Shown here: one piece after another, positions 1 through 37,763 of the stretch | How the letters are laid out: every line of letters starts with the position of its first letter | How positions within the stretch are numbered: position 1 is the first letter of the stretch | Assembly: GCA_904502155.1 (NCBI GenBank) | Contig: CAJGDV010000002.1 | Coordinates: forward strand, 1 to 37,763 | Source of the DNA: an uncultured Bacilli bacterium | Lineage (GTDB): Bacteria; Bacillota_I; Bacilli_A; RF39; UBA660 | Direction: 5' to 3' | Length of the DNA stretch: 37,763 bases | Program-made: the position numbers and the translations under genes | Notes under the pieces: model-generated | The model's input: the letters and a program-made list of their open reading frames with translations, nothing else | The model's database searches: none | Told to the model about the DNA's origin: nothing

Positions 1-950
<950 letters not shown>

Positions 951-958
951 CTAAGTCC

Positions 959-1453
959 TTATATTTTTGATTTATATAATACATTTACAATAACTAAACT
1001 TAAAAAATAAAAAATAGATAAAGAATTAATTAATGTAAATAAAAAATAAACAAAATCAGACTTAGTAAAGGTAATAATTAATAATGATAAACCAAATAAA
1101 ATAATATCAACAAAATAATATATTACTACTGATTCTTTTTTTACAATTTTATTAAATATAATACTTATACAACATATTAAATTAATAAATATTGTTAAAT
1201 AAAATAATAGTGAAATAATAAAATAATCAACAAAATAATAAATAATAAAAATTATAAAAGATAATATTAATGACATCAAAAATGTTTTGCTTTTATTTTT
1301 AATAAATCCATTAATATAATATCCTACTAAAACAGCATCAATAACAAATAAATAATAAGAACAATCTACTAAAAATTTATTTATATTAAGACTATAAAGT
1401 AACATAGCAATACCTGTAAAAATTAATATAAAAAACGGCATAAATTTCTTCAT
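959..1453 (-). CDS. Polytopic integral membrane protein of unknown family (164 aa)
   Basis: Complete ORF with a GGAG RBS upstream (tcttaGGAGttgataaaATG). Almost entirely hydrophobic (F/I/L/Y-rich) with about 5 predicted TM segments. I recognise no family motif. Confidence 0.55.
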   Translation of the reverse strand: MKKFMPFFILIFTGIAMLLYSLNINKFLVDCSYYLFVIDAVLVGYYINGFIKNKSKTFLMSLILSFIIFIIYYFVDYFIISLLFYLTIFINLICCISIIFNKIVKKESVVIYYFVDIILFGLSLLIITFTKSDFVYFLFTLINSLSIFYFLSLVIVNVLYKSKI

Positions 1454-1487
1454 TTTATCAACTCCTAAGACAATTATAGCATAAAAA

Positions 1488-1515
1488 AAGATATATTATT
1501 TATTTAATATATCTT
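1488..1515 (-). terminator. Rho-independent terminator downstream of the GT-kinase gene
   Basis: An 11-bp inverted repeat, aagatatatta / taatatatctt, spans the stop codon. On the minus strand it is followed by TTTTTTTAT. Confidence 0.6.
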
Positions 1516-3427
1516 CTATAATATTACTATTTAAAATATATAACCAATCTTCAAAATCATCTTCTGAACCTGTTTGTTCTCTTAAATCAATTTTACCAAT
1601 TTCATATAAATATATTTTTTCTAATATAACTTTTAATAAGTAAAAATTCCAAACATTGATAATATCTATTTTCGTATAATTATCAAATGGTTTTAATATT
1701 TTATTTGCTAATTTTATATCGATTTCACATTTATTTCGGCTCGCATTTAATGCGAATACAACTAAATCATAAAGCTTAGTAAATTCAATTACTTCATCTA
1801 AATCTAATAAAGTAAATTCTCCATTTTCTGACCAAATTAAATTACTTGGTGACATATCTCCATGAACTAATTGTTTTTCATCAAAAATATTATAGTTTTG
1901 AAGTTTCATATATTTTTTTAATAATTCATCAATTACTTCTCTTCTAATTTTTTTAGTTTCCATATTTCTTAATGATTCATAATAAAAATTTACTTTTTCC
2001 ATCATGTTTTCATTTTTAATATTAGATATTTTGTCTATTTTAATAAATTCAATTAATTTTTCAATTTGATCGTTTGAAAGTTTTTTTGTATGTTTTCCTT
2101 CTATATATTCATATATACAAATTGTTGAATTTAAAACTTTCATGAATTTGTTTTCTATTGGCTTAATAATATTTATATTATTTTTATTACATAAATCCAT
2201 AAATGAATTAATAGTATTTTCATTTATATGTTTTTTATATATTTTTATAACATATTTTTTATTATCTGATTCAATTAAATAAACTGAATTAGTTAACTCA
2301 CCTTCTATTTTTTTTAGAGTATTAATTTCTGTTTTAAGGTTTTCTTTAAATAATTCTTTAATTATTTTTTCGTCATATAATTCAATTACTTTTTTATATA
2401 GTTTAATAATATTACTAATATTTGTTTCATTATTAAATTTGTTTTCTATAATTTCCATATTTTGTTTTACTATTAATTTAGATAATTCTTTATTTAAATA
2501 AAGATTTATTATTCTTTCTTTTAAGTTTTCTTCGTCCGTTAAATATTCTTTATTTAAAAGTATTTCATTAATAGCATTATCTTTAAAACTTACAAATGGT
2601 AAACCTGCTTTCATACATTCTAAATAAACATATGATATATCATCATTAACTCTTGGAGTTACTAAAATACTAGCATCATTATAAATGTCATTTAATTCTT
2701 CATTATTAATATTAGAAATAAATTCAATATTTTTTAAATATTTTTTAGGAAGAATTGATTTAATATAACTTGATGAAGACATTTCGTTATATATTGAATC
2801 TTCACCAATAAAAAGAAATTTTACATTTCCAAGTTCATCTATTAAATCTGGAATAATATTAGCCAGTTTAAATACACCATTTTCTTCTGTTAATTTACCA
2901 CAAAATAAAATAGTTTTATTTTTTTCTTTTTTTTCATTCTTATTATAAAATTTATTATTAATAATTTTTGGAATAACTTTAATATTATCTAATTCTAATT
3001 TGTTTTTTAAACAGTTTGTAGATACTGTAACTAAGTCAGCATTATTTAATAATTTCTTTTCCCATCTATTAATTTGTTTATCAGAAGAAGTATATGGTTT
3101 ATATGCCTTTATTATTAATGGTACTTTTCTATCTTTTTCAAAATGAATTGTTAAAGCATTATAATTTGATGCTTCAATAATATCAATTTCACCATTCTTT
3201 TGTAAATCCTTAAGTTTTTCTGCAATTTTATCTTGAAATTCTTCATCTTTTTTTATTGTAATAATTCGAATTCCATTTTCTATCATTTCACAATCATTAT
3301 CACCATTTGTTATAACAGTAATATCAATTTCTTTAGCATATAACTCATTTACTAAAAGACGATAATAGTTTGAAAGTCCATCAACTGTCTCAGTTTTAAA
3401 GTTCTCATTAACTATACATAATTTCAT
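1496..3427 (-). CDS. Fusion protein: N-terminal GT-B (GT1/GT4-like) glycosyltransferase plus C-terminal aminoglycoside/choline-kinase-like (protein-kinase-fold) phosphotransferase
   Basis: 643-aa ORF with a GAGGTG RBS. The N-terminal half looks like a GT-B glycosyltransferase (MKLCIVNENF..., ILFCGKLTEENGV, YLECMKAGLPFVS). The C-terminal ~270 aa carry kinase-fold motifs: YVIKIYKK (ATP lysine), HGDMSPSNLIW (the HGDxxxxN catalytic loop) and LLDLDE (metal-binding). Confidence 0.7.
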   Translation of the reverse strand: MKLCIVNENFKTETVDGLSNYYRLLVNELYAKEIDITVITNGDNDCEMIENGIRIITIKKDEEFQDKIAEKLKDLQKNGEIDIIEASNYNALTIHFEKDRKVPLIIKAYKPYTSSDKQINRWEKKLLNNADLVTVSTNCLKNKLELDNIKVIPKIINNKFYNKNEKKEKNKTILFCGKLTEENGVFKLANIIPDLIDELGNVKFLFIGEDSIYNEMSSSSYIKSILPKKYLKNIEFISNINNEELNDIYNDASILVTPRVNDDISYVYLECMKAGLPFVSFKDNAINEILLNKEYLTDEENLKERIINLYLNKELSKLIVKQNMEIIENKFNNETNISNIIKLYKKVIELYDEKIIKELFKENLKTEINTLKKIEGELTNSVYLIESDNKKYVIKIYKKHINENTINSFMDLCNKNNINIIKPIENKFMKVLNSTICIYEYIEGKHTKKLSNDQIEKLIEFIKIDKISNIKNENMMEKVNFYYESLRNMETKKIRREVIDELLKKYMKLQNYNIFDEKQLVHGDMSPSNLIWSENGEFTLLDLDEVIEFTKLYDLVVFALNASRNKCEIDIKLANKILKPFDNYTKIDIINVWNFYLLKVILEKIYLYEIGKIDLREQTGSEDDFEDWLYILNSNIIEDILNK

Positions 3428-3469
3428 TTAAAACACCTCAATAAAATTTTTCGAGGCTTATTATATCAT

Positions 3470-3504
3470 AAAAATAAAAAAAAGAAAAACGCATTGGTTT
3501 TTCT
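3470..3504 (-). terminator. Rho-independent terminator of the perR-rbr operon
   Basis: Stem agaaaaac (3483-3490) / gtttttct (3497-3504) with a 6-nt loop. On the minus strand it is followed by TTTTTTTTATTTT. Confidence 0.7.
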
Positions 3505-4043
3505 TAGTAATTCATTGCTCTTTGTTCAAAGTAACTTTGTGGGTGAGCACATACTGGACATACTTTTGGAGCTTTTTCTCCATAGTGAACGTGTCCACAG
3601 TTTCTACAAATCCACATAATTTTTTCATCTTTTTCAAATACTGCATTTGTTTCAATATTATTTAATAATTTTCTATATCTTTCTTCATGTTCTTTTTCGA
3701 TTTTTCCTACTTCTCTAAATAAGAATGCAATATGAGCGAATCCTTCATCTTCTGCATCTTTAGCGAATGAATCATACATATCTGTCCATTCATAATTTTC
3801 ACCTTCAGCAGCATCTTTTAAATTATCCATAGTTGATGGAACTTCTCCTCCGTGAAGTAATTTGAACCACATTTTAGCATGTTCTTTTTCATTTCCAGCA
3901 GTTTCTTCAAAAATTGCAGCTATTTGTTCATAACCTTCTTTTTTAGCTTTAGAAGCATAATAAGTATATTTATTTCTTGCTTGACTTTCTCCTGCAAATG
4001 CAGCCATTAAATTTTGTTCTGTTTTAGTTCCTTTTAAATTCAT
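3504..4043 (-). CDS. rbr: Rubrerythrin (di-iron ferritin-like domain plus C-terminal rubredoxin-like CxxC...CxxC)
   Basis: [56 protein letters not shown]... carries the ExxH di-iron motifs. The C-terminus reads [33 protein letters not shown] is present. The gene lies 15 nt downstream of the Fur-family gene. Confidence 0.93.
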
Positions 4044-4058
4044 TTTGTATCTCTCCTT

Positions 4059-4433
4059 TTATTTGTTACATTTTTCACATAATCCTGTAAAGATTATTTC
4101 ACTTTTATTTATTTTACATTTATTATTAGTTTCAACAAGTGCTTTTATATCATTTAATAAATTAGCATCTACGTCAAACATATTATTACATTCTATACAA
4201 TATATATGAGCATGATCAATAAGTGTTTTATCATAATGATCTCCGCCATTAGGATTACTTATTTTTCTAATAAAACCATTTTCATATAAAGTATTTAAAT
4301 TACGATATACAGTACCCAAACTAATATTTGGAATTATTTTTCTAGCCCTTTCATATATTGTATTTACATTAGGATGGTCAGTGCTATCTAAAACAATTTT
4401 TAATATTTCTTCTCTTTGTTTAGAATATTTCAT
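4059..4433 (-). CDS. perR: Fur-family metalloregulator, probably the peroxide-stress repressor PerR
   Basis: 124 aa. It has a winged-helix N-terminus (ISLGTVYRNLNTL), an HxH region (DHAHIYC) and two CxxC pairs (CIECNN, CEKCNK). It is co-transcribed with rubrerythrin. A 7-1-7 Fur-type box lies in its own leader. Confidence 0.8.
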   Translation of the reverse strand: MKYSKQREEILKIVLDSTDHPNVNTIYERARKIIPNISLGTVYRNLNTLYENGFIRKISNPNGGDHYDKTLIDHAHIYCIECNNMFDVDANLLNDIKALVETNNKCKINKSEIIFTGLCEKCNK

Positions 4434-4449
4434 GATACACCTCCAAAAG

Positions 4450-4464
4450 TAGTAATAATTACTA
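4450..4464 (-). promoter_or_regulatory. Perfect 7-1-7 inverted repeat, a Fur/PerR-type operator, between the -10 box and the perR RBS
   Basis: TAGTAAT-A-ATTACTA. Compare the Fur-family box architecture TGATAATnATTATCA and the PerR box TTATAATnATTATAA. It is nested inside an outer inverted repeat, AGTAGTA (4448-4454) / TACTACT (4467-4473). Confidence 0.65.
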
Positions 4465-4474
4465 ATACTACTTA

Positions 4475-4503
4475 ATTATAACAAGAAAAAATCCATTTGT
4501 CAA
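4475..4503 (-). promoter_or_regulatory. Sigma-A-type promoter of perR-rbr with consensus -35 and -10 boxes
   Basis: The minus strand reads TTGACA (4503-4498), a 17-nt spacer, then TATAAT (4480-4475). Confidence 0.7.
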
Positions 4504-5166
4504 CTAAAAATGGAATCTTCTTTCAAGTTCTGATGTAACTTGTTTTTTATTAAATATCATAAGTGTTATCATTAAAAACCCACATAATACAACACATGCT
4601 ATTGAAGGCCACGTAATACTAACTTTATTAGTTAATACAAAATAAAGCGGTATCATCCCTATTAAACAATTTATATAAGAATAAATTATATAATCTTTCA
4701 ATAATCTTCTTATAAACAGTCTTAAAATAAAAATTGAAACTATATAGGATATACATACTAATGGTAAAACAAAAGTTATACTCCAGTTATGCCATCCCGT
4801 TATAAAATCCCATAATATAGATGCTATTAAAATAACATTTAATTCAGTAAAAAGAAGTTTTAAAAAATAATTTCTTCTTTGTATAGCAGTTAATAATGTA
4901 GCCCAAAAACATCCTATTGCAGCAATAACAAAATATGACCATGTAAGATGTTTTGAAATAGAATAATTTATAAATATGCATGTTAAAATCCCTGTTACTG
5001 ATATTAACAATAATAATTTATAAAGTAAAGTATGATTGTTATAATTACTCATTATAACTGGAAAAACATCATCTGTTTTTTCCTTACCTTTTAAAGGAGA
5101 TTGGCATAATGGACATTCTTCGACATTAGTATTTATATTTATATTACATTTAAAACACTTTCTCAT
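4504..5166 (-). CDS. Membrane protein with an N-terminal zinc ribbon (CxxC...CxxC) and about 5 TM helices
   Basis: MRKCFKCNININTNVEECPLCQSP is followed by hydrophobic segments. The start overlaps the stop of the upstream acyltransferase gene (5150-5166), suggesting translational coupling. I recall similar proteins annotated as a DUF next to alcohol-acetyltransferase-like genes, but I cannot verify that here. Confidence 0.6.
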   Translation of the reverse strand: MRKCFKCNININTNVEECPLCQSPLKGKEKTDDVFPVIMSNYNNHTLLYKLLLLISVTGILTCIFINYSISKHLTWSYFVIAAIGCFWATLLTAIQRRNYFLKLLFTELNVILIASILWDFITGWHNWSITFVLPLVCISYIVSIFILRLFIRRLLKDYIIYSYINCLIGMIPLYFVLTNKVSITWPSIACVVLCGFLMITLMIFNKKQVTSELERRFHF

Positions 5167-6406
5167 CGTATTCTTCCTCTCCTATTATATTTGTATTAAC
5201 ATTTATTTCAATTCCTTTACTAGTTAAATATCTAACAAAGTTTTTTTGTATTTCGTGGTCTATAAAGTGAGATGTAAATGTTATTACCATTTTATCTTTA
5301 TAAGAACACATGCAAGAACTAATAGAATCAGTACTTATAAATACACCAAATAAATTTATATGTTTTTCAAGTTCTTCTGGAACTTTAATAACACCTATAT
5401 TTGATAAAGACATTGTTTTATTACGATTAGAATTATAATGGAAATATTTTAATACTAAATCTTTTATAAAAATAGGTACTAATCTAATAACAAAAATGTT
5501 TTCTAAATTAGCTAGTGTATTCATACTTTTTTTAAGTTCTTCTTTAGTTAGTTTTTCTTTAAACTGTTTTGATACTTCTTCAAGTATTTGATCAAATTCT
5601 TCATTTTCTCCATTAAATTTATATTCAATATTTATAACATTAAAGAAATTTCTTGCAGTATTTGATGGGAAAAAATTTCTTAAATTTACAGGAACAGAAA
5701 TTATTACTGGTTTTTTCTTATCTTTATAACTCATTGTTTCAGAAATACTTTTAATTAGCAATGTTGTTAAGTATTCAGTAATAGTTTTCCCAGTTTCCTT
5801 AGATAGTTTTAATACTTCTTTTGAAGACATTATTAATTCTAATATTTTTGTCCCGTTTTCAGGATATTTTTTACCATTTATTACATATGCTTTTTTTGAT
5901 TCATTTTTTTGAAATAGTTTTTCTTTTTTATAATATTTTTTGTAACTATCTTTTTCTCTTTCTATAACAGAAATATCATCAACTATTAAATCTTTGCTAA
6001 CTTTATTTTTTATTGTTTCATAGTTACATATTAATACTTTTAAGAAATTAAGAGTTCCTGTTCCATCTGTTAAAGCATGATTAACTTCAACATTAATTCT
6101 TTTCTTATAATAAGAAACTCTAAATAAAAGTCCATCTTTCATTTCTTCACATGGAATACTATTTTCTTCTTTAACTTCAGGTATTATATTAGATGTTTCT
6201 AAATAATACCAAAAAAATCCTTTTTTTAATGTTGATCTAAATAATGGAAATTCCTTTAATGTTTTTTGTAATGCTCTATCTAATATTTTTTGTTCTATGC
6301 ATTCGTTAAGTTCAACATAAAAACGAAAAACTTTAGTATCATTTTTTGTAGAAGTTGGTGGGAATATTTTTGCTGCATTCTCTAGTTTGTACCATCTTTT
6401 ATTCAT
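5150..6406 (-). CDS. HxxxDG acyltransferase of the condensation / alcohol-acetyltransferase / CAT-like superfamily
   Basis: The catalytic motif is VNHALTDGTG (HxxxDG). I place the start at ATG 6406 (MNKRWYKLENAAKIF), preceded by a GGTGA RBS. The ORF-track start at 6415 is a GTG inside that RBS. The ATG overlaps the stop of the esterase gene in the sequence ATGAATAA. Confidence 0.7.
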   Translation of the reverse strand: MNKRWYKLENAAKIFPPTSTKNDTKVFRFYVELNECIEQKILDRALQKTLKEFPLFRSTLKKGFFWYYLETSNIIPEVKEENSIPCEEMKDGLLFRVSYYKKRINVEVNHALTDGTGTLNFLKVLICNYETIKNKVSKDLIVDDISVIEREKDSYKKYYKKEKLFQKNESKKAYVINGKKYPENGTKILELIMSSKEVLKLSKETGKTITEYLTTLLIKSISETMSYKDKKKPVIISVPVNLRNFFPSNTARNFFNVINIEYKFNGENEEFDQILEEVSKQFKEKLTKEELKKSMNTLANLENIFVIRLVPIFIKDLVLKYFHYNSNRNKTMSLSNIGVIKVPEELEKHINLFGVFISTDSISSCMCSYKDKMVITFTSHFIDHEIQKNFVRYLTSKGIEINVNTNIIGEEEYDEKVF

Positions 6407-7313
6407 TATTATCACCTAAAAATTTATTTATAACATTATATGTTTCATTTGTTTCTTCTTTATACATTTTATTAGACATATATGCATGCATTACATTGTA
6501 TTCAATGTGTGTAACTTTATTTTTAGCTTCTTTAAGTTTTTCAACATAATGTCTACCTTCATCACGTAATGGGTCTAAATTACATGTTATAATTAATGAC
6601 TCTGGTAATTTTTTAAAATTATCATCTAATAATGGTGCACAATAAGGATCATATAAATCATCTTCTGTACTAACATACATCATTGTATATTCTTTTAAAA
6701 CTTTTCTTGTCAACATATAATCATATCCATTTTGTATTACAGATTTATATGGTGTTTTTAAAGAATAATCATTTTGTAATGTTGGATATAATAATATCAT
6801 TTTTGAAATTTTAAATTTTCTTTCATCTCTTGATCTATGTGCTATAGCAGCAACTAAATTAGCTCCTGCTGAGTCCCCCATTAAACAAATATCTTTTGTT
6901 TTCAAATTTAAATTTTTAATATTTTTTACAACTAAATATGTTATATCAAAGCAGTCATCAAATCCTGCTGGAAATGGATTTTCTGGCGCTAGTCTATAAT
7001 CTATTAATAATACTATACGATTAGTTTCTTTTGATAGTCTATGACAAAAATTAGTATATGAATCTATACTGCCACTTACCCATCCTCCGCCATGTAGGAA
7101 TATAATGATTTTATGTTCTTTATTATCATTAAAATCATTAAATACTCTAACTTTAATATCTCTATGAGTAAGAGATATTTTAATATCTTCATATTTAGCT
7201 TTTTTATGAATAGGATTTAGTATTTTTTGAAAATTACGATATAATTGTAAATTTTCTTTAACACTAATATCTTTATTTGAAAACTTTTTAACAATTTTAT
7301 AATTTATCTTCAT
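6399..7313 (-). CDS. Alpha/beta-hydrolase esterase/lipase, hormone-sensitive-lipase family (family IV)
   Basis: The motifs are the HGGGW oxyanion motif (IIIFLHGGGWVSGS), the GDSAG nucleophile elbow (GDSAGANL), DPLRDEG (acid residue) and VMHAY (His). I place the start at ATG 7313 (MKINYKIV), preceded by a GGTGA RBS. The track start at 7340 adds 9 aa with no RBS. Confidence 0.85.
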   Translation of the reverse strand: MKINYKIVKKFSNKDISVKENLQLYRNFQKILNPIHKKAKYEDIKISLTHRDIKVRVFNDFNDNKEHKIIIFLHGGGWVSGSIDSYTNFCHRLSKETNRIVLLIDYRLAPENPFPAGFDDCFDITYLVVKNIKNLNLKTKDICLMGDSAGANLVAAIAHRSRDERKFKISKMILLYPTLQNDYSLKTPYKSVIQNGYDYMLTRKVLKEYTMMYVSTEDDLYDPYCAPLLDDNFKKLPESLIITCNLDPLRDEGRHYVEKLKEAKNKVTHIEYNVMHAYMSNKMYKEETNETYNVINKFLGDNNE

Positions 7314-7344
7314 ATTATCACCATTATTAATATTATACAAAATA

Positions 7345-7375
7345 AAATTAAAAAAAGATAGATTTACTCTATCTT
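7345..7375 (-). terminator. Rho-independent terminator after the acidic repeat-protein gene
   Basis: Stem aagatag (7355-7361) / ctatctt (7369-7375). On the minus strand it is followed by TTTTTTAATTTTATTTT. Confidence 0.55.
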
Positions 7376-8583
7376 GTTTTAACTTTTTGCATTACAGGTT
7401 CATCTAAGAAATCCATTGTAAATCCATTTGTAAGTGTTGCTAATAAATCATTTGTTTGATTATTATTAACAATACTATTATCAAATTTAACTAATTCTTC
7501 ATGATTTGGTAGTGAACTTTCTAAGTTACCCATTAAGTCATCTAAATTATTTTCATTTAATAATAAATCATCATTTTTTTCTTCCTTATTATTAATTTCT
7601 GGTAAATTATCTAATAAGTTGTTATCATTTTTTGGTAATTCTTCTAATAATCCATCTAATGCTTCTTCTTTTTCATTATTAAGTTCAGGAAGGTCATTTA
7701 ATAGATCATCATTTTTTGGTAACTCTTCTAATAAACTATCTAATGCTTCATCTTTACTATTATCTTCAAGTATATTTTCTAATAAATCATCATTTTTTGG
7801 TAGTTCTTCTAGTAATCCATCTAACGCTTCTTCTTTTTTATCATTATCTAAAGAAAGATCATTTAATAAATCATCTACTACAATTTCTTCTTTTGGAAGG
7901 TTATCTAATGAATTATTAAGTATTTCATCAGTAATTTTTAATAAGTCATTATTATTTTCTTTTTGTAAACTTTCTAATAATGAATCATCAATTATTAAAT
8001 CATTATTATTGTTATTTATTTCATCACCAATAGGTAATTCGTCTAACATATTTTTATTAGGAATTTCATCTAACATTCCTACAGGTAATTCACTTAACAT
8101 ATTACTCAAATCAAATGTTTTTTCTAGTTCATCAGATGTATCATCAATAATTTCTTCTTTAACTTCATCTATAATTTCGTCAGAAATAATTTCTTCTGAT
8201 ATTATTTCTTCTTCGATATCATCAATAATTTCTTCTTTTTCAAAAATAGGTTCTTCAATAATTTCTTCTTTTTCAAAAATAGGTTCTTCAATAATTATTT
8301 CGTTATCATTTATTATTTCATCTTCTTCTTCTTCAATTAGTGGAATTTCAATACCAGTAATTGGTTCACCTAAATAAATTTGTCTTGCTGTAAGTGATGC
8401 TACATCATATGGTAACTGATTATTTATATACATAGCTCTATTTGCTAAATCTCTTACGATATCAATATCCATTAGCATTTTAATTTCATCGCTAAGAACA
8501 TTATTATAACTCATATACCTAGTTTCTCTAATTCGTTCTTTGAACTCATTATTACTAGGCGTTATATACGTATTAAGTTCCAT
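7369..8583 (-). CDS. Highly acidic (D/E/L/N-rich) tandem-repeat protein of unknown function (404 aa)
   Basis: GAGGTG RBS. It has a globular-looking ~85-aa N-terminus followed by an acidic low-complexity region with internal repeats: IIEEPIFEKEE twice and EALDGLLEELPKNDDLL three times. There is no signal peptide or TM segment. Confidence 0.6.
   Translation of the reverse strand: MELNTYITPSNNEFKERIRETRYMSYNNVLSDEIKMLMDIDIVRDLANRAMYINNQLPYDVASLTARQIYLGEPITGIEIPLIEEEEDEIINDNEIIIEEPIFEKEEIIEEPIFEKEEIIDDIEEEIISEEIISDEIIDEVKEEIIDDTSDELEKTFDLSNMLSELPVGMLDEIPNKNMLDELPIGDEINNNNNDLIIDDSLLESLQKENNNDLLKITDEILNNSLDNLPKEEIVVDDLLNDLSLDNDKKEEALDGLLEELPKNDDLLENILEDNSKDEALDSLLEELPKNDDLLNDLPELNNEKEEALDGLLEELPKNDNNLLDNLPEINNKEEKNDDLLLNENNLDDLMGNLESSLPNHEELVKFDNSIVNNNQTNDLLATLTNGFTMDFLDEPVMQKVKTR
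7600..7850 (-). repeat. Three in-frame tandem repeats with a period of 81-84 bp (27-28 aa), core EALDGLLEELPKNDDLL
   Basis: The core ttttttggtaaNtcttctaataaNcNatctaaNgcttc recurs, starting at 7628, 7712 and 7793. Confidence 0.8.
8223..8288 (-). repeat. Perfect 33-bp tandem duplication (2 copies) encoding IIEEPIFEKEE
   Basis: caataatttcttctttttcaaaaataggttctt occurs at 8223-8255 and again at 8256-8288. Confidence 0.9.
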
Positions 8584-8676
8584 ATGTTCACCTCTTTATA
8601 TTCTCCTACTATAATACTATTATACCAATAAAATTAAATTTTGTATAGCAAAAATTTATTTACAAAAAAAAGATGA

Positions 8677-8961
8677 TTAATCATCATCTCTTACTTTAGC
8701 TCTATGGATTTTACTTTTTATAATATCTAAATCATAAAGCATACCATATACTACTCTTATTGCAATAACTAATGCTACAAAATCCAATGCATAAATAGCA
8801 TATTTTATAATCATAAACATTTGATCGTCTGGATCAGCATTAATTCCTGTTAAGAAAATAAAACTTGCAAATAATAAAATACATGGTGCTAATAATTTTA
8901 ATATACCATCTTTAATAATTTCCATATTTTTCTTTGATTTTATAAAAAATCCATTTGACAT
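8677..8961 (-). CDS. Small membrane protein (94 aa, 2 TM segments)
   Basis: GGTGG RBS and two hydrophobic segments. A short palindrome, gatgattaatcatc (8672-8685), followed by a U-tract on the minus strand could act as a weak terminator. Confidence 0.5.
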   Translation of the reverse strand: MSNGFFIKSKKNMEIIKDGILKLLAPCILLFASFIFLTGINADPDDQMFMIIKYAIYALDFVALVIAIRVVYGMLYDLDIIKSKIHRAKVRDDD

Positions 8962-8976
8962 AATTCCACCTACAAT

Positions 8977-9774
8977 TTATTTTTTTGCTAAGTCTTTAAT
9001 TTTGTTATAAACTAAATCATTATCTTCTGAAACGATATATACTAAATAATCGCCTAATTTTTCAAATTTTCTATTTTTTACTAATTCATATTGATCTGGT
9101 AAATATGTTTTCCATTGTTCTTCTAGATCAACCATATATTTATCTACTGCCTTTTGAACATCTTCTAAATTTTCTTTTTTAGGCTTAATAATAAAATATA
9201 AATTAGAATTTACTATAATAGCTGAATTCATTACTAATGATTCTTCAACCCAAGATTCTTTTACACCCATTAAATTTTCTAAATCAGGTTTTTTAATTTC
9301 TATTAATGATTGGAAAATTGGTGATTTAGAATCTTTTATTCTTTTCATCATTTCTTCTGGTTTGTTTCCAATTACATATATTAAATAATCTTGATATTTT
9401 TCATATTTAGTTTCTAGTTTTTGTTTTTTAGTATATTTTTCCATGATATCTATAATTTTTTCTTCAGAACCTGCTTGTTGAACTGGTTTAATAACAACAT
9501 ATTTTTCTTCAGTTTCGCTATTTTTTCTAGCAATAATTTGATCAAAATATTCATATGTTAATCCAAATTCTTCTTCCGTATCATAAATATCTTCATCATA
9601 AAAATATTCATTGTTTTCTGCTGATAATTGTATTGCGTTAAAACTAAATTTATCATTTGTTAATTTTTCTAATTCTGTTTGTACTTCATCAAGATTTAAT
9701 TCTACTTTATTTCCACATCCAGTAAATGTGAAAATACTTAAAAACGCTAAGCACATAATTAGGCTTTTCTTCAT
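8977..9774 (-). CDS. Lipoprotein with an internally duplicated domain
   Basis: Signal peptide with a lipobox (MKKSLIMCLAFLSIFTFTGC). GGAGA RBS. The two halves end similarly: YLIYVIGNKPEEMMKRIKD and YLVYIVSEDNDLVYNKIKD. Confidence 0.7.
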   Translation of the reverse strand: MKKSLIMCLAFLSIFTFTGCGNKVELNLDEVQTELEKLTNDKFSFNAIQLSAENNEYFYDEDIYDTEEEFGLTYEYFDQIIARKNSETEEKYVVIKPVQQAGSEEKIIDIMEKYTKKQKLETKYEKYQDYLIYVIGNKPEEMMKRIKDSKSPIFQSLIEIKKPDLENLMGVKESWVEESLVMNSAIIVNSNLYFIIKPKKENLEDVQKAVDKYMVDLEEQWKTYLPDQYELVKNRKFEKLGDYLVYIVSEDNDLVYNKIKDLAKK

Positions 9775-9786
9775 ATTTTTTCTCCT

Positions 9787-10638
9787 TTATAATATTTCTT
9801 TTAGATATTCTTTTATTTCTTTTTTTGTCTCTTCATTATCAAGTGCATATGCTATGTTTGCTTTTATATAACCTACTTTGCTTCCTATATCATAATAAGT
9901 TCCTTTTAGTTTTGCAGCATAAAATTTTTGTTTTTTCATAAGTGCTGTTATACCATCAGTTAAATAATATTCATTATTTTCATGAAGACTAATATTATCA
10001 AGTTCATCAAATATTTCAGGTTTAAATATATATCTTCCTAACCCTGCTAAATTAGATGGTGCCTCATTAATTGCTGGTTTTTCAACTAATGCTTTAATTT
10101 CCATAGAATCATTATCTGCTAGAGATATAATTCCATATTTATTTGTCTCTTCATATGGAACTTCTTTAACACCAATTACATTACAATCATATTTTTCATA
10201 AACTTCTATCAATTCTTTTAAAGCACAGCCACCTTTAATAAGATCGTCACCATACATTACTGCAAATGGTTCATTATTAATAAAGTTTCTTCCTATATTA
10301 ATAGCATGACCACTACCTAGTGGGATTTCTTGATAAGCTGATGATATTTTAATCATTTTATTAAGATCTTGTATTTTTTTTAGGTCTTCTATTTTGTTTT
10401 TTTCTATTAATTTATTTTCTAATTCAATATCTTGTTTAAAATGATTTATAATAGATTCTTTTTTAGGACTTGTTACAAATAGTATTTCTTCGATGCCTGC
10501 TTCATAAGCTTCTTCTAATAAAATTTGAATTGTTGGTTTATCAACAATTGGTAACATTTCTTTTGGAATGCTTTTTGTTATAGGAAAAAATCTTGTTCCT
10601 AATCCTGCAACAGGAATAATTAATTTTCTAATTTTCAT
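9787..10638 (-). CDS. galU: UTP--glucose-1-phosphate uridylyltransferase
   Basis: The N-terminus IPVAGLGTRFFPITKSIPKEMLPIVDKPTIQ is the classic GalU nucleotide-binding motif. GRYIF and YYDIGSKVGY lie near the C-terminus. Length 283 aa. Confidence 0.9.
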   Translation of the reverse strand: MKIRKLIIPVAGLGTRFFPITKSIPKEMLPIVDKPTIQILLEEAYEAGIEEILFVTSPKKESIINHFKQDIELENKLIEKNKIEDLKKIQDLNKMIKISSAYQEIPLGSGHAINIGRNFINNEPFAVMYGDDLIKGGCALKELIEVYEKYDCNVIGVKEVPYEETNKYGIISLADNDSMEIKALVEKPAINEAPSNLAGLGRYIFKPEIFDELDNISLHENNEYYLTDGITALMKKQKFYAAKLKGTYYDIGSKVGYIKANIAYALDNEETKKEIKEYLKEIL

Positions 10639-10639
10639 T

Positions 10640-10807
10640 TTAATTATTTTTATTTAAAGCACCATATGTATAAGCAAATAACCCTATACCTAATCCTAAA
10701 AGAGCAACCCATAAAATAGGATTCCCATGATTTTTTTCAATAAATTCACGGAAAGGTTCAATGAATTCTTCTCCAAATTCAACTACATTTTCAACAAAAC
10801 TTTTCAT
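10640..10807 (-). CDS. Small (55 aa) single-TM protein, not in the ORF track
   Basis: My translation is MKSFVENVVEFGEEFIEPFREFIEKNHGNPILWVALLGLGIGLFAYTYGALNKNN. A GGTAGGA RBS lies 7 nt upstream. The stop is 1 nt before the galU ATG, so the two are probably coupled. Confidence 0.5.
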   Translation of the reverse strand: MKSFVENVVEFGEEFIEPFREFIEKNHGNPILWVALLGLGIGLFAYTYGALNKNN

Positions 10808-10847
10808 TTAAATATCCTACCTTTCATAATATCATTATAACATAAAA

Positions 10848-12923
10848 TTATAATTTATTAATACTTTTGTGTCCTTTTAATAACTTTTTAATGCCAATAG
10901 GATGTGCAAAAGCGATTGTAAGAATAGATTTATCAATTCCAACAATAACTCCAACACCAAATGTATCATGTTTTATCTTATTTCCAATTTCATATGTAGC
11001 ATTTTCATCAATGAATGTTTTGGTTCTAACTTTTATTATTTCTTCAACATAATCTTTCTCAAGTAATGATTCATCTATTTCATTTATAAATCTACTTGTT
11101 GGATTCATGTTTTGCATTCCGAAATATGTTCTTCTCTTAGCATTTACAAGCCATAATTTTTCTTTGGCTCTTGTAATAGCTACATAACATAATCGTCTTT
11201 CTTCTTCAATTTCATCTTTACTTTCCATACAATTAGTATGTGGGAAAATACCTTCTTCCATACCTATTATGAAAACATTTTTAAATTCTAATCCTTTAGC
11301 AGCATGTATAGTCATTAATGTTACAACATTAGTAGATTGTTTGTATTCTTCAACATCTGATACTAATGATAATTCCATTAAGAAATCTTGTAATGATACA
11401 ATTCCTTTTTCTTCTTCAAAGCTTCTAGTTATTGACTTAAATTCTTCTAAATTTTCAATACGAAGTTCTGCTTCTAAAGTTTTTTCTTCTTCTAATTCTT
11501 TTCTAAGTCCTGATTTTTCTAAAACTATTTCAACTAATTCTGTCAAAGTTTTATCATGACTTTCTTTTTTTATACTTTCAATAATGTTTTTAAAATCTTG
11601 TTCTTTACCACTATCTATAACATCATAAATACTTTGACCTGTTTCGTTTGCTTTATTAATAAGATTTTCTATTGTTTTATTACCTATCCCTCTTTTAGGT
11701 GTATTTATACATCTTAATAAACTTAAATCATCATGACTATTATAAATAATATTTAAATATGAAATTAAATCTTTAATTTCTTTTCTTTTATAAAAATAAA
11801 TACTACCAATAACCTTATAAGGAATATTAGCTTTTAATAATGCTTCTTCCATATTTCTTGATTGAGCATTAGTTCTATATAAAACGCAAATATCTTCAGG
11901 ATTGTCTGTTTTTAATAATTCTTCTATTTTACATTTTACATAATAAGCCTCATCTTTTTCATTTTCACTTCGATGATAAATAACTTTAGAACCTATAGTG
12001 TTATCAGTATATAATTTTTTTTCTTTTCTTAATTTATTAACTTTAATAATTGAATTAGCAACATCCAATATTGGTTTTGTAGATCGATAATTTTTTTCAA
12101 GTAATATTGTTTTACAGTCTGGATAATCTTTTTCAAAATTTAAAATATTTTTATAATTTGCACCTCTAAATGAATATATAGCTTGGTCATTATCACCAAC
12201 AACACATAAATTTCTATTTTTAGCACTAATCATTTTTGTAAGTAAATATTGTGCATGATTAGTATCTTGATATTCATCAATTAAAACATATTTAAATCTT
12301 TCTTGATATTGTTTTAATATATTAGGATTATTATAAAATAAATATATAGGTAACATTAATAAATCATCAAAATCAACTGAATTATTTATTGCTAATTTAT
12401 CTTGATATTTTTTATAAACTTTATGCACTATTTGATCATATTCTGTTTGAACATATTTTTCATAGTCTTCAGGAGATATCATTTCATTTTTAGCGCTACT
12501 TATTTTATTTCTTATCGTTTTAGGATTATAAATTTTAGGGTCTTTGTTCATATCTTTAATTATTTTCTTAACAATAGTTAATGAATCATCACTATCTAGT
12601 ATTGTAAAATTTTTAGTAAAGCCTAATTCATCATAATATTCTCTTAAAATAGATAGACCAAAGGAATGAAATGTAGATATTTGTATTTTATATGCTATAG
12701 GGCCTAAATATTTTAAAACTCTTTCTTTCATCTCTTTTGCCGCTTTATTAGTAAAAGTTATTGCTAAAATTGATTCTGGTGAAATACCTATTTCACTTAT
12801 TAAATATGCAATTTTAGTTGTTAAAACTTTTGTTTTCCCACTACCTGCTCCTGCTAAAATTAGTAATGGTCCATCAGTATTTAAAACCGCATCTTTTTGT
12901 TTATCATTTAAACTTTTTATCAT
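10848..12923 (-). CDS. pcrA: ATP-dependent DNA helicase PcrA (UvrD/Rep superfamily 1)
   Basis: The motifs are AGAGSGKT, DEYQDTN, VGDNDQAIYSFRGA, YRS, TIHAAKGLEF and CYVAITRAKEKL. I place the start at ATG 12923 (MIKSLNDKQ), 5 nt after a GGTGA RBS. The track start at 12947 lacks an RBS. Confidence 0.92.
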   Translation of the reverse strand: MIKSLNDKQKDAVLNTDGPLLILAGAGSGKTKVLTTKIAYLISEIGISPESILAITFTNKAAKEMKERVLKYLGPIAYKIQISTFHSFGLSILREYYDELGFTKNFTILDSDDSLTIVKKIIKDMNKDPKIYNPKTIRNKISSAKNEMISPEDYEKYVQTEYDQIVHKVYKKYQDKLAINNSVDFDDLLMLPIYLFYNNPNILKQYQERFKYVLIDEYQDTNHAQYLLTKMISAKNRNLCVVGDNDQAIYSFRGANYKNILNFEKDYPDCKTILLEKNYRSTKPILDVANSIIKVNKLRKEKKLYTDNTIGSKVIYHRSENEKDEAYYVKCKIEELLKTDNPEDICVLYRTNAQSRNMEEALLKANIPYKVIGSIYFYKRKEIKDLISYLNIIYNSHDDLSLLRCINTPKRGIGNKTIENLINKANETGQSIYDVIDSGKEQDFKNIIESIKKESHDKTLTELVEIVLEKSGLRKELEEEKTLEAELRIENLEEFKSITRSFEEEKGIVSLQDFLMELSLVSDVEEYKQSTNVVTLMTIHAAKGLEFKNVFIIGMEEGIFPHTNCMESKDEIEEERRLCYVAITRAKEKLWLVNAKRRTYFGMQNMNPTSRFINEIDESLLEKDYVEEIIKVRTKTFIDENATYEIGNKIKHDTFGVGVIVGIDKSILTIAFAHPIGIKKLLKGHKSINKL

Positions 12924-12954
12924 TTTATCACCACTTTTCCAAAACATTATAACA

Positions 12955-12983
12955 TAATAAAAACTATCTAAAAAGATAGTTTA
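12955..12983 (-). terminator. Rho-independent terminator after murI
   Basis: Stem aaactatct / agatagttt (12961-12982) overlaps the murI stop. On the minus strand it is followed by TTTTTATTAT. Confidence 0.6.
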
Positions 12984-13712
12984 TAAAACTTTTTCTATTA
13001 TTTCTAAATCACCAAATATTAAACTAACAGCTTCTTTAATTTCAGGCGTAATTTTACTAAAATATATTTTAATATCATTTATACTATATGTTGGATTTAC
13101 TTCTTCAGCGACTAATAATCCTATATCTAGGCAAGGTATTTTAGTATATTCACTTATCTCTTCGGAAATAAGTCCATAGTGTGTACAACCTGGAATAATA
13201 ACTTCAATATCTAGATCTTTGAAATCATAAAGATATTCACCAATTGCTGTAATTAATGGTTCATTTATTTTATTTTCAATTATAGGTACAAATTTAGGAC
13301 ATGCTTTAGTATAAACTTCTACTCCAGCTTTAGCTAATTTTTCTTCAAATAATTTTGCTTGAATTGTTTTTTCAGTACCTAATAATAAAACTTTTTTTAA
13401 ATTTGTTTTTTGGATAGATTTTATAATTGGATTTATAATATCATATATTTTTACATCATATTTAGATTTAACACTATCATAAATTGTTGAACTTAATGTT
13501 CCGCATGCTATAACAATAACATCAACTTCATGGCTTATTAAAAATTCTATTATTTTATTTGATAATTGTTTTAATTCATCAACTCTTTTTTCACCATATG
13601 GTAAATTAAGAGTATCTCCAAAATAAATATATTCATTATTTGGACTAACTTCTGTTAATGCTTTTAATACTGTTAATCCACCTATACCTGAGTCAAAAAC
13701 ACCTATTTTCAT
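12981..13712 (-). CDS. murI: Glutamate racemase
   Basis: MKIGVFDSGIGGLTVLKAL, IACGT (first catalytic Cys) and PGCTHY (second catalytic Cys). GAGG RBS. Confidence 0.9.
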   Translation of the reverse strand: MKIGVFDSGIGGLTVLKALTEVSPNNEYIYFGDTLNLPYGEKRVDELKQLSNKIIEFLISHEVDVIVIACGTLSSTIYDSVKSKYDVKIYDIINPIIKSIQKTNLKKVLLLGTEKTIQAKLFEEKLAKAGVEVYTKACPKFVPIIENKINEPLITAIGEYLYDFKDLDIEVIIPGCTHYGLISEEISEYTKIPCLDIGLLVAEEVNPTYSINDIKIYFSKITPEIKEAVSLIFGDLEIIEKVL

Positions 13713-13713
13713 A

Positions 13714-14643
13714 TTATTTTCCTCTATATAATAATCTAGTTTTTATATTAAATGCATTAAATCCTAATAAAGTTTCAAATACTTGATATTTTTTATTTAA
13801 TGATAATTTATTATCTTTAATAGCATAATTTCGATATAATTTAATATATTCATACATTTGTTTTTTATATCTTGTACTATTAACTTTTTTAAATAAATCA
13901 ATTGCTTCATAGCAAATTTTAACTTTACATTTATTAACAAGTTTTGGATAGTTTTTTTCCATAAAATCTAACATTTCCAAACAACCTTTAATTTTTTTAA
14001 CACAATCGTGATCATTGTAATCGTTATTTTTTTCTTCTACTAAACAATATTTTCTTACTGGTGAATATGCTAATTTAGTAGCTTCGTGAAACAATTTATA
14101 TGATGTTACTATGTCATCATAAACTTCGTATCCTGGATATTGAATATTTTTAAATAATTGTTTTTTATAAAGTTTCCCAAATGAATTACTTCTAAAAGTC
14201 ATTTTTAAATATTCGTCAAGAATTTCTTCTTCATGGAAAACATAAACTTTTTGTGGTTTTTTTGTTGGTTTTTCATTTAGACCATAATAATCTTGACATA
14301 CAATATCAGCATTTTTTTCAACCATAATATGATACATATCATTAATAAAAGTTGGTTCTACTTTATCTCCACCTTCTACAAATGTAATATATTTTCCTTT
14401 TGCTTCCTTAATTCCAATATTTTTTTTGTTTTCAATTGCTTTGTTTACTTTATTAATTATTTTTATTCTTTTATCTTTTTTTGCATAGAATTTACAAATT
14501 TTTAGTGTATAGTCATTTGTTATATCACTAACTAAAATAATTTCAATATTTTTATATGTTTGATTAACAAGTGATTCAAGGCATACATTTATATATGATT
14601 CAACATTCATTATTGGAACAATTATACTTACTAAATCTTTCAT
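13714..14643 (-). CDS. Family 2 glycosyltransferase (GT-A fold)
   Basis: VSIIVPIMNVESYINVCLESLVNQTY is a typical GT2 N-terminus. VSD and FVEGGD resemble DxD motifs. I place the start at ATG 14643 (MKDLVS), after a GGTGA RBS. The track start at 14679 adds 12 hydrophobic aa that overlap the serS terminator. Confidence 0.8.
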   Translation of the reverse strand: MKDLVSIIVPIMNVESYINVCLESLVNQTYKNIEIILVSDITNDYTLKICKFYAKKDKRIKIINKVNKAIENKKNIGIKEAKGKYITFVEGGDKVEPTFINDMYHIMVEKNADIVCQDYYGLNEKPTKKPQKVYVFHEEEILDEYLKMTFRSNSFGKLYKKQLFKNIQYPGYEVYDDIVTSYKLFHEATKLAYSPVRKYCLVEEKNNDYNDHDCVKKIKGCLEMLDFMEKNYPKLVNKCKVKICYEAIDLFKKVNSTRYKKQMYEYIKLYRNYAIKDNKLSLNKKYQVFETLLGFNAFNIKTRLLYRGK

Positions 14644-14669
14644 ACTATCACCTATTATAATTATACAAT

Positions 14670-14698
14670 AAAAAAACAACTTTTAAAAGTTGTTTTTT
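14670..14698 (-). terminator. Rho-independent terminator after serS
   Basis: aaaaaacaactttt / aaaagttgtttttt forms a palindrome directly after the serS stop codon. Confidence 0.7.
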
Positions 14699-14700
14699 AT

Positions 14701-15987
14701 TTATTTTGCTACCTCTATTTTCTTTTTTCCACCCATGTATGGTTGTAATGCTACAGGGATGTTTAAACTTCCATCTTCATTTAGATTATTTTCAACAACT
14801 GCAATTAATCCTCTTGGAGTTGCAAGTACTGTATTGTTTAGTGTGTGTACATAATAAGTTCCATTTTCACCTTTAGTTCTGATACCAAGTCTTCTAGCTT
14901 GTGCATCTCCTAAAGTTGAACAACTTCCTACTTCAAAATATTTTTGTTGACGTGGACTCCATGCTTCAACATCGCATGATTTAACTTTTAGATCTGCTAA
15001 ATCTCCACTACAACATTCAAGTGTACGAACTGGTACATCTAAAGTTCTAAAGAACTCAACAGTGTATTGCCACATTTTATTATACCATTCCATACTATCT
15101 TCAGGTTTACATAATACAACCATTTCTTGTTTTTCGAATTGATGTACTCTGTATACTCCTCTTTCTTCAAGTCCATGACTTCCTACTTCTTTTCTAAAAC
15201 ATGGAGAATAAGATGTCATACTAATTGGTAATTCTTGTTCTTTAACGATTTGATCTTTAAATTTACCAATCATTGAATGTTCACTAGTTCCGATTAAATA
15301 TAAATCTTCATTTTCGATTTTGTACATCATTGCATCCATTTCTTCAAAACTCATAACTCCAGTAACTACGTCACTTCTAATCATGAATGGTGGAATACAA
15401 TATGTAAATCCTTTATCAATCATAAAATCTCTTGCATAAGAAATCATTGCTGAATGTAATCTTGCAACATCTCCAACTAAGTAATAGAAACCATTACCAC
15501 TTGTTCTTCCAGCACTTTCTTTATCAATACCATTAAATTTAGCCATAATATCAGCATGATGTGGGATTTCAAAATCTGGAACTACTGGTTCACCAAATTT
15601 TTCATTTTCAACATTTTCATTATCATCTTTACCAATAGGTACAGTTTCATCCATAATATTTGGAATAACCATCATACGTTGTTTGATTTCTTGTTGTAAT
15701 TCTTCTTCTTGTTTTTCTAATTCAGCTATTTTATCGTTAAATTCAGCAACTTCGTTTTTAACTTTTTCAGCTTCTTCTTTTTTTCCATCTCTCATTAAAT
15801 TTCCGATTAAAGCTGATTTAGCATTTTTATCAGCTCTTAATGCGTCTGCTTCTCCTTTAGCATCTCTAAATTTAATATCTAAATCATATACTTCATCAAC
15901 TAATGGAAGTTTATGATCTTGAAATTTTTTCTTAATATTTTCTTTTACTAATTCTTTGTTTTCTCTAATTAATTTAATATCTATCAT
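14701..15987 (-). CDS. serS: Seryl-tRNA synthetase
   Basis: 428 aa. It has the N-terminal coiled-coil tRNA-binding arm (MIDIKLIRENKELVKENIKKK...) and a class II core (LIGTSEHSMIG, CFRKEVGSHG, RVHQFEKQEMV, GSCSTLGDAQARRLGIR). A Ser-specific T-box leader precedes it. Confidence 0.93.
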   Translation of the reverse strand: MIDIKLIRENKELVKENIKKKFQDHKLPLVDEVYDLDIKFRDAKGEADALRADKNAKSALIGNLMRDGKKEEAEKVKNEVAEFNDKIAELEKQEEELQQEIKQRMMVIPNIMDETVPIGKDDNENVENEKFGEPVVPDFEIPHHADIMAKFNGIDKESAGRTSGNGFYYLVGDVARLHSAMISYARDFMIDKGFTYCIPPFMIRSDVVTGVMSFEEMDAMMYKIENEDLYLIGTSEHSMIGKFKDQIVKEQELPISMTSYSPCFRKEVGSHGLEERGVYRVHQFEKQEMVVLCKPEDSMEWYNKMWQYTVEFFRTLDVPVRTLECCSGDLADLKVKSCDVEAWSPRQQKYFEVGSCSTLGDAQARRLGIRTKGENGTYYVHTLNNTVLATPRGLIAVVENNLNEDGSLNIPVALQPYMGGKKKIEVAK

Positions 15988-16090
15988 TTTAATTCCTTCT
16001 TTCTATAATTTTCTTTTCAAAATCAACAAAATTAGGATGTATAGTTATTCCCTATCTTTCTTGTATACATAATATCACCTCATTTATAAC

Positions 16091-16285
16091 AAAAAAAGAC
16101 CATTTTTAGGAGCGCATAGCACGGTACCATCCTAATAATAGTCTTAATTTAGATAACGGCCCATAGACCGGAAATAGTTAGTTTCTCTCTGGAGTAGATT
16201 CATAAATCATTTAGTATTAGCTCTCACCAAACGCTAACTCTCTTTGACTAAAACATATTTACTATAGTCTCCTTCGTTGATTTCT
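16091..16285 (-). promoter_or_regulatory. T-box riboswitch leader of serS with a candidate UCU (Ser) specifier
   Basis: Reading the minus strand, stem I contains the AGAGAG and GGUGAGAG motifs. A specifier-loop-like GAA-UCU-A has its codon at 16196-16198. A stem III hairpin reads CGGUC-UAUG-GGCCG. The T-box sequence UUAGGAUGGUACCGUGC lies at about 16118-16137. It is embedded in the 5' arm of the terminator AGACUAUUAUUAGGA...UCCUAAAAAUGGUCU, which is followed by UUUUUUU (16091-16146). Confidence 0.85.
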
Positions 16286-16291
16286 GAATGT

Positions 16292-16321
16292 ATTATAACA
16301 TTAAATTTTTTGTTTTGTCAA
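16292..16321 (-). promoter_or_regulatory. Sigma-A promoter of the serS leader, with its -35 box overlapping the addA stop codon
   Basis: The minus strand reads TTGACA (16321-16316), an 18-nt spacer, then TGtTATAAT (extended -10, hexamer 16297-16292). The addA TGA at 16320-16318 sits inside the -35 box. Confidence 0.65.
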
Positions 16322-19300
16322 ACTATTTTTTTATTTTCTTCATCAAGAATAGAATAAAGATATCCACTAACCTTTTTATTTGTTATTGTTTTTATATAAT
16401 CAACATAAGCTTTTACTTGGTCTTCATAGTATTTTGGAGCAATATTTTTAAGTTTATAATCTACTATTATAACTTCATCATCATTTTCAATTAATAAGTC
16501 AATAATACCTTTTTTATCTTCAATATAAAATTCATATTCTTTATAATACTTATTTCCAGGTTTAATAAACTCTTGATTAAATAGTTTTTTAATTTTATAT
16601 TTAAAGAAATCACTAACATCATATTTATCAATATCAATATTATCAAAATCTAAATATTCTAAAACTTCATGTATTTTAGTTCCCATAGACATATCTTTAG
16701 GTTCTACTATTAAACCTTTTTGATGTGAAAATGTTTTAGTTTCTTTTGCTTTTTTAGATATATTTAGTAAATCTGTTTCTAGTTTAATATCGTTTGTTTC
16801 TAATAATTTTTTATAATCAACATTTGATTTTAACAAATATGCTTTACTAACATTAATATCTTTGTTAGTAATATATGGTTTTAAATCTTCTTTTAAAGAA
16901 ACAATAATATCTTCAAAACATTTATATTTTTGTCTTTCTAAAATGTTTACAACATTTTTATCATTTCTTGGTAATGAATTACCATTTTTACTTGAAATTG
17001 GATTTACAATAATCATTTTTTCTTTAGCTCTTGTAAGAGCTACATATAAAACTCTAAGTCTTTCTGATATATCTTCATTAATATAATTATAACTCATTAA
17101 TTCTTTATAAATTGTAGGTTCTAATCCATCATTAAAAACAGGATTTATAATTCCTAAATCTTGGTCAAATAGGAATCTATCATTTAAGTCGCTTTTATTA
17201 AATGCTTTATAAAAATGTGGAAAATAACATATTGGATATTCTAATCCTTTTGATTTATGTATTGTCATAATATTTACAGAATTAGATGACATATCTTTTT
17301 TGTTTGAAAATTGAATATCAATTTCTTTATTAAATACTTCATCAAAATAGTTTGTAAAATCTTCTAGGTTATATCCTGTTTCTTCAAGTGTTTTACAAAC
17401 ATCAATAATATAATCTAATTTATTAGTAACATTAGCTACATTTCCGATATTAATTGATTTTGAATAAAAATCAAAAGTATTATATATTTCAACAATTAAA
17501 TTACTTAGACTTACTTCTTCACTATATTTTGCTAAATATTTAATTTTAGAAATTAAATCTTGGAAAATAGGATTTGTCATAATATCTTTATTAGTAACGC
17601 TACTAAAAATATCATTATCGTTATAATCACATATATAAGATCTAGCAACTGATAAAAATGAATAATTATAGTTTTCATATGATTTGTTTTTTTCATATTC
17701 AATTAATTTTAAAAGATTTTTTAAAACATAAATTTCATTTGAATAAACAAATTGTTCATCTTTATGAATAATTAATGGTATTTTTTTATAATCAAATATT
17801 TTTTTAAATAATTCAAATTTACTTTTTCTATCTACTAAAATTACAATATCTTTAAATTTTATATCAGAAAAAGTTTTTTCATCTTTATCAAATATTTGTT
17901 CTTTATTTTTTATTTTTTCTAAAATATCATCAGCAATAATAAAAGCTTCAACTTCATCTTTACTATATAATTTTTTATCTTCAAAATTATCATAGTCATA
18001 ATTATAAATCTCTAAATTATAATTTTGATCAGTTTTACCTTCTTTAATATAGGCTTTATTTCCAAATATTGCTACATGTCCTTCTAAATAATTGGCTCCA
18101 CCAATATCATCATCCATTATTCTTGAAAACATCTCATTTATACCACTTAAAACTTCTTCTCTTGAACGAAAGTTTTTAGCAAGGTCTATAGCATATCCAC
18201 TATCCCCTTTTTTATAAGCATTATATTTAGACATAAATAATTTAGGATTAGCATTTCTAAAACGATAAATTGATTGTTTAACATCACCTACCATATATAC
18301 ATTGTTTTTGCTAATCAATGAAACTAGATAATCTCCAATATCATTTGTATCTTGATATTCATCTATCATAATTTCATTAGTAAAATTTTTAATATCTTCT
18401 CTAACACTATCATTTTCTTCTAAAAGTTTAATTGCAAAACGCATAATATCACTAAATTCATAACTATTAATTTGTCTTTTAAATTTCATTGTTTCATTAT
18501 CTAAATCCTTTAGTAATGAAACAATAATTTCAGCATGATCTTTTAATGATAAAATATTATTTTCAATTTCTTCCCCAGATTCATATCTAACAAGTCTTTC
18601 TAATTCCTTTAAATAAACTTTTAATTTATCCTTATAATTATTTATTTCTTCTCGTTCATATGGATCTAAATCTTTTTTTCGTGGCATTGTTGGAAATTTA
18701 CCGGCATCAACTATTACTTTTTTAAAGTCTTCATATTTTTTACAGTATGCTAAGTTACCATATATTTCTTCTATTTTATTAGCGTATTCACTAAATTCTT
18801 CTTCTGATGCTACAAATTTTATATTATCAATAAGCATTAATATTACATCACTTGTTTGCATAATAATTTTATTGTAATCATTTATTTTTTCTTTAATAAA
18901 ATTTAAATCATAATATTTATCCATGTAAGTTTCTAAATAATCTTGTTTTTTACAAATAGAATCTAATTTAGATGAAATATTTAAAATAGCATTTTTTATA
19001 GTTTCATCATCTTTATTAGTATAAACATCTAAAAGTTTTAGAAATTTTTCATTATCATAATATCTTGTAAATATATCGTCAATAATTTTTTTGCGTTCAA
19101 TATTTAATTGAACGTTATCAATAATACCTATATTTTTAGGCATTCCTAAAATATAATGGTATTTTTTTACTAAACTTAAACTATAACTATCAAATGTTGT
19201 TATATCAGCTTGATCAACTAAGTATAATTGATTTTCAAGTTCTGGAAATTCTTTTATTGCTTTTTTAATTTTTTTTCTAATTCTTTCACGCATTTCCCCA

Positions 19301-19509
19301 GCAGCAGCTTTAGTAAATGTTAGAATTATCATTTGATTAATTAAAACACCATTTTTTAATTTTTCTAAAATTCTTTCAGTAAGAACAGCAGTTTTACCAC
19401 TTCCTGCCCCAGCACTTACAATGATATTTTTACCATCTAAACATATAGCATTCCATTGATCATCAGTCCATATAGATCCTTCAGGTTTAGCTTTCACTTT
19501 CGGAAACAT
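16318..19509 (-). CDS. addA: ATP-dependent helicase/nuclease subunit A (AddA/RexA)
   Basis: The motifs are AGAGSGKTAVLTERI, IDEYQDTN, VGDVKQSIYRFRNA, TIHKSKGLEYP and LYVALTRAKEK. The C-terminal RecB-type nuclease motif is IIVDYKLK. I place the start at ATG 19509 (MFPKVKAK). The track start at 19524 is a TTG inside the GGAGGTGA RBS. Confidence 0.9.
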   Translation of the reverse strand: MFPKVKAKPEGSIWTDDQWNAICLDGKNIIVSAGAGSGKTAVLTERILEKLKNGVLINQMIILTFTKAAAGEMRERIRKKIKKAIKEFPELENQLYLVDQADITTFDSYSLSLVKKYHYILGMPKNIGIIDNVQLNIERKKIIDDIFTRYYDNEKFLKLLDVYTNKDDETIKNAILNISSKLDSICKKQDYLETYMDKYYDLNFIKEKINDYNKIIMQTSDVILMLIDNIKFVASEEEFSEYANKIEEIYGNLAYCKKYEDFKKVIVDAGKFPTMPRKKDLDPYEREEINNYKDKLKVYLKELERLVRYESGEEIENNILSLKDHAEIIVSLLKDLDNETMKFKRQINSYEFSDIMRFAIKLLEENDSVREDIKNFTNEIMIDEYQDTNDIGDYLVSLISKNNVYMVGDVKQSIYRFRNANPKLFMSKYNAYKKGDSGYAIDLAKNFRSREEVLSGINEMFSRIMDDDIGGANYLEGHVAIFGNKAYIKEGKTDQNYNLEIYNYDYDNFEDKKLYSKDEVEAFIIADDILEKIKNKEQIFDKDEKTFSDIKFKDIVILVDRKSKFELFKKIFDYKKIPLIIHKDEQFVYSNEIYVLKNLLKLIEYEKNKSYENYNYSFLSVARSYICDYNDNDIFSSVTNKDIMTNPIFQDLISKIKYLAKYSEEVSLSNLIVEIYNTFDFYSKSINIGNVANVTNKLDYIIDVCKTLEETGYNLEDFTNYFDEVFNKEIDIQFSNKKDMSSNSVNIMTIHKSKGLEYPICYFPHFYKAFNKSDLNDRFLFDQDLGIINPVFNDGLEPTIYKELMSYNYINEDISERLRVLYVALTRAKEKMIIVNPISSKNGNSLPRNDKNVVNILERQKYKCFEDIIVSLKEDLKPYITNKDINVSKAYLLKSNVDYKKLLETNDIKLETDLLNISKKAKETKTFSHQKGLIVEPKDMSMGTKIHEVLEYLDFDNIDIDKYDVSDFFKYKIKKLFNQEFIKPGNKYYKEYEFYIEDKKGIIDLLIENDDEVIIVDYKLKNIAPKYYEDQVKAYVDYIKTITNKKVSGYLYSILDEENKKIV

Positions 19510-21814
19510 CTTCGTCACCTCCAATTTCTAATTCAATAATATTGTCATTATTAACATAGCAAATATCTTGATATTTGCAATATAAACATCCTTCATTTAC
19601 TTTTCCTATTTTTTTAGGATTGATATCAAAATCACAATTATTTATTGATAAAATAGCTTTATTAATATTATTTTCAACTATATCAATAAATTCATTAATT
19701 TCTTCTTCTGTAAGAACTTTAGATGAAGACATAAAATCACCATCTTTTTTAAGTTTTAAACTTTTAATATATGAACTTTCTTCAAATTTAGAATCAATTA
19801 ATCCTGCTACTTTAGTATCTTTTAAGGTATAACCATTTAATTTGACATTATCAACAATTTGTTCGTGATATGTTTTTTTAGGATCTTTATTTAATACTTC
19901 TGTCATAATTTGTTGTAAGTACATTCCAGCAAATTTAGGATTTTTAATTAATCCTGAATTTTTAATTAAATATAAATACATTAAAAGTTGCATATCTAGT
20001 CCATGAACAACTTTTTTAAAATCATTATGCATTCCACCAGTTTTATAATCTATAACTATTACATAAGTAGATTCACCATCATTAAGTGTTAATATTTTAT
20101 CAACAAAACCTTTTAATGTTATATCTATATCATTTTCTACTTTTATTTTAAAAGATTGCTCAAAATATGTATTTTCAAATTTTGTTCTTTCATAATTTTC
20201 ATTTAATATTTCAATTAAATCTTTAATAGCTTTTCTGTATTTCTCACTATAAAACTGCTCTTTTTTAGTAAGTCCATTAGGATAAAATTCTAAAATAGCT
20301 TCATCTATTATTGTGTCGTAGTCATTTCTATTTTGGCTATAAGTTTTTTCTAAAACACGATGAAACAAATTACCAATAATTTGGCTTACTGAAGTTTCAA
20401 AACTTGATACACGATAAATATTATCAAGTAAAAATCTAAAACTACATTTATAAAAAGTATTTATATTTGAAAAAGAAAGATTAATTTTATTATTAATTTG
20501 TTTTTTAATTATGTCATAATCTATTTTTTCATAAAGATTTGAATATGTACTATATTCTAAATTTTTATAATTACTATAAAGAGTTGTTAAATCATTAGCT
20601 TTATCATTATAAAGAATAAAATTATCTAATCTTTCTGCAAGTAATAATTTATTAATTTTTTCATTTTTATAATCATATTCACAAGTAGTTTCTTTTAAAT
20701 TATTTAAACTAGTTAAATAATTAGAATACCCAAACTCTTGTTTAGGACTTGATAATTTATAAGATAATATTAAATTTTTAGTCATATTTATAAAATTTGT
20801 TAATGTTCTTACTTCTTCTTCATTTTTATCTTTAGATAATTCAATATTTAATTCTTTTCTTTCTTTATCAAGTAAATAACTATCATCTTTATAAATTTTA
20901 GGTATTATATCTTGATTAAATCCAAGCATAAAAATATATTCGTTATCATTAGGTATATAATTTTTATAATTTATTTCAGTTATTATATCAGTATATTTTT
21001 TTAGTTTTACTGATTTTTGTTTTAATTCATAAATTAAAACATCATATATGTCACCTAAAGTTTCATAGTTAGTATATTTATTAATAATATTTACAAGTTC
21101 ATTATGGATGCTTTCATTTAAATTTAATTTTTCTAATTCATCATTTAAATCAAGTAATTTCGTATTTTTTGGTGTCTCATTTAAGAATTTTTTAATATCA
21201 CTTAAAAAGTATAATTTGTCATTTGGTAAATCATATGGAATATTATAAAAAGTAAATATTCTATTAAATATACCTGTATATGATCCATCTAATGAATTAA
21301 TTTTAATGTTATTAATATCTACACCATCTTCTATTAATTTTTTTATTTTCATGGCTGTACATATTACTTCATCTATTATAGATTCATATTTATATATTAT
21401 AATTTCTTCTTTAGGTTCAATATTATCCATTATAACTTCATAGTTTTTAAATTTAGTGTTGTAACAAATTATTTTTTTATCTTCAATAAATTTTTTAAAA
21501 TTATGATTATATATAATATATCCATTATCTATTAAATCATTTTTAATATTTACTAGATTATTTAATTTAGCACTTTCATATTTTTTATTTTCTATATCAT
21601 ATAAATTTTCAAGTATAACACTTGCTATTTCAGGTATCATATTATATTTGTTTTTCATATACATTAAAATATCAGGTTTATACTGATAATAATATTTTTC
21701 TTTAAATTCATTTAAAGTATAAATTTTAATATTATATTTTAATTTATTTTCTTTTAATATTTTGGTTTTATAATTATTGGTTGTTATTATAATCATATTG
21801 TCTTCTAACTTCAT
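19487..21814 (-). CDS. addB: Helicase-nuclease subunit B (AddB/RexB-like), a short form of 775 aa with an intact nuclease and Fe-S domain
   Basis: The RecB-family nuclease motif is GFVDKIL...VIVIDYKTG. The Fe-S cysteines are FYKCSF and the distal GCLYCKYQDIC. It lies immediately upstream of addA and overlaps it by 23 nt. I place the start at ATG 21814 (MKLEDN), after a GGAGGTAG RBS. The track start at 21829 is a GTG inside that RBS. I see no Walker A motif in the N-terminal region. Confidence 0.8.
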   Translation of the reverse strand: MKLEDNMIIITTNNYKTKILKENKLKYNIKIYTLNEFKEKYYYQYKPDILMYMKNKYNMIPEIASVILENLYDIENKKYESAKLNNLVNIKNDLIDNGYIIYNHNFKKFIEDKKIICYNTKFKNYEVIMDNIEPKEEIIIYKYESIIDEVICTAMKIKKLIEDGVDINNIKINSLDGSYTGIFNRIFTFYNIPYDLPNDKLYFLSDIKKFLNETPKNTKLLDLNDELEKLNLNESIHNELVNIINKYTNYETLGDIYDVLIYELKQKSVKLKKYTDIITEINYKNYIPNDNEYIFMLGFNQDIIPKIYKDDSYLLDKERKELNIELSKDKNEEEVRTLTNFINMTKNLILSYKLSSPKQEFGYSNYLTSLNNLKETTCEYDYKNEKINKLLLAERLDNFILYNDKANDLTTLYSNYKNLEYSTYSNLYEKIDYDIIKKQINNKINLSFSNINTFYKCSFRFLLDNIYRVSSFETSVSQIIGNLFHRVLEKTYSQNRNDYDTIIDEAILEFYPNGLTKKEQFYSEKYRKAIKDLIEILNENYERTKFENTYFEQSFKIKVENDIDITLKGFVDKILTLNDGESTYVIVIDYKTGGMHNDFKKVVHGLDMQLLMYLYLIKNSGLIKNPKFAGMYLQQIMTEVLNKDPKKTYHEQIVDNVKLNGYTLKDTKVAGLIDSKFEESSYIKSLKLKKDGDFMSSSKVLTEEEINEFIDIVENNINKAILSINNCDFDINPKKIGKVNEGCLYCKYQDICYVNNDNIIELEIGGDEDVSESES

Positions 21815-21869
21815 AACTACTACCTCCACACTGATTATACATTAATAACAAAATAAAAAAAATAGTTTC

Positions 21870-22370
21870 CTATTTTTTTATTTTTGTAAATGGCTTAGTA
21901 AAAGTTTTTTCTGGTGGGAATGTATTTTTATATCCTAATTGTTCATTTATAATAGCATCATTTATTTTATTAAGCTCATTTTGTAATTTAGTATAATAAT
22001 TATAATCGATATTCATATTATTTATATTTTCACTATTTTTAATTCCTTTTTTAAGTTCTTCAACTTGTTTTTTATAAGATTTATAATTTACATTTAAAAC
22101 TGCTGTTCCAGCTAAAACACCTGCAAGTGAAAGCAATAAAGGAATGCATTTAACTAAGTAAATTAATGTAGCTCCTGATGCTAAAATTATCATAGGTATA
22201 ATAATCAAGCATAAATATGCTAATTCTTTTCTTAATCTTTTTATTTCTGCTCTATTTTTTTCAATTGTATTTATACTATTTGTTTTCATTTGAATATCAT
22301 TATTATATTTTAATATTTCTTGTTCTAGTTTTTGCTTTTTTGCATTTAATTCTTCTAATTTGTTATTCAT
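21870..22370 (-). CDS. Coiled-coil membrane protein (166 aa, 2 TM segments), function unknown
   Basis: GAGGG RBS. It has an N-terminal coiled coil (LEELNAKKQKLEQEILKYNNDIQ), two hydrophobic helices and a C-terminal coiled coil. Confidence 0.55.
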   Translation of the reverse strand: MNNKLEELNAKKQKLEQEILKYNNDIQMKTNSINTIEKNRAEIKRLRKELAYLCLIIIPMIILASGATLIYLVKCIPLLLSLAGVLAGTAVLNVNYKSYKKQVEELKKGIKNSENINNMNIDYNYYTKLQNELNKINDAIINEQLGYKNTFPPEKTFTKPFTKIKK

Positions 22371-22403
22371 TTTATCCCTCGTTTCAAGAAAATTATACCT
22401 TAA

Positions 22404-22646
22404 TTAAATCATTTTATCAATATTTTTAGGAACTTCATCATTGATAACAGCTTTTATGATTTTATTTTCTTTTTCTTCTGATACTTCTTTTCCTGTTACG
22501 TTACTTAATTCTCTTATTACTTCTCTTAAAGTATTTTCATTTTTTAGGTCATTTTTTTGTAGTTTTTCAGCAAGTTTTAGTATTGTATCTTTATTCACGC
22601 TCGTTTTCTTTTCAATTTTTTTAAAAAAATTATCTGAAAAATTCAT
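22404..22646 (-). CDS. spoVIF: Stage VI sporulation protein F (SpoVIF/YjcC)-like small protein
   Basis: 80 aa with a GGAGG RBS. The sequence FFKKIEKKTSVNKDTILKLAEKLQKNDLKNENTLREVIRELSNVTGKEVSEEKENKII matches my recollection of the SpoVIF family pattern. A profile search is needed to confirm this. Confidence 0.55.
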   Translation of the reverse strand: MNFSDNFFKKIEKKTSVNKDTILKLAEKLQKNDLKNENTLREVIRELSNVTGKEVSEEKENKIIKAVINDEVPKNIDKMI

Positions 22647-22670
22647 AACTACCTCCTAAAATAATATATG

Positions 22671-22700
22671 AAAAAAAGAAGATATTATCTTCTTTTTTTT
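22671..22700 (-). terminator. Hairpin terminator after the 83-aa coiled-coil gene
   Basis: aaaaaaagaagat-att-atcttctttttttt. The stem runs from 22676 to 22694, with A- and T-tracts on both sides. It spans the stop codon at 22685-22687. Confidence 0.6.
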
Positions 22701-22936
22701 CTTTCATTAATGAATGTAACAGGATCAAAATCAAGACCCATAGATAATAATGCGATTTCATTAACTACTTCAGTTTTAAGACTTTTTAATTGTTTTAGTT
22801 GTCTTTCAAATCTTTTTCTAGTTGATTCATCTTTTACATAATTTAGTCTTTGTTCTAATTTTTCAATTTCCTTATTTAATACCATAAGTTTATCTCTTAA
22901 AACAATTAATCTTCCAAAATCTTTGTTACCACTCAT
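22685..22936 (-). CDS. Small coiled-coil protein (83 aa), function unknown
   Basis: Strong GGAGGAG RBS. The sequence has a heptad-like charged pattern (LMVLNKEIEKLEQRLNYVKDESTRKRFERQLKQLKSLKTEV). Confidence 0.55.
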   Translation of the reverse strand: MSGNKDFGRLIVLRDKLMVLNKEIEKLEQRLNYVKDESTRKRFERQLKQLKSLKTEVVNEIALLSMGLDFDPVTFINERKKRR

Positions 22937-22990
22937 ATAGTCTCCTCCTTTTATATATATTATACAAACAAGAAAAATTTTATTATATTA

Positions 22991-23665
22991 TTAAAGCATT
23001 TTTTGTTTGTAACCGCCTAAAATATTATCACATACTTTTATTGCCGCATCTGTTTTGTCTAATTTTGTTGTGTCCAACATATAAGTATCTTTAATAATAT
23101 CATATAATGGCATCATGCCTTTTGTCAATGCTTCATTATAATTTTTTATATTTTCAGGAAACAAATCAAAATTTGGTTCAAGTGCTAAAGTATTGAAATA
23201 TTTTCTTTTAGCAGCAACCATAGGGTCACATCTCATAACAACAATTTTATCAATATCTTTTAAAAATTTTCTACATGCTAAATAGAAATTTTTATTATTT
23301 CCTTCACAATTAACTATGTACTTGATATATCCATCTAATACACCACGATTTATAAATACTAAATCATGATTTTTAGCTATGTACATAATTTTTTCCATTT
23401 CTTTAATTGTATTATTATTTTCTTTGATGTTTACTACATCATAGCCATAATTTTTAAAGAAATCTGTCATCATTGTAATAGTTGTATCAATACCAGCATT
23501 AGGTGTTCCTGCAAAATCTATAATATATGGTTTGCAGTAATTTTTTTCATTTTTTAATTCCATAAGGTGTACTTTCTTTTTGTGTAAGTCTTCTAGTTGT
23601 CTTAAACGATCTAAATCGCTAGCATAAATATCGATCAATTTGTCATATTTTTGCTTGTCGTACAT
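22991..23665 (-). CDS. P-loop-kinase-like protein with a degenerate Walker A motif (224 aa), function unknown
   Basis: I place the start at ATG 23665 (MYDKQKYDKL), after a strong AAAGGAGG RBS. The track start at 23698 lies inside the predicted promoter. IIDFAGTPNAGIDTT occupies the position of a GxxxxGK[ST] P-loop, but the Lys is replaced by Ile. Confidence 0.55.
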   Translation of the reverse strand: MYDKQKYDKLIDIYASDLDRLRQLEDLHKKKVHLMELKNEKNYCKPYIIDFAGTPNAGIDTTITMMTDFFKNYGYDVVNIKENNNTIKEMEKIMYIAKNHDLVFINRGVLDGYIKYIVNCEGNNKNFYLACRKFLKDIDKIVVMRCDPMVAAKRKYFNTLALEPNFDLFPENIKNYNEALTKGMMPLYDIIKDTYMLDTTKLDKTDAAIKVCDNILGGYKQKML

Positions 23666-23689
23666 ATTTAAAACCTCCTTTGCTGAGGT

Positions 23690-23763
23690 ATTATACATTA
23701 TTTACGCAAATTTGACAAATTTTTAAAATAGTAATTGTATTCTAATTTTAAAATAAGTATAAT
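23690..23763. promoter_or_regulatory. Divergent promoter region
   Basis: The minus-strand promoter reads TTGTCA (23718-23713), a 17-nt spacer, then TATAAT (23695-23690), and serves the 224-aa gene. The plus-strand promoter reads TTGTAT (23735-23740), a 17-nt spacer, then TATAAT (23758-23763), and serves the 23789 gene. A plus-strand TTGACA at 23712-23717 overlaps the minus-strand -35 box. Confidence 0.5.
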
Positions 23764-23788
23764 TATATATATAAGGTATGGTGAAAAT

Positions 23789-24451
23789 ATGGCAAAAACA
23801 GTTAAAAGAATCAAGCCTAAAATTATTTTTAAATTTAAATTAATCATTGCATGTTTTATACTTATTGTTCTTGTATCTTTTGTAAGTAATACATTCTCAA
23901 AATATGTTTCAAGTTCCCAAGGAGATTTAACAGTTTCTTTTGCCAAATGGCAAATATTAGTAAATAATTTAGATATTACTGAAGAGGCAAATTCAAAAAT
24001 TGTTTTTGTTCCAGTTGTTAAAGCTAATGAAGATGTTAATGAGAATGCTGTTGCTCCTTCAACAGAAGGATATTTTGATATTAAAATTGATCCAAGTAAT
24101 GTAGGTCTTTCTTTTAGATATGATATAGATTTTGAAATAGAAAATAAAGATATTCCGGATTTGATGATATCAAAATATGCTATAATTCCAAATGACTTTC
24201 AGGAAGGTGTTGATGGAATAACTTATACTACATTAGATTCTAATGTTGTTTCAAATGAAATGATTTTTGATAAAAAAACTGAAAATTTTCAATTTGAACC
24301 TTTTACTGTTCGCTTATGGTTTGAATGGTATGAAGGCGAAGGAGAACAAATGCTTGATGAAGATGATGCTATAATTGGTTCTGTTGCAGCTTTAGAAACC
24401 ACAAAATTTAGAATGATAGCAAATGTAAAATTTGAACAAATAATGAAATAA
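23789..24451 (+). CDS. Secreted or signal-anchored TasA/camelysin-like protein (220 aa); the only plus-strand gene in the window
   Basis: The ATG at 23789 follows a GGTGA RBS (aaggtatGGTGAaaatATG). The N-terminus is basic, then hydrophobic, then carries the motif NTFSKYVSS. Downstream, APSTEGYFDIKIDPSNVGLSFRYDI resembles the PG/beta-sandwich segment of TasA-family proteins. The track start at 23735 has no RBS. Confidence 0.65.
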   Translation: MAKTVKRIKPKIIFKFKLIIACFILIVLVSFVSNTFSKYVSSSQGDLTVSFAKWQILVNNLDITEEANSKIVFVPVVKANEDVNENAVAPSTEGYFDIKIDPSNVGLSFRYDIDFEIENKDIPDLMISKYAIIPNDFQEGVDGITYTTLDSNVVSNEMIFDKKTENFQFEPFTVRLWFEWYEGEGEQMLDEDDAIIGSVAALETTKFRMIANVKFEQIMK

Positions 24452-24484
24452 AAAAAACGCTTTAAGAAATTAAGGCGTTTTTTT
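24451..24484. terminator. Bidirectional rho-independent terminator between convergent genes
   Basis: AAAAAAACGCTTTAA-GAAA-TTAAGGCGTTTTTTT is flanked by an A-tract and a T-tract. It also contains the stop codon of the minus-strand 409-aa gene. Confidence 0.8.
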
Positions 24485-25691
24485 CAGCTTCAATTATTGG
24501 AATGATTTTGCATTGACTTTCGTTTGAAACTTTATAAATTTTAGATGTATTTTCATCATTTGGACCAATTGCAAAACCACCATCTTCGCCATATGGCATA
24601 TTAGTCCATATACATGTATCAGCTTTTAAGAAACTAAATTTACTATTTAAATATTTATAATAAGCTTCTTTATCGATCACATCAGCTATTTGGATTTCCA
24701 TTCGATTTAAATTTTCATTTTTATAATCAACATATCCTAGAATTTTATCAGAATAGCCTTCTCTAACAACAAAAGTATTACTTATATCCTTAGATATTGC
24801 TGATATAAATTTAGTTAAATCAAGTGGTTTAAATTCAGTATTATTTAATGTTTCTATTACTGATTCATAAGTAGTAAAATTTGTTTCTCCAAAATTCGAA
24901 TTAAAATCTGGAATTAATGTTACAGTTTCATCACTTCTTAAATTTAATTTATCAATTACATATGTTTTAATACATGTACCTTTCATTTCGGTGCATTTTT
25001 GTTTTGTAGTTGTATCATATAGTATTTCTTGACCCAAATCAAATCTAGAATCTGGAACATTAAGCTGAGAATCTACCATTTGTTCTGCAGTTAATTTAAT
25101 TACAACTTCGATTGGAGATTTAACTTTATAATCAGAATTTTCCGCTTTAGCAGCTTCCGATACTAAGAAATTATATGCATTTGTTCCCCATAAACTATCT
25201 AAATCGTCATCACCTGAATCAAAAGGCCATGCTACAGATACTTCTAAACTTGATTCGCCACCTTTTTTAAGAACATATTCTTTATCAAGTGCTGCATTAA
25301 TTTGAAATGGGTAATTATTTGCTAATGCATCCTCTACTTCTTTTGAAGTTAATGTATCACTTACAACATAATTGTCTTCTTCTTTATCTAGAATTCTTGC
25401 TGAAACAATTGAATATTTTATTAATGCATCACTATCCCCAGAGTTTTTAATATTTATTATTTCACTCATTGTTTCCATTCCAGGAGAAATTTCAGGGAGA
25501 GTAATTGTAATATTTTTGGATGTTGTATCTTTATCTATTTCGATGCTCCATGCTCTAATATCAATTTTTGTTGCAACATCTGATAAACCAGAATAAGCAA
25601 ACCAAGCTAGAGTTCCAGATATAAAGGAAACTGCTATAAAAAATAGTGACATTATATTTGCTTTTATAAAAGCCTTATGTCTACGTTTCAT
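24462..25691 (-). CDS. Secreted TasA/camelysin-like protein with a C-terminal extension (409 aa)
   Basis: GGAGGTG RBS. The signal MKRRHKAFIKANIMSLFFIAVSFISGTLAWFAYSG resembles the SipW-cognate GT(F/L)A(F/W)F signal of TasA. EISPGMETMSEIINIKNSGDSDALIKYSI resembles the LKPGD...N.G segment of TasA and camelysin. Confidence 0.65.
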   Translation of the reverse strand: MKRRHKAFIKANIMSLFFIAVSFISGTLAWFAYSGLSDVATKIDIRAWSIEIDKDTTSKNITITLPEISPGMETMSEIINIKNSGDSDALIKYSIVSARILDKEEDNYVVSDTLTSKEVEDALANNYPFQINAALDKEYVLKKGGESSLEVSVAWPFDSGDDDLDSLWGTNAYNFLVSEAAKAENSDYKVKSPIEVVIKLTAEQMVDSQLNVPDSRFDLGQEILYDTTTKQKCTEMKGTCIKTYVIDKLNLRSDETVTLIPDFNSNFGETNFTTYESVIETLNNTEFKPLDLTKFISAISKDISNTFVVREGYSDKILGYVDYKNENLNRMEIQIADVIDKEAYYKYLNSKFSFLKADTCIWTNMPYGEDGGFAIGPNDENTSKIYKVSNESQCKIIPIIEAEKNALIS

Positions 25692-25709
25692 TTATATCAC
25701 CTCCAATAT

Positions 25710-26285
25710 CTATTTATTTGCTCTTGCTCTTCTTTTTTCTTCTTCCGATTCTAAAAGTGTTGCTATAATTTCAGTAGCTATAATTACCATTAAAGGTAAT
25801 ATAACACATAATAACATTCCTAATTTAGATGAAATAGTTTTATATACAAACGATAATATATTTGCTTTATATACTACTTTTCCATATAATTGTTTTTCAT
25901 TTACAATTGGATCTTGAACTAAATTAGCAATTCCTTTAGTGTGAAATAATAATTCACCAGTTTCATTTTTTTCAATATTTATAACTTCATGAGTTACAAT
26001 TTTTCCATTAAAGTTACCTTCAGCCCCTAAATAACTAACTGTATCACCAATTTCTATTGTTTCTGGATCAACGTCTTTTGATATAAGCACATCACCAATA
26101 TTATATTTTGGTTCCATACTTCCTGTAACTACAGTAAATAATCTATAGTTTAAAAGTGCCATTTTATTATCTGTAAATCTTTGTAAGCATACTGCTAATA
26201 CAAAACATGCTAATGCAATAACAAGTAATGTATTTAAAACACCTTTTACTAGATTAAATATTTTTTTAAATTTTCTTTTTTTCAT
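25710..26285 (-). CDS. sipW: SipW-type (ER/archaeal-type, S26B) signal peptidase I, compact form (191 aa)
   Basis: It has an N-terminal TM segment, the catalytic Ser box VVTGSMEPKYNIGDVLIS, the His box IVTHEV and the box-E-like TKGIANLVQDP (canonical form TKGDNN..D). A C-terminal TM segment is followed by a short charged tail (ESEEEKRRARANK). Confidence 0.8.
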   Translation of the reverse strand: MKKRKFKKIFNLVKGVLNTLLVIALACFVLAVCLQRFTDNKMALLNYRLFTVVTGSMEPKYNIGDVLISKDVDPETIEIGDTVSYLGAEGNFNGKIVTHEVINIEKNETGELLFHTKGIANLVQDPIVNEKQLYGKVVYKANILSFVYKTISSKLGMLLCVILPLMVIIATEIIATLLESEEEKRRARANK

Positions 26286-26291
26286 ACTACT

Positions 26292-27422
26292 CTACAAATA
26301 ATCTTGTGTCCTTTCTATATATTCATCCATTGCATCTCTAAATTTATTTTTAACGTCTTTTTGACCAATAGATTCTTTATTTTTCATAGCTTCAATTTCT
26401 TTAGAGAATAGTTGTAAAAGTTCTTCATCTGTAATTTTAATTCCTAGTTTAAATAATAATGATACTATTCTTCTAATTTCTTGTGTTATTAAAACGCCAG
26501 CTGTTTTTTTAAGATTTTCTTTTTGCTCTGATTTCTTTTTACTAATACAATTTAATGTTAAATAATCAATCATGAATGAATGATTTAATAAATCTCTAAT
26601 AATATCATCGCCATCAGATTCTACTCCTTCTTCTGGTTCAGCATCACTCATATCATATTTTGAAAGATATACCCATAACTTCATTGCAACTTGGAAATTA
26701 GGATTTTTAAGTATTACGTTTGTCTTAGTAATTGGAGGTTTTACAAATGCTGCACGTTCTTTTTTTAGACCTGTACAAAATTCACTTCTTCTCCAAATTG
26801 ACATATATTTTTTGATTTTTTCAATTCGAGGTAAGATTTCTTCGATTTGTTTTCTAAATTTTTCTGCCCCTTCTCCTTGAAGATCTTCGATGGCATTAAT
26901 TTTAAATTCAATTCCAAATCTACCTGCATTACTATTTGATTTCCCACTATACTCTAGTGTTTTTTCATTTTTAATTTCAAAGTTTTCTAACTCTTCAATT
27001 CTTTGTCTAACAAATCTTTCTAGTTTATCTAGTAAAGTATATGCTACACGATTTTCGTATGTATTGAAGGTGTCTATCCCTCTAATATTAAGTAATTTAG
27101 AGGGAATAACATCTCCAGTCTTTTCATCTACTCTATCAATATAAAATGTATGTCTTGATAAATCTTTAACTGTTTCTACAGTTGTTTTTTTTGCTTTTTC
27201 AATTTTTTCTACATTAGCTTCTGTAATTAAGGCTAGTTTAGGATTTCTTACAATATTATCTAAATATGGTAAAGCATCTTCAACTATTTGTACCCATTCA
27301 AAATCTAATGTATCTCCTGATAAAACCGAATCAAAATGCATTTCACTTTCGATTTTACTCATAAATGCTTCACATCTAGCATTAACATCTTTATCTAATA
27401 TTTCGCTTAAAATTTTTGTCAT
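26292..27422 (-). CDS. McrC N-terminal-like (DUF2357-like) protein with no recognisable PD-(D/E)xK nuclease domain (376 aa)
   Basis: It lies 16 nt downstream of the McrB-like gene. The stretch W..IVEDALPYLDNIVRNPKLALITEANVEKIEKAKKTTVETVKDLSRHT....IDTFNTYENRVAYTLLDKL matches my recollection of the N-terminal region of McrC-like/DUF2357 proteins (P..L......v.......rh......DT.ENRF). The C-terminal half is helical and charged, with no D...(D/E)xK pattern that I can see. Confidence 0.5.
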   Translation of the reverse strand: MTKILSEILDKDVNARCEAFMSKIESEMHFDSVLSGDTLDFEWVQIVEDALPYLDNIVRNPKLALITEANVEKIEKAKKTTVETVKDLSRHTFYIDRVDEKTGDVIPSKLLNIRGIDTFNTYENRVAYTLLDKLERFVRQRIEELENFEIKNEKTLEYSGKSNSNAGRFGIEFKINAIEDLQGEGAEKFRKQIEEILPRIEKIKKYMSIWRRSEFCTGLKKERAAFVKPPITKTNVILKNPNFQVAMKLWVYLSKYDMSDAEPEEGVESDGDDIIRDLLNHSFMIDYLTLNCISKKKSEQKENLKKTAGVLITQEIRRIVSLLFKLGIKITDEELLQLFSKEIEAMKNKESIGQKDVKNKFRDAMDEYIERTQDYL

Positions 27423-27438
27423 ATGTTGTTACCACTTT

Positions 27439-36700: not shown

Positions 36701-37420
36701 TTTTGTTGATAGTACTTGTGAAAAATTTTCATTTCTATTAAAAATATTTCCGTTTACAATTACATTATTAATTGCTGTATTTTCAGCATTACTTACAAGT
36801 CCTGCTGTATTTATACCACCTTTTACATAAATATTATCAACATATAAATTATTAATAGCACCTTCTAAATTAGTAAATAATGCCGCATTATCTTTGTTTT
36901 TATCATTCATATAAAATCCATATATAGTATGGAAATTACCATTGAAAGTACCTTTAAAATTATCTAGTGAATCAATTATATTAATTGAACCAATTTCATT
37001 TTTAAATTCACTATCTTCATAATATTTGTTATTTTCTTCATTTACGTAATATGTTACTTTATCTAATATGTATAAAAGTCCTAATTCTTCACTATATGAA
37101 AATTTACCTTTATTTATAATAATATCAGTATTTAATGTAAAGTATTTGTCTTCATAATCTTTTGTTTCTAATTGTTTTTCAAAGAATGCTAATTCAGCAC
37201 CGTTTGAAATAACATAAGGATTTTCAAGGGAACCATTCCCTTTTCTATAACTTGTTGCAACTGTTATACCGTCCCACTCTGTTACTCCCATCAAACTTGT
37301 ACGATTATGAAGTCTAGCAAAAGTTGGAAATACTACTGTTGCTAAAACTATTAATATTGAAATTACTGATATAATTAAAATTTTATTTTTATTATTAATT
37401 TTTTTAAATCTATATCTCAT
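33785..37420 (-). CDS. Large surface protein with GLUG-motif repeats and Ig-like/beta-sandwich domains (1211 aa); candidate adhesin
   Basis: The N-terminal signal/anchor is KILIISVISILIVLATVVFPTFARLHN. GNGSLENPYVISNGAELAFF is followed by repeated GLUG-type segments (AGLVSNAENTAINNV, AGGLIAEAVGEIEINNSYNKGNI, SAGLIATIENN, YYGGLVGIINN). ISATDDLSGIDKIEYY is an Ig-like domain signature. There is no LPXTG sorting signal. Confidence 0.75.
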   Translation of the reverse strand: MRYRFKKINNKNKILIISVISILIVLATVVFPTFARLHNRTSLMGVTEWDGITVATSYRKGNGSLENPYVISNGAELAFFEKQLETKDYEDKYFTLNTDIIINKGKFSYSEELGLLYILDKVTYYVNEENNKYYEDSEFKNEIGSINIIDSLDNFKGTFNGNFHTIYGFYMNDKNKDNAALFTNLEGAINNLYVDNIYVKGGINTAGLVSNAENTAINNVIVNGNIFNRNENFSQVLSTKQEDIELIGEQSLNINLINNHSISGLIIDNQKLTGNISVTNVDDHDYILEINGITYDSDTFELELLGSNIQINVITDSETIKIDLTNLNYNIELEKATIAGIGAHLKNSTINNVANKANIYGKYNAGGLIAEAVGEIEINNSYNKGNIVAENVSAGLIATIENNNSSLNINNSYNTGDTEGTYYGGLVGIINNINSAAINDSVHAGANDYLISSVINTNVTADNTYYINGLTPINNGTYEGLIFQKSLEELSNNDYFKENLGYNEYVNKSDLANNSDNLWVYEKNELPILYFDDISNPIANIHAGIYSWNNYSNELNKKGFRNSISFSIENIDELNPYTNAYYIIESGTNINPLTKDELLNKDWILFDGVITLEEESEYIIYAKIEKESEVQYINSDLLVLDNNAPIITMEMDNNIWQEFIEEPDEFVLDRTKNLTISATDDLSGIDKIEYYISEEALTYTQIEELSELNYKEYDEPILIDDVGKVIVYAKTTDISGNISYANSSIFLLDGYIQSDIYPGTEKGSNLGNYITNKSSITIETSYNNEGKFDQTYSHNLKTNVLLPKNTKITLIDFVLNKVYTYVIPTENDEYGYDENNYATYPLVLFNEVGTINNQIKYVENSYEESGKINEEFTITFDFSNALMGENLLDVQAYLEVCNAGLNTIRPTLYDQIKPFNVIIDNNDAPLVLETDYKDNVVELNSNSQTKIGFTSKLDYLKFNENTVYNTKYELMKIGLGIKLLDSDGNIVTKDKMSNMIFVYKDKEYYPDSDNIVHINLENGISEVNDTLTIKTIESDINLKQGTYYFKIFNYIAYDGYILENINTNEIEIKAILSNNKVKYDYEFEIKMDKADQILTKNELFKIPFEIKYKGELTNPNVKLALYKKSSLNPINQDYELIDLRTFTEDELNLYINSIYNIVDTLEIYDEENKKINNYELNINTNNIETNGYKFQFQLYDDAKLISTQDKYFIVK

Positions 37421-37457
37421 ATTACACTCATCCCTTATTATTATTTATTCTACTTAA

Positions 37458-37466
37458 ATTATAACA
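37458..37466 (-). promoter_or_regulatory. Extended -10 element (TGtTATAAT) upstream of the adhesin operon
   Basis: The minus strand reads TGTTATAAT about 37 nt upstream of the ATG at 37420. Only a weak -35 box (TTCTTT) is present. Confidence 0.4.
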
Positions 37467-37492
37467 TATTAATACTAAAAAAAGAAACTTTT

Positions 37493-37763
37493 TTATTTTG
37501 TTTCTTCTTTTGATAAAATATTTGATAGTTTTGTTATAAAGTCGATGTCTTCCGCTTTTATTTCACTATCTTGTATAAGTTTTTCTCTTAATAAGAAATC
37601 AACTTTATTTAAAATACCTTCAGCATCTTTTAATGCATCATCTTCTAAATTTATATTATTTAATTTATGTTTATTTATAATAACTTTTTCTAAATCATAT
37701 TCTCTTAAGAAAGGAATATTATCTACAAGTGCTAAAGTTGGGTCAATTGCAAAATAATCAAAT
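37493..37763 (-). CDS. C-terminal 89 aa of an unidentified protein; the gene starts beyond the right edge of the window
   Basis: The frame is open from the window edge to the TAA at 37495-37493: FDYFAIDPTLALVDNIPFLREYDLEKVIINKHKLNNINLEDDALKDAEGILNKVDFLLREKLIQDSEIKAEDIDFITKLSNILSKEETK. I recognise no family. The plus-strand track ORF at 37545-37757 is its antisense shadow. Confidence 0.5.
   Translation of the reverse strand, partial: FDYFAIDPTLALVDNIPFLREYDLEKVIINKHKLNNINLEDDALKDAEGILNKVDFLLREKLIQDSEIKAEDIDFITKLSNILSKEETK

Follow-up and report, generated by a model that had tools for sequence, protein, structure and literature searches.

McrBC serves as the textbook example of a restriction enzyme that depends on modification. 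TasA-type fibres, as built by TasA, SipW and TapA in Bacillus subtilis, assemble extracellularly without a cytoplasmic motor, and FimX is a degenerate GGDEF-EAL receptor of cyclic di-GMP that controls assembly of the type IV pilus. Among systems with McrC homologues, the CoCoNuTs are predicted to act in defence; these homologues often lack the nuclease or carry it in inactivated form, and where it is missing, HEPN or other nucleases are always present alongside (PMC11090510). The same paper (Bell et al. 2024, eLife 13:RP94800) names a further type, CoCoPALM, in one paragraph and defers its analysis to a future publication. The traits given are a McrB-like GTPase with a shortened NxD signature, after which D or E usually comes, fused to an FtsB-like transmembrane/coiled-coil region, a DUF2357 McrC homologue that is "usually" fused to a coiled-coil domain, and an association with the signal peptidase family; DUF2357 is identified there as the N-terminal, McrB-activating domain of McrC (PMC11090510). 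For McrC, including TgMcrC, a finger domain with an activating Lys/Arg is described and rotary stepping is proposed (PMC7680126). A literature search for the promised CoCoPALM follow-up, or for papers joining McrB with TasA or SipW, returned none, the apparent matches being E. coli strain genotypes. CoCoPALM has been named in print without a detailed description, and the locus described here is a compact and complete example.

Comparison of the cluster with described systems

The window, which is the whole 37,763-nt stretch of DNA analysed, from an uncultured Bacilli bacterium, contains a cluster of ten genes (Table 1) encoding five secreted proteins, three SipW-like peptidases, a membrane-anchored McrB-like GTPase and the DUF2357 protein on which this analysis centres. 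The cluster fits the CoCoPALM description point by point: the NTPase has an NxD-type loop (N-N-D then D, but an NxxD reading is also possible) and combines a transmembrane helix with an FtsL-like segment (the FtsB homology itself comes from PMC11090510), two true signal peptidases are accompanied by a degenerate third, and the partner is a DUF2357 protein, whose distant relatives of 450-1150 aa bear long K/E/A-rich coiled-coil tails. By comparison, the McrC homologue in the window is a minimal form of about 376 aa, with short helices at its end and no long coiled-coil tail, and charged repeats are found on the peptidase-like proteins instead; because the published wording is "usually", the missing tail is compatible with membership. 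The fusion of an EAL-like domain to a peptidase and the EAL genes of related clusters are absent from the main text of PMC11090510. The type was already named; the EAL-like domain on the 751-aa peptidase and the true EAL proteins in distant clusters are new here.

The likeness to McrC itself, the type IV restriction endonuclease subunit known from E. coli (EcoKMcrBC) and Thermococcus (structures 6hz4, 6ut6 and 6ut7), lies in the position of the gene, directly 3′ of a McrB-family NTPase gene and co-oriented with it, in the DUF2357-type N-terminal region, in a predicted helix/long beta-hairpin/helix arrangement that recalls the finger domain, and in an invariant K233 motif that may parallel the activating Lys157/Arg263. 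In contrast to McrC, the protein has no PD-(D/E)xK domain, belongs to PF09823 where E. coli McrC (EcMcrC) belongs to PF10117, and shows no similarity to EcMcrC by hhalign or Foldseek. The NTPase has a membrane anchor in the place of the DNA-binding domain of McrB, and the gene context is not that of restriction-modification. The two-protein core of McrBC persists here without nuclease or DNA-binding domain, anchored to the membrane and set within a secretion/fibre cluster. With CoCoNuTs of types I-III (CnuB/CnuC) the system shares the NxD branch of McrB-like GTPases, to which the match of the window NTPase to the candidate-defence model PDC-M26A also relates it, but no recognisable nuclease (HEPN, PLD, Vsr-like or others), helicase or RNA-binding domain accompanies the pair.

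On the secretion side, the cluster resembles the TasA/SipW/TapA operon of B. subtilis and the BsaA/SipW operon of Clostridium perfringens in placing a dedicated SipW-type (archaeal/ER-type) peptidase beside secreted proteins with TasA-like signals. Those operons differ in having no cytoplasmic NTPase, DUF2357 protein or EAL-bearing peptidase, and the window's secreted proteins have no sequence match to the TasA and camelysin families.

Table 1. Positions of the cluster genes and of features within them, in window coordinates
Feature	Coordinates	Strand	Basis
Secreted protein, 238 aa	23735..24451	+	SipW-type signal peptide; weak TIGR04087 TapA match, E 0.058
Secreted protein, 409 aa	24462..25691	-	TasA/SipW-type signal peptide (…GTLAWFAYS…), single N-terminal hydrophobic segment
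SipW-type signal peptidase, 191 aa	25710..26285	-	TIGR02228 E 7e-22; SipW (Bacillus) model E 6e-18
DUF2357 protein (soluble, without nuclease domain)	26292..27422	-	376-aa ORF, ATG start
All-helical C-terminal module, residues 251-376	26295..26672	-	AlphaFold2 model; in place of McrC nuclease domain
Motif PPIxKTNxILKNPNFQxAMKLW, residues 229-250	26673..26738	-	Alignment conservation
Predicted long two-stranded beta-hairpin, residues 151-180	26883..26972	-	AlphaFold2 secondary structure
DUF2357-matched stretch, residues 53-152	26967..27266	-	Pfam match in the protein and homologues
McrB-like AAA+ NTPase, 520 aa	27439..29001	-	PDB, NCBIfam and PADLOC matches; motifs
SipW-type signal peptidase, 751 aa	29001..31256	-	TIGR02228 E 2.1e-19; Peptidase_S24
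EAL-like beta/alpha domain, C-terminus of 751-aa peptidase	29049..29585	-	AlphaFold2 and Foldseek
Six-helix bundle, N-terminal to EAL-like domain	29604-30086	-	Predicted, tail of 751-aa peptidase
Terminator-like hairpin and T-run, between 334-aa and 751-aa genes	31277..31297	-	Consensus scan only
SipW-like pseudo-peptidase, 334 aa	31301..32305	-	TIGR02228 E 0.025 only; alignment
Three upstream genes (300, 190, 1211 aa)	32309..37420	-	N-terminal SipW-type signal peptide in each

Conservation of the cluster and its McrB-like NTPase

Some 80 species-level genomes from uncultured Bacilli share this ten-gene order, which persists while the cluster proteins diverge by approximately 40-70% across loci. 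Within the cluster, neighbouring genes are separated by -14 to 44 nt. On its flanks lie housekeeping genes, which vary between loci, with no mobile or defence-island neighbours; AddAB, 3-7 kb from the cluster, adjoins only a few of the related loci. The cluster's conservation throughout a whole lineage of uncultured Bacilli from guts and digesters resembles that of a housekeeping machine, and relatives occur in other Bacillota.

Its most conserved gene encodes the McrB-like NTPase (58-79% identity), in which an N-terminal transmembrane helix (residues 53-85) and a short FtsB/FtsL-like coiled coil precede the catalytic motifs, namely Walker A (GISGTGKT), Walker B (LILDEMN) and the signature loop INNDDS. 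Against the PDB the protein matched E. coli McrB 6hz4 (E 9.7e-5) and 6ut6 (E ~1e-4); the NCBIfam McrB model matched at E 4.2e-5, far below its curated cut-off, and the strongest profile match was to PDC-M26A of PADLOC (E 1.4e-35), a model for which we found no paper using the name "PDC-M26". FtsL_Actino gave a weak match below cut-off over residues 56-112 (E 0.0076), and a distant orthologue in cluster L084 matched FtsL_2 (E 0.049). Walker A and Walker B are invariant in 79 loci, and the loop GTINNDDSTF, which HMMER aligns without gaps to NTAD of E. coli McrB, is present in 78 of the 79, the lone variant INNDAS retaining N-x-D. The pairing of the NTPase with the DUF2357 protein is kept in all loci with enough sequence.

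The DUF2357 protein and its McrC-like region

The gene of the DUF2357 protein had been placed directly 3′ of the McrB-like gene in an initial annotation made from the sequence, and this agrees with what we observed: the TAG stop of the NTPase gene is followed by a 16-nt spacer, the peptide strings quoted at the time are present in the translation, and the gene's own TAG stop is followed after 6 nt by the start of the SipW gene. Only two short ORFs, of 60 and 84 aa, overlap it in other frames. With spacers of 16 and 6 nt and no other long ORF, there is no space for a frameshifted nuclease remnant; the initial annotation had seen none in the flanks either. The protein is predicted to lack a transmembrane segment. 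Comparison with an orthologue at 88% identity gave a dN/dS of 0.128, with 0.12 for the N-terminal half and 0.140 for residues 184-376, so strong purifying selection acts on both halves. Homologues of about 377 aa number more than 1154, all with DUF2357 as their sole family. A pseudogene or decaying gene is ruled out by the dN/dS of 0.13 in both halves together with the more than 1000 full-length homologues.

The proposed relation of the N-terminal region to McrC/DUF2357 proteins was borne out by Pfam. DUF2357 (PF09823) matched residues 53-152 at E 4.7e-7, its 29.7 bits exceeding the gathering threshold (23.3), over profile positions 95-194 of 251, and it matched all 39 sampled homologues (best E 2.4e-14). 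This is the part presumed to engage McrB. It includes a highly conserved segment, residues 53-125, that ends with an invariant FNTYENR and has a mean column entropy of 0.93 bits, compared with 1.3-2.0 elsewhere. The AlphaFold2 model (pLDDT 74 overall and mostly 80-93 over residues 190-345; pTM 0.45) is of moderate confidence. Its low confidence over residues 63-118 would be consistent with a segment that folds upon binding. In the same model the beta-hairpin is flanked by long helices (residues 122-146 and 184-212) and may correspond to the beta "stalk" in the McrC finger domain; in relatives, the DUF2357 profile reaches into this hairpin, up to profile position 215.

Conservation along the entire protein is highest in the motif at residues 229-250 (0.53 bits), in which P230, K233, T234, N235, K239, N240, N242, F243 and A246 are invariant and which is kept in the distant relatives P0315, P0312 and P0308. 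Because conservation peaks here, the McrC-like module probably extends to about residue 250 and not to about residue 150. K233, in ITKTNVILKN, might correspond to Lys157 of E. coli McrC, the GTPase-activating residue in GGKNTRYYKF, although we regard this as a weak lead. A search for direct homology to E. coli McrC was negative: the 39-sequence family profile showed no similarity to EcMcrC in hhalign, the two proteins belong to different Pfam families, and the Foldseek list for the AlphaFold2 model against the PDB contained no McrC structure. Since neither method showed direct similarity, the link to McrC is drawn from the Pfam family and the literature.

The C-terminal half and the question of a nuclease

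The initial annotation had described the remaining approximately 220 aa as helical and charged, with no nuclease signature that could be found there, and the results agree. Residues 184-376 are helical in the AlphaFold2 model apart from one 3-residue strand, and the protein contains 18.1% D+E and 16.5% K+R. Profile searches of the C-terminal half against Pfam, NCBIfam and PADLOC found no family at E<=1, and no nuclease family was found either in the protein and 39 aligned homologues (E<=1) or in 10 longer relatives (E<=0.01). Five (D/E)xK sites are present, three of them in helices and none with a conserved Asp 8-40 residues upstream, and the family alignment holds no conserved D...(D/E)xK motif. 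Foldseek of the full-length model against the PDB gave nothing at E<=1e-3 and no nuclease match; its top matches, TolC/OprM-like proteins, had TM-scores of 0.15-0.18 and are meaningless. Sequence searches of the PDB with the protein and with its family profile returned only chance or low-complexity matches (a Cas9 fragment at E 0.007 and designed repeat proteins). The protein is therefore without a McrC-type nuclease domain. Moreover, none of the ten cluster genes matched a nuclease family, nor was a helicase or RNA-binding domain found among them; because no nuclease is recognisable in any cluster gene, the pair cannot be a classical restriction endonuclease, as had been suggested.

Peptidases, secreted proteins and an EAL-like domain

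The two signal peptidases scored 69.9 and 78 bits against TIGR02228 (cut-off 51.85), and the third protein is a degenerate paralogue. In this 334-aa pseudo-peptidase, which has two transmembrane helices, other residues stand at the catalytic Ser, His and Asp positions, and the cytoplasmic tail consists of 15-aa charged repeats, encoded by a 45-nt tandem repeat of 5.8 copies (31460-31729). The 751-aa peptidase, whose gene overlaps that of the NTPase by 1 nt, retains the Ser, His and Asp motifs; two transmembrane helices are followed by an acidic/basic linker leading to a conserved cytoplasmic tail. AlphaFold2 modelled the EAL-like tail with high scores from 39 sequences (pLDDT 86.5, pTM 0.85), its homologues having been collected by a single-sequence search that gave 7 and a second search with their alignment. 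The top Foldseek matches were nearly all EAL domains, the best being the FimX EAL domain 4ag0_B (E 1.3e-3, prob 1.00, TMt 0.48), and FimX 4fou was also among them. At the sequence level, Pfam EAL did not match this tail, hhalign against a true EAL protein was not significant (E 0.21), and most canonical catalytic residues are missing as judged by eye.

Like FimX, its best structural match, the tail would be a degenerate EAL fold tied to a pilus machine, but the Foldseek E-value is only about 1e-3, no sequence similarity was detected, the domain is fused to a signal peptidase and not to GGDEF or REC, and binding of cyclic di-GMP is putative. Because true EAL genes stand at the head of two distant clusters, in addition to the EAL-like tail in the window, control of the system by cyclic di-GMP is suggested, and the recurrence of these modules offers a concrete regulatory hypothesis. 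EAL-type domains are signal-peptidase-fused in the window cluster and free-standing in other lineages.

For the secreted proteins, searches against the TasA and camelysin families, Pfam and the PDB gave no sequence match, and their identity as pilins is inferred from signal-peptide resemblance and context only. The 409-aa protein, which keeps its position in approximately 75 loci and found nothing in a PDB sequence search, is a putative fibre subunit, and the convergent position of the 238-aa protein is kept in most loci. The three upstream proteins, in which no Pfam family was found, may be minor subunits together with a large tip protein or adhesin; the distant cluster L084 encodes a 1246-aa GLUG-motif surface protein.

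Proposed function and alternatives

With a probability of roughly 60%, in our view, the DUF2357 protein acts as stalk and adaptor, activating the GTPase of a motor for fibre or pilus assembly and not for restriction. By analogy with McrBC, segment 53-125, together with the beta-hairpin and the motif at residues 229-250, would enter the pore of a McrB-like hexamer in an asymmetric manner and stimulate nucleotide hydrolysis there. The hexamer would sit at the inner face of the membrane, and the helical module 251-376, replacing the nuclease, would link the ring with the tails that the SipW-like membrane proteins extend into the cytoplasm, or dimerise two rings. Motor work or switching would then drive or gate the steps by which SipW-dependent fibre or pilus subunits are processed and polymerised, possibly with input from cyclic di-GMP via the 751-aa peptidase and its EAL-like tail. 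Should the pair indeed power or gate the assembly of fibres, a defence motor would clearly have been exapted for cell-surface biogenesis, and a cytoplasmic NTPase would be added to TasA/SipW fibres, previously thought motor-less. The broader proposal, that a McrBC-derived NTPase ring and a nuclease-less DUF2357 "rotor" form the cytoplasmic engine of an unrecognised class of Gram-positive fibres or pili with SipW-processed subunits and EAL-type cyclic di-GMP control, is put forward tentatively, as one that may well prove wrong.

The initial annotation had looked for an effector elsewhere, in the peptidase tails or the membrane. The location fits, given a membrane-anchored McrB-like protein and a 751-aa peptidase with an EAL-like tail, but the framing as a defence effector is probably wrong, conservation and context pointing to pilus or fibre assembly. 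An anti-phage or abortive-infection system, in which the pair would sense infection and the membrane peptidases or charged tails, and not a nuclease, would act as effectors, could draw on the McrBC ancestry, the PDC-M26A match of the NTPase (E 1.4e-35), the related NxD-type CoCoNuTs predicted to be defence systems, and the membrane anchoring together with the highly charged tails of the 334-aa and 751-aa peptidase-like proteins. Yet the other cluster proteins tested (the DUF2357 protein, the three peptidase-like proteins and the 409-aa protein) matched no PADLOC model, half of the cluster consists of secreted proteins with SipW-type signal peptides, and EAL/cyclic di-GMP modules recur among related clusters. 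The stable gene order with housekeeping flanks in the approximately 80 species genomes, through 40-70% divergence, and an NTPase at 58-79% identity with a dN/dS of 0.13 are the pattern of a core machine and not of fast-evolving, patchy defence genes. We consequently hold a defence function to be unlikely. Far less credible still is a highly diverged or novel nuclease in the C-terminal half, with which the pair would continue to cleave nucleic acid with E157...E172-x-K174, on the beta-hairpin, as what is left of an active site: at least 90% of sequences keep E157, conservation is 0.87 for E172 and 0.92 for K174 on two adjacent strands, and the C-terminal half is under purifying selection, but the model has no four-stranded alpha/beta core, with residues 184-376 helical, and the homologues, longer relatives and Foldseek searches gave no nuclease match. 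Because the DUF2357 profile covers the hairpin bearing these residues in relatives, the hairpin would belong to the finger and not to a nuclease domain.

The pair might instead be a nucleotide-dependent regulatory switch or quality control that gates a SipW-type peptidase or subunit secretion, for example in response to cyclic di-GMP, without being a polymerisation motor. The 1-nt overlap of the McrB-like gene with the peptidase/EAL-like gene is in keeping with this, as are the structural closeness of the tail to FimX, a degenerate EAL receptor of cyclic di-GMP regulating type IV pilus assembly, the pseudo-enzyme among the peptidase paralogues, and the assembly of TasA-type fibres outside the cell without a cytoplasmic motor. 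The present data do not separate switch from motor, and the extremely conserved catalytic loops of the NTPase tell us that hydrolysis is important without revealing its purpose; we judge a switch improbable, to much the same degree as defence or very slightly less so, and retain the assembly motor as the preferred reading.

Transcription signals in the window

Rfam had no match in the window, and a scan for sigma-70 promoters was uninformative in this 23% G+C DNA (141 sites compared with 132 expected). The terminator-like hairpin between the 334-aa and 751-aa genes may divide the cluster into two transcription units.

A DUF2357 protein without a nuclease

The 376-aa McrC-like protein is encoded by an open reading frame running from ATG to TAG, and its translation contains the peptide strings given in the initial annotation. 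Sixteen nucleotides separate it from the stop codon of the McrB-like gene, in keeping with its annotated position immediately 3′ of that gene, and the 191-aa gene starts 6 nt past the TAG. The other frames across it contain only two short open reading frames, of 60 and 84 aa, so there is no room for a frameshifted nuclease remnant, nor was one found in the 16-nt and 6-nt spacers. A word-indexed search returned more than 1154 homologues, nearly all of about 377 aa and with DUF2357 as their sole annotation, while an exhaustive search with the family profile, run over 1.84 billion cluster representatives, returned 1843 proteins at E ≤ 1e-3, including 604 at E ≤ 1e-30. Against an 88%-identical orthologue in the related locus L088, dN/dS was 0.128 (0.117 for residues 1–183 and 0.140 for residues 184–376); the nuclease-less half is constrained as much as the DUF2357 half, and the gene is functional and old. 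Many relatives are longer (450–1150 aa), having the first 300–370 residues in common with the window protein, followed by long K/E/A-rich low-complexity tails that look like coiled coils. DUF2357 was present in 10/10 sampled long relatives, and a profile search matched no nuclease family in any of these; compared with them, the window protein is a minimal version.

Residues 53–152 match Pfam DUF2357 (PF09823; E = 4.7e-7) with 29.7 bits, clearing the family's gathering score of 23.3, and all 39 homologues in our alignment match the same family (best E = 2.4e-14), upholding the proposed N-terminal McrC/DUF2357 relationship; at the sequence level, the protein is a DUF2357 member. Bell et al. 2024 (PMC11090510) equate DUF2357 with the N-terminal part of McrC, through which McrB is bound and activated. 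E. coli McrC sits in another Pfam family (PF10117), hhalign of the 39-sequence profile against it gave no match, and no McrC chain occurred among the Foldseek matches of the AlphaFold2 model; the N-terminal region is a putative structural counterpart of the McrC finger. Conservation is highest in residues 53–125, ending in the invariant FNTYENR, and in residues 229–250 (PPIxKTNxILKNPNFQxAMKLW). The one pattern that might be taken for a remnant nuclease site, a conserved E157...E172-x-K174, lies on a predicted beta-hairpin (residues 151–180), which is part of the finger-like module since it falls within DUF2357-profile coverage in relatives. The invariant K233 stands in K-T-N-x-x-x-K, and its context resembles, as a lead only, that of E. 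coli McrC Lys157 (G-G-K-N-T-R-Y-Y-K), which activates the McrB GTPase (PMC7680126). The 229–250 motif is kept in distant relatives and suggests that the McrC-like module reaches approximately residue 250, with a replacement module of only the last ~125 residues; the annotated N-terminal relationship stands, its limit probably lying near residue 250 and not at ~150.

The C-terminal half matched no Pfam, NCBIfam or PADLOC family at E ≤ 1, and none of the 39 homologues matched PD-(D/E)xK or McrBC families. In the AlphaFold2 model built on the same alignment (mean pLDDT 74, pTM 0.45; residues 190–345 mostly 80–93), seven helices (184–212, 214–221, 235–258, 273–292, 297–325, 332–350 and 354–375) are accompanied in this half by a single strand of three residues, as expected from the annotation of the last ~220 aa as helical. 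PD-(D/E)xK enzymes are defined by a four-stranded alpha/beta core, which is absent from the model. Five (D/E)xK tripeptides occur in the protein, three of them in helices and none with a conserved Asp 8–40 residues upstream. The missing family match, the helical model and the missing upstream Asp agree with the earlier failure to find a D...(D/E)xK signature.

A membrane-anchored McrB-like partner in a conserved cluster

The AAA+ core of the 520-aa protein matched E. coli McrB structures 6hz4, 6ut6 and 7vsr at E ~1e-4; the NCBIfam McrB model gave E = 4.2e-5, a match scoring far under its cut-off, and the PADLOC candidate model PDC-M26A gave E = 1.4e-35. Across 79 related loci the Walker A motif GISGTGKT, the Walker B motif ILDEMN and the signature loop INNDDS do not vary, but for a single INNDAS, which retains N-x-D; this agrees with the branch that Bell et al. 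(PMC11090510) define by NxD with a following D/E. A single strong TM helix (residues 53–85) is followed by a basic patch and then by a short stretch weakly similar to the FtsL family. This is the most conserved gene of the cluster (58–79% identity versus 40–70% for the DUF2357 protein), and its counterpart in the distant locus L084 matches at E = 1e-166. The 751-aa peptidase/EAL-like gene overlaps it by 1 nt, suggesting translational coupling of these two membrane proteins.

Nine minus-strand genes run from 37420 down to 24462 with gaps of −14 to 44 nt, and a tenth is convergent (see table); no nuclease family was matched in any of the ten. A consensus scan placed a terminator-like hairpin in the 44 nt that separate the 334-aa gene from the 751-aa gene, and a promoter-like site at 31256-31228; the cluster may comprise two transcription units.

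Features of the cluster and its surroundings
Feature	Position	Strand	Description
1211 aa	33785-37420	-	N-terminal SipW/TasA-type signal peptide
190 aa	33198-33770	-	N-terminal SipW/TasA-type signal peptide
300 aa	32309-33211	-	N-terminal SipW/TasA-type signal peptide
334 aa	31301-32305	-	SipW-like, catalytic residues replaced, tail of 15-aa charged repeats
Repeat	31460-31729		5.8 copies of a 45-nt unit
Hairpin	31277-31297	-	terminator-like, AAAGACC…GGTCTTT plus T-run
Promoter-like site	31256-31228		consensus scan
751 aa	29001-31256	-	SipW-type peptidase, intact Ser/His/Asp motifs, second TM helix, long cytoplasmic tail
Six-helix bundle	29604-30086	-	751-aa gene, AlphaFold2 model
Beta/alpha (EAL-like) domain	29049-29585	-	C-terminus of 751-aa gene, AlphaFold2 model
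Gene overlap	28999-29003		site of the 1-nt overlap between the 751-aa and McrB-like genes
520 aa	27439-29001	-	McrB-like NTPase
376 aa	26292-27422	-	DUF2357 protein
191 aa	25710-26285	-	SipW, TIGR02228 E 7e-22
409 aa	24462-25691	-	secreted protein
238 aa	23735-24451	+	secreted protein
235 aa	22991-23698	-	directly downstream of cluster
83 aa	22685-22936	-	marginal EAD9 match

The largest secreted member (1211 aa) had no Pfam match; its positional counterparts are a 1246-aa protein with GLUG motifs in L084 (12249–15986) and a 2005-aa LRR_5 protein in the related locus L089, and this variable giant may be an adhesive fibre tip. The 334-aa SipW paralogue has kept both TM helices; with Ser, His and Asp all replaced at its catalytic positions, it is a pseudo-peptidase, and its terminal repeat encodes the charged 15-aa unit …EEDEEEEKPRKKR…. 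In the 191-aa SipW, an Ile (TKGIANLVQD) aligns with the GD(A/N)N Asp of other SipW-like sequences; Ser and His are retained, and another Asp lies 7 residues further on.

Scanning one genome per species in GTDB r232 yielded 277 matching stretches, of which we examined the best 80 loci. All 80 are MAGs, mostly labelled Bacilli, Mollicutes, Mycoplasmatota, Tenericutes or 'Candidatus Coprovivens'. About 20 are labelled 'uncultured Muribaculaceae' (Bacteroidota; e.g. L007–L009, L017, L030) and a few carry other labels, including one Ignavibacteriales and one Actinomycetes; wrong bin labels or contig contamination, not horizontal transfer, almost certainly account for these. By tblastn of the window proteins, the ten genes keep their order and orientation on every contig that extends far enough, and the flanks vary and are housekeeping (tyrS, rpsD, ezrA, thiI, SASP, comM, dprA, topA).

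An EAL-like domain and a possible c-di-GMP link

In a confident model of the C-terminal 372 residues of the 751-aa peptidase, built on a 39-sequence alignment (pLDDT 86.5, pTM 0.85), a bundle of six helices precedes a beta/alpha domain. Nearly all Foldseek matches of this model in the PDB are EAL domains (best, FimX EAL 4ag0_B, E = 1.3e-3, probability 1.00, TMt 0.48), and the matches also include a PilZ-FimX(EAL)-c-di-GMP complex, Bd1971, MorA and MucR. Pfam found no EAL match in the tail by sequence, and hhalign against a true EAL protein gave E = 0.21 with the expected DDFG/KxD region aligned; judged from its predicted fold, the tail may be a degenerate c-di-GMP receptor. L084 and L089, distant clusters on contigs long enough to read, hold genuine EAL genes at their head together with McrB-like and DUF2357 orthologues: a 269-aa standalone EAL protein in L084 (4087–4896; Pfam E = 1.7e-46) and a 484-aa HD_5+EAL protein in L089 (4461–5915), behind a two-component system (histidine kinase and response regulator). 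These genes are independent support for the EAL-like reading of the tail. That EAL modules recur in these clusters suggests an input from cyclic di-GMP, as is typical of machines for adhesion, pili and biofilms and not of defence.

Classification and proposed function

In one paragraph, Bell et al. (PMC11090510) describe NxD McrB-like GTPases that form a clade and carry a fused FtsB-like segment with TM and coiled-coil parts; they name the systems CoCoPALM and defer analysis to a later paper, and our literature search found no such follow-up. The window cluster has the defining features save one, a McrC homologue with a coiled-coil tail, which is itself only 'usual' (PMC11090510), and falls outside CoCoNuT, whose definition demands accompanying nucleases; it is thus a member of the already named CoCoPALM class. 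Although named in print, the class is unstudied; the main text of PMC11090510 mentions neither EAL nor c-di-GMP, and the EAL/c-di-GMP connection is new. The window offers a compact, complete example with this connection in testable form.

The cluster combines a nuclease-less DUF2357 protein and a McrB-like NTPase that is anchored in the membrane and has kept its active site intact, in a context of SipW-type peptidases, secreted proteins with SipW-type signals, conserved synteny and purifying selection. By analogy with McrBC structures (PMC7680126), the 53–125 segment and beta-hairpin would insert asymmetrically into the NTPase hexamer pore at the inner membrane face, activating one site at a time through a Lys or Arg (candidates K233, R125 and K86). 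The helical C-terminal module would take the place of the McrC nuclease and dimer interface, and would either connect the peptidase-like proteins, through their cytoplasmic tails, with the ring or pair two rings. Energy or switch state would then govern processing and polymerisation of the secreted subunits, with the EAL-like tail as a possible c-di-GMP sensor. We give this whole reading, a nuclease-less DUF2357 adaptor of a membrane McrB-like motor for fibre assembly, a probability of about 0.6; that the protein is a non-restriction, nuclease-less adaptor is near certain, and the fibre-assembly motor is much less certain.

Alternatively, the McrB-like/DUF2357 pair could serve as a regulatory switch instead of a motor; the data fit either, and we consider the switch unlikely. 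A role in defence or abortive infection, through effectors in the membrane or among the peptidases, is suggested mainly by McrBC ancestry and by the PADLOC match of the NTPase, and seems similarly improbable given housekeeping-like conservation, stable synteny, the EAL link and structural secreted proteins. A cryptic nuclease is very hard to reconcile with the helical model and with the lack of any nuclease match by profile or fold. The observation of a nuclease-less McrC-like protein in the initial annotation is confirmed and its interpretation is supported; the framing around a defence 'effector' is probably mistaken, given conservation, synteny and the EAL link. The suggestion that output lies in the peptidase tails or the membrane fits the conserved cytoplasmic tail of the 751-aa protein, with its predicted EAL-like fold, and the membrane anchor of the McrB-like protein.

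Genomic surroundings

The window is very A+T-rich (G+C ~23%), and SpoVIF and AddA/AddB downstream indicate a spore-forming Bacillota-type organism. The 235-aa protein weakly matches PRK03839 'putative kinase' (E = 2.7e-4); tblastn found it in 0/80 genome loci, placing it outside the conserved cluster, and by position alone a 226-aa gene is called at its place in L088. The 83-aa protein matches Pfam EAD9 ('effector-associated domain 9') marginally (E = 1.2e-5; 25.4 bits, cut-off 25); the closely related L088 likewise has an 83-aa gene in this place beside SpoVIF.
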